A stretch of DNA of 63,677 bases, the filler included, from Parasitella parasitica NRRL 2501 (Eukaryota; Fungi; Mucoromycota): NCBI GenBank assembly GCA_025201805.1. It is 9 parts of 9 records of this genome, joined end to end, with 100 filler letters (N's around TTAATTAATTAA, not from the genome) between each part and the next. Parts side by side here need not be neighbours in the genome. Positions count along the whole stretch, not along the records: positions 55,063 to 56,703 come from MU619385.1; 8 more parts are not named here. The stretch is one strand, 5' to 3'. This document shows positions 1-63,677 of the stretch, one piece after another (position 1 is the stretch's first letter; every line of letters begins with the position of its first letter). The notes beneath the pieces are model-generated. The model searched no databases, had not been told where the DNA came from, and saw only the letters and a program-made list of their open reading frames with translations. Position numbers and translations under genes: made by a program.

Positions 1-2213
1 AATTCTAAGTTTTCCAAGTTAGATCGCGGTTCTACTGTGATTTTAGCAGAAGTTATGAGCAAATATGTGATATTTATGGTAAATGTTGAAAAATAAAAAT
101 GTTATTGCAGCTAACTTTCGATAGAGACATCGCCCAATAAATTGTATTAGTAACGAAGTAAAAGCAAATAATATAGTTGGAAGGGGACATAACTATAGCC
201 ATAGTGCGCGTATTACAGTTTTCGAGTATGTGATTCATCATCCCAAATGGGGTTCAACGTATTGTTTGAGAAATGCAAGTTCGACAGTTAATCGGGAATA
301 GCAAGGGACTGTAGACATTAATCCCAAGAAGGACTCTAGTTAATGACCAGTAATGATAATTTCAAGATTGCGTTTTATAAATTTGGCACCTCTTTTCTTC
401 AATGATCCACTTTGATGTGTTTTGAAAAAACCTTATTGCCTGTATGGATTTGGATAGCACGAAAGTCAAATAGAAGGAAGCTTTTATTACTGCGGCTTTG
501 GATGTCAAGCTGAAGAAGGAAGAAACAGGCACGCGAAAACGAAGTAGACCTTGACGAGGAAATTGATATTACACATAAGAAGGAAAACTAAGCCAACGTC
601 GATACTCAACTTCCTAACGTAGAAGAAGGAATAAGAAAAGAACACTGATTAGTCAAATACAAGTACACAGAAAGCTTGATGTTGAGATTCATTCCTCCTC
701 AACAACAGCAACTACAACTTCAAACACTTCTTCAACGATAGCATCATTTTCTAACTTGGTTTCACCAACAGCTGAAAAATTCACTGCCTCAACTACAACT
801 CATTCAACTTTACACAAAACGATCTACTTACACAAAGTCATTTGTGAAGATGCAGTAAATTTATATTATCGCTATAAACGTGGTCAAAAATTGAGCCCCT
901 CAGAGAGAGAGCGCATGCGTGATGAATTATCTGCTGGAGTTGACACTGCTGACGATCTCTTCTTGATAGCCAAATCCTTTATTCTCTGCTGAAGAATGGA
1001 ATACAATAATCAAGCGCTACGATAAATTCGGTCCATCGTTTGAGGTAAAAGAAGTGAAATCGGATTTGCCTATCCTACGCTTTGCTTTGACATTTCCGTT
1101 GAAACTGGCTCTTCAATTTACAAAAATCCTTCAACTTGTTATCTAGCCAGCCTGAAGTTGATTCATATACGTTTGACCAACTGCAAGAGGTGATTCCTTG
1201 ACGTATTTTGATGGGCAAACAATTCGTTCTGAACCCTGCGACTTGACTAAGCTGACCGAGAGGGATATCGAGTCTCACACTTGAGGATTCGCTAATTAGG
1301 ATATGCTGGTTCCGATTAAGCTGTTTAGCATGCTTCTTTAAGCATTATTGAAGGGTGAATAACAGTGTTAAGTGCCTTCGAGTCAATGAATAATTTGAGG
1401 GTATATTTTGCAGCATCTCAAGTACTAATGATAGCTTTTAATTCATAAATTTACTGTTGAAAAAAGCTCGCGCTCCGATTTTGAAGACACCTGTAAAATG
1501 TACACCCAGAGCTTTTTTTGTGTCGTGTCTTAAGGTGCTAGGCAACAAGACAAACCACGTTAGCAGCGTTTCATTGTATTTAAACTGAGGATAGATAAGA
1601 TTGAAACACGTTAGAGATTCCAAGACCAGACATGGTAAGTTTTATAAATCAGTGTTTTATTATAAAAAAAACCCAACATTCGAGAATATATAGACTGTAT
1701 ATGATGAGCCGTACCGTTCTATAATAAAAAAAAAACAATAAAAGGTTAATTTGAATGTCTACTATCAAAAAGCAAATGAAGGCAATAGTAAAATGATAAA
1801 AGAGACACGCTCAGAGAGAAGATAGGTTTTTTTTCAAGAACCACTCATTCAGTGGTTTCAGGATTTTCAGTGTGTGTGTGATACGTTTAGTCATCGCCGC
1901 GCATTTCTCCTATCATTCTACTGTTCCTTCACATCTTTACTTTTACACTACCTTATTACAGCCCAAATGCTGCTATATACTTTTGCTGAATAAAAGATCT
2001 CGAAAATTTTTCACGCCTTTTTATAAACCAATGTCTTGCCGTGACGGTAGAAATTTTATGGGACTACTCACATGTAGGCACTGTACCGTACCGTACTAGT
2101 ACCTGCAAACATTTGACAGATCAAGCGTATTCCTTCAGATAGATATGGGTCTGCGAAACTGAATAGGGTTATCAAGATGAATTTATTTCAAAATAAAATG
2201 AATAAGGAGAGTG

Positions 2214-4560
2214 CTAAATCAATTCTGGATCACTTATGCGTTGTCTCTGATGCTGAACAGCATGTGTCACTTGCTGCATGCTCTGCCCAGCCCTCTGTAT
2301 CATTCTTTCCAGCTCGGCCATTTGCTTGTCCAACTTTTGCTTGGCCAGTCTTGAAAACTGCAGCTGCTTATCTGAGATATCGCCGTTATTGCTGTGGTTG
2401 ACAGGATCAGACGGCAAGGGCTGTCTAACTTGATGTGTGAAATCGGCGTCTTCTTTTCTCGCATCAGGATCCAATCTGCTCAGTAATCTCCACAGAGAGT
2501 TATCATCGTCGCTGATTTCTACGTGGTGTTGGTAAAACTCAGACCCATGACGTTTGTGGTTTTGTAACTGGTTCAACTGTCTGTCGACACCAGCCATTTT
2601 GGACGCAATGTATAAGTTGGTAATGACCATCATTGTCATACAAATAGCTGTCAATTGTGATGTATTGGGGAGGCTTGCGTTTGAAATGATCCAGTCTAAA
2701 ATACCAGATAGAATCTGGGTGATAAAGTGCTGCTTTTCTGCTGCTGCTGCTGCTGGCACTGCTGCAATTGCCGATGTTTCTCGAGTCGAATCTTTCTCGG
2801 CATGATTGCGATGTCTATGTCTCCTCTTGCCTCCCTTCTTCTTTCCACTGCTGCCTAAGCGTTTGGTATCTCCTGCATGACTATCTAAATACTTGCGCAC
2901 TGCTGCATCTAAACTCTTATAGAAATTCTGCTGGCCATCAATAGAAGCTCTCTCGATTGTTGCTAGAGTTCAAAGAAACAAAAAAACAAAAAAAAAACAG
3001 TTCGCCAAGTTAGGGTATATACTGACCTACTCAGGTATACATATTCACTTACATTTGAGCCAAGATGATTTTGTGAAATCAACAAGCACAGTGACCAGCA
3101 CTCGGACTTGACCTTGGCCACACCACGATATACATGTGCGAGTTTTGACACTAAAGGAACCACCAGAGGGCACGTCAGGTGTTTGCGTTACAGTGAGCTG
3201 GCTAACATAATCCGTTGTATCCAAATGAAGAACCTGTTCTTTCAAGTAACACTTTGTTGATTTCGGCCCAATAGAGCCACCCAGATACTTGATATAGGAT
3301 GATTCGCGGGAATGCACACAGGCATCGTTCTTGGACCATTCGCCAATACAGACATCTGTTTTGTATTCGCAAATGTATGCGGTTAAAACCAGCAACTATC
3401 AATTAAGCGTTTCGCTTCACTTGCCTGTACTCTTTTCTACCTCGCATAGAAATTTGTTCATAAATGAGCTATCGAACAGCAAACTGTACATGGTTTCAAT
3501 GGAGGTATCGTATTTGCTGTCCAGGACGACGGTCGGGAAATGCTGTTCGTTTTTGCTGCATTCGCATTCTGTTTTCTCTTTGACCTGAATGTCTTTTTTC
3601 TCAGTGACATTTTCTGCATTGGTCGGGAGGATAGATGCATCTGCTTCTGTAGTTGAGTTTTCTTTGGATTTTGCGGCTGATGCTATTGTTGCTGTCGCTG
3701 ACCCTGCTGTCGCTTCCGTGCTCTTTTTTATATATTCGTGCATATTTGGGCGTGGGCCAGCCTCTGAAACAGCTCTGCGTCGAGCTGCTTCATCAGCTGA
3801 TGATAAATGTTTAGGTATTGGAAGCGAAGCCAGCGAGGCTTGTCTTTCGTCGAAAGCGGAATTGATCTGTTTGTCTATGTAGCAAAAGAAGAATGAGAAT
3901 AGAGCCATCAGCACATAGTATGACTTACCATTGATTTGGCTGGAGGCAGTGACCAGATCAGCATTCAATTCATCATCGTCTTCATCTTGATCGGAATACG
4001 AGTAGTCTGAAGATGTATAATCACTTTCGTCGCTTCCAGAAAACTCTGTAGCATCATCGTCCTTCAAGCCGCTTTCATGCACTTCTATTGCGCTTTTACT
4101 GGCACGAGAAGCTTTCCAAACTTCGACCATTTGGTCGTAAGCTTGGTCCCGTGAGAGGAAAGAGGCCAAGAAATGCTAAATGTCCCAGCTGAATATTTGT
4201 TTGTTTTCCTGCAGTTACAACGAACTTACCTTTGAGGAACAAGTAGAAAGCAGAATTGCATTTGGGATGAAAATGGCAGTTGTTTTCTTTTCAATGTCTT
4301 CTATATCAGTGAATGCGATTACCAACTAAAATAGTTCTGTTAGGCTCCTTTCTCTTGGTTTGTTACACATTTTGTTACATTTGTGATCCAGCCAAAAATG
4401 TTTGCATTAAAGCAAAGATGGTGCTCGGAAATATAGACTCTGCCTTGAAGCAGAATTTCCTTTTGCAATGCACAACCGTAATCTTAAAAAAAAATATGAT
4501 TAGCATTCAAGACACATCAACCCCTGAAAAAATAAATTGTCCATAGATGCCGTCAATCCC

Positions 4561-4644
<84 letters not shown>

Positions 4645-5211
4645 CAGTGTGTACCAATTTAAAATGGGAAACAGAAAATCTTTCTCCCAATAGATAGACC
4701 AATCTCTACTAATTAAAAATATATATATATATATATATATAGAAAGAGCCAAGCAATTCTTACCATCAATCAATCTTTCTTGATCTGGTACGCTTCGAAA
4801 TAAAGAATGGAAGTCGCTGTTTCTTTTATCATTCGCAAAGCGAGTTGATATCGGCAATGCAACGGTTGAGGATGCGGCAGATGCAGACATCGAAAAACCG
4901 CCATCTGAGCCCATATCATCTGTCGATATTGTGTCTGATCCACGACGTTGTCTATGGTGATTCTTCTTGGATGTTAGATGTGGAAATGATCTCTGTGATA
5001 TCAGTGGCTTTCTTTCGTATTGGTCGTTAGATACTTCTGCAGAAAAACTGGATCTACGACGGTTGCTGATGGGAAGTGGTAGTTTGGGTGAGCTGTAATT
5101 TTGTTGTTGCAAATCTATTCCAGATGAGAAAGCTGAAGGTACAGGCGACGGTGCACGTGAGAGATGTTGAGGCTTTGGGCTCAAAGTGTTTTCTGACTCC
5201 ACTGCAACCAT
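2214..5211 (-). CDS. GRAM + VASt (StARkin) domain sterol-transfer protein, Lam/Ysp2/Aster-like; multi-exon
   Basis: Spliced exons give a GRAM core (RNSDFHSLFRSVPDQERLID/DYGCALQKEILLQGRVYISEHHLCFNANIFGW, FLSRDQAYD) and a VASt domain (TQTPDVPSGGSFSVKTRTCISW, VDFTKSSWLK), followed by a C-terminal TM helix and coiled coil. Introns are mostly GT-AG, with one GC-AG. Confidence 0.9.
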
Positions 5212-6092
5212 GATCCAAAGAGAACTCTGTGTGGAAACTGTATTCTTCTGAAAAGAGAGAGAGAAGAAGGAAAGGAAGAAAGAAAGGGAAGAGAAGGAAA
5301 GGAAGAAAAAAGGAACGAGGGGGTTTTGGGTTGATTCCAGGGAGATTTGAGGAGTTTTGCTTGGTGTTTATTTGACAAACCAATCTATATTTATTTATTC
5401 CTCGAGATTTTACCCTTTTTGGACCCGGAAATCAATGTAATCGAGACAAATAGCAACATACTCCGTGTTGGAGTCAATGTTTATAATTGAATTACATGAC
5501 AGCTCTCTACAGCATTTGCATATACATATCTCGGAGATCGCTGTTGGAACATAAGTCATCTGAAGCAATATAGTGATTCATGTTGATCGAAACTGACTGT
5601 AACACATATTCTGCGTGTAATTAATGTCGTACTTGTAACCAAAAGTAAGCAATTCCTTTTTTAATTTATAATTTAGGAAAAGGCCACCAAAATTACGCAG
5701 CACATCACGTTAATACAGACGGTATTAACGGAAGATCATCAATGGCGTATGTTAACATTGGTTTGTAGGATGGCATAGAAGCCAAATAAGTCTTATCATT
5801 TTATCTTCAACATTTAACAAACAAACAAACCCCCCAAGCAATATCATTAAAGCATTTGGCTTTTCAAGGTAATTTAGCTTCTCGAGGTGACTCTGGGGTC
5901 ACCATGGCAACGAGTTGATCTTACATCTCTGCTGTTTGTTCCTGTAAATCAAATGTTGGTAGGTAGCAGTAGTAGGATTTAAACGAGCGCAACAGAACTG
6001 CTATTTTTTTCTGTGTAAACCGACCCCTCCTACTCTCTCTCTCTCTTTTTTTTTCTTCATTTTTCATTTTAATAATTCTCCCTTAGTCCATC

Positions 6093-7118
6093 ATGGCAGC
6101 TAATTATTGGGCATCTACGCAGAGGTAAGTATATAGCATCAGAATCCAGGAGAAGGGTACACAGTAAACTTATCGAAATCCCACAAGAAACCATTGGATG
6201 CTCGATCGTTGGAGCTTGGCTACAAGCAGAGAAGAAGATTTGAAATACGTGTCCGAGGCAGATTATGTAAAACTGAGGATATGGTTTTGTCATTGTAAAT
6301 TTTATTCCTAATTTTCAATCGTCAAGTTTAACAGATTTTTCTTTAGTGATTCAAAAATTGGCTAAACGACTCCAATTACGGCAGCAAGTTGTGGCTACAG
6401 CTTTTGTGTATTTTAAACGATTTTATATAAAGTAAGTAATGCTGTGCTGCAAGAGATCGAGCAATTTGTTTTAATGCAGTCTTCTTTAGTAATAGTATCA
6501 AAGCAACAGACCCAATTCTTGTCTTAGTTACATGTGTATACTTGGCTACCAAAATTGAGGAATGCCCTGTACATATTAAAATGGTAACACAGGAAGCAAA
6601 AACCGTTTTTCAAGGTAGATATCACCTCAAACTATCATGGAAAACGTCAAAAACTAAAACCAACACAAGCTGAATTCGGTGGATTTCCGTACGACAGCTC
6701 AAAAGTCGCAGAATTCGAGTTTTATCTGCTCGAAGAATTAGAATTTTACCTCATTGTATGGCATCCTTATCGATCATTAACACAAATATGCAATGAATTA
6801 GGGATGAGGGAATCAGGGCTTCAATATGCTTGGTTTATCGTCAATGATTCATACAGAACTGACGTTAGTTTGTTATACCCACCTCACTTGATCTCGTTGG
6901 CTGCCATTTATTTAACTGTCGTTCTTAACCACGCAGATTTTGCTCCGGGTTCAGCGGGAGAGCAGCGTGACATGAAGCAGTGGTTTGCAGATTTAAATGT
7001 TGATATAAAAAGCGTCATAGAAATCAGCCAGGAAATACTAGCGATATACGAAGTTTGGGCTGACTGGAAAGAAGAAAAGATGCTGCTGCTGTATAAAGAA
7101 TTGAGGAGTAAATCTTAA
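6093..7118 (+). CDS. SSN8: Cyclin C (Mediator CDK8-module cyclin); 5 exons
   Basis: MAANYWASTQR start, LRQQVVATAFVYFKRFY, CVYLATKIEECP, EFEFYLLEEL, HPYRSL and AWFIVNDSYRTD are all cyclin C signatures. Confidence 0.93.
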
Positions 7119-8153
7119 CCATCTCTTGCTATATTTTCTTTAAGAGAAATATGACTATACCAAAATGTAGTGATCTTGTACATAGAATAAAAACCATAAA
7201 AGAATCTGAGTAATTGCAACATACATATACAACTCTTGTCATAATGCATGATATCTCGAACACAACCGACACATTGTTTGGATGATTCTTGTCATTTTTT
7301 TCTGCCACATGTTTTTTTTTTTTTCACATAAGATTATGTAATGAAGGGAATAAAGATGAACGTGTTTTACGATCAGTACTATGGTTGAACTAATTTTACT
7401 GCTCTAATATGTATCACCTGGGGCTAGGATTTCATAAAAGATGCAAACAAGTATTACGGTACAACGGAGACTGGTTTCCAAAAAGGTATGCAATGCTCCA
7501 AAAATGCATCAAAAATGGTCAACAAATAAAACTGTCAGCAAAGATCCTCAAATAGTAAACCCAGTGTTCATTTTGAAAGAATATAAGGGCCTCTTTATGC
7601 ATATTACATATCAGATATAGATGGATCCTGGGTCTGTTAACCAGATGCACAGCCACGTCAGTTTATTTCTTAAGTGCATCTTATACATTTCATTGTCGAG
7701 ATGCAAATATAATATCTGTAAATAAACGCACAGTAAACTTTTGCATATTTATTATATGTGACACAGAAGCACAAGCAGAATTATGCTGGCTTATTGACAA
7801 TAATTAAACTTATAATGAAAAGAAAAAATAAACGCTACAGAATTTATATCGAATGAATATGTAGGTCAAAGCGTATCTCTCCATTGTTAACCTCTGTTTG
7901 TCAAATGAAAAAGAGTTTTCCAAATCTATATCAAGAATGTCAGAGCTCCAGAACATTGAATAGCGTGATATTTTGTCAATTAAATGTTTATTGCAATATT
8001 TGACTGTACACTTATGTGTCGTCTTGACATGTCCACATATTTAGTATAAATAGTAGGACCTTGACTCAACATTCCTTTTTTTTTTTAAAAAAACCATCGA
8101 ATTCATTTATACACACTTTCCATAGTACGCTCAAATCAATTATACATAAAAAC

Positions 8154-8537
8154 ATGAAAATCCCTTCCTCTGCCATTCTTTTCATCCTGACCACTTCCTT
8201 TGTATTGATTACTCAAGCTGCCCATATTCCCAACATTCAAGCTCGTGATTCAATGTCTGGTGGCGCTACATTTTACTCTGTCGGTTTAGGTTCCTGTGGT
8301 TATAGCAACTCTGACGACGAGATGGTTGCTGCCCTTTCAATGAGTCTCATGGGAGGCGCCAACAGTGAATTGTGTGGCAAATCCATCACTGTTACATCTT
8401 CTTCTGGGTCTGTCACTCTCAAGGTTGTTGATTCCTGCCCTGGTTGTTCAAAAGGAGATGTAGATATGAGTGAAGCTGCTTTCAAGATGCTTGGCGACCC
8501 CGCACAAGGCCGCATCCCTGTTACTTGGTCTCTCTAG
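8154..8537 (+). CDS. Secreted RlpA-like double-psi beta-barrel (expansin/loosenin-like) protein
   Basis: Signal peptide, then GGATFYSVGLGSCG, VAALS, CGKSITV, VVDSCPGC, DVDMSEAAFKML and GRIPVTWS. Single exon. Confidence 0.88.
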   Translation: MKIPSSAILFILTTSFVLITQAAHIPNIQARDSMSGGATFYSVGLGSCGYSNSDDEMVAALSMSLMGGANSELCGKSITVTSSSGSVTLKVVDSCPGCSKGDVDMSEAAFKMLGDPAQGRIPVTWSL

Positions 8538-9357
8538 ACATTATATATTTGCATTTACTGATTTTATATTTCTCGTTGTATAGCGACTGGTCTCGCTGAT
8601 CCATATAGACATACCTTTTTACTTTGATAGACATGGCATAGGCATTATAAACTCTCTTTTATCAAGTTTATACTGCTAATAATAGACATAATAAAGACTG
8701 ACCTAGCATTCAAAAACAGTGTTTGCCCTAATTCTAATATTACACATTTGATAATAATTTACATTTCACACCAGTGTATTGTAGAACAACCATGATAAGT
8801 TGTATTTAACAATTTATATATTGAAGAAGCCAGGAGTTTCCAGTGCTACTTTTTTTTTCAATTTCATCTTTCCTTAAAACTGGTGATATAAATTTCCACG
8901 GCGGAAACACGTACCTATTGCTCCTGCTTCAGTCGTACCAGATATCAGAGAGCCTGTATCACTTTTTCGTCGTTGGCTTCAACTTTGATATTTGACACCC
9001 AAAATGAATTTCTATATTACAGCTGTGTTAATTTTTACAAATTGAGAGATGAATTCGACAATTCAAAATCATCAGCAAGAAAGCAAATTATGTGAATTTA
9101 TTAGAGATGTGCATACGTTGTTTAAAACCGAAATTAGTAGCAGTGGCAAATGCAACTGCATGCGATTGTTTGTACGCTGGTTAATGTTGCAGTTTTCTGT
9201 AAAATTCATCATTCATTTAACCCCGGCCCCACGGCTTCTTTTTTTTTTTTTTTTTTTCCTCATTGATGAGTAATAAGATGGGGTTTTTTTTCTTTCGTCT
9301 CTCTTTTTTCCTTCTCCCTTATCTTTTTTACATAATACAAAAATAGTATCAACGCAA

Positions 9358-12300
9358 ATGTCGGCACCACCCGATGAAGGTCTATCAAATTCCAGACAGA
9401 GAGTCAGCCGTGCATGGTGAGTAGATGGATGTAGATGGAAAATACTCTGTCAATGGGGATTAACGACACCATTAAAGCGATCTGTGCAGACGCAAAAAGG
9501 TCAAATGCGACGGCGCAACGCCTGTCTGCACAAATTGCAAAGCGATAGGACTCGAGTGCACCTTCAAAGACATGACGAAAAAGGTAGATTGATAAACGGA
9601 TTTGCCTGCCTATATGTCTGGAAATTTACAATGTTTGTAACATAGCGGGGTCCGCCAAAGGGATACATAGAAGCCATCGAAAATAGACTATACAAATTAG
9701 AAAACTTCCTTGCTGATTTGGCAAAAGGTGGGGATGTGCCATCAAACCAGCTGCTATCGGAACTCAATTCACCTTTGGAAACACCTTCTGGAGAGCAGAT
9801 TCGGGCTAGGCCAGTCAGACGAGCACCTCGATCTGAGAAGAATAAAGTCAGCTGGCAAGCGCAAAAGAGACAGTCTTGTCGATCCTCACAGCAGCCAAGA
9901 CAACCACACAATAGACGACCAAGACGATGATGACGACGACGACGACAACGGCGTAAATCTGAATGGTGATAAAAACCAGCAAAAGAGAGAGGAATCGGTA
10001 GACGAAGGTCTTGGTCAATTAGCCATGGATGAAAATGGCCAAGTGCGATATTTGGGGAAATCGTCAGGTTATTACCTTTTACAGAACAGCAGAACTTACC
10101 AGAATGGGGCGTTTCACTTTGCAAATTATGGAAACAGACCTCGCAATAGGAAGCGAAACAGATCAGAGAACGTGGATCCTCTGGAATTGCCGCCAAAAGA
10201 CTTGTCTGAGCATCTCATTCGACTCTACTTTAAGCATTTCTATCCATTTCTACCTCTATTTTACAAAAGACAGCTATTCAGCACCATTGACCATCCAACA
10301 ATTGAGCCGGTCGCGCCTCTTTTGCTGAATGCCATCTATGCGGTTGCTTCTCGCATATCACCTGATGTCAGAGTGAGATCTAATCCCGCTTCCCCAGACA
10401 CTGCTGGAGACATCTTCTTTGAAAGAGCCGAGAAGCTGCTGGATGAGTCCTACGATACACCGAGTATTTCAACTGTCCAAGCGCTTTTATTACTGGCGAG
10501 CCATCAGCATGGTGCAATGAAATCAGCCAGAGCATGGCTTTATAGTGGGATGGTAATACTTTTTTTTTTTCCCTCCAAGTGAACCAATGATCCGAATATT
10601 AAACACTTGGATGCGTAGGCATTTAGAATGGCGCAAGATTTAGGGTTGCATAGGAACTGCGATCATTGGAATATACCTGCTGACGAATGCGAAAGACGTA
10701 AGCGAGTGTTTTGGTGTTGTTATGTGGTTGACAGACTAGCGAGCGCTATGTACGGAAGAGCGTCTACGCTTGAGGAACGTGATTGCGATGTGCCTTTCCC
10801 AACTGTGGATGACGACAACCTGATTAGCGAGGATGATCCAAATGCCTCAGTATCACAGTCATCGTCGTTTCGATTATTAGAGGCCTTCACCAATCTGATC
10901 AAAATATGTGATATTCTGGGACATGTGTTGAAGAACATCTACTACGTGCGCTCGCTACAATACACAGGAGCAAAGCAGGCGGATTCGGTGCTGACAACGT
11001 GGAACAAGAAATTAAAGCAATGGTACGATCATTTACCAGATTCCTTGCAGATCAAGAAAGATAGCAGCAGTATCAACCATACCCTTCCTCCTACCGCAGT
11101 CTGCCAACTGCACATGATTTACCATACTACTGTGATCCTGCTTCACAGGCCCTTTATTCCTGGGCCTAGCCAGAGTCTGCTACCGTCCATGCTACCGTGT
11201 GCTTCGATATGTTCTGCTGCTGCTGACGCAATCCTTTCAATTACCAATACCATGCTGGCTGAAAACAAGCTTCGCTATGTCATGAACTACGCTGTATACT
11301 ATATCTTCACATCCGGCATCATTTTCATACGAACAGCATGCGCAACAAAGCCTGATACCAGATCCTTGCTATCATCGGATGACAAGACGTTAGAGGCCAA
11401 GGTGAAAGTGACAAAATGCATGCAAGCATTAGACGAAATAGAAGCCACTTGGACCACAGCCAGCAAAAGCTGCCAAATTCTAGCCGAATTGAGTGGATTC
11501 CGCGACTGTGATTTCCAAGGCAGCTTTCAGCAACAGCATCACAATGTGAATCCATGGCAACAACAACAGCAGCAGCCTGTGAGCCATATGAGACAGCAGC
11601 ATCACAGCGCACCTAGCCATCTTCGTCCCATATCTCCACAGTCGTCGGAGTCTTCGCCCCAAATGCAATTTGAACAGCACCGCAGAACGAACAGTAGCAA
11701 CTTGAGGTTTCCAATCATACGTGTTGACTCAAGTGCTGATGATGTCAAACAAAGCCCACTTTACACATCTTCGCCACCATCATCTTCTGCTCTAAACATG
11801 GACTTTGCAACGCATAATCCTTTCCAGGTAAAAAACACAGGCCCTGTAAGTAATGCCACTGCTATGGATCCCTTTGCGGCACCAGGCATAATCCCTGTTC
11901 CATACCCGAGGCAATATGATCCATTAGGCAATGCATTCTGGGGAGTGCCTTCCTCGTTGGATGTGAACGAATGGAACAGCTTTATGAATTCTAATCTGAA
12001 TGGACAGCAACAGCAACAGCACGATCCGTTTGCAAACTCGGACAACACCTGCTTACAAGACAGACAAGTATACGAAACACCATCATCCAACGCAATGCCC
12101 AGCAACTATCAGCAGTCAGCAGGCGAGAAGCAACGGTTAATCCACACAGATCAGCATGTTGATGTTTTGTCTGGTGTCTCCGTCCCTTTAGATCAGTCGC
12201 CTCACAATAATAATAATAATAATAGTAATAATAATAATAATAACAGCACGCTGATGAGTTATCTCCCGCAGTTGCAGAACGATGATCCTCAAAACACTAC

Positions 12301-12385
12301 AGCAAATAGCAATAATACTAGCAACGAAAATAAGCAGCCACCAGTCTCAAATGGAGCAGATTTGGCTAATGCCTACTATTGGTAG
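9358..12385 (+). CDS. Zn(II)2Cys6 fungal transcription factor with Fungal_trans middle-homology domain
   Basis: Spliced RVSRAC/DLCRRKKVKCDGATPVCTNCKAIGLEC zinc cluster, RGPPKGYIEAIENRL, YLGKSSG, AWLYSGM/AFRMAQDLGLHRN and ERRKRVFWCCYVVDR, with a Q/N-rich C-terminus. Confidence 0.93.
12206..12243 (+). repeat. (AAT)n trinucleotide repeat encoding poly-Asn in the TF
   Basis: aataataataataataatagtaataataataataataac, in frame. Confidence 0.85.
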
Positions 12386-12568
12386 AGAGCAGCATGATGT
12401 AGTGTATATAAATGAATGTAAATTATTATAAATTAAATTATTATATCAATGAACTACTCTAACACGGCACCAAGCCGATGTTGTCTTTTTTTTTGTTTTT
12501 TTTTTTTTGTTTTTTTTTAATATCAGCAGCGTTGTTTATTTCTTCAAAATAGACTAGATTTACCAGAT

Positions 12569-14509
12569 CTACAAAGCTGTGTTAGGGTTTTTGTTGTAAA
12601 ATGCAATGACATTTGCGCTCTTGTTTGCAATAAACTGTTTAACGCTTTGTTGGCTAGTGGAATTTATTGTGCCTCCAACAGAGTCATGAAATGTTTGATT
12701 ACTTGGTGAAGTTGCATGTTCCATATCAAAGCCAGGAGGAAAGAAATTATCGACACCTGGCAAGCTGGAAATATTCTCCAATGTCAAATTAGTATAGGTA
12801 TATCCAAGACGGATTAATGATTGGTCCCACTCAACATCAGGGTAGATCATGCCAACAAGACTATCGATAAAAGGATTCATGACAGTAGGGTTGATCAGCG
12901 TCTCACTAAACTTCAAAAGGAGGCCTTGATAGTGCTTCAAAAACTCTTGATTTGCAAACAGTTTCTTGGTCAACGGACGAAGCTCAAAACCAGGATGATT
13001 GCTGTAATTTCCCTCGAGCATATATGATTTTAAAAAGATGGAAGAGCCAATAGATGTGTCTAAATCAGCAGGCATATAGATCATACGCTTGGACTCGGGT
13101 TCGCTGTAGACGTAAAAATTGTCGGCCATGGTCATATATGCATCTGAGAAGCCCAGCAAATCCTCAATGGCCATTCTGCGCACAAAGTTATGAGTACAAA
13201 CACATTTACTCGGACTATTTTCACTTACGCTCGAATAAACCCGTCAGTTTCAAGCTTTCTATTCCACTCTTCAACAGAAGTAGCACTGGTAGTTTCATTA
13301 ACAAACTTGGTAAAGTCTCTCAGTTCCTTATAGTCATCCGGCACTGCGTCACTTTTGGTGCCTGCCTTGATCTTATATTGACCCAAGCTATAGAGCGTCA
13401 TGTTATTACCATAATAGCTCAAATCAGAACCATAGAACTCAGTTTGTGTCAAGGAAAAGGCTTGTCCTTGATATAAGTAACCAGATTTATAATTCTCATC
13501 ACCATTAGCAAATTCATTGGCCAGCCATGGATCCTGAAAAGTCTCAATAATGCCATAGAAACCAGCGGGTTTGTTGTTAAGAAAGACACTGTCGAAAATA
13601 GATGTATACATGATAAGTCCCAAAGCATTTCTCGAGCGTATATATAAGCAACATACGTACCGAATATAAGAGTACTCAGTGCATGGAACGCCAACTGACT
13701 TCAATGTGGCAAACGCGACACGTTCACGGATATAAGAGGCATCGTACCCCATTGCACGCAATTTGAACTTTTTGAAGCCGAAAAGCATGTCCTTGCTCTT
13801 TTTTTTCATCTTGATATTATAAGAAAGTTTAGTGATATACCGAGAACTACGACCAGCAACTGAGACTTTGACATTTTGGAATGTTTTTACTTTATCCAAA
13901 CTAATTTGCACAGATAAAAACCATGTACATAAAATGAGTTCCACTAAAAGTGATTTTTTTTTCCATGTGTATAAAGTACCTATAATATGTCATGTTCAAC
14001 TCCACATCCAAATCCCCATCAAGTTGATTTCCGTTCAAGGCTTGAATAGCAGTTGTATTGCCCCAAAGGTGTATAGTAGGGATTTGGTCATAGATGTGTA
14101 GATCAGACTGAATTCGATTTATGACCGAAATGGGATCCATGATTTGAGGTAATAACTCAACATTATAGACATTCATCGTACGATTGAAGAACTCGTTGTA
14201 GGTTTTCTGATCCTGCACAGGCGTCCTAGAGAACGGTTCAGAGACAGCAATTTGCTGTGATTGATCCACAATGGCATAATGGTAGCCTGATTGAGCAACG
14301 GGTGCCTGGCCCTGATACAAAAGACCACCGTCATTCGGTGTGGCTACAAGAGGATACCTCATATCATCTACAACCACAGCAACCAGCATGCTGCTGGTTT
14401 CAGGTGCGGCAATAACGCTGTAAGTAATATTCTGTTGCCGTGCACTAGCTAAGGAAGCCAACAGCAAGGCCGAAGACGCTATTTTTATTCCATTGAGCCA
14501 TTTAATCAT
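12569..14509 (-). CDS. cotH: CotH-family secreted spore-coat kinase-like protein; 4 exons
   Basis: Signal peptide, NEFFNR, GRSSRYITKLSYNIK, KKFKLRAMGYDASYIRERVAF, GFYGIIE, MAIEDLLGFSDAYMTMADNFYVY and MPADLDTSIG. Confidence 0.9.
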
Positions 14510-15394
14510 TAATTTGTGATACTGTAAATGTAGTTACCAATCCGCTTAAAAATCATATATTTTTTTTTTGACGAAAAAGAAAAAAAGGGTCATAAATCGT
14601 TTTGTTTGTTTTAATCAATACTTAAAACAAATGTGAGCCGAGGGTAAGTTTACATCAGTACAATGAGTTCAGCGTGCATTCATAATATGCGTATGTCCTG
14701 CAGTTGTCACGAATCGTGCCGCTGCGGCGTATCAGCATAAAGAAATAGCTTGCATTAGATTACTACTGTATCACTATAATGACACAACGTTTGTATCATG
14801 CGCATCCAGATTATCATCAGCTCTCAACAAAAGTTGGCAATTGTATCTTTACTGACATGTTGAATACAATAATTGAATAATACATATTGGCCGGTGAGAA
14901 TAAGAACCGAAGAGGACACCTTTGGACTCATAGGAGGCTCAGCGTATTTACTTCATTGACCCTGAGCAGGAATCCTAGATAGGTCTTTTTCAGAACAAAG
15001 ATCCAAGTGTAGAAATGCCTACAAAAAAAACTGAAAAACATGACTATATCATTTATGTTTAACTATTATAATAATATCTTATCAGATAAGCTGATTGAAA
15101 AGATGGCTTACAATCTGCGTTTTTCAAAGAATTCAGCAGAGATTCATAGTACAGAACCCGCAGCGGTCCATTTAGGATGGGATTGGGCAAGAAATGCACG
15201 AGAAATAGGGAATATGTGAGGATACACCAGCTATCACAAATCATCGGCGACTTTTAATAAGCAGTTTGCAATCATATACACGTAAATCCGGTAACATAAA
15301 CAAGAGTACTTTGAAAAGTGCTGGAAAACTTTAACATCTGCTATCATTTTCAACCGGCCGCAGTAAATGCAAGCCTTTGATAAAATAGCCAATA

Positions 15395-15428
<34 letters not shown>

Positions 15429-17042
15429 GATCGTCAAAAACTCTTCTTATAACATCATGTCCACCATAAACAAGAACAAGAAGGCGTCGGAGAAAGTAAT
15501 GAGAGAAACGAAAACAACATTAAGCACTTGTATTTTGATCGTACATCAGCCGAAGATTGGAGACTTGGCGATGCTCTATTATATTACCTTGAGCAAAACA
15601 TTCCCATTGACACTGTATATGATTTAACTGAAAAGTCGTTACAAAAGTTTATCAAAGCACATAATGAGCATAAAAGATGCCTAGCGTTGATGCAGGAACT
15701 TACGGTATGAATAACGATTCCCTCTAATCAAGAGTTATACATCACTCAAAAATATGTATCTTATCAGACCATGAAAACAATAAATCAAAGTCTAGCTACA
15801 ACAACAACATCAAGAGCATCTTTAACGCCAGTATCTACTGAAACATCAACTTCGTCCTCTTCAGCAAAGGTTGCAGATTTAATAAACAACTTTGGAAGCA
15901 TTAGCCAAACCAACAACATTAGTCAACTAGTTAATAAATGATTAATCAAGACAACTTTTTAAAATGTAATCAATTTCCTTATTTAGGGAAAGCGAAAAAG
16001 CAGTGCAAAGTCTGGTAAGCTACAAGTAGATGTTTGTGAATAGAATATGGTTGTATTTACTAACTATGTAATTAATTCTATATCCAATAAAGGTAATAAA
16101 ATAAGTTGAATTTATATTAGTAGATTTATAACAAGATTACTTTTATAAATTTTATGAATTTTTAGACCTACTGCTGAAACTTTCTTTTTTTTTTTTTTTT
16201 GTAAAGACCCACAAGAGCTTAAATTCATGCCCCAGTTCATGCGTAAGTTCGCAAGAGGCATGAATGGCATTAACAATAATATTGATACCGTACAAAGCTT
16301 AATAAATAAGAAAATGAGATAAAGGAAACGCTTGAAGGATCTGTGAAATTAATTTAATCCTGTCTAAGCGCTGCTGCAAATGCAGTGGGCGATATATTCA
16401 GGAAGGTGCGCTCTGAAGAAGAAGCCTTGGCGTTGTGGTTTGATGCGGAGATGAGGAGGGTCGCGACGTGGGGTCAATCCTGGGATCGGGGGTGGCTTTT
16501 GAAGAGCATACTGTGTACTCATGTATTTGTACCAACGTATTCGAGTGCTACTGTGACCCCAGTTGAATACTCTAAATTTTGAAGTTCCAATTGTTATATT
16601 TCTCTAGCAAAGCGGTTTTTTCGATTTAAAGCAAGTGGTATCGTGTTCTACGACCTGGAATTAGGGTTTAGAACACTTTTGAGCAGTTTTAAAAATGGAA
16701 AGAAAATCTCGAAAATCTCGACAATTTTGCCTGTACTTGCAAGGGCCAAAAAGCTTGTTTTCACAAACATCGACTTTTGACCCCAAAAATGGCATTTTCT
16801 ATTAAAGCGTTTCTAGGCTCAAAAAAATTGTAAGTATCCATTTTGTTATAAACAAATCTTGAACATTTTGTTTACTATACAAAATTTGCACTTTTTTCAG
16901 AAATTGTAAAATACAGTTTTTTGCTAATAATTCTATCAAATTTTGCCCTATAAACTTGTAAGTAGTACTATTAAATTGATCATTTTAATGGCTATATAAA
17001 ACATTAGAAACACAAGTGATACATATATAGTGAATTGTTCCA

Positions 17043-17142
17043 NNNNNNNNNNNNNNNNNNNNNNNNNNNNNNNNNNNNNNNNNNNNTTAATTAATTAANN
17101 NNNNNNNNNNNNNNNNNNNNNNNNNNNNNNNNNNNNNNNNNN
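17043..17142. other. Artificial assembly linker N44-TTAATTAATTAA-N44 (also at 29460, 47607, 53257, 54963, 56704, 59729 and 62210; plain N gap at 51689-52136)
   Basis: Identical 100-bp spacer with stops in all six frames. Confidence 0.97.
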
Positions 17143-17263
17143 AGAAAGTAAAATAAAATATGAGCAATTTTTTCCTCAGCTTGTGCGAATAATTTCTGAA
17201 AATAGTGTATAAGGCTAAAAAAAGCTTGCAAAAAAAGTAGCCTTAAATCGAGCGGCTACTGTA
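17143..17263. mobile_element. Terminal fragment (TIR + TA) of a pogo/Tigger-family DNA transposon, truncated by the gap
   Basis: gcttgcaaaaaaagtagccttaaatcgagcggctactg|TA (to 17261) is identical to the terminus beside the pogo transposase at 61473-61510. The TIR reads CAGTAG on the minus strand. Confidence 0.8.
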
Positions 17264-17492
17264 TGTGCCAATTGCATCTCTTTCTCAAAGGATTTGAATA
17301 CTACTTTTGCCCTTTATCGTCTTTGCCTTTATTAATTTGAGCAGTTTATTTAACCAGAAAAAAGAAAAAAAAAAGTCAACAATGAACAGCATATGGCTTG
17401 GAACATGTCAAGAGTAGCAGTAATCTTGACAACAAACAAACAAACAGATTTATATATGTACAATTTGACTATCATGGAGAGATAACAAGGTA

Positions 17493-20375
17493 TCAACGGG
17501 AAAACGGAGGAACCCCGATTAGAACACTATGTTCGGAAAATGGAGGAATAAAGTAAAATCCGGCAACCAACACTACATAACTTAGTATCAAGATACTTCC
17601 CTTAAAGTAATTAGCTTTGCCTTCTTGGTAAGTATAAGTCAGCAAGAACACAGAGAAAATAACAGAAATCACATCCCATCGAGGAAACACAAGACTGAAC
17701 GTGAACTGTGCCAACTCTTCTTTTCCATAGTTGTACCAGACAGAAAACGCAACCATGGCGGGAATCTGCAGTAAACAAACTTGCAACGCATATGCAGAGC
17801 CAATTTCCATACTAAGCACAATATTACCATACAAAGCAAAGGAGATCGCATTCATGAATTCAGTAATGTTGGGCACAAGCGCGAATAAGGTCAAGCCCAG
17901 GAATTTCTCGTCCATCGGATGGTCTTTCATCACTTCATCAACAGTGTCTACCAAGATTTCGGCAATGATCGAATACAACAAGGTACATCCAAACAATATA
18001 ACAAAACTTTTCGTTTTACTCCAGTTGGGTGAATCATGGCCCGCTGCTTCTTCATCATCACCTTCCTCTTCGTTGGCGTGAACATATGCCAAAGGAGGGG
18101 GAGGTAGTGGTGCAGGTGCAGGTGCAGGAGCGGGGGGAGACGTAGGATTGGCAGAGGTAGATGCGCCTGTAGCATTGACAATGGGGATATGAGAGTTACT
18201 AGAGGCCATGGAAGCATACGAAATGTGCGGTCCCTCTTGAGGCAATTGTTCGGACGATGACACTATTATATGCGCAGGGTTATACTGTACACTACTCGAG
18301 AAGCCATGTGTTTGTGCTTCAGGATCTCCTTGATTTTGACTGTCTTGTGGATGATGAATAACGGCAGGAGCATGGTGCATGAGTTGAGATATGATGTGTG
18401 TAGGCATCAGTCGCTGGTAGTAAGTAGGTGCGGCGTTTTTATCATGGCCTCCTTGAGTGTTCTTCCAGACCATGTCAACATGAGTGTGCAAGCTGAAAAC
18501 AAGACCTATAATATAAGCCTGTGCAATATAGTCGGCACACACAAGTCGAATTTCCTTTTCTTTTTTCCTACTAAATACTTACCGAAGGCAGAATAGCTGC
18601 ACAGAGCCACATGAGTGGTTTTACGCTGTTTTGGTAGACTGGATCATGAGTCGGATCCAGCTGATCATAATAGCACCTTGAGCATGCGATTGTGCCATTA
18701 TCTGGTAAATCTGGACATCCCATACATTTCAATTCAAACTATACAAACTGGCTGTTAGATCAAGGTGAAGACTTGGCGAATACAAACATTATCTACTCAC
18801 GGAACCAAACATTTGATAGAACAATGTAGGTGTAAGTGCACCGATGATGGCCATAATCAACATGGTGGATGTAACACCAGCACTTTTGGCGTTGAATCTC
18901 TGCTCCTTTTGCTTGACAGCACCACTCACCATGGAGCAGCCAGGCATCAGCAACACGCCAGCCAAAAAGCTTCCAATCAGTGCGCCTTCCACTAGCGCAC
19001 TTTTACCGCCGATCAAGGCAACTGCGTACAAAATGATTTCAATAATACTACCAAACGTAGCATTTATGACGGCACCGACGCCCATACTACTCTGAGCAGA
19101 CACACTGGAGACGCCCATACCAATGAAATATGATAATGGGATAACCGAAGCCAAAGAAAGAGCAAAAACAATCGAAGAGGATGTGATGAAAATATCAGGC
19201 AAATGCCGCTTGAGGATCCAATCATCGAAAATAACAAAAAATACCAATGGCATCAGGTTGATGAATATAATATTAATGCCATCAAACGTGTACTTGTAGT
19301 ATTGCAGCCCAATCGCTTGATAAGTACATAATAAAATAACGGATGGTTTGCCTGACACACTTGCTGCAATTTGAGAAAGACCAGAAGGACTTGACTTGAA
19401 CCGAAGACTAAGAGGATGGCGATGTAAATGACGTACAAGGATATAATTCAATTTTGCCATGGGTATTGAAACAACACACATCCAGCAAATAGCTGAAACT
19501 AATAGCAGCAAAGGGGCTGTACACATGAAGATCAATAGTCAGTAAGTAGCGCCTCCATATCATCAGGAAATAGTAACCCTACCAATAAATGCAAAAAATA
19601 TGAGGTAATAGATGCATCCCGCAGGCCCTAACCGAATTGTGTGCAATACAGATTCAAACACATTCTTGTTGGATCGTTTAGGCTTCTTCCCAAGCAGGCC
19701 AGTCTCTTCATCACTCTCCTCAGTGTCACTTTCCAACATGACGTTAGAGGAAGCCCCGCCGATTTGGGTTGGTGTGATTTCCACCTGACGTTCTACATAA
19801 CGGCCAAAGGGCCATAGTAAATAAAAGGCGAGTTCTCGCAATACTCGCCCATAATCTCTGCCACCGAAAGGTATAAACGCCATAACAACAGAAACGAGCA
19901 CTATGAACAAAGACAGCCACCAACCGAATAATATCAACCACAAGATGTTTCCAGGATTCAGGAATAAATCAGGCGTAGAGGAAGGGGAGGAATGAAGTGC
20001 TCTGTTGGCACTACGAACAACGGATCGAGATTTTTTGTATAAAGCAGGCTTCCATATAGGCAAACCAAATGGATGGCTTTTGTTCATTGCCTAGCGATTT
20101 TACATTAGTGATCCCGAAGCAAGTGATTCATACCCACCGTCTTATACCTCCTGCCGATCCTTTAAAGTCATTTCTCTCTCTATGCTATTGACTGACGCAC
20201 TCTCGTGGTCATTGTCTTGATCATCTGGATGCATTTCACCATCGTCGTCCTCGATAATATCATCGTTTGTCAGGGTACTGCTTCTTCGTTGCGAAGAATA
20301 TGAAAGAGAGGGTTCCAGACGTTGACTCTTAGATAAAAAAGAAGATGTGGATCTTTTCAATTTGGGTGGGCCCAT
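17493..20375 (-). CDS. Cation/H+ exchanger (CaCA/CAX family), Vnx1-like; multi-exon
   Basis: HPFGLPIWKPALYKKSRSV, GNILWLILFGWW (YccF-like), GAVINATFGSIIE, GSFLAGVLLMPG, EQRFNAKSAGV, LVPNITEFMNAISFA and EGKANYFKGSIL. Confidence 0.9.
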
Positions 20376-20512
20376 CACTCTATTTTTTTTTCCTTCTTTG
20401 TTTTGTTTTTTTCGATTGCTATGCGATAAAGTTGTAAAAGAAGAAAAGGAGATTTAAAGATCTGGAGCGAAAAAAACAAAACAAATAGATACATCGTGTT
20501 GCTGGGATTTTT

Positions 20513-22607
20513 TTATTGTTCCGTGATTTTGGACATTGCTTTCTCATAATCAGGCACCAATTCTTTGAGCTTGTCCTTTTCTAACTTTAATGTCTGCACT
20601 TGGCTCAAATGTCCAGCATGACGCAATATTTCCTTAAAATGTCGAGCCTCCTGCATTTCAACCAGTGTGTATGCTTCACCTTCTCTACCCGCACGTGCAG
20701 TACGACCTACACGATGAATGTACTTGTCCATATAGTATGGCACATCATAAGAAATGACAAATTCAACAGAATCCAGATCAATACCACGGCCAATTAAATC
20801 AGAACAGACCAGTCTATCAATTGCATAATAAACTAACATGAGTTCCCATGGAAACCAACAAGGTATTTAAACTTACAAATCAATCTGCCCTTGTTTAAAT
20901 TGTTTGAGCATCTGTTTCCTTTGTATAGGGTTGAGGTCGCTTGAATATTCCTTGACTCGGATGCGCTTCTCTTGTGGCTGTGTCGATTCGTAGGCTTCAA
21001 TAAGCGTGCACAGCTGCTGTGTAGATTCGACTGATTTAGTAAAGCATAAGCCTGATTTGATACCCATTTGGTGTAATAAGTAGATGACCATGAGTGGCTT
21101 TTTATCAGTGGGACAGATTGTCATGTATTCTTTGAGCCCTTCAGGAGTAGTGAACTCTTGCTTGATTTGGCTGCCATCTTCGTTCTGCACTGAAATGTAT
21201 TCAGGCTCATTTAAATGTAATCCAGCAATTTTGGCAGGATTTTTAGTCAACGTGGCCGAGAACAAAAGTTTTTGAATCTACACATACATTAGCGTCATAT
21301 ATGATGAGCAATCATAAACAAACAAAAAAAAAACCACTTACTGAAGGCGCTTTAGGGAGATCGAAATCTGAAGTAGGCAATGAGTAAAATGACTTCAGGA
21401 AGCTCGGTGCAACAGCATCTGCTTCAATCACACCATGGTGATCGTATTTGAAGTCCAGAGCTGGAGCATCGTGTTTTTGTTCTGGCCGGGTAGCTAATAG
21501 TATTTGATTTAACCAGTCATTGTAGCTTTGATTTAGCAATCGATCAGCTTCATCAATGACCAAAAAACGAAGATGCTGAAGCGTGAAATTGGGTGTGGAA
21601 GTCAAGTGATCCATTAATCGACCAGGTGTAGTTATCAAAATGTCCACTCTGCTTTTGCCACCAGGATAGTTGCCTGTATTCCCTACTAATGAATTCTGCT
21701 CATGTGAAAACGACTGCTGACCGCCAGCAGCTGCCACTACTAAATTTGTGCCCTTTACAAATGCATCAAAGGTTTCCTTTACTTGTGTCACCAAATCTCT
21801 AGTTGGCAGCACAACTACGGCTCTTAGTCTCGTCACCACTCTCTTGGACAGAATATTCACAATCGGTAGAACGTACGCCAATGTTTTGCCACTGCCTGTG
21901 GGTGCAGATATGCAAAGATCACCTGGAACTCTTCGGGTATCGTATAATGCTTGTCTTCTTAGAAATACAGGAATGACAGCCATTTGAACTATTCATTGAA
22001 ATTTTATCAGCAAAAAAAAAAAAAACTATCCGCATTAACTGATTTCACAAAAAATTTTACCTGCAAATAATGAAGATAATCCTAGGTCTTGACATCGCTC
22101 GATCAAATGCGACGAAAGACCTGCCTTGTCCAAATCACAAGAATCCTTGGGCGACACAACAGTAGGCTGCAACAGCCATTCAGGAATACCCATACTCTTT
22201 AGTAGCTTCACTTCCTCTTTGCTGTGTTTGCTCTTGGGTCCAAGCATGTTGGGAAAAGCTTCCAATGCTGGGACATCCTTGTCTTTAATCACAGGATCCA
22301 CTTGGATTGATTCAATCTCTTGCTCGACCTCTTGATTTTCTTCATCCCTTTCTTTCTCTTCCTCCCCATCCTCCTTCACACCCTCCTGTTCGTTTTTTAT
22401 GACTTGGATCTTTTGTTTTTTCTCTTTGAATGGCTTTTCTGCATTTTTAGGCTTCTTCTCAGTGTTGTCGGTCGCTTCTGTTGTGTCACTTTTTCTCTTC
22501 TTACTGCTGACACGAGCATTGAGCTTATTGAGTCTTTCTTGTTTCTTTTCGAGCGAACGGGTGTCTTTCTCTTGATCTTCGCCGGTGTATCTTGCAATCG
22601 AAAACAT
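20513..22607 (-). CDS. DBP6: DEAD-box RNA helicase Dbp6/DDX51 (60S biogenesis); an alternative ATG lies at 22625
   Basis: Q motif (LFA/VQMAVIP), [44 protein letters not shown] and [12 protein letters not shown]. Confidence 0.9.
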
Positions 22608-22739
22608 ATTTAACGGTGTCAACATTGCAAATCATCGCATTTTGGGCATTCAAATAAAAAAATTTCGAGAGTCTAACCAGTCACTGAATGCAGGATCAAA
22701 CATGCAGATATGAAAATGTGTCAATTGATAGCACAGTTT

Positions 22740-23738
22740 TTATTTAGGTAAAAGAGGAGAGCATTCATCATGGCTACCATCGTTTTCCAATGGATCGGAT
22801 ATAGTCTCTGTGCGAGTGGTATTATTGGCATTATCAGCCGTTGGCTTTGAATAAGTGGGTGACACTTTAACAATTGTATCGACAATCCAAAATTGGATGA
22901 TATTCATGATTAAAGGGAATCTACCATAGTACACAAAGTTAGCAGACAGACACAAAATGGATATCCCTCCACTTACATCAGCATGACAAAAATGACCTGG
23001 TATCTATAGTTTCCTTTTGTCCATCTCAGCACCCATTCGCCCCAAGCAAACAGGAATGGCAAGTAGCGGAACATACCATACACACATAATTTCATCAGAG
23101 ATTCTGCCAATACAAAGATGAATGTCTGCTTGAGCCAGGGGAGCAGCATGTTCTTTAAAGGCGGAGAGCCGTAATGCCCCGTCTTTATTTGCTTTACGTG
23201 TAATTTCTCCAATGCCTTTTGAATCAAGCGTAACCAACACCACAGAATGAGCACACCCACTGTCGTATCCACAGCAACGTTCAAAAAATACCAGACACAA
23301 AGATTGGATTTAGGCTTTCCGTTACGGGGCCTTCCAGCAATGTAACTTATGGCCAAGTTCAAAAAATGTATGACTCCTGCTCCCAAAAACTGTTTGCTTA
23401 CATCCAACGCCCTATAACAGAATTTAGAAACGTTTCAGGAGTGCTTCAAGTTCTCTATTTTTGTACCACACAATGACTGGTCGCTGTGGCCTCTCTCTCG
23501 ATCGTTTGTAAAAAAGCGTCAAGAGGGCTGACGTTGCCAATGTTAATTGAACTAGAATAGCAAAGGAATCCAGTAATTTGCAGCCTTCATCGTCTGGATG
23601 GGGGCGATGATGTGGGGGCACTGGTGATGGAGCAGGCTCTTGGGACGGTGGCAGTTCGCCGCTTTGCAGGGTGTAGCAAGCCTCTGTTGTGAAAGCCTTA
23701 CCCATATAGAGCAGGCTTTGTATTGACAAGCTGGTCAT
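22740..23738 (-). CDS. STIMATE/TMEM110 (yeast YPL162C-like) multi-pass membrane protein
   Basis: CKLLDSFAILVQ, KRSRERPQRP, DVSKQ, CVWYFLNVAVDTTVG, GHYGSPP and FVML/FPLIMNIIQFWIVDTIVK. Confidence 0.85.
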
Positions 23739-24525
23739 GGTAATAACGAATAGAAAGAGAAAGGGAAAGAATGAATTGAAACTTGGAGTTCATTTTGTGG
23801 GTGCGAGAGAGTGCAAAAATGCCGCGAACAATAAATAGAAATGCTGAGACTGGGTCATCCAAAAAGAAAAGGAGATCGAGAACAGAATGGGAAGGTCACT
23901 ATTATAGGAAAGCCGTTCAATGCAACACGTGTAAAAACACCACTGCCATTTGACACCCTTGTTTATATGTAGTATAATGATCGACCACATTTTGGATGAA
24001 GGACCATGCCAAGCACTTCTTTTGATACTTGACTGATTATCAATTTCTGTCTTGGATTTTTTTTTTTTTACTATGGATATCTGATGTGCGCTTTCTCCAA
24101 GCATGTTTAAAAAGCCTATAAAACGAGCAACACGCATGAAAATTCTCAATTGAAGCTATCCCAGGATTTGTCTTGTATCAATTGAAATGAAAACAAGTCT
24201 TCATGAACTGGTCATCCATGTGATATTTACACTTTTTTTTTTCCAGTGGATCTACGTGATTTTAATAATATTGGCTACACCTGAATGGCGTGTAGTTTAG
24301 ACATGCCACTGTGATTGAGGATTTTAAGTGGCATACGGTACGACACCGCAGCATAAGCCATTACATGTATATTGCAAGCGTCTAGAAGCGGTATTCACTT
24401 GAAAAATTGACATGTAGCTCGACTACATACATCCATATACATACAAACAAACAAAGAACTGAATTGCGAGCTACACGGTACATGCATACATATATTTACA
24501 ATATAATAAAAAAGAGTTTTCTACC

Positions 24526-25986
24526 TTAAACAAAAACAGTTTCTGGCTTTTGTTTGCCATCGCCATTTTCAACGATATCTTTAATATGGAGTTGCTTTTT
24601 AAAACTTGCGGTTGACAAAGGTAGCTCCAAATCTGTGCTTGATGAATCACTGCTGTTGCTGCTCATTTCTTCATAATATTTCGCGGCTTCTGCAGCCACT
24701 TCCTCGTCCTCTTCCTCAATTACAGCCTCGAGGCCTTCGCTGGATCTTCGCATAGATGAGTAATCACTGAAGCTTCTGCTTGTACTGCTGTAGCTCATGC
24801 TAGAGCTTGCTTGATTATAATAGCTTTCGTTCTCTACTTTCAAGGGCCTAGTAGCACTTTTTGGGCGAATACCGCGAACACATCGATAGCAAAAGTCTGC
24901 AAATGTGATGTCTGCACGGTTCAATACCCTCTTGTCTTTGACAACTTCTCTGAGGCAGAACCAGTCATGAACACAGTTTTCCAAGACAACTTCCCAAATC
25001 ACGCCGTCGTTTTCTGCCTTCATGGCAAGATCTAGAGCGTCATCAAGCAAAGTCTCCTTCTCACCAACAAACATCAGGACATTTTCTGGCAAGAATTCTT
25101 TGAACCCTGTTTTGAGGTTAGCTATGCCAAGCACCTGGTTGGCGTCAGGGGGAGCATTGGGCTCTGGTGGCTCAAAGTAATCTTTCTTGATTATTTTGGC
25201 TGTATACTGAGAAATGTAGTCGTACTTGACATTCGTTTTCCATGAATCAGACTTGGTTTGATCTGTAACCAAAGGAGAGCTGAACATGGCGCCTGCTGGT
25301 CTCGGCAATTGATTCAGCTTGGGTATGTTTTGGTCTTCATTGTTCGGATCGTCGTCAGTAACGATTTCAAACATGCTGGGATCATGTGTGATAAAAAGCA
25401 TTTCCAGAATCAAGGAAGCGCCACTCGAATCTCCCGTTACTATGATCTTTTGTGTGTCAATATTGAGTGTTCTTGTCAGATGCTCATAAGCTCGAACAAT
25501 ATCTTCAACTGGGCTGGGAAATTTGTATTCTGGCGCAAGACGATGATCAACGCTCATGATAATTGCCTCCATGCCGTAACTGTGCTTGAGGACTTTAATC
25601 CATTCGATCCAAGTATCCATAAACATAGTACACGTTCCAATCCGAAATCCTCCACCTAATATCGGCAATATTATTAGCAATCATCTCTGTGACATAGATG
25701 TACTCATGTACGCACCATGAACATTGAACAGAACAATGTCGCAGTCGTTAATGCGCTTCATCAGAGAGATTTTATCTAATTTGCGAACGTTTTCGCCAAT
25801 CCAACAACCAGACCAATCGCCATTCCACGGTACTTTATGAATCCATGATTTATGTGATGACCTAGGTTTAACGAGATCATGCAAAAGTAATCTAGCAGCA
25901 GGGCTCGGCAAGCTATATACTTTGCGAAGGAACTTGATCGTCGCTCCAGGTGGTAATTTGTGGAGTGCAACTCTTAATTGATTCAT
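24526..25986 (-). CDS. Alpha/beta hydrolase, hormone-sensitive-lipase (Abhydrolase_3) family; 2 exons
   Basis: HG/GGF oxyanion motif split by an intron, DHRLAPEYKFP, GDSSG nucleophile, GEKETLLDD and HDW. Confidence 0.88.
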
Positions 25987-26439
25987 TGTTATATATATTT
26001 GAAGAAGGAATAAGGCTCTATATCAATTGACGATAATTTGAACTTTATACTGAAACACCCCAAACAATCCGCCCTCTCATGCAATGTGAAATTCTCATTC
26101 TAAAGCTCTGACCCTGTAAAGTAACCAGGAAACTGTTACACCTTGGGTTACATTACTTGACAAACTCACGAATACTAGAATAATAAAAATAGAATGAAGA
26201 TTTAATCGCCTGTGCTACTCGAACTTTTTTTGATTTTGTTCTGTGAGTACATTGTCCAAGGCCCAATCGGTTAAGCTAGTATAAAAGTCAATCCGCATTT
26301 TCTATAACCGATTTTGCGCCATACAGTCAAACTTATATGGAAAATTGGCGTTTCTCAAAAATAATATTGGCCTAAAGTCAAAAATAAATGTCTGCGAATA
26401 GTTTTCTCAACTTCCCAATTTAAAGTAGCAGGAATATCA

Positions 26440-27640
26440 CACCTCTTTGGCGATTTCTTTTTGTCCCTTTTCTCTTCATGATAACAATATAAATTATTTG
26501 AATGGCCACAGAAGGCATAAAGATCGTTGTTTAGGACATTGTCACAGCCGTCATGAATTCTACTTCCTTTCGTTTTCTAGCACCAACAACTTTCCTCTTC
26601 TTGCCATTGCCCGGCTCTCTCAAACTTACGTTTATCACACCAGCTGCAGAAATTGCCCCAATCACTGTATGGGATACGCCTCTTGCAGACGGCGATTCCA
26701 CAATTGCGGGCTTACCTCACGTTGACCAACCTCTTGTTCGACGCATGTTTATATCAAACCCTGTTTCATCCAGGAAACACAATTCGGCATGTAGAGCAGG
26801 CCCTTTTGTAACCATTCTTCGACCCACTTTGCACGAGCTTCAATAGTCGTTGGGCTATTTCTAGCTTTGGGGTGGCGGGTGATAACCTTTATATTGAGAT
26901 TACAATCTTCCTTCAGGAATTCAGCGACCCTACTTTTCTTGATCTCCAATCCTTCGAAACTTTTTGTAAGGTTTTCGACTGCGTCCTGAATGACAGCTGT
27001 GGGGTTTTCATCGAAGAAGTCAACTAAGTAAGCTTTGTGCTGTTCATTTAAACGACTTGGAACGCGATTGGATGTTCGAGTTGTTTTTTTGAAAGGAATT
27101 CTATTCTCGGGCTCGTTCTCGTATGCTCTCTTCCATTTTCTCGCAGTTTCTGGATTGACGTTTGCAAGTCGCGCAGCTTCAGATGGCTTGAGTAGATGTT
27201 CATGTATAAAATAAAAGTAACGTCGTTGATCTTCGTCTGAATATGTGTTGTAAGTTGATATTCTCTCTTTCTTTGGCGGTGCCTCTTGCATATCGGTTTC
27301 TTTGGGCTCATCATCGACAACTACTTTTTTGTGTTTGTTATACTTCTGCAGGTTTGTCAGATTTGTTAATCGAAAGAATGGCTCCACAACAAACGCTGCT
27401 GCTTCTTTGCCAGACTCGTCTACATTTCTACCTTTGCCATCCTCGTGAAAGAAATTTATTTCAGTGTTGAATTATTGTACTTATAAAACTTTAAGAGGTC
27501 AAATTACTTCTGAAAAGTGGGCAACTTTTTTTCAAAAAAACTGGGCAAATTAGTCTCTAATATTCGACCAAATTAGTCTCAAAAAAGTGGGTGGCATTTT
27601 CACAAAAGTGGGAAAGTGGGAAAGTGGGAGTGGAAGCACA
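26440..27640 (-). mobile_element. Tc1/IS630-like transposase pseudogene (frameshifted, C-terminally truncated)
   Basis: HTH region (AARLANVNPETARKW) and LNEQHKAYLVDFFDENP, then after a frameshift near 26775 LDETGFDINMRRTRGWS (first catalytic D) and HTVIGAIS. A possible terminus agcacag|TA lies near 27640. Confidence 0.8.
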
Positions 27641-27867
27641 GTAGTAACAGTGCACGCTTTAAAGGTAAGCTTTGGAATTTTTGCATACCATTAAAATTGC
27701 GCGGCTCTAAGTCTGAAATATACATCCATGATGTTTTTTGAAAGACAACCGATAATGAGTTAATACCTGCAATTATCACTAGATCAATAATATATTTTTC
27801 ACCAAATGATGAAGGTATCCATACAGATGGCTGAGTTCATAACATGAATATACAATGGTCTATCAAC

Positions 27868-28530
27868 TGCTTCCATCGAAAAGTCAATCATTTGGTAAAG
27901 GGATTGCTAGAGGTATTTCCACAAGGCTTACAATTGCTGCTATACATGCTTCATCTGCGACTGATGCAGTGTTTGCACGGATTACCATCTCCGTAACATG
28001 AATATATATTTCAATATATACATGACTAGTCCAAACACACCTACTGCTTCCTTCCATCCAAAAGCCAATCATTTGGCAATAAGTGGATTGCTAGAGGTAT
28101 TTCCACAAGTCTAACATATAGGTTGCATCAGTATACTAGCAGTGCTATATCATTAGGTCTAGTTTACTTGTGAAAAAATTAGTAAATGTTATTAGGTTTA
28201 TCATTGTTTAACATCACCTCCTTCTTCTTCTTCTTCAAAAAAAAAAAACGCCTATAAGCAAGGTATATGATGCTTTGTTGAGATTGCCAACCCAAACAAA
28301 ACATTGAACAGGCTCGATGCTTGCTTCCATCCAAAAGTCAATCATTTGGTAAAGGGATTGCTAGAGGTATTTCCACAAGGCTTAAAACTGCTGCTATACA
28401 TGCTCCATCTGCGACTGGGATGCCTTGTTGATATTGCCAGCCTAAACAAAATATTGAACAGGCTCGTTGCTTGCTTCCATCAAAAAGTTAATCATTTTGG
28501 TGAAAGGATCGCTAGAAGTATTTCCAGAGG
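27868..28530 (+). repeat. Four dispersed/tandem copies of a ~60-bp core, the last two forming ~150-bp tandem units
   Basis: tgcttccatc-aaaagtcaatcatttggtaaagggattgctagaggtatttccacaagg at about 27868, 28050, 28322 and 28472. Confidence 0.85.
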
Positions 28531-29111
28531 AAAACAAAATAAAAAAATTTGTGTCGTGGCAGAAATATATATAAAATAAAAAGGAGTTTGATTGGCTAAA
28601 ATTAATTTAGCTTTGTATTTCATGATTACTTGGCAGGCATAATTTAACTTTACGATTAAATTGTAGTATTGCTGGCCTCTGCCTGTTGCTCTGCAGATGC
28701 TTATTGGCTAGACAAAATAAATTGTCTGTATGATAGAATAATGTCCCAGTTGTTGTTTGCAAATGTACCTTTGCGGCTATGATGATATCGCTATCTTCGG
28801 CTAAGATTCGTGCTCTGATAACTTATAGTCTTGGTAAAACTGTCTATGTTTCCTAAAGATGAAGATTGTCTTGTTTAGTTTAATATTTTACTCTCATTAT
28901 ATATAAATAGCCGTATATTATACAATATAGCTTTTTAGACCATTGTATCGGCACATCTTTGTCAAATATGGCTATTGTTTACAGACAATCTTCAGGGCTT
29001 CTTGCTGATTATAGCGTTGAAGTTTATTTTCTTTGATTTGAAAAACAAACTATGCTCTAAGATTTTCACCTTAATCTTATCATTGCTTAAAAAACATTCT
29101 TTTTTATTCAA

Positions 29112-29459
29112 TGTTGGATCAAAAAGATAATAAAAAAACCAAAGGTTAACGAGATACGAAAACTGAAGATACTTTATTTAAGATCGAAATTGCATCTGCT
29201 ATTTATACTTTTTACAACTACATAAATTTATGGTGACTTATTTAGATTACTAATTGACAAGACTAATTCACAGTGACAATCTACTTGACAGGGTACGATA
29301 TGAGGTTATACAGCAAGGGCTACACGTCTTTGATCTGACAGAGCCTTAACCTTTATCCTGGTGCTCAGATCTGTGTTACTTACAGGTATAACCTTCTTGA
29401 TTTGAAACAGAGACTTTATTCTCCAATTTACACAAGCGTATCACATCACATCATTGGAC
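29112..29459 (+). mobile_element. Solo-LTR-like repeat, family A (5' part, runs into the gap)
   Basis: Starts TGTTGGATC and is nearly identical to 58592-58686 plus 59618-59728. A diverged inverted relative lies at 58964-59395. Confidence 0.75.
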
Positions 29460-30074
29460 NNNNNNNNNNNNNNNNNNNNNNNNNNNNNNNNNNNNNNNNN
29501 NNNTTAATTAATTAANNNNNNNNNNNNNNNNNNNNNNNNNNNNNNNNNNNNNNNNNNNNAAACCAAACTGTTTTTTGCCATTATCTCGCTCAAAAATCTG
29601 TATTTTTCAACCAAACAAAAATAATTTGGTAGCTATTTTGTAGCTCTATGTTTTCATTGCTATATCATGTATTTTTAATTACTATCTTTCACTTTGAAAG
29701 TTATGAAAATAAACCAAGCCTCTGCTAAAAACATAGGAAAATATTTTTTTTCAACCTATCTATCTAAAACTAACACAGCTAGTAGAGAGTTAAGTTTCAA
29801 ATAGATTTTAATAATTAATCAAGCCGAAATGTTTTAGTAGTTTGTTGAGAAACAGAAAGACAAAGTTTAGCGTAAAAACATTAAATTGGCTCATGTTTGT
29901 CGAATTTGAGCCTTACTACAACATATATAATACCAGTAGGTGTACCAAAACGTACTTTATTACTTTACTTAGGAACTTAAACAGGGTCTAATTGCAAAAT
30001 ATGGTGCTTGTTATAGGAACATATGCTGAAAAATCTGCAAAATCTGCAAAATTTAGTTTTGGCAATATCTCGAC

Positions 30075-31410
30075 TGTGAAAAACATTCACTATGATGATC
30101 TGCATTCCACTTCTAGATTCATCCAGTTACCTTAAATTGATATAAACTACATATGCGCACAGATAATAAGATGTGCAATACAGATTTATACTATATAAGA
30201 TATAAGCTAGAGACGGCACCATTTGGATGGATGACGCTATAGACTGATACTTATATCTCGGCACGAGCCTTAGACATTTACTAGATTTAGTATATGCTAC
30301 GAGCTTATGCTATATAAGATCTATGCTTCAGATGCGCATGTTGTATCCATAGAATACCATGGTTACCACTATTTCAACTCAGTTGTCATGGCAACCATTC
30401 CTAATCGAATCTAAGGTTAAATGGCATCGATTATTCTATCTAGTAAATAGAAGTATTCAATAGAATGTCTTGTATAAGAAACCATCGATTTGGGTTCTAC
30501 TTATTCTAAATTGCGAAGCTCAACTTATCGATGAATGATTCACATTCATAACGATTAGCTGATTAAATATAGAAATAGGTCTTGCTCTGACTACTACTGT
30601 CTTATAATCTTGTTTGACAATTAAATGTCAAACATGACCTGATTGTATTTTATAGATTGATTTAGATAGATTTAGTCTAATATAAATAGACAGTTTCTTG
30701 TCAATCAATAAATCAATAGTTTTGTATCTGGTAAACTAAGTCTTTATTACATTCTTATATTTTTATATCACATACAATCACCTGCTGTGCTCAATTTCAA
30801 GACCTGGCACAACAGCGTATTCCCAGTTTCTAGATACGCACTACAAGACATATACTTATATCCATGATACTAGCTACAGATACATCATGTACTACAGACT
30901 TGTACAATATGTGCAATGCTATAGATATTCTTATGACAGGCAATAGACATGCTACATATACCGATATATGCAAAGATGAATACCAAGTGATATACACTCA
31001 GACATGTACTATTAATATAGACTGGATAAGACTATACAAGGAATGATATACGCCTATGGATCGATATTAATAATCTTCGCATAGAAGATTGATCAGGGTA
31101 CTACCTCGGGTAAAGTCTATCTCCTCACTCAAATAGATTTAAGTTATCTTGAACCTGCTGATATGTAGGTTAGCACAAAGTTAAGACGCTAGTTACGCAG
31201 TATTGTCGTACATGTTAAATTGCGAGAATAGAACATTTATCCACAGTTTAAGTATATAAAGGTTCATCTACCTGGCCAGTAGATGAACTAGAGCTTTATA
31301 CACCTGTCGATTTGATAATAAAACCTAGACCTTTATCAAGTTGACTTTATTGTTTTTTTTATTATAGTTTTTTTCCGTGAATCCATATAACAATCTATAC
31401 CGATTCCACA
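30075..31410 (+). mobile_element. Solo LTR, family D (TG...CA), with a perfect TCGAC TSD; contains LTR B
   Basis: tcgac|TGTGAAA...TTCCACA|tcgac, with a second partial copy at 47808-48449. Confidence 0.85.
30339..30814 (+). mobile_element. Solo LTR, family B (TGTTGT...ACAACA), with a GCGCA/GCGTA TSD
   Basis: The empty site cagat-GTGTA-ttccc is present in the D copy near 47848, and an inverted B copy lies at 58687-59612. Confidence 0.85.
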
Positions 31411-32094
31411 TCGACAACAAAGATAGATATCTAGAATCGGAAGACGTAGTGAGGTACAGCTATCATACCATCACTTGGATATATACTTGGCTTGGACCCC
31501 AAATTCGTAGTACCTAAAAATGAGCCTGAAGGTTGACCCAAAGTTGAAAATTGAAAATCGAATACAAGGTGTGGGGTGCAAGAACATAGCAAAATCTGAA
31601 GAATGGTCAGAAATATTTGAGATATGTTATAAAATAGTTGAAACAAAAAATATTTTGGCTGAAAGTTGTGTCTCCCTCGCTTAATAGTTTGTAAAAATAG
31701 CAGTTATTGCAGATTGTGCCTTTAAGCGTGGAAAAGGGTTATATCTTCGATTTAGTGGTATATTACTGTACTTCATCCAAAAAAGAAAGTATGTAGAAAT
31801 AGCTTTTGAGACCCTAATATTCAGCATCTCAACTGTTTGATTTATATCGACACATTATCCAAGCTACCTATTAGAATACTTCGATCTTCGATTGAAAATA
31901 TGGTACACTCATTTACAATGATTATATGCAGTAGTAGACTGTAAATTCAATCTTTGGGTAATATGTTTCCATTTGAGTCAAAACACACTTCATTGCTAGA
32001 TATTTCAAGTAAATAATAGATATATCAGATTTTTGTACTAAGTAATTTCTTGCAACATATAGACCACAAGATTGTGCAATTACTTTTGATATTA

Positions 32095-32420
32095 CCCGAT
32101 TTATCAGAATGAGAAATTATTCAAATGAAATGGTTGTGAATAAATCAGGTAAAGATCTCGTTTATTACATGGAAAAAATGATGGTTTATATACTAGTGAA
32201 TCTAATTGGACTGATGGGAGGATAAGATACAAGTGTGAGACATGGTGTGGTTTAGAGAGTGGGACTATAGATTGGTATCTATTGTCCATGAACATGTCAT
32301 GTTGACTTATAAATAAGGAACATGATCCATTGGGATATGTTCCTAAATTGGTTCAGGATTGAGTTTACTTGAGTTTGACTTCCGGTTGGGAAATTGACAC
32401 ATCATTACCAATTGTCAAAT
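32095..32420 (+). repeat. Diverged dispersed repeat also present at about 51340-51605
   Basis: Shared blocks gatttatcagaa, aatcaggtaaagatc-gtttattacat and tccggtt..aattga(c/t)acatca. Confidence 0.5.
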
Positions 32421-33420
32421 ACTCAAAAAGTACCTTTTTGTTAGTTTTTGCCATATTTCGAATGCATGCTACCCTAAAAACACAACCAATCAATTCATCA
32501 CATCAACACTTATACACCAAAATTTTGTTCATAATTGCAGCTTACTTAATGTTTCCCAAATAACTAAAATCTTGTTTCGACCAAAATCAATCAGCGTACA
32601 ATATTTGCGGATTTATCAGGCTATGACAGTATCTGAAATCATGATGGGATCTTTTTTAAAAAAGGACTAGTTGTTTTAATGCATCTATTATTAATTATAG
32701 AATGATTATAATGAAGGGTTTAAACGGCTAGTATGTTGTCTTGCATACTGGCTCAGTATCTAATTAAAATTGAGAAGGCAACATTAAAGCCTTTACATCT
32801 TAGTCATAAAAAAAATCTGCAATTCAGACTCATTCGCCCCCACAGTTACCCCACGGGTATACATTGTTAACATTGTGTTTCAAACATTTGCCGGGTTAAT
32901 ATCCTTGATATTAATTCTAGCTTTTTTGGCGGTTACTGCAGGGCTTTGATTCATTGCAAAGGACATTACGAAAACTTTTAATTCTCCAAGCATAACATTC
33001 TTGTATTGTATTTTACTGATTTATTTGTTTCCAAGAAGTATGTGATAGCTATCACTAAAATTACTATTATTAGTTTACAATGTTTTGCATTTTCAACAAA
33101 CGTGAAGTTAAGAATAACCATCTATGCTAGTCTACCATTTCTTTCTCAGGATGGCGTTCATATTCTAGTATGAAAATAATTAGTTGCTTAAATATATCAC
33201 CGTGATACAAGAGCTAATTTTACAATAAAAAACCTACCATTCTGTGGAGATATGACTGAATGTAATTGTTACAGACCCTGGAACAATCTCAACGTGTGAA
33301 AATAGCTACTGATCATAAAATCGGAGCTCTTCAGGATGATTTCGTAACGTTTAAAAGGACCCTGCGAACAATCGACGGGTACAACACCACTTTTTTTTCT
33401 CTAGAAAGCCTTACGACATT

Positions 33421-34482
33421 ATGCTCACTGATATTAACAACGTCCCTATTGATCAAGCTATCAACGAAAATGGCTATGTAATTGTAGATAACCTGATCCC
33501 AGAGGAGTTATTCCTCAGACTCAGAAATGCCAGCGATCGTGTTGTCGACAGCGCTAGAAAGGGGGGCTGGAAGTACAGGTACAGACAAAGGCCTTCATTT
33601 TCATAAATGATAAACGAATTAACGTGTGTATATATTCACATATTTAGACGTCTTGTCGGTACACAATTCCCTCCCTGGACAGAAGGTACTGATGTATGGG
33701 GTGTTCAGCATATGATCCACCCTGAATTGAAGGAAAAGGTTTTTGCTGAATGGTACGGATCTCGCAAGCTTTTGGATGCCGTTGAACAACTATTGCACAC
33801 AAAGCATGATGATCTTCAGCTAGGTAAGTTTATATTGGATACGACTAATGAAACTGCAAGTATTAATATGGGTTTTGTCTATTATAGAGCTGTTCAATCT
33901 TTTGATCAATCCTCAAGACTCTGATTTTGACTTGACATGGCATCGTGATGCAATTAAAGCTGAGGCATCCGAAGATGAAGAAAAAGAGAAGCTCAAGATT
34001 CCTCATTACGGAACTCAGTGGAATACGTAAGGATGCGAATCGAGAGGATAATAATATATTGTAACACAAATTATAGTGCCTTGTATGATGATTCCTGTCT
34101 CTTTGTCGTCCCAAACTCCCACCGTCGTGTCAGAACTGAGGCTGAGAGAGATATAACTTTGAATGATCCTAAGAGCCATAAGATGCCCGGTCAATTGCGT
34201 GTAGATTTGAAGCCTGGACAAACTGTTTTTTACGATAACAACATCTTGCATCGCGCTTCGTATGTATCTTCGCAAAAGCGAGCTACTCTGCATGCTTCTA
34301 TGGGTACAATTGAAGGAGGTCATCACCGTGCTGCTGTCATTTTGCAGCATGGCCTTGACTGGATGAGTACGGATGGTTTCAAAGAGACACTTCCTATATC
34401 TCTCCTCAAGCCTCATGCCAATCTCCTTGCCATGGCAGAAAAGGCAGGCATCGCAAACATGCAAGCAAACCCTATTCATTAA
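33421..34482 (+). CDS. Phytanoyl-CoA dioxygenase (PhyH)-family Fe/2OG dioxygenase; 4 exons
   Basis: ENGYVIVDNL, DVWGVQHMIHP, ELFNLLINP, WHRD (HxD), QWNT/ALYDDSCLFVVPNSHRR, LKPGQTVFYDNNILHR and RATLH. Confidence 0.88.
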
Positions 34483-34903
34483 AGACGTGTATGTATAAAG
34501 TGATCTTTGCTGCTATTAAGACTTTTGATATGTTTGCAGTGAGGTCGAGCTCAACTAAATATACACAAAATGATATGAATTATAGAACGACGTGATTTGA
34601 AGGGGGCTCTTGACAATGGCAGGGAATCCAATTGGTTTTTAAATGTTAGTCAATCAGTGAAAGTTAGACAGAATTACAAAAATGTGTACTTTGTGAAAGT
34701 GCAATAGAAAATTTCTTTTTGATTCGCATCATTTGGATGTGTCTTAAAATGGACATGGTCCTATTAATGGCCTGATAAATCTTGTCATAATTCAGCAAAA
34801 AAAAAGGGGGGGGGAGGAGGATATAAAATTCTGGATGGAGACTTGTTGGAGACACCAATAAAGAAAGTTACGCAAAAAGAAAAGAGGTGCAACCCTTAAC
34901 TAT

Positions 34904-34968
34904 CTTTCAACCACCTTTCAACCACCTTTCAACAACCTTTCAATAACCTTTCAACAACCTTTCAACCA
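34904..34968 (+). repeat. Six tandem copies of an 11-bp unit CTTTCAAY(C/A)AC
   Basis: ctttcaaccac-ctttcaaccac-ctttcaacaac-ctttcaataac-ctttcaacaac-ctttcaacca. Confidence 0.9.
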
Positions 34969-35224
34969 AGAAATCTATCTCAAGAAGCTACAAGTGTCAA
35001 TAAATAAACAAGGGCTAGGTGCAGAGATGCAGTTGTCAAAATCAGTGGCATTCTATATGTTAGTTTTACAAACAGTGAAAAATTAAGGGGGTGAAAAATC
35101 TGTAGAACAACCCACGTTTTACGGACAATAACAAGTTTACTATAAAAAGCTAATTTTGACAAAATCTGTACTCTAGCCTTTCTTTTTCTTGTCGAGATAC
35201 TTTAGATTTTAAACGATACATATA

Positions 35225-36761
35225 ATGGAAACGTCCTCATATCTTGCCCAGTCATCGCAGCCCGACGGCGCAGAATTGGCAGCCAAGCTTGTATCCATCT
35301 TTTCAATAACACTACTCTCCACTCTTTTCGGTATCAAAACATTTAATGTACATTATAAATACTTGACCTATTCAAAATGGCTCGTTTTGGCATTATATTT
35401 ATTTTCATGGTCATTTACAACTGTCAGTACGCTACTTGTAACAACAAATAACAGTATGTGTATGATTAATCCAGCCTGATGTTCATGTGTCAATAACAAT
35501 TTCTTGTGTGTATTAGAGAACTATACGTCTTGCTTTTTGTCGATTATGGTCTGCGATATCTTTTATTCAGGCACCAAAATTACGATTTATGCTTGGTATG
35601 CTTGTGATATATCACTTGGAAAAAAAAATTCACCAAATTATTAACATCTAGGCTAATTGAGAAAGTTTACGTTGTATCGTCGATTCGCGAGACAAGATGG
35701 AAATCAAAGGCATATCGCTTTCATCTCTGTTTGATGTTGCCGTATATTGCCATCTTCACATTGATGGTAATGAATGCTTGCCCCATAATGATCGCCGTAT
35801 AATAACCACTTTTGAACAGTTAATTTTCCATGTTGCAGAAATCGATTCCTCTGGCATTTGCTTCATCGGTCTACAGTCTATTGCCTCTCTTCCACTTTTG
35901 GTAACGCCTATACATTTTATTCATACTATAACGTTTGCTAATATATTGTATTCACATAGATTTATGATTTCGTAAGATGAATTTGCTCTTGTGAGTGCCT
36001 TATATCTCTCATTTAACTTTTTGATTAGCTTATCAATTTTTACATGACCATCTTCTTTGTGCGTCCCTTATTGAAACTCGGTGCTGGAGTGAAATCAGGC
36101 TGGAGAGCATCTCGTTTGAATGAAGTGGCATTGAGAACTATGGTCGCATCCGTAGTATGCTTGATAGCCTCATTTGCGAATGTTCTTGCCCTTGTTTTAT
36201 TCAACGGCCGTCAAAGAGGTCTCGTTTGTTTAACATGTTGCACGGTTGATGTAACCATCAATGTTGTTACAATTCATTGGGTATGTTAATTCAGCAAAAC
36301 CAGTCTATATATATACTTGTATTAATCGCTTCGTATCTTGTTAGGTTACTTCCCAGGCACCCGGCAAGAGGATCAAAGAAACAGGTGTGGATTATTCTAC
36401 CCATCACAGAGACTCAACCCATGAAAATTCAGTATATCAACACCCCAACATAAACGAAGACCAAGCCAAAACTTTGCATAAAAATCATAGTGACATTGTG
36501 GATATCATTGCTACACAACAAACAAATGCCATCGCTGCTGGAACAGTTAATTTGTATGGTTTCACAAACAGTGATTTTCAAATTGAAGATTTGAAAACAG
36601 TGCCTCCTTATTCTGCTTCTCCTAATGTCACTAACCATACCAAGTCATCATTTAACAGAAAAGACACAGTCTGCGAAGATCAATCTTCTACAGATAGTCA
36701 TTTTTGTGCTTCCTCTATCCATGAATCACAAAGTAGCCGAAAATCATTAACTAAACGATAA
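35225..36761 (+). CDS. Multi-exon ~7-TM membrane protein with a cytoplasmic tail (GPCR-like, uncharacterised)
   Basis: Successive hydrophobic helices across about 7-8 exons, with CDIFYSGTKITIYAW/LIEKVYVV and CCTVDVTINVVTIHW motifs and a Ser-rich C-terminal tail. Confidence 0.7.
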
Positions 36762-36843
36762 ACCTGCTATGTATTTTTACTTGTACTTTTATCTACTTAT
36801 TTACAGTCGCTATTGAATTGATTAATGTCCATCATTCCTAAGC

Positions 36844-38088
36844 TTAAATTGTATGTGTCTTGAAAGACCTATACATGACTATAGGGAGCTTCCAATCTTT
36901 CTTTTGCAGTTTAACGTCAAACACATTAAAGTTGGCCTTTTCCAACTTTTCCAAATATCTCACATAAGGAATCTAAGGAGAATTCGTTGGTGTCAGATTG
37001 CATTTATCTTGTGCCATTGTAAACAACTTACAGCAGATAGAAGCGCAGGAAATGCTTCCTGTGGGATTTGGCTCATTAATGATCTAGCTGTCAGTAATTG
37101 ATCATAAGCGGCTGTTGCCACGTCGTAGACTGCGTCCTCCATACCGTCAATCTCGCCTCTAAACACGTTCTCTTGAACTAAAGCATACTATATGACAGAT
37201 TCAGCTCATCGTCCGTCTCTCTTTCCTTTTTTTTTTCTTTATCCACCTACCTTGGCCGTGATCTCTGCAGGTAATACTAATCTTTTCTGACTGACGTGAA
37301 ACGGCAACGATCTTAAGAAGGTTGTAATTCCTATCATTTTACCAATATGACTAATAGCATGATCTGCATTTACATCCTTAACGCCCAATGACTCCAATTG
37401 AAGATATAATAAACTGGATTGGGTATTTTCAGAGTAATTTTCCATATCCTTCAAGGTCATAAACTGATGATCATCCAGATTACTGGTCTATAATCCAAGA
37501 TTCGTCAATAATAGTGCATACGCTTGTTAATTTCGAATATACACTGACTCTTTCCGAGATGATACGCTTCATCCACATGGCTGACATTTTTGTTGATTTC
37601 AGTGCTTCAAATAAGGCCAAAGCAATGGGCTGTTCAGGAGGATGGCCCTATTGATAGTTTACATTACTTAATGCCGACAATATACCTATTATCCATACTC
37701 ACTGCATATATTTTATCAATAGTATCCTTCCAGAACTGCATTCTCATCTTGCCTATATCAGGGTTTGAAACATTCTCACGAACAGATGCTAACTCTACAT
37801 TGAAAGCTCGAATAGCATACTGCGTATCCCTCAATTGTGTCGGAAAGAATGGAACGCACAGGTATCCTTCATAATCCCTTAGTCTAGTTGTAAAAATATT
37901 CAGAAACACTGTTACTTTTATACTTGCAGCTCATGTACAAAACATCTCGACATTTACCTGACAGAATCTTTACAATAATTCAAGGCATTCTGCATTCGCT
38001 CGGGGCTGACAGTAGAATGATGTCTTGATACAGTGATCTTTTTGGCTTGGAGAATAGCTTGGCGCCTTGGTTGAAGAAGCAAATTCAT
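36844..38088 (-). CDS. NDUFAF6: NADH dehydrogenase complex I assembly factor 6 (squalene/phytoene synthase-like fold)
   Basis: Mitochondrial-type basic N-terminus, RDYEGYLC, AIRAFNVELA, GKMRMQFWKDTI, PEQPIA, YSENTQSSLLYL, DHAISHIGK and KDWKLP. Confidence 0.88.
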
Positions 38089-38259
38089 TCTCTGTATGGC
38101 GAAGGGTTAATGTAAGTAAGGTGAAAGAAACCCCTTCACCAGGGTTTGGTTAAAATGGCTATTTAAGCTCAGTGACGTTGGGTTGCCACCATGCCCATAT
38201 CCAGGACCTCATGGAATAGTAAATAGATCAAGTCTGTAGGAAAAGATAACGAATTATAA

Positions 38260-39900
38260 GGTCTTGAAATAAAAAATTTGGTATTATGCTGGGAAATTCC
38301 TCCTCTTATTGAAGCTCTATTTATCAGATGTCGACTCTTTCCCGGGTAATAAGGAACAAAGTTCTGTATCAGAGACACGATGCTTTTTACATTACGCATG
38401 CAAACAATGGATTTCATCAGCTTCAAAAAGCGTTAATAATCGCGGTTCTCCTTTAATTACATCTTGGTTTACTGTAACTGAATCAAACCTATATGAATAT
38501 CAAGAATACCGTAGCGATTATGATGAAAATTATGCCAAGGATGCAAGAAGAGAAGTGTTGGATGTGAACAGGTAATATGATCTCCAAATGCAATTATTAC
38601 GGATCTTGACCAAAGACATTTAAGGTTAATATGACACAATATGACCAAGCCATGAGTGCTGCTACTGTAAATACTAATTATTATTTGATGCAAGAAATAG
38701 AGATGGTGCACTGGGAAGCCTTTAAGCTTGGAATTCATCAAGATGCATACAAAGGCTTTTATCAATCTCTGGAACCACTGAAGGATAACAGAGCCTGAAA
38801 AGGCAAATCCTAGCCATCCTCATGGTTTACAGTGTTGAAATTTTTGAAAACTTCCACCAAATCAAAGAAAAACTTTTTGCTGACACTAGCACTGCTCTAT
38901 GCTGGAGTTTACTGATTAGGACACCACTCAACATTGTCCTATGCTGATAATTCAATTAACTGTAGGCAAAATAAACCTGAGTAATAAGACGCAATATAGT
39001 GGGCTATTAGGTATAAGGACGTCCGCCTTTGCGCTTAGAGATATGTCCCATTGCAATTCTTTTGCAGGCTCAAGGTTGATCAAGATCCTTCCCCAGACCT
39101 TTCGGCCAACGCCAATTGGTATGATATCCAGGCCAAGAAGAATGTGAAAACTGAAATTACGTCTGCAGCGCAAAATGAATCAATACGCGTGCATTTAAGC
39201 ATGTAGGGATTAATAGTTCACACACAAAACAAGCAGGGCGATGTTCTGGTGCTCTGATTGCTTAACTGAGCGGTACCTCTCGTGATCAGATTCGTCGCAT
39301 GGGCAGATGGGATAGCGGAAGCCTTAAGAGTCGCTACCACACTCGTTTCATCGGGGATGCAATCAGAATTTGCACTGTTTTCCTGGTCAAAAAAAGAGAT
39401 TTGGCTGCCTCGTGATGGCTTGGAGTCACCGTTAGAATTACAGCAGAAGATTTTCCCTGATGTAGAAATGTGGGTGCATCGACTGAGTGCTGAAAACGAT
39501 GTAACTTACAAGAATAGCAAGTCTGCCGGTAGATTCCTTGAATTAAAGAAGGCCATTCTGCAAGATGCGGTACTCCTCCGGCAACTTGTCATGTTGCATC
39601 ACAATTCCATAAAAATATCAAATAATACTTCCACCTCATAACATATAGTATCCCTAATAGCGCAAACTGGACCCTGAAAATCGCATTTTCGAGGAAAGTG
39701 CTGCTTTTAAACATTTTGAGGCTCATATTAAACCACTCCTACTCCGTCCACAATGGTTTTTACGAGAGACTCTCCCGCTCATTGAACAGAGGTTTAGCGA
39801 AGTGCTTTCAGAGGTCAAGGCTAACAACCAAAGCTACAATATCATCTGTTCAGCAGATTGCTCAACAATTTTTGTCTACAGCAAACATCTCCACAAATAA
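38260..39900 (+). pseudogene. Degenerate Ndc10-II/Crypton-type tyrosine-recombinase-like relic
   Basis: Broken ORF pieces: KINLSNKTQYSG (GKTN..Y-like), IRFVAWAD (RxGxW-like) and WLPRDGLESPLELQQKIFPDVEMW (the PR..PP.EL...IFP signature of Ndc10 domain II), with many stops and frameshifts. Confidence 0.6.
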
Positions 39901-40217
39901 CTAGTCGTGGCAAAGCTTTTCCAAATTGAACAACCAAGACGCATCCAATAGCCCTGACACTGGTGCTGACCCTTCTTCTGCCCCTCTTCTTGCTTCTTTT
40001 CTTCTTCCTGCTCCTTCTGCTGCATACTATTCTTGTTTGTTTCCTTCTCTCTCTTTTCTCATCTATCCATGTTGTCCAATATATACATATTTCACTCTAC
40101 ACCAAACATATAAATCAAAGAATAAAACAAATCATTTTAACAAGAGTAGTATTAGTTTATTAGACTCTAAAATGACAGAGAATTGATGGTAATAAAATCA
40201 TGTTTATTATTTCCATA

Positions 40218-42477
40218 TTATTGTTTATCTTTTTGAACTTTTGAAATGACAAATACACCAACTATGACTAGGCCCAGGAAACTGATCGCAGCAGGTAATA
40301 ACAAACTATTCTTTGCTGGCGCTGGCAAAGATTTTTTGCTGTCCTTTGGTCTTGTTGCCTTGGTTTGCTGTAAGTTCGAAGTTTCTTCGTCAGCATCAAT
40401 CATTTCTAATTTTGTAGCTGCCGTAGTTACAGATGTAGCTGACGATTTCGCCAGCTGTTGATCATGCACAAAAAGTTTGACATTGGTCTGCTCGAGTGAT
40501 AGTGCCAACTGTACAGCATCTACGACATCCGAGTCACTAGAAATTAACACTGTGTCTTGCTCATCATCTACATAAGACAAGCTGAGCCATTCTTCACCAC
40601 CTAAATCATCGCCATGCTCCGGCAGCAATTTAAGACGAACAGCTTCCAGCAGTTCACTGTACAAAGGTTTGCATACGACACGGTATGTTTTCTGTCCTGC
40701 AGAAGTGAATTTGAAGGAAAACGTATCAATTGTTGCTTCCATGACGGATAAAGACTGATTTACCATGCTGGCAGATTCATTTGGTGAAATATCTGAAAAG
40801 CTCTTTAGCTGCGAAAGAGATGTTGAGGGTTGAGGTGAAACTGTGTGTGAGGCATGAGATTTAGATTGACGATGCGATGATGTGTCTGATAATTGAGATG
40901 AGCTTTCAGCATGATCAACAGCGCCAAAACTATCCCAGAATCGGCCCCACATTGGACCTTCTCCTTCCTTGCCTTCCATGCTACTCATCTAACATTCTAT
41001 GCGATTAACACACACAATTCTGCAAGATAAAATATTTAGTTTACCTGTTCCAATGTGACATAGGTCAACTTTAATACATCTACCATGCCGATTACAATGC
41101 CACCATCAAGTACAGGAAGATTTAGATAATGACCCTCTATAGAATCTGATTAAATTTCTTTCCAATTCTTTTAAAAAAAAAGACCGCACTCTACCGTTCA
41201 TTAATTTGAGAGCATCAAGAACCGTAGTGTCTGGAGTTGCTGTGTCGGGTTTAGGTGTCATCACTCTAACAACAGTGCAGTTTTCAGGATTTAATCCAGC
41301 TGCAATGACACGCAATACAATATCCTTCCTACAAGGTGCATTAGTCGTATTTTTGGGCATGTTTTATACCAATGGCACTTACGACGTAAATATGCCGGCT
41401 AAATTGTGGTGCTTTTGAACCAATACAGCGGTTGTGTGCAACTCTTTCATCATGGTGGCAATATCTCTGACATTAGTCCTATATTTGACTTCTGCTGGAG
41501 GTGTGCCGTCCAGGACAGATGCAAGGTTTGGGCAAGACATTTTCACCCTTAGTGTTTCCATATATTCAGTTAATTGCGTTGGCGTGCCGGCCCATTCTTT
41601 CTCAACCCCTTCAATAGCATCGTACAATACACGGGATGTACCAAATGCTCTTTCCATCTTTTCCAAGGCACCATACAAGCATTTTGTAATATCTAACAAA
41701 CCAAATATATCACCTTCTTCATTGCAGACAGGCTATATAAAACATAACAATCAGTCAGTATCGCATATCTTCTTTTTTCCAAATAGGTGATAAAACTCAC
41801 CAAATGACGGAACCCTTTAAACACCATTAGATTCAATGCTTCTGTAGCTGATGTATCTGATGTGACACACATGGGACTTTTTGTCATGATATCAAATACG
41901 GGTGTTGTTCTACAAAATGTGCCATAATATATGTCGTATGAGAATGATTCATGTATTTAACAGAGGTTATACATTTTTCTTTACTTTGCATCTAAATTTT
42001 CCGCGACTAGTCTGTATGCAATATCCTTTGCCTATAAATTGTTGTCAGCCATTGGATTTACATTAGCGCACATTTTAGATAAAGACTAACCGTGAAAATG
42101 CCAGATAAATGGCCATCTTCATTGATTACCAAGACGCAATCGCATCGCTTAGCAGCCATGAGCTGAGCAGACTCGAGTACCAGCATATTTTCCTTGACTG
42201 TTAACGCTTGCCCTGGTCTCAAGGCAGACACTGTGCCTGGTATGCGTTTGTTTTTAAGCGTCTTGGACGAATTTCCTTTCTTTTTCGAAAAATCCTGTTC
42301 TAATCTTTTTCGAATAGCCTGTTATTTACTATATGTTGTCAATAAACGTAATGCTTAATTCTGAGCTGTGTAAACACTTGCCTCATCTCGTTTCAACTGT
42401 CGCTGTCTTCCAGTGGAGTCAGCATTTTCAAAGCTTTCGACTGCACGCACTTTTGTTTGCTTTTTAGAAGAAGACAT
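40218..42477 (-). CDS. Tandem CBS-domain + PB1 + C-terminal TM protein (CBSCBSPB/Mug70-like); multi-exon
   Basis: GTVSALRP, MAAKRCDCVLV, GIFT/AKDIAYRLVA, GFRH/LPVCNE, KDIVLRVIAAGL, GPMWGRFW, PB1 acidic motif LSYVDDEQDTVLISSDSD and a C-terminal TM helix. Confidence 0.92.
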
Positions 42478-42946
42478 ATTAGTGAAATAATACAGAGTAA
42501 AAAGAAGAATGCACGTTCTTTTTATGTTATGAGATTGTTTATTTTTGTGCCAATGCGCGGATTAAATATCATAAAAAGGCATTATCGTCTTGATTACGAT
42601 ATGATGGTGATGATGAAGACAATGATGAAGGCAATCACTTGATTCTTATGTGGCTTTTTCAGTAATGATAAGCAGCATGACCATGCATTGATATTAATTA
42701 GTTTTTTTTGCCTAAACCATCTCCTATTCATTAAACAAAACCATTACCAAGATGTGAAGACGTCTTGTTATGTGAACCCGGGGTAGATTGTAGTATTTAT
42801 TCCTTAAAGTCTTAGCCATGTTCAGTTTCATATTGATTTTGGTTACTTTTTTGTAAACAATTTATAAATCGAAAAATCACCTACCCAAATATTAGCGCTC
42901 AATTGAGACTGAGTTATCTCCACTTTTTATATTTGTTTACTTGCCT

Positions 42947-45900
42947 TCAGAGTATATTGCCTCCATCAAAAAGTGAGTTCAGTATCTGTTTTCTGTACAG
43001 AAAAGATGGGTTTAAATTGTTGAATTGTGTGCGCTTGGCAGTGGCGAGGTTTGGGTCGAAATAGGGGAAATTTACTCCAAACAAGAGACAACCAAGACCA
43101 GCAAGACCAATTGCAAATGCTGAGACTTGGTCGCGGCACATTGTCTTGAAAGCGTTGGAGGCATTCGGGATTTAAGCAAAGGAATGAACCGGTTGTTCCC
43201 TATATTTTGCCATTGAGAGGAGCCACAGGATGAGAGAGCTTGTGTAAGCAGAAAATACACGTTTGCGACGTATTATGTTCATTTGTTATCAGTGTTGGTG
43301 TATAACCGCCATGCTGCTGCTGTTTCCAGGACCCACCAAATCGTCTGTGTCCCTTGATGCGAGAGCCGAATCCGTGTCCACGATCACCGACAAACACAAT
43401 CGGCTCTTTACACCAGGACTCCTTTTCTCGTAAGCTGCTAGTCTGTCAGAGCCTTTTCTGTAAGAATGTTCCAGCCGTCTTCTTCTTTTTGTCATGGATT
43501 GGTTGTAATATAATGAGTGCAACGATGCGTGCGCATTAGTGTGATGCGAATGGGCCTGCTCCAAACCATCAGCTGTTGAGCATTGATAAAGATTATTTTT
43601 TCCAAGACCCTTTCCCATCTCCAAAACTCTGTACCCATTTCCTGTAGTCTTCTTTTTTCGAGCCAACAAATTTGTAAAAGTAGCCAAGATGTTATCTTGA
43701 TTGGTTTGCTTGGAGTCTATAGTAAGAGCACGAGATAGAGTCAAGTGTTCAAAAGCATCAGCTTAATCTGTATTTGAACCATCGGTATTGTCTGCATTTT
43801 TGGTATCTTTTATAGTAGCCACACACGTATAATATCAGTTTCTTTTACTATATACATATGTGTTCAAACGCATAGAATTAAATACCCAAAATCTGAAGCC
43901 TATTATACAGCTTCAAGTGAGATGCGAAACGATCGATATTAAAAAACATTGTCTCAGTAGCCTTTATAATGCCATTATCCGTGCCACTGAGTAAGGCTGT
44001 TGGCAAATATGTTCTTCATTCAGTTTGCATTCCTCTACCTTTCTACAGCATCCCTTGCTACCCACAGTAAAGGGCTTAAATGGTATTAAATTTCTCAAAT
44101 TATCCACTAATGGTTTTCCTTATTTATGAATCTCTCGCCTCAGTGACTGAAGCCTCTCTTTTGTATCTCGAATAGCCACCACTAATCCTCTCTTTCTTAA
44201 CTTTATTATTTCCACATTCTAATAGCACCCGTCTTTTTCTTCAACTTTAGCCTTCCAAATCTTCATAAGATCAGAAGTTTTTCCTTTTCTTGGACTTCTT
44301 CGACTTTCTCATAACATTGTTTTTGTTCTTCAAATTTGGTTCTCCAAGCTTCCTTGAGACCACGAACACTGCCATTGTCTTGAAGAAAATGAAGCAATTC
44401 GTTTGTGTGATCCCTGAGTGACTTATCGTGCTTCTTCTTTTGATCCTTCATAGCTCGTAACTGGTCATCATCGGTATGATGGCTCAGTTTATTTTTGTTT
44501 CAGGGTTTCTGCGGCTAGACTTGAATTGTCCAATGCTGCCATACAGTCTGATAGTCTTCGATCCTGGTAAGATGTGTATTTTATTTACGAACTCCATCCC
44601 ATAGCTTGATGTCACGTTTTCAGTTTGCCAATGTTAAAGAAACTGCTGAAGAAGAAATCTTTATGCTTTACGTAATTGCCTTGAAAGTCTCGAAGATGCA
44701 TCCGTTTTGAAAGTTTGCTCGAGCAGAAAAGTGCATACAGGGTCGTTGTATCAATAAGCAGTGCATGCAAAGTAGTGGGTCTGACTATTGGAATGAATTT
44801 AGCAGCCCGGCCTTCATAGCCGATAGAGCGCAGTACTTGGTTTGCCATAAAGATGAACTTGAGCTGGCATGAAAGGAGATGATAAGTCTCGCTTGATGGT
44901 ATGTATGGCCGAATAAAGCTAGTGATTTTGATGATTGTTGCAGATTTTTGTGTAGTGATTTGTTCATCCTGATCTTGGAGGTGAGCGTTTGTGATATCTT
45001 GTGTGGCAAACAATGCTGATCTTTCAATGTTGACAAACTGACTGATTCTTTTTCTAGATGCATTTGTATTTTTCTCTATCATCAGTGTCGCTTTCTTTGC
45101 TTCTGCTGCTACTGCTGTTGTTGTTGTTCGATGTCTGTGCCTCTCCACGTGCTACATATATTGCGAGTTATGACACTATGTCTTCCATTGAAAACCAGAG
45201 GACTCCTATCCCTCTAAAATACTTTCTCATGTGTATTGATTCTCATTTGGCACATGTCTACTGCCTCCTGCTTTTCTTTCTCTTCGTACTTGGCTTTTCG
45301 CTTCTTTACATCAGAAAACAGCTTTCGTCTTTAATTTCTGGCCTTGTTCAGTACAGAAATTCTGTCATTAGGATACCGCAAATTGCCACTTCCTATTTGC
45401 CTTTGTGGTTTTTTTAAAGCTTGGAATGATCTTGATTGCGAGATAAATGGATCGACAGCAAGAAGTTCAAGAGCTTTTTAAGTTACTTGTTGACAATAGT
45501 ATTTTGGGACCACCAAACACGAAGATTCGTGTAATACTGTTGGCGAGCCATCTTCATTACGCTAGAGGACAAATCTTAATGTGGGTTGGCTTCATCACGG
45601 CACAAAACGCTTACAATTGCTTTGTGGAGAGGTGACTTTTAAGGGTAGACTCTTCAATCTCCCCCCCCTTAACCATAATATATCGAGTGTACTGTATCTG
45701 TTCCAAATGGGACTCTAGAGACAGCAATTGATAGTGAGCATTGAACTCCTCATTCTCGAGACAGCTGGCATCTAATGGCTTTGGTACAGGGATGTCTTCT
45801 TCTAAATTCCCTTCTGGCAGTATCGACGCAATGCTATTTCCACCATCATGAATAGGTTTAGATGTGTTCTTAGCAAACAATAGAGCGACTTTGAGAACCT

Positions 45901-46500
45901 GCTTGCTGAATTCAGAGGTATAATTACATACTTGCTCCATGGTAGCACCGATTGTATTGATGAATAAAACCCTGACGTCGTCCGGCAAGTCGTCCCTGAA
46001 CACTCGATTCAAAGAAGTCGAGCATGTGCAAAATTGCTCACCGTCACCTTGAGTCGCTCCTTCACTGTCTTCATCTTCGCTATCTTCACTGTCTTTATCA
46101 TCTTTGCTACCATCATCCTTCGCTTGTAAATCTAAAAGAGACAGGAAGTTCTTCTCCACAAATTCTGTTCAGTATATATAATTCTTCTTTGGACTTCCAG
46201 CCTTTTATTCTGTTTATATACGGTGCTTAACATCGTTGTGATTTTTTTTGGACCCTTGATTTTTGCTTCTGTTTCTTGCACTAAACCTTTGGGTACTCTA
46301 GAACATTTCAACAAAGAGATGTACAGCTCACCATAGTCTCCATTTTCTTTCTACAATGTACATTTAAGCGTAGAAGACATATTCGAAATTGCGATTGTGG
46401 GCATTCCAGTAAACTGTTTTCAATTCGGATATCTAGCCTTTGCTTCAAGCCCACTGGGTGGCTTCAGAAACGAAGCTGGAGGGTTGATGATGGTTGAGCC
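42947..46500 (-). pseudogene. Degenerate Fanzor1 (eukaryotic TnpB/Cas12-like RuvC RNA-guided endonuclease)
   Basis: RuvC-I SGTDNG (43971-43988), FVGDRGHGFGSRIKGHRRFGG, RuvC-II TNEHNTSQTC, zinc finger CIFC...CLNPEC and RuvC-III MCRDQVSAFAIG, in the correct order. Several stops and frameshifts; the N-terminal limit is uncertain. Confidence 0.82.
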
Positions 46501-47426
46501 TGCAACATAACATTCTAATTGTCTTTTTTGAACTTCATGTTTGGTAGCAGGCGTACAATAAATCTAAGAAAAAAAAAGAGACCTTAAATATTGCCTTCTT
46601 TGCTAGCTTTGGATGGGATGTGGTGTTTGGGACCAGTTTTTACCTGTGTTTTCCAAAATTTTCAATTTATCAATGTACCGTATTCTTACCCGCCAAAGCA
46701 AGCTGTAGCTGCGATTTCAAAAATTGCTGGCTTGTTGTCAATGTTTGGATTATGTCTTGTTGTTGTTTTAGTTGTTGATTTTTCTGTTAGAGCTGAAAGG
46801 ATGTTGCATTGAACAAGGAATAGTGGTGAGAGTTATGCCCAGCTTCTTGGTTATGATTGTTGTTGATTATGCATCATGAAAGTAAATTGGCTGAATAGTC
46901 CACAAGACTGGCTAATCGGACATTTGTTCTTCATCATCAATAGCAATAAGGCGCCTTTTGCAACAATTAAAAGCGGATGACAGAGATGACATATTATTAA
47001 CAAGATTAATTGCACAAAATTGTCGTTGATATGTTATATTTTTTAATAGAATAATTCGAAAATGTGAAGGTTTATACAGTGAGAACGGTAAATTTTGTCA
47101 CTTTGAGAAAATTAAATGTCCGTAACCAAATAATAAATGTCACTTTCTAAAAAATTAATGGCACAAACCCAAAAATTGATTGTCCCTAATGTCTAAATCG
47201 AATTGATCTGAAAATGATTTGTATTTTTTGACTTCAAAATGATTAGAATGGAGTTTTATTACAACATTGAATGGTTTGTCGTTTAAAATGACTGGCAAAG
47301 TTGTATAGAATTTCAACAGGTATGGCATTACATACCTCAGCAATTCTATCAGATAATTTATCTTCCGTTAACAGTTTGTGGCATTTCAGTTTCCCTTTTA
47401 AGATTGCCCAAAACTGTTAAATCGCA

Positions 47427-47606
47427 ACCGGTCCATTTCACTGCTTAAAAAAAAAAAAAAAATTTAAACTGGTCCATTTCACTGCTTAGAGAAAATAAAA
47501 AAAATTAAACTGGTCCATTTCTCTGCTTAGAGATTAAACCGGTCCATTTCACTGCTTAGAAAAAATAAAAAAAATTCAACCGGTCCATTTCACTGCTTAG
47601 AAAAAA
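47427..47606 (+). repeat. Five copies of acyggtccatttcactgctta separated mostly by A-rich spacers (transposon internal/subterminal repeats)
   Basis: Copies at about 47428, 47468, 47509, 47538 and 47579. A possible element start TA|CAGTGAG lies at 47077, and the array ends at the gap. Confidence 0.8.
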
Positions 47607-47706
47607 NNNNNNNNNNNNNNNNNNNNNNNNNNNNNNNNNNNNNNNNNNNNTTAATTAATTAANNNNNNNNNNNNNNNNNNNNNNNNNNNNNNNNNNNNNN
47701 NNNNNN

Positions 47707-47807
47707 GTCCTGGTTTCTAAAAGTCTTATACAATTCCATTTGAATGTCAGTGTCAATATTGGAATTGAGATGAGATTCAACCTTCAATTAATAGGCGAAA
47801 ACCGACA
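47707..47807 (-). mobile_element. Partial copy of solo LTR F abutting LTR D sequence
   Basis: Reverse complement of about 48959-49059, ending ...accgaCA. Confidence 0.8.
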
Positions 47808-48449
47808 TATGCTACGAGCTTATGCTATATAAGATCTATGCTTCAGATGTGTATTCCCAGTTTCTAGATACGCACTACAAGACATATACTTATATCCATG
47901 ATACTAGCTACAGATACATCATGTACTACAGACTTGTACAATATGTGCAATGCTATAGATATGCTTATGACAAGCTATAGACATGCTACATATACCGATA
48001 TATGCTAAGATAATACCAAGAAGTGATATACACTCAGACATGTAATGTACTATTAATATAGACTGGATAAGACTATACAAGGAATGATATATGCTTATGG
48101 ATCGATATTAATAATCTTCGCATAGAAGATTGATCAGGGTACTACCTCGGGTAAAGTCTATCTCCTCACTCAAATAGATTTAAGTTATCATGAGTCTGCT
48201 GATATGTAGGTTAGCACAAGGTTAAGATGCTAGCTACGCAGTATTGTCGTACATGTTAAATTGCGAGAATAGAACATTTATCCACAGTTTAAGTATATAA
48301 AGGTTCATCTACCTGGCCAGTAGATGAACTGGAGCTTTATACACCTGTCGATTTGATAATAAAACCTATACCTTATCAAGTTGACTTTATTGTTTTTTTA
48401 TTATGATTTTTTTCCGTGAATCCATATAACAATTTATACCGATTCCACA
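47808..48449 (+). mobile_element. Solo LTR D, second copy (3' part, lacking the B insertion), abutting Gypsy pol
   Basis: Highly similar to 30293-30338 plus 30815-31410, ending gattccaCA. Confidence 0.85.
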
Positions 48450-51290
48450 TTAACAATATCCTGGCTGATACATTATCGCGTCTTTTCTGGCCATATAATA
48501 CGCAGGTGTAGAGTGGTGACAAGCGTTTGAAATTGGTCAAAAAGAATATTGTGGAGCAAAAGAAAAGTAGTAAAAGAAAGAGTAAAGAACAAGTAGACAA
48601 AGAAGTGGCTACAAAGAAGAAGAAGGGATTAAAAGGGAAAGAAAAGCTTGTTGAGAAAGATATACACAAAAGTAAACAAGTGTCTGTGTGTAACTCTCGG
48701 GCTCTCCCGGTATCAACAAAAGTGATCATCCCGCAGAAAACTTCTCATCTGTTTAATGATTCTAAACTGAAGGCTTATGTAAAAAAACTCAAAGGCAAGA
48801 ATGAAGACTTGTACTTTTGTGTTAGCCATCTTGATGTTTATGAATCGCCAGCTAGTGAAGAAGAAAAGCAGAAAGCACTAGAAAAGTCTCACTTGCTTGG
48901 CCATTATGGCATACCATGCGATGGAACAAGTTATCCATCAGGATTTGAATATGCATTGTGTCGATTTTCGCCTATTAATTGAAGGTTGAATCTCATCTCA
49001 ATTCCAATATTGACACTGACATTCAAATGGAATTGTATAAGACTTTTAGAAACCAGGACCAGAGCAATCCTGGCTTCCTTTTCAATCTTTAAAAAAGACC
49101 CTACGTTCTCCGTGATATAATCGCTTGTAGTCTCTTTATTTAATTGTCTTTGGAAATAATCGTTATTCATATAACTCTCACATTGGAAGGGTTTGCGAGA
49201 CGATATCACTAAATATATCGCTAATTGCCACAAATGCAGAAAGTTCAACCTAGGTAAGCACGTTTACCACCCACCAAAGCAGGAAACGCCTGCAGGAGTT
49301 ATGGATCATGTTGTATTTGATCTGGGTGCAATAAAATTGGGATCAATTTTATGTGAAAATAGAAAAAGTAAAAAAATAAAGCCAGAGAAATACAATTATA
49401 GTCTTTCCACCTTTATTTTCGATTATAAGAAAACTGAAGAAAAGATACATGCTCTTTAAGAGAGCTTGTATTTATACTACTTTGTAAAATTGCCTCACTA
49501 CAGTGAAAATGCTTATTTTACAGCTTATTTGAAGAATGACTTTTGTTGACATTCTCTCACTTGTATTGCAGCTGTGATTTTGATATATTGGTATTGAAAT
49601 TGATACTATGGTTCTGGGCAGGATTGTAATATTTGAGGATCCTGATTATTTCTAATGCGACTGAGCTTTCCTTATTGTGTAATAACAAGCTATTTCTGGC
49701 ATCTAGAATTATTGCAATTGTTTTAACAATTGCATTGTTTATACATGTTTGGAATTGGTTTATTTTTAATTATGAGTAGCGTTGTTCAACATTAGCATGT
49801 GCCAGGGTTGTAGGAGATTGTACTTTGATCAGGAGTGCAGGCCTCTACCAACACTTGTTAATGTTTACTTGTGCTTTTCATGTATTTCCTTCTTGGATGG
49901 ACCAGCCATGATCCATCTGGATTTTATTTTAATGTAATTGTGGTGCTATATAATAGGTGCCATTTCATTACACTGGGTAGTTTTTATTGCACTACTCCAA
50001 GAGGAAATAACCTTATTTTGGTGAAGATATGCTTGATCTGTTCTTAAGGTTTGTTGTATTTGTGAAAATCAGAAGAAACACTAAAATAAAATACTTTTTA
50101 AGATGTTTGTTGTTTTATTTTATGTTAGGATGAGGAACTTCTCATGGATATGAATAAACTATAGCTGTTTATAATAAATGTGGAGTTTAAAGATAAAGAA
50201 ATATACCATGATGGTGTGATGTATGATAGACCAATAAACCTGATAGAAAGATTGAAAGTAGATGTTGCTTGATGAAGATAAAAATTGACAACTACAACAT
50301 TAATTGGTGTATTGTAGATCTAAAAAATTTATGGACTTGTTTATAGGCAAGATCTTTATGAATATACCTTTAGATAACTGAAATGTTTATTAAAGTTTAT
50401 ATCACGAAATGGACATTAAAGTTGCACAATTCCGCGGGTAAACCAATGTACAAATCCTGTTCTATGACAGTATTGCGTGCTATTCTTGACAAGTCCGCTG
50501 CTACTGTTGCAAAGGAATTAGTATCATGGACCTTTTCACTTTTCGGATATCCCCTAGTGTTTGGTCATGATCGAGGTGCAGAGTTCCACAACAAGCTGTT
50601 AGAAAAGATACTACAGCATGCTGGTGTGGAAAACAGGACAAGTCTACCTTACAGCCCACAAGGAAACTATTGCTGTGAAGCTGCGGTAAAACGATGCAAA
50701 ACAGTCATCATCATGCAGATGCTGGAAGGATGCAATGAAGATTGGGATTTGTATGTAGATGGCACTGCCTTAAGCCTAAATCTACATAGATCTAGACTGC
50801 ATGGCATGGCGCCATTTGTAGTCATGTTTAATAGATTGCCCAATGGATTTGAGGATCATCGTGGCGATAAGTCCGTACTGCATGAAAGAGAAATTGATGT
50901 TGACGCTCTACAGAAGAGGCTGGATTAGATTGATAGAATTATTTTCCCTGCGATCAGAGAACAGAAGATACGAAAGACGCAAGATAAAGATAGCGAGTAC
51001 TTTAGAAAAAGACATAGAATTCTAGAGAAACCCTTTCCTATTGGATTTACAGTGATGCTCAAGAATATAGAGAATAAGAAGCAGAAGACTGATCCCAATT
51101 ATGAGGGACCCTTCTTTGTGCATGGCGTCACAAAAAACTGGATCCTATATTCTCACTAATAGAACCAATTCGTTCTTGGCACGAAACGTACCCACATAGC
51201 AAATCAAGTTGATTACCACCAATAATGGTGATGAAAATGTGTATGTGGTACAGGCAATCATCAATGATTGAGGTGATCCTCCCAACTGCA
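48450..51290 (+). mobile_element. Ty3/Gypsy pol relic (RNase H end, integrase zinc finger, core, GPF motif, start of a possible chromodomain) with internal insertions
   Basis: NILADTLSR, HLLGHYG...HWKGLRDDITKYIANCHKC (HHCC), DHVVFD, FGYPLVFGHDRGAEF, PYSPQGN, YEGPFFV and YVVQAII. Interrupted at 48959-49180 and about 49330-50470. Confidence 0.85.
48959..49180 (+). mobile_element. Short (222 bp) solo-LTR-like element F with a perfect CATTG TSD
   Basis: cattg|TGTCG...CTCTCA|cattg. Removing it restores the integrase reading LNMHWKGLRDD. Confidence 0.85.
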
Positions 51291-52699
51291 GTAAATTTGA
51301 AAGATTTACGAAATAAAAATAATAAAAATAAAAGCGATAAGAATGATTTATCAGAAAAGTTCAAATAGAAATTAATCAGGTAAAGATCCGTTTATTACAT
51401 TCAAAAATAGAGAGTTTATATACTTTCTATGAACTGAGGAAAGCGATATGAAGATAAAGGCTTTAGTGATCAGATCTGGGAGATAGGGTAGATTGTATCT
51501 ACCCCAAATATCATGTCGTACTATTTTATAATGTTCTGATGTTTTACTCTTCAGCATGCCTTGATATTATATTGACATCCGGTTTCAGAATTGATACATC
51601 AATGATGTTAATCTATGTCAGATATTTAGATTTTAGCCATGCAAACGTGTGCCACAGTAGTTGTAGTGCATATACTCTAACTGCGCTANNNNNNNNNNNN
51701 NNNNNNNNNNNNNNNNNNNNNNNNNNNNNNNNNNNNNNNNNNNNNNNNNNNNNNNNNNNNNNNNNNNNNNNNNNNNNNNNNNNNNNNNNNNNNNNNNNNN
51801 NNNNNNNNNNNNNNNNNNNNNNNNNNNNNNNNNNNNNNNNNNNNNNNNNNNNNNNNNNNNNNNNNNNNNNNNNNNNNNNNNNNNNNNNNNNNNNNNNNNN
51901 NNNNNNNNNNNNNNNNNNNNNNNNNNNNNNNNNNNNNNNNNNNNNNNNNNNNNNNNNNNNNNNNNNNNNNNNNNNNNNNNNNNNNNNNNNNNNNNNNNNN
52001 NNNNNNNNNNNNNNNNNNNNNNNNNNNNNNNNNNNNNNNNNNNNNNNNNNNNNNNNNNNNNNNNNNNNNNNNNNNNNNNNNNNNNNNNNNNNNNNNNNNN
52101 NNNNNNNNNNNNNNNNNNNNNNNNNNNNNNNNNNNNGTAGCTTTGATGGAAGAACATTCATCAGGATTAAACACCGACCTCAGGAACCAAATGTCATAGG
52201 ATATCACCACTTTGTACTGGGATAAAGATTCGCCATTCAATGTTACCACTTATGTCTCTTTGCCATGTCTAAATAAAGTCATTCCATTCTACTACGCATT
52301 TCTACTCATGCTCGCTTTATGATGTATTATACAGAGTATAATACATTACCGCTAAGATTTGATCTGTATCCTAAACACTAATAACGTACATATATAGTTT
52401 GACACAGAATTTAAACCCTGACAAAAAAATTTACAATGTAATACTTAATATTTTGGAGATAATATTGGCGCAAGTTGCAATGGCAACAATTTTCTGAGCT
52501 TGAATTTACCGCTGCGAATGTAGACCTTTAGCAGTGAAATACCTATTTCAATTGAGGAGCAAAAGATGCACACCATAAGCAGTCTGGTTATGTATAATTA
52601 TGAATCAATAGCCAAGATGCTGTAAAATATGACTTGAGAACCTTGTATTTTTATGCAGCTTTATGTTTTGGTTAAAAAAATTGCCGCCTAATCATGACC

Positions 52700-53256
52700 A
52701 TCACCTTTTCCCCCGCTTAAAAGGGTAATCTACAATCTCTGATATCTTTACAAACTATTAAGCGACAGAGACACAATCTTCAGCCAAAATCTTCTTTTTT
52801 TGCAGCATTTTACAACATTTCCGAGTTTTATGTACATATGCCTATTTTTCAGATTTTGCTATATTTGGGGCCCAAACCTCATATGCGATTTTCAGTTTTC
52901 AACTTTGGGTCAACCTTCAGGGTCATTTTTAGGTACGGATTTGGCGTCCAAGCCAAATATACATCCAATTACTGGTATGATAACTGTACCTCACTACGAC
53001 TTCCGATTCTCGATATCTTTCTTTGCTGTCAAGATTTCGCCAAAACCAAATTTTGCAGATTTTCCAAATTTTACAGCATATGGTCCTATAACAAGTACAA
53101 AATTTTGCAATTAAATCATGTTCAAGTTCCTAAGTAAAGCGATAAAGCACGCTTTGTTACACCTACTGGTAATAAACATGTTGTATTCAAGCTCAAATTT
53201 GACAAACTTGGGCCAATTTTGTCTTTTTACGTTAAAATTTGTCTGCTTGTTTCTCC
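52700..53256. mobile_element. Repeat family E, uninterrupted inverted copy
   Basis: Reverse complement of 29860-30074 joined to 31411-31740. Confidence 0.7.
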
Positions 53257-53356
53257 NNNNNNNNNNNNNNNNNNNNNNNNNNNNNNNNNNNNNNNNNNNN
53301 TTAATTAATTAANNNNNNNNNNNNNNNNNNNNNNNNNNNNNNNNNNNNNNNNNNNN

Positions 53357-53630
53357 TCGCATCAGCAGAAACAAAAGCCTTATTTGTACGAGCAGAAATA
53401 TGCGCAAATGAATCCAATGCAAAAGCAAGTCTTTGGTCATATCAGATCGTCTGTCAATAGTGCCAATCCAAATTTTCATTTCTTTTTGCAAGCTCCTGCT
53501 AGAACTGGTAAAATCTTTGTGTACAAAACTTTCTGCAATTATTATAGGAGTGAAGGGAAAATTTCTTGATGTGTCGCCTCTTCTGTTGTCACTGCTTTCC
53601 TTTTGCCTAGTGGTCAAGCATCTCACGCCC
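53357..53630 (+). mobile_element. Helitron-type PIF1 helicase fragment (pseudogene)
   Basis: MNPMQKQVF...FFLQAPARTGKIFVY (decayed Walker A, GxAGTGK) and CVASSVVTAFLLPSGQASH (matches the PIF1 VASSGIAALLLPGGRTAH motif), with an in-frame stop. Confidence 0.75.
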
Positions 53631-53899
53631 GCTTTGGAGTATATTAGCAAAAACAGCGATCTCGTTGAGCTTATTCGTAATATACTATTTCCGAGAATTA
53701 CTGGTGCACTAACAAAAAGCAGTGTGGCGCACCAAAAAAAATCAATTTGAAGCAGCGACAAAAATCAGTTTGATGCACTGTCCAAGCTTTTGGTGCATCT
53801 GCAAAATAAATCTCATGCAAAAATCAAAATGGTGTTTGGTGCATTGTGCACCAAATGTGTAGCTTTATTATATATCTTTTCTTTGTAAACAGTCATCCC

Positions 53900-54962
53900 A
53901 CTTGGAAGCAGAATATCTGCAAAATTCTTCTAGGTCGCTGATCACCACCTTGTTCCAAGCATCAGAAATTCTAGTGGACAGTGTTTTTGTCAAGTACAAG
54001 ATGATGAGCATTGTTGAGGAGCATGCTGAGGACCTCGCTTGTGTTTACGATTGTAAAAATCTTCAGGAAATCGGGGGGGGGGGAATACATATACGACTTC
54101 CGAGCTGATTTCCATTGAACTTTATGATCTGGTCAACGATTTTGCTATACCCAGAGAAGCATACAGACGATTGGTGAGACTCATGAATAATATGATTAGG
54201 GATTCAGAAAAGTTAGAGAGAGGTACGTATATTTGGCAAATTATCTTCTGTCAAAGTGTCCAAGACTTACCATCATCATACGTAACAGAGACAAATCCAA
54301 AAATTTTCCATGGCCCTCAAGTCGAAAAAATGATGAAGCGGCAAACAAGCTTGGCAGCACACTCATACGATGTATGTGTAAACGGTTGTAAATTGTACAA
54401 CTTGGAGGATGGGCAAACAACTTGTATCTACTGTAATAGCGAGAGATTTGAGGTTGACAGTCCTCGAAAGTCGTTGTCAACAATGAAGATAATGTCGATT
54501 GGCGATATCATATCTCGATTGCTTGCAAATCCTGATACCCATGCAGAGCTCAGATACAGGCATGAGTACGATAATCGAGAAAATGTAGAGCCCAACGTCA
54601 TTGCTGATTTTTTTGATGGTGAAGAATACAAGGCTTTCAAGAACAATAACAACTTTCAAAATGAACATGATGTAGCTATTGCTGTTTTTGATGATGGATT
54701 CGTCACAAAAAAATCGCGGAGGGCGCCCCTTCACTATGATTCATGTCGTTGTTCTCTCATACAATCCTCAGCTACGCTATAAAGAAGAATGTTTAATTCA
54801 ACTTTGCATATTGCCCGGGAAAAAAAAGCCTGCATCGTTCTCATCTTACCTTTCAGTGATTTTGGCAGAAATGCATTATCTTAGCCCGTATGGCATGGTA
54901 GTAATCACACCAGATAACCAAATAATCCGATCTAAAGTGCATTGTCTTGCTTTTGGTGGAGA
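53900..54962 (+). mobile_element. CACTA/EnSpm-like (Tnp2/Transposase_21) transposase fragment
   Basis: YDVCVNGCKLY, CIYCNSERF, DFFDGEEY, DVAIAVFDDGF and PQLRYKEECLIQLCILPGKKKP. Frameshifted and runs into the gap. Confidence 0.75.
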
Positions 54963-55119
54963 NNNNNNNNNNNNNNNNNNNNNNNNNNNNNNNNNNNNNN
55001 NNNNNNTTAATTAATTAANNNNNNNNNNNNNNNNNNNNNNNNNNNNNNNNNNNNNNNNNNNNAACCTAGCTCGATAAGCACTTTTTTTGGCTCTAAAAAA
55101 TGTTCCCGTTCATGCACAT

Positions 55120-56235
55120 CTATATTCTTATGAGAACATTGGCGAGGCCATAGTGATAACGAGGTTCGCAAACATCGATCAGACTCAATGGAGCTGAAGC
55201 CAGACGATTGATTATGAAGGTGACGCTACCGCCTCGATCAGACTTCGGGTCGTAGGAAAAGTAGTTGCCGTCTACAAAAAAGTTGAACGGGTGCTGATAT
55301 TTCTTCAAGGAACTGAGGGTATGAGTATAGGCTAAACTGTTATCATCCACAAACATGAAATCAATCTGATCAAACTCCATACGTTTCGTCCATACGGATC
55401 CAAGGTGGGGCATATTTCCGGTAAGTTTGGAATCGTCATTGATTTCGGGTGGGACCATGATGCAACCAGCGACAGCGGACATGTCATGTTTTATCATGAT
55501 GTCTCCCCAAGTTTCGATGGAGATATCGTAAGCAGAGTGAACTGATATACCCATGACTGCTTTAAAATTGCAATCCTGAGCTTTCTTATTACAGTAGTAA
55601 TGAGGATTTGGTCCAGTGGGATCAAATGCAGTGATGGCGGCGGGGTCCTTTATTATAAGTTTACCATTTTCGTAAGCTCTCTTCCTGGATGTGAGATTCA
55701 TAATTCTCTCGTTTTGTCGGGCGAAATCTTTATGATCCAACAGAGGACAACAAGAGTGTATATGGGTGTAGCCACGAGATATGTGAGTGGAAAAGTTTCC
55801 ACCTACATCAACAATAGGAGTGTTAGGTGGAGTTTCACGCAAAATCATCTCGTATTCCACTACTCTAACAGCTGCTGCTAAAGCGTGTCCACAAGCTCGG
55901 GGATCTTTGTCGGAAAAAACTAATCTAACCTCGGGAAAAGTGCTGATCATGTAATTTTTATCAGAATCGGATAAAACATGTTTTATGGTAACGAGAGGTC
56001 GTTTATCTTCATTTGCACCGTTAGAAGAATCTCTCTGAGTTGCCAAAAATTTATTAATGCTCTCCTCGAATATGGCATTACCAGGGGTGGTCAAACAATA
56101 TTCTAAAAGATCGTCAGCACACTCAACAGGATGGTTGAGTGACTTCATTGTGGGGATAATGTATTGGTCGCGGAGAACGTTGAAATACGCAGATCCGCGG
56201 ACAATATCATTTTTTGTGATACGGTGATTGGACAT
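55120..56235 (-). CDS. Alphavirus-superfamily (tobamo/virga-like) viral methyltransferase-guanylyltransferase, replicase N-terminus; candidate endogenous viral element
   Basis: Intron-less 371-aa ORF with GHALAAAVRVVE (catalytic His), IVDVGGN, HIHSCCPLLDHKDFAR (DxxR), HSAYDI and DDNSLAYTH (conserved Tyr). The motif order and spacing follow the TMV 126K capping domain. Confidence 0.88.
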   Translation of the reverse strand: MSNHRITKNDIVRGSAYFNVLRDQYIIPTMKSLNHPVECADDLLEYCLTTPGNAIFEESINKFLATQRDSSNGANEDKRPLVTIKHVLSDSDKNYMISTFPEVRLVFSDKDPRACGHALAAAVRVVEYEMILRETPPNTPIVDVGGNFSTHISRGYTHIHSCCPLLDHKDFARQNERIMNLTSRKRAYENGKLIIKDPAAITAFDPTGPNPHYYCNKKAQDCNFKAVMGISVHSAYDISIETWGDIMIKHDMSAVAGCIMVPPEINDDSKLTGNMPHLGSVWTKRMEFDQIDFMFVDDNSLAYTHTLSSLKKYQHPFNFFVDGNYFSYDPKSDRGGSVTFIINRLASAPLSLIDVCEPRYHYGLANVLIRI

Positions 56236-56899
56236 GGATGGTTAGGTTCGTGTCTGGTCGGGTCGCGTCGGTTTTGTTTAGTTAATTTGAGTTGAAAGTT
56301 GTAATTAAAGTTGAAAGGAAATGGCGTGAAAGAGGTTGAGGATGCGGTCTGGGGCATGGAAGGCCAGAGCGTATCCGGGAATGTTTAATGCAAAATGAGA
56401 CATCATGTAATGTGAATCATTACAATAACGTCAGTGGAAAATGGTTAGCGAAAAACTAAAAGGGAGTTCTAATTGAAGCTTACGATGTTTGAGTGGTGAT
56501 TGAGTTCTACATTTTGTGTGTAAAATCTAATCACTGGTGCTTATTTTGGACACCTAGCTGCTAAAGCATCACCAGTAGTTAGGATTTTATCACACAAGTT
56601 GGCCATGGTGATAATCACATATTGTCCTCTTCGGAAAACTAGTATAAACGACTGTTTCTAAATGAACTTCATCTAAAAAGCAAGCAACAGTTTTAAAAAG
56701 TATNNNNNNNNNNNNNNNNNNNNNNNNNNNNNNNNNNNNNNNNNNNNTTAATTAATTAANNNNNNNNNNNNNNNNNNNNNNNNNNNNNNNNNNNNNNNNN
56801 NNNGGTTTATCACCAGTCATCCAGTAATACACCTAATCACTAGTCATTAGAACTGATGATAAATGTGAAAAAAAATAGCACTGAAGTTAGCCATGGTGA

Positions 56900-57958
56900 A
56901 TGTACTTTATTTGGCATAAAGTTGTAAAATTAGTAAAAACAAAAGAAAAAGACCAAGTAGAAGCTAACAAAGAAGCTAAGATATGCATTCGGTCATCACA
57001 ATATGCAATGTTTTGGGCTAATCATGCAGGAAGAATCCAATGGAAAAACACCGCCACAAGAGGTCATCTCAAGAATTGAAAGCAACCATGTACAAACAAA
57101 ATATATACTTTATTCAAGTATATTGCTACTGGTGCTAGCATTATTACCACCAGCGTTTTTTTCAACATCTTGAACAACACTTTGGTTAACAGTAGGTACT
57201 TCTTCGTCACTTTTTGCTCTCAAATGAACATTTGTATGGTCGTGAGAAGACCATAAATAAACTTTCACTCAAAACAGATGCGATGTTTGGAATGCAATAT
57301 CATAACAAATATTTGGTAGCAAATGTTACTACAAGCACAAAAAAAACCGAAATGTCTCAGAAATAATATTATATAATAATTAAAAATGAGCTATCTCGAC
57401 TTTTTTTATTAACGCACATTCTGGGGCAAAATTATTTATGTTCTCACAAGCACATAAATGCTCCCATGACCCTAATAATGTTCCCATTTGAGCACATTTA
57501 TGTTCACCGAGAACATCCAGGAGGCCATAGTGCAAAGATTGCATCTGTTTTGAGTAAAAGTTTATTTATGCTCGCACGATCATACAAATGTTCATGTCAG
57601 AGCAAAAAGTGACGAAGAAAAACCTACTGTTAACCAAAGTATTGCTGAAGATGATAAAAAAAAAAGCCGCTGGTTATGATAATGCCAGCACCAGTAGCAA
57701 TATACTTGAATAAAGTATATTTTTGTTTATACATGCCTTGCTATCAAATGTTGAGATGACCTTGTGGCGGTGTTTTCTATTGGCTTTTTACTGCATGCTT
57801 AGCGCAAACATTGCATATTGTGATGACCGAATGCATATTTTAGCTTCTTTGTTAGCTTCTCCTTGGTTTTTTTCTTTTGTTTCCACTAACTTTATAAGCT
57901 GGTATTTTAACTTAAAAAACATACAATATTAGCACATTTTGTGCCAAACATAAGTACA
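56900..57958. repeat. Long imperfect inverted repeat (~390-bp arms, ~245-bp spacer); foldback/MITE-like
   Basis: About 56900-57288 is the reverse complement of about 57533-57958, e.g. atatgcattcggtcatcacaatatgcaatg versus cattgcatattgtgatgaccgaatgcatat. Confidence 0.85.
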
Positions 57959-58686
57959 CTATACAGAGTACCAACATCTTTACGTATCTGTAGTTTCATC
58001 ATAAGAAATTGTAGCTTCTTTTTTATCAAAGAACAGCTTGCAGTATAGCTTGGAATAGAAAAATGAGACGCAACATATTTTGTGTATTTCTATCATCATG
58101 GTATGTATTCGAGTTTATTCTAACAAACTATTAATTCTTTTGTCAATAATATATAGAGGCTCTACTCAGTTCAATCTTTCATATGAGAGCATGGTATTGC
58201 TATGTGCATTAAATTGTTTGTAGCAACTAAATGACTGACTACTTTTACTGCTGAATATAGGCAATAGCTAAAGATGATGCTATGTATGAAAATTGTTTTT
58301 GCAATATACGTCGTTTGGGTGTCAATGTCAAGGTAGTTTTGAGTACTTTTTGGCTTGCTTCTTTTGCTTTATTCATAAACACTAAAATTAGATTTCTTCT
58401 ATTATTTAGGCATGCTACAGGTATAATTTTGTGCCCAATATCTGAACATATACGATAATATGAGAGGTTTGTTGCTCATTTTTGCCCTGGATACTAGAAG
58501 TTATGAAGCTAAACCTTGCTACTTTTTTTCAAGATGTTGCCTCCTTGCTTCTTTTTTCAGGTATTACAGTATATATGATTTAGTGTATCATTGTTGGATC
58601 TAAAAATATAAAATAAAAACCAAAGGTTAACGAGATACGAAAACTAAAGATACTTTATTTAAGATCGAAATTGCATCTGCTATTTA

Positions 58687-59612
58687 TGTTGTGCCAGGTC
58701 TTGAAAATGAGCACAGCAGGTGATTGTATGTGATATAAGAATATAAGAATGTAATTAAAGACTTAGTTCACCAGATACAAAACTATTGATTTATTAATTG
58801 ACAAGAAGATGTCTATTTATATTAGAATAAATCTATCTTCTAAATCAATCTATAAAATACAATCAGGTCATCTTTGACATTTAATTGTCAAACAAGATTA
58901 TAACACAACAGTAGTAGTCAGAGCAGGACCTATTTCTATATTTAATCAGCTAATCGTTATGAATGATCTGCCATAATGTAGGTTAGGAGATCATGATAGT
59001 GTACTTCAATTAAAGATTGGAGATTGTCCAATGATGTCTTGTTATACTGGTCGAAACAAGAGAGCAAAGTCTTTGTTTCAAATCAGGAAGGTTATCTGTA
59101 ACACAGATCTGTATGATTGACAAACAATAAGGTACTGTCAGATCAAAGATCAATAACCTTGTAGTATAATAATTTATCGTACCCTGTTAAGGATATGATG
59201 TTGCTTGCAAATTATTCTTATCGATTAGTATCGACTAGTATTTTAAATAAGTCACCAAAAATTTATGTTGTTGTAAAAAGTATAAATAGCAGATGCAAAA
59301 TTGAATCTTTAATAAAGTAATCTCAAGTTTTCGTATCTCGTTAATTTACCGTTTTATATTATACTTTTCTTATTTCGATCTTGCAGATCTCAACAATGAA
59401 TGTGAATCATTCATCGATAAGTTGAGCTTCGCAATTTAGAATAATAAGAAGAACCCAAATAGATGGTTTCTTATACAAGACATTCTATTGAATACTTCTA
59501 CTTACTAGATAGAATAATCGATGCCATTTAACCTTAGATACGATCAGGAATGGTTGCCATGACAACTGAGTTAAAATAGTGGTAACCATGATGGTATTCT
59601 ATGGATACAACA
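58687..59612 (-). mobile_element. Solo LTR B (inverted) with an ATTTA/AATTA TSD
   Basis: Reverse complement of 30339-30814 once the internal insert is removed. Confidence 0.85.
58964..59395 (-). mobile_element. A-related solo LTR (432 bp, TG...CA) with a perfect ATGAA TSD
   Basis: atgaa|TGATCTG...TCTCAACA|atgaa. Its reverse complement shares ttaacgagatacgaaaact, tgcatctgctatttatactttttacaac and ggtgacttattt with family A. Confidence 0.85.
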
Positions 59613-59828
59613 AATTATACTTTTTACAACTGAATAAATTTATGGTGACTTATTTAAATTACTAATTGACAAGACTAATTGACAGTGACAATCTATTTGA
59701 CAGGGTATGAATGAGGTTATACAGCAAGNNNNNNNNNNNNNNNNNNNNNNNNNNNNNNNNNNNNNNNNNNNNTTAATTAATTAANNNNNNNNNNNNNNNN
59801 NNNNNNNNNNNNNNNNNNNNNNNNNNNN

Positions 59829-61510
59829 GAAAAACAATCAAATCTGATTCACCCGCATTCAAATCTAATTCTTCTACTCCTGTCACTAATTGAACGTCAT
59901 CAGAGTTCTTGTTCCCAGGAAGATCAGGGATAACTTCATTTAGGCGATTGGCCAAATCATCGTCTATGGGCAACTCAGAAGTTGGGATGGCAGCATCCAC
60001 TTGAGCCATCTCTTGATTTTGAGACTTGAAGTCCAGAATTTTTGTGTGATCCCAGCAGTTTTTGATGATTTGAGGCTTCACTTTGAGCCAAGAATCAGCC
60101 AAGAAGTAAAGTGCATCAACCTCATCCATTCTGTATTGTTCAGCATAATCAAGGCTTACTCCCGAAAGATACTTGTTGGCTGCTCTATAGTATTGGTGCA
60201 AACGAAATTGGGCTTTGAAATTAGCAATAATTCCTATTATATTATAGTAAAGAGTTAGGAGGATAAGAATGTAATGTGAAAGAAAGTTGAGAGCATTAGA
60301 TTACCAGCATCCAAGGGTTGTAATTTACTCGTAGTGTTTGCAGGAAGAAAAATCAACTTAATGTTGCTGAATTCTTCTTTCAGTTTGTGCACAGAGGCAT
60401 TGTCAACCAAGATTGCTACATTTTTTTTGGCGTAAACAAACGAGGAATTCAAGCGCTTTATGTATTGTCGAAAAACATCAGTCGTCATCCATGCACTTGG
60501 AGTAGAATGGTACTCGACGTAGTGAGACTGACCAATGCAAGTAGTTTTTCGATATAAGGCTGGCTTTCTTGTGGCGGCTCTGGGGTTTTTTCTTCTCCCA
60601 AGTACGATAGGATGGCCTTTGTAGGATCCATCATAATTGGTAACAAGTCCAACTGTGAATCTATTCTTACTTTTTTTTGATCCACCCATTGGCTTCTGGC
60701 TAATTGTACGAGTTGGTTGTTGCTCGTAGTATAACCCAGTTTCATCGAAGTTCAAGATGTCCTTCGGATTATAAGGCTCTAAAAGTTTCTCAATCTTTTC
60801 GAGCTCCTGAATAATGTTGCTAGAGGTAAGATCGACAGAGCTTTCTTCGCCATAAAGGTGTCTTGACTTAACACCAATCCTTTTGAAAACTTTAGTCAAC
60901 CATCCTTCAGAGAATGTGATTCTACGACTTGGAGGCAGTTCATTCATCTTGTATTTTCTGTTTGCGATCACTTTTGCAAAAGTTGCAACAGTTAGTTGCG
61001 CGATTTACAGGAATGGATTTTTCATTCATACTTTGAATGTACTGCAGGATGTCGTTGTCTAGTGAGGGAATTGCTGTCTCTTTGCTGCTTTTTAACTTGG
61101 TATTGCCATTTGCGTACAACTTGAAAACCTTGTCCTTTGCATACAAAACGTTCGAGATGGTTTTTTGGCTGACAGACTTAGAAAGGTTGAATTTTTCTTG
61201 TGCCCATTCGCCGAGTGCTTTTTGCGCAAGTTTAGGAAACTGGGCATTATGCATACAGATTTCGTACTTTTGCTCGATAGTGAGACGCTCTCTTGATTGT
61301 TGATTATTAATGCTCATAGTATAATAATTGTTTGTCAAAATATGCCTTTTTAAGAATAAAGAAGTAAATGGATTAGATTGGACATGTGTCAAATTAACCT
61401 AATAGCTGTAGTATCTATACGTGTGACTGTTTTAAGAGTAATAGTCACATGCACGATGTAAAGCTAAAAAACGCTTGCAAAAAAAGTAGCCTTAAATCGA
61501 GCGGCTACTG
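59829..61510 (-). mobile_element. pogo/Tigger (CENP-B-like) DNA transposon: TIR plus transposase with one intron and one frameshift
   Basis: RLTIEQKYEIC (psq-like HTH), FSEGWL, LYGEESS, NFDETGL, AWMT, LVDNASVH and FLPANTTSKLQPLDAG/IIANFK. The CAGTAG TIR ends at 61510 next to TA. Confidence 0.88.
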
Positions 61511-61554
61511 TAGAAAGTTTCCAAAAATTTATCAGTAGAAAGCCAAATGGATAT

Positions 61555-62209
61555 TGTTGCATTTGCATGAAGATGCTCTATCCAGAAGATCAGAAATATC
61601 GAAAAATCGCAAATCCTCAGGATCTACCTTGCATTGACTGGAAAATGCAGCCACTCATCAAAGAAACAGGCAGAAACAAAAACTTTATTATGGTATGCGC
61701 AAAGCATAGAAAGACTGAAGAGGAGAAAGTCGTCAGGTTTGCTTATCCAGGTATATTATTGCTTTATTTGTAACTCGAGAGCATTTACATCTAACTGCTG
61801 CTTATCAACATTTTGCATACAAAGGTGATTTGGTACCTGGAATGAATGATTTAGATTATCGAGAAAGATCAGTCTTATCTCCAATCAAGCTGTATTCTCA
61901 AATCACACGTAAATCAACTAAGAAACATGGAAGAATAGGTCATTATGTAATGACAGGGTCCGTAAATACCATGCATAATTACGAATTCACTGAAATGGCT
62001 TACGGTGGAACATTGAGTTTGTATTTTCAGCGCGGACAACCTGAAGCAATCGACAAAGAAAAAGTTCAAACAATATATCAATGTTTACAAAATGTGAACC
62101 CTCTTCTTGAAAGATATAAATTGCCAAAGCTTACATATTCATTGGTTAACTATCATGTCAGTGAAAATAGAAAGCATATTGGATCTGCTACCAATTGGAA
62201 GAGCAATGC
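61555..62209 (+). pseudogene. Broken ORF resembling a Helitron Rep N-terminal region (Cys/His-rich, DUF6570-like)
   Basis: CCICMKMLY, VCAKH, VPGMNDLDYRERSVLSPI and GHYVMTG. The resemblance is judged by eye only. Confidence 0.3.
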
Positions 62210-62309
62210 NNNNNNNNNNNNNNNNNNNNNNNNNNNNNNNNNNNNNNNNNNNNTTAATTAATTAANNNNNNNNNNNNNNNNNNNNNNNNNNNNNNNNNNN
62301 NNNNNNNNN

Positions 62310-62454
62310 GATATATTTTAGTATAAATAGAGATCATATCTTATGTCAATAAAAGTCTTCAGTTTGTATCTGGTTTTATTCAGAAAGTCTTTATTACTTT
62401 ATACAAATCTTATTTACATAACATTACGCTGCGCCCTTTGACACTGGCACAACA
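62310..62454 (+). mobile_element. 3' end of a diverged B-family LTR
   Basis: tttgtatctggt, aagtctttattac and a terminal ctggcacaaCA, as in 30720-30814. Confidence 0.6.
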
Positions 62455-63414
62455 ATGATCCTTGTCCCATTTCAATTTTATACTAAAAAACTTTCTATTT
62501 TCTATGAACATATTACATTCCTTAAAATCCTTGTCTATTAGAGCCTCTTTAAGTTATAGCTCTTACACGAATAGGACGCTTTGTTATGTCAAAAGCCTGA
62601 TAAAATAAATCTGCCAAAGAATTACACTTTTATTCATAATTGTGAAATTACTAGTAAAAAATATATAAAAAATACCTTTTAAAAATGTTATTTATTTTTT
62701 AGATGAAGCTCATCAAAATGTCAATTAAAAACTATCTTTTTATACTAGTTTTCCAAGGGTAAATGATTATGGATATGAAACTAAATTATATTGGATTAAT
62801 TATCCAGGACGTCTTGGCAGCAAAGATTGATAAAGAGATAACCAATGGCGGATTTGACGAGTGTTGGAGTTGTTTCTATTTGTTCTTGATATTGGATTAC
62901 GTCTTCTTAAGTCCATGCTAGCCTGGTCTTGATGATTGTAATCTTTGTGGAATATTCTGGGGTAATTTGAAGTTCATATTCATACTATCTACGGAGATTC
63001 TTTTTATGTGATGATCAGTTTTTATACTGATCTATAACAATAATACATCTCTCGATGTATTGTATACACATTCATTACACTAGGGTTCTACTGTTTAGCT
63101 GCATAATGTAAATCATGACTACCCTTGATTTACTGTAAGACCCTGGGACTGATCTGAGACCTTGCCATGTTATTGATGTAACACGCTTGGAAATCTTGAA
63201 TATTATAACCACGGCACGATTTTTTTTTCTACCGTAAAACGTAGTTATTTAAAAATTGGGTTCTAATAAGCTGAGGAGCCTGCTGAAACCTACTTGGAAC
63301 CCACTGTAACACATGAAATATTATTCTTATTATTAACCTGTACAGATATCTTGAACCGCTATCTTGAGAACAGCAAAATTCTTGGGTCGCTGTGTTGAGT
63401 ACAGTCGAAGCATG

Positions 63415-63566
63415 TCTTGAATGCAGCAAAGTCTTGCGCTGCTGTCTTGAGTGTGGCAAGTTCTTGAGCCACTGTCTTGGGTGACTCAAGACTCAAGACT
63501 TAAGACTGTGGCTCAAGAATTTGCTACGCTTAAGACAGCAGCTGAAGACTTATGCTGCGCTCAAGA
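63415..63566. repeat. Inverted repeat (~65-bp arms, ~23-bp loop) built from TCTTGAG/CTCAAGA motifs
   Basis: gctgctgtcttgagtgtggcaagttcttgagccactgtctt pairs with aagactgtggctcaagaatttgctacgcttaagacagcagc. Confidence 0.8.
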
Positions 63567-63677
63567 AATCATTTTTTTGGCGACTTTGGACTTTGGTTTG
63601 CCTAATTTTCATACAAAAAAACGATACTAAACACCTACTACACTTTATATATATTTAGACAATAGCTCCTATCAAGA

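What the first reader, a model, noticed from the sequence alone, without database searches (positions are those of the whole stretch)
55120..56235. Intact RNA-virus capping enzyme ORF in fungal DNA: candidate non-retroviral endogenous viral element (virga/tobamo-like)
Seen in sequence: a 371-codon, intron-less, uninterrupted ORF with H, DVGG, HSCCP, DxxR, HSxYD and YxH motifs. Established knowledge: this is the methyltransferase-guanylyltransferase at the N-terminus of Martellivirales (Virgaviridae/Bromoviridae-like) replicases, and these +ssRNA viruses have no DNA stage. Inference: a viral RNA was reverse-transcribed, probably by retroelement RT, and integrated. The neighbouring TE ORFs carry stops or frameshifts while this one does not, so it is either recent or conserved. 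It could record an unknown Mucorales-infecting virga-like virus, or be a co-opted capping enzyme or antiviral element.
Basis: partly seen in the sequence, partly recalled or inferred. Interest (0 to 1): 0.88.

Follow-up and report, generated by a model that had tools for sequence, protein, structure and literature searches.

The report
Truncated RNA-virus gene in fungal chromosome
A 1.2-kb piece from the front end of an unknown RNA virus sits in this fungus's DNA between transposon ends, but its capping-enzyme gene is cut short and predicted to be inactive, so it is likely a recent fossil of a fungal virus, probably copied in by a retrotransposon, rather than a working enzyme.

Summary
The viral origin and the integration hold; 'intact enzyme' does not. 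The ORF (56235-55120, minus strand) encodes an alphavirus-supergroup methyltransferase-guanylyltransferase (PF01660 E 4.5e-34; chikungunya nsP1 fold, Z 23). It lies on its own 1,641-bp contig. Six DNA runs of five studies hold it, and contigs bridge both junctions with host repeats, so it is not contamination. Only 55156-56380 is unique: a 145-nt leader plus 360 codons. The last 11 codons and the stop come from a CACTA-type transposon end. About 140 residues of the capping domain (most of the essential Iceberg region) and the helicase are missing. The leader is fused to a 44-nt repeat end that looks like an LTR start, and ATAACG stands at both breakpoints (candidate target-site duplication). 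[quoted passage not shown] Most likely a recent, neutral, retroelement-made insertion. Virga-like sequences in Mucorales genomes were already noted in 2024; the virus lineage and the readable junction are new.

The parts
55156..56235 (-). Virus-derived coding stretch: first 360 codons of a Martellivirales-type replicase (N-terminal extension, MTase-GTase Core, about 57 residues of the Iceberg region)
   Evidence: unique, flat depth and 0 differences in the contigs of X1, X2, X4 and X7
56236..56380 (-). 145-nt leader, G-poor (10%), read as the viral 5' untranslated region; holds one upstream ATG
   Evidence: leaders of 35 relatives run 30-431 nt, median 70. That it is viral is inferred
56340..56376 (-). 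GC-rich stem-loop at the start of the leader; apparently shared with a second low-copy locus
   Evidence: z -3.08 for the first 71 nt, 3 of 200 shuffles as good; contigs of X1, X2, X4 all stop at 56369
56381..56424 (-). Terminal 44 nt of a high-copy repeat, starting TGTAATG on the minus strand; likely the U3 start of an LTR (LINE 3' end or DNA-transposon end not excluded)
   Evidence: Other copies continue alike before 56381 (agreement 0.79-0.82, TATA-like box in 3 of 4 runs, read by eye) and diverge behind 56424 (0.46-0.66); last 30 nt also in X11 and X13
55156..55161 (+). ATAACG, left copy of candidate target-site duplication
   Evidence: exact 6-mer match at both breakpoints, chance 4e-4 (0.008 with 2 nt slack on each)
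56425..56430 (+). ATAACG, right copy of candidate target-site duplication
55063..55155 (.). End of a high-copy CACTA-type DNA transposon (reads CACTATGGCC on the minus strand); supplies codons 361-371 and the stop of the ORF (55120-55155)
   Evidence: second copy ending at 57532, 75% over 60 nt. Family name rests on the terminal word (recalled rule) and the next row
54057..54962 (+). Frameshifted Transposase_21 (CACTA Tnp2)-like ORF on the preceding contig; may belong to the same CACTA element
   Evidence: Atlas score 0.95, family on 10% of the top cluster's members; no Pfam hit; adjacency across the linker not shown
56425..56703 (.). Nested host repeats (56425-56495, the interrupted target; 56496-56610, ending in a CACCATGGCC terminus; 56611-56703)
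54963..55062 (.). Assembly linker (N44-TTAATTAATTAA-N44); another at 56704-56803

Best explanation
This is a single chromosomal insertion of the first 1.2 kb of an unknown Martellivirales-type RNA virus, likely recent and likely made when a retrotransposon reverse transcriptase switched templates at the viral 5' end, and its shortened protein is predicted to lack capping activity. Shown: viral domain, presence in DNA, both junctions, truncation, host-derived stop. Inferred: the reverse transcriptase copied viral plus-strand RNA to its 5' end, jumped onto the element's own RNA 44 nt inside U3 and finished an integrase-ready TG end; the cDNA went into a repeat cluster, leaving ATAACG duplicated; the other end is not an LTR end and abuts a CACTA terminus. 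Inferred: the donor was a mycovirus of this host's lineage, and the insert is a neutral passenger. My odds: real integration 0.95, inactive as a capping enzyme 0.85, retroelement template switch 0.65 (LTR 0.45, LINE 0.2), no function 0.75.
For: 6 of 16 listed runs hold 81-85% of the words, from 5 studies. In 3 laid DNA runs the unique contig has 0 differences over 1,242-1,260 nt and depth like ordinary contigs (168 vs 121-135; 28 vs 31-32; 36 vs 31-40). X2 bridges the low junction by 46 nt and X7 the high one by 41 nt. The model matches nsP1 residues 3-302 of 452 only. PMC4392871 (passages): Core alone is not enough, Iceberg is 155-260 aa and deletions in it leave under 1% activity; 57 viral residues remain here. 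No further viral piece in the window. CpG o/e 1.01 against 0.73 in host DNA. RmVV1 is fifth non-self hit of 453. Virus-LTR hybrids are documented in mosquito cells (PMC6797480, passages).
Against: The 44-nt end is not tied to a reverse transcriptase by any search (metagenome scan empty). The left end lacks TG, so normal two-ended integration does not fit, and the left hexamer sitting exactly on the CACTA edge is a second coincidence. No empty site was seen. Pfam alone does not show truncation: PF01660 also stops at 226-236 in full-length RmVV1-clade proteins. 2 of 54 tblastn matches run past 55156 into the repeat. Identical sequence in all carriers may mean one strain under several labels, and two samples have one run with and one without the stretch. 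The tree does not reject a plant-virus placement (AU 0.079).
Confidence: 0.62

Rival explanations
1. A LINE made it by target-primed reverse transcription: the 44 nt are a LINE 3' end on the plus strand, and the enzyme jumped to the 3' end of the viral minus strand, then stopped after 1.2 kb.
For: Explains a short duplication around an insert with only one element end, and a start at the viral 5' end. Template jumping by R2 is shown in vitro (PMC8857657, abstract). The upstream consensus of other copies has one frame open in 4 of 4 runs, running into a stop at 56396-56398 (read by eye).
Against: Differences among those consensuses are mostly amino-acid changing, while the TATA-like word is the best kept part in 3 of 4; no A-tail; terminus reads TG...CA.
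Confidence: 0.2
2. A longer insertion was later split by the CACTA element, so the rest of the replicase lies beyond the transposon on another contig; the hexamer match is then chance.
For: The virus sequence ends exactly at a CACTA terminus; a Tnp2-like ORF lies on the preceding contig.
Against: Hexamer match has chance 4e-4 to 0.008; no viral remainder in the window with 53 queries and a 1,105-position profile. The whole genome was not available.
Confidence: 0.2
3. The insert works as heritable antiviral memory: it is transcribed from flanking repeats and yields small RNAs against the virus's 5' end, or a truncated protein that poisons replication rings.
For: Holds the 5' leader and start of the replicase in a repeat cluster; Mucor has active RNAi (search listing); EVE-derived piRNAs exist in mosquito cells.
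Against: Found only in one lineage with no divergence, so no sign of selection; the U3 piece stops before its TATA box; the membrane-binding part of the protein is missing.
Confidence: 0.15
4. A co-opted, working cytoplasmic capping enzyme.
For: Core catalytic residues H117, D170, R173, Y303 are kept; the Core folds confidently (pLDDT 77.7).
Against: Most of Iceberg is missing; C-terminus is read-through into a repeat; no orthologue above 37% among 1.84 billion representatives.
Confidence: 0.04
5. Contamination or a chimeric contig.
For: Short contig in a fragmented assembly; no single listed piece spans the whole 1,641 bp.
Against: Several DNA studies hold it with bridged junctions and ordinary depth; a plus-strand RNA virus has no DNA stage (established knowledge).
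Confidence: 0.04

Closest known systems
[quoted passage not shown]
   Same: Mucorales host; MTase at the N-terminus; 30-33% identity, E 3.6e-26; shares a 91/91 branch in the careful tree. The authors suggest endogenization for the genomic homologues.
   Different: A separate long branch outside the starred RmVV1 clade; MTase rather than RdRP; junctions were not analysed in the passages and Discussion I read; the insert does not start with RmVV1's CAGU.
Curvulavirus-like RdRP EVEs of Mortierellaceae and Phycomyces (PMC7482067, PMC12548735)
   Same: Non-retroviral RNA-virus sequence in Mucoromycota DNA.
   Different: Those are dsRNA-virus polymerases, old, expressed and spread across a family; this one is from a plus-strand virus, truncated and confined to one lineage.
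Virus-LTR retrotransposon hybrids and EVEs of Aedes cells (PMC6797480; PMC6580184)
   Same: Viral fragment joined to a retroelement-like end inside a repeat cluster.
   Different: Fungal host; element class not proven; no small-RNA data.
Alphavirus-supergroup MTase-GTase (PF01660; chikungunya nsP1, PDB 6z0v)
   Same: Core fold (Z 23.0, rmsd 2.9 over 258 residues) and catalytic residues.
   Different: Ends at the equivalent of nsP1 residue 302 of 452; no helicase or polymerase follows.

Membership tests
Alphavirus-supergroup MTase-GTase | Core with conserved His, DxxR and Tyr of strand G | tested here: met
   H117, D170/R173 invariant in 16 of 16 rows; Y303 in 15 of 16
Alphavirus-supergroup MTase-GTase | PF01660 above cut-off and nsP1-like fold | tested here: met
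   118.4 bits vs 27; Foldseek E 9e-15, VIA Z 23
Alphavirus-supergroup MTase-GTase | Complete Iceberg region (155-260 aa), needed for activity | tested here: not met
   57 viral plus 11 host residues after Y303
Alphavirus-supergroup MTase-GTase | Capping activity | not testable with these tools
   Needs an enzyme assay
Non-retroviral endogenous viral element | Present in DNA, joined to host sequence at both ends | tested here: met
   the high junction is bridged by 31 or more letters only in X7, whose type is a guess, and in the window's own contig
Non-retroviral endogenous viral element | Empty site or orthologous locus in related strains | tested here: inconclusive
   4 of 9 non-holders laid; they also lack most flanking repeats, no joint
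Virgaviridae (tobamo-like) | Replicase groups with virgavirids | tested here: inconclusive
   Free tree places it apart; AU 0.31 with two tobamo-type rows, 0.079 with all ten plant-type rows
Virgaviridae (tobamo-like) | RdRP, movement and coat protein genes, rod-shaped particles (recalled) | not testable with these tools
   Not in the insert
RmVV1-like fungal virga-like viruses | MTase inside the RmVV1 clade | tested here: inconclusive
   Outside the 100/100 three-row clade, inside a 91/91 ten-row group; AU 0.27 for sister position
RmVV1-like fungal virga-like viruses | Segmented genome with shared 5' ends | tested here: inconclusive
   No CAGU at the insert's start; hint of a second locus sharing 56340-56369
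LTR retrotransposon end (56381-56424) | TG terminus and U3 TATA box | tested here: met
   TG at 56424-56423; TATA-like word in other copies in 3 of 4 runs, read by eye
LTR retrotransposon end (56381-56424) | Linked gag-pol, PBS, PPT | not testable with these tools
   No genome; metagenome scan empty
LTR retrotransposon end (56381-56424) | Second TG...CA end at the other side of the insert | tested here: not met
   Sequence after the left hexamer starts AGG
CACTA transposon (55063-55155) | CACTA terminus where copies diverge | tested here: met
CACTA transposon (55063-55155) | Linked Tnp2 transposase and 3-bp duplication | tested here: inconclusive
   Atlas lead on the preceding contig; no Pfam hit; far end not seen

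The most novel reading that the evidence does not exclude
A freshly captured virus-retrotransposon hybrid in a Mucorales fungus, possibly one of two or more captured segments of an unseen segmented mycovirus, that feeds the host's RNAi with small RNAs against the viral 5' end: EVE-based heritable antiviral immunity of the mosquito kind, in a fungus.
Probability: 0.1. Interest if true: 0.8.

Novelty: new member of a known kind. Interest (0 to 1): 0.45.

Why it matters
It records a Martellivirales lineage with no match above 37% in the collections searched, and gives an undecayed probe for finding the living virus. PMC11351042 says the mechanism of such endogenization in these fungi is not well understood; here both breakpoints can be read, so the retroelement route can be tested with one long-read set. 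It is also a caution: an open frame with all Core motifs is not an intact enzyme.

Tried and rejected
No genome was held. Word-index protein searches found only the query, nothing or five distant fragments. Single-protein scans of viral and metagenome contigs found no relative. PDB sequence search empty. The single-sequence fold was unusable (pLDDT 33.8). No RNA holder listed; X7 is only guessed to be RNA and is not taken as expression. Absence in X8, X9, X11, X13 is no proof and gave no empty site. Rfam found nothing on the contig. The metagenome scan for the 44-nt end was empty. The left half of the interrupted repeat was not found near the insert (two 3-mismatch hits near 63450-63530, not followed). 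A host-taxon look-up failed. The sigma-70 scan is irrelevant to a eukaryote. Endornavirus origin was considered and dropped as unlikely: named top hits are virga-, bromo- and martelli-like, though no endornavirus row was in the trees. Earlier scan findings concerned other things.

Full report
Observation. It scores 118.4 bits on PF01660, residues 88-349, profile 5-241 of 310. An AlphaFold2 model from a 16-row alignment has mean pLDDT 77.7 and matches chikungunya nsP1 best (Foldseek E 9e-15; Z 23.0, rmsd 2.9 over 258 residues, against 11.6 for the first row that is not nsP1). The domain call is secure.

Setting. The window is a row of contigs joined by N-TTAATTAATTAA-N linkers; the ORF lies on 55063-56703. 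The transposon ORFs cited as neighbours are on other contigs. The host is a fungus; Mucorales is inferred, not named by any search. No genome was held.

Is it in the chromosome? Of 16 runs listed, 7 hold part of the contig, 6 of them 81-85% of its words; those six come from five studies, one of which may be the source. I laid 4 of the 7 holders. From about 55156 to 56380 depth is flat and like that of ordinary contigs in the same run (168 vs 121-135; 28 vs 31-32; 36 vs 31-40), with 0 differences over 1,242, 1,260, 1,244 and 811 nt. Outside it, depth in the three DNA runs is some 25- to 650-fold higher: host repeats. The tool warns that depth is no copy number. X2 bridges the low junction by 46 nt (X1 and X4 reach only 28 and 30); X7 bridges the high one by 41 nt. 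Caveats: the carriers may be few strains, two samples have one run with and one without the stretch, and 531 pieces and 87 loose ends were not shown. Four of nine non-holders, when laid, lacked nearly all flank repeats as well, so they are probably other lineages and gave no empty site.

The ORF is not intact. The repeat begins at 55155, so residues 361-371 and the stop are host sequence. A profile from 54 relatives (picked at 70% from 96 usable of 146 loci) has 452 positions; the ORF ends at 306, while 10 of 10 top hits printed reach 434-450, RmVV1 included. A second profile from 12 MTase-helicase proteins aligns up to residue 360, position 344 of 1,105. The model covers nsP1 residues 3-302 of 452. 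Against this reading: PF01660 also stops at 226-236 in 3 full-length RmVV1-clade proteins of 12 scanned, so Pfam alone proves nothing, and 2 of 54 tblastn matches overrun the junction. PMC4392871 (passages) reports that Core alone is inactive, that the Iceberg region after the conserved Tyr is 155-260 aa, and that deletions in it leave under 1% activity. Here 57 viral residues follow Y303. Inactivity is a prediction. The open frame needs no selection: a stop is 50% likely only after 1.7% and 95% after 7.2% random change.

Junctions. Low side: the repeat ends in a CACTA-type terminus where other copies diverge; a Tnp2-like ORF lies on the preceding contig (Atlas lead; Pfam silent). High side: a 145-nt G-poor leader opening with a stem-loop, then 44 nt of another repeat that ends at 56424. 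On the viral strand this end starts TGTAATG, and other copies continue into a TATA-like word in 3 of 4 runs (read by eye). Beyond it lies a third repeat whose other copies have different sequence before 56425, so it was interrupted here. ATAACG stands at both 55156 and 56425; chance 4e-4, or 0.008 with 2 nt slack. The rules for LTR and CACTA ends are recalled.

Mechanism. I commit to a template switch by an LTR-element reverse transcriptase at the viral 5' end, followed by integration with one proper end. It explains the start at the leader, the shared polarity and the short duplication. It does not explain why the other end lacks TG or sits on the CACTA edge. A LINE jump (PMC8857657, abstract) and a later split by the CACTA element remain open. 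Virus-LTR hybrids are known from mosquito cells (PMC6797480, passages), and ticks show a non-LTR bias (PMC6580184, passages).

Which virus? phmmer over 1.84 billion representatives gave 453 hits at E 0.001 or better; the best non-self is 37% over residues 86-342. [quoted passage not shown] In 111 relatives from viral contigs, the best 80 shown reach at most 33%. A careful tree of 33 hand-picked rows puts the ORF on a long branch (1.49) in a 91/91, unstarred group with the RmVV1 clade and unnamed 1,030-1,170-aa proteins. Three earlier quick trees left it unresolved (one search dropped 14 of 41 hits). AU tests reject neither tobamo-type (0.31), RmVV1-sister (0.27) nor plant-group (0.079) placement. 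Genus labels on the anchor rows are my guesses from genome size and domains.

What is known. PMC11351042 (passages, whole Discussion, supplement passages; figures not visible) describes RmVV1 and notes RdRP homologues in R. arrhizus assemblies as possible endogenization. PMC7482067 and PMC12548735 (passages) describe dsRNA-virus EVEs in Mucoromycota; PMC9603141 (passages) lists Rhizopus viruses. The second of the EVE papers screened by RdRP and would miss this MTase piece. Searches showed no paper on this locus; most subscription papers are outside the library, and supplements of the EVE surveys were not opened.

Verdict. A real, probably recent and neutral EVE fragment from a new virus lineage, a new member of a known kind, with unusually readable junctions. 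Interest 0.45.

Noticed in passing
window 56310-56380: In X1, X2 and X4 the unique contig stops at 56369 and depth rises slightly from about 56310, implying a second low-copy locus that shares the leader stem-loop: another captured segment or host sequence.
   Followed up: partly
window 56358 to about 56146, minus strand: An upstream ATG inside the stem-loop opens a 70-codon frame overlapping the start of the main ORF.
   Followed up: no
window 43289-46168, minus strand: Broken ORFs that resemble, from memory, the Fanzor-type nuclease elements of Mucorales; no Pfam hit.
   Followed up: partly
window 12569-14533, minus strand: Intron-containing CotH-family gene (PF08757), a family that includes Mucorales invasion proteins (recalled).
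   Followed up: partly
window 56922-57897 and 58616-59669: Long nested inverted repeats (88-92% over 92 nt) of foldback-type elements, one holding a second CACTA-type end at 57532.
   Followed up: no
window 59830-61398, minus strand: Frameshifted pogo/CENP-B-like transposase (DDE_1, HTH_ABP1_N).
   Followed up: partly
window 50374-50928: Retroelement integrase fragment (rve, E 8e-4, under cut-off); no link to the 44-nt end found.
   Followed up: partly
window 56395-56424: This 30-nt terminus, ending in a perfect 7-bp hairpin, is kept with 2 differences in two runs (X11, X13) that lack most other flanks.
   Followed up: partly
proteins P0008, P0024: Two unnamed Logan proteins (1,450 and 1,320 aa) form a 100/100 clade with RmVV1 RNA1, about 45% identical in the MTase: likely undescribed relatives.
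   Followed up: partly
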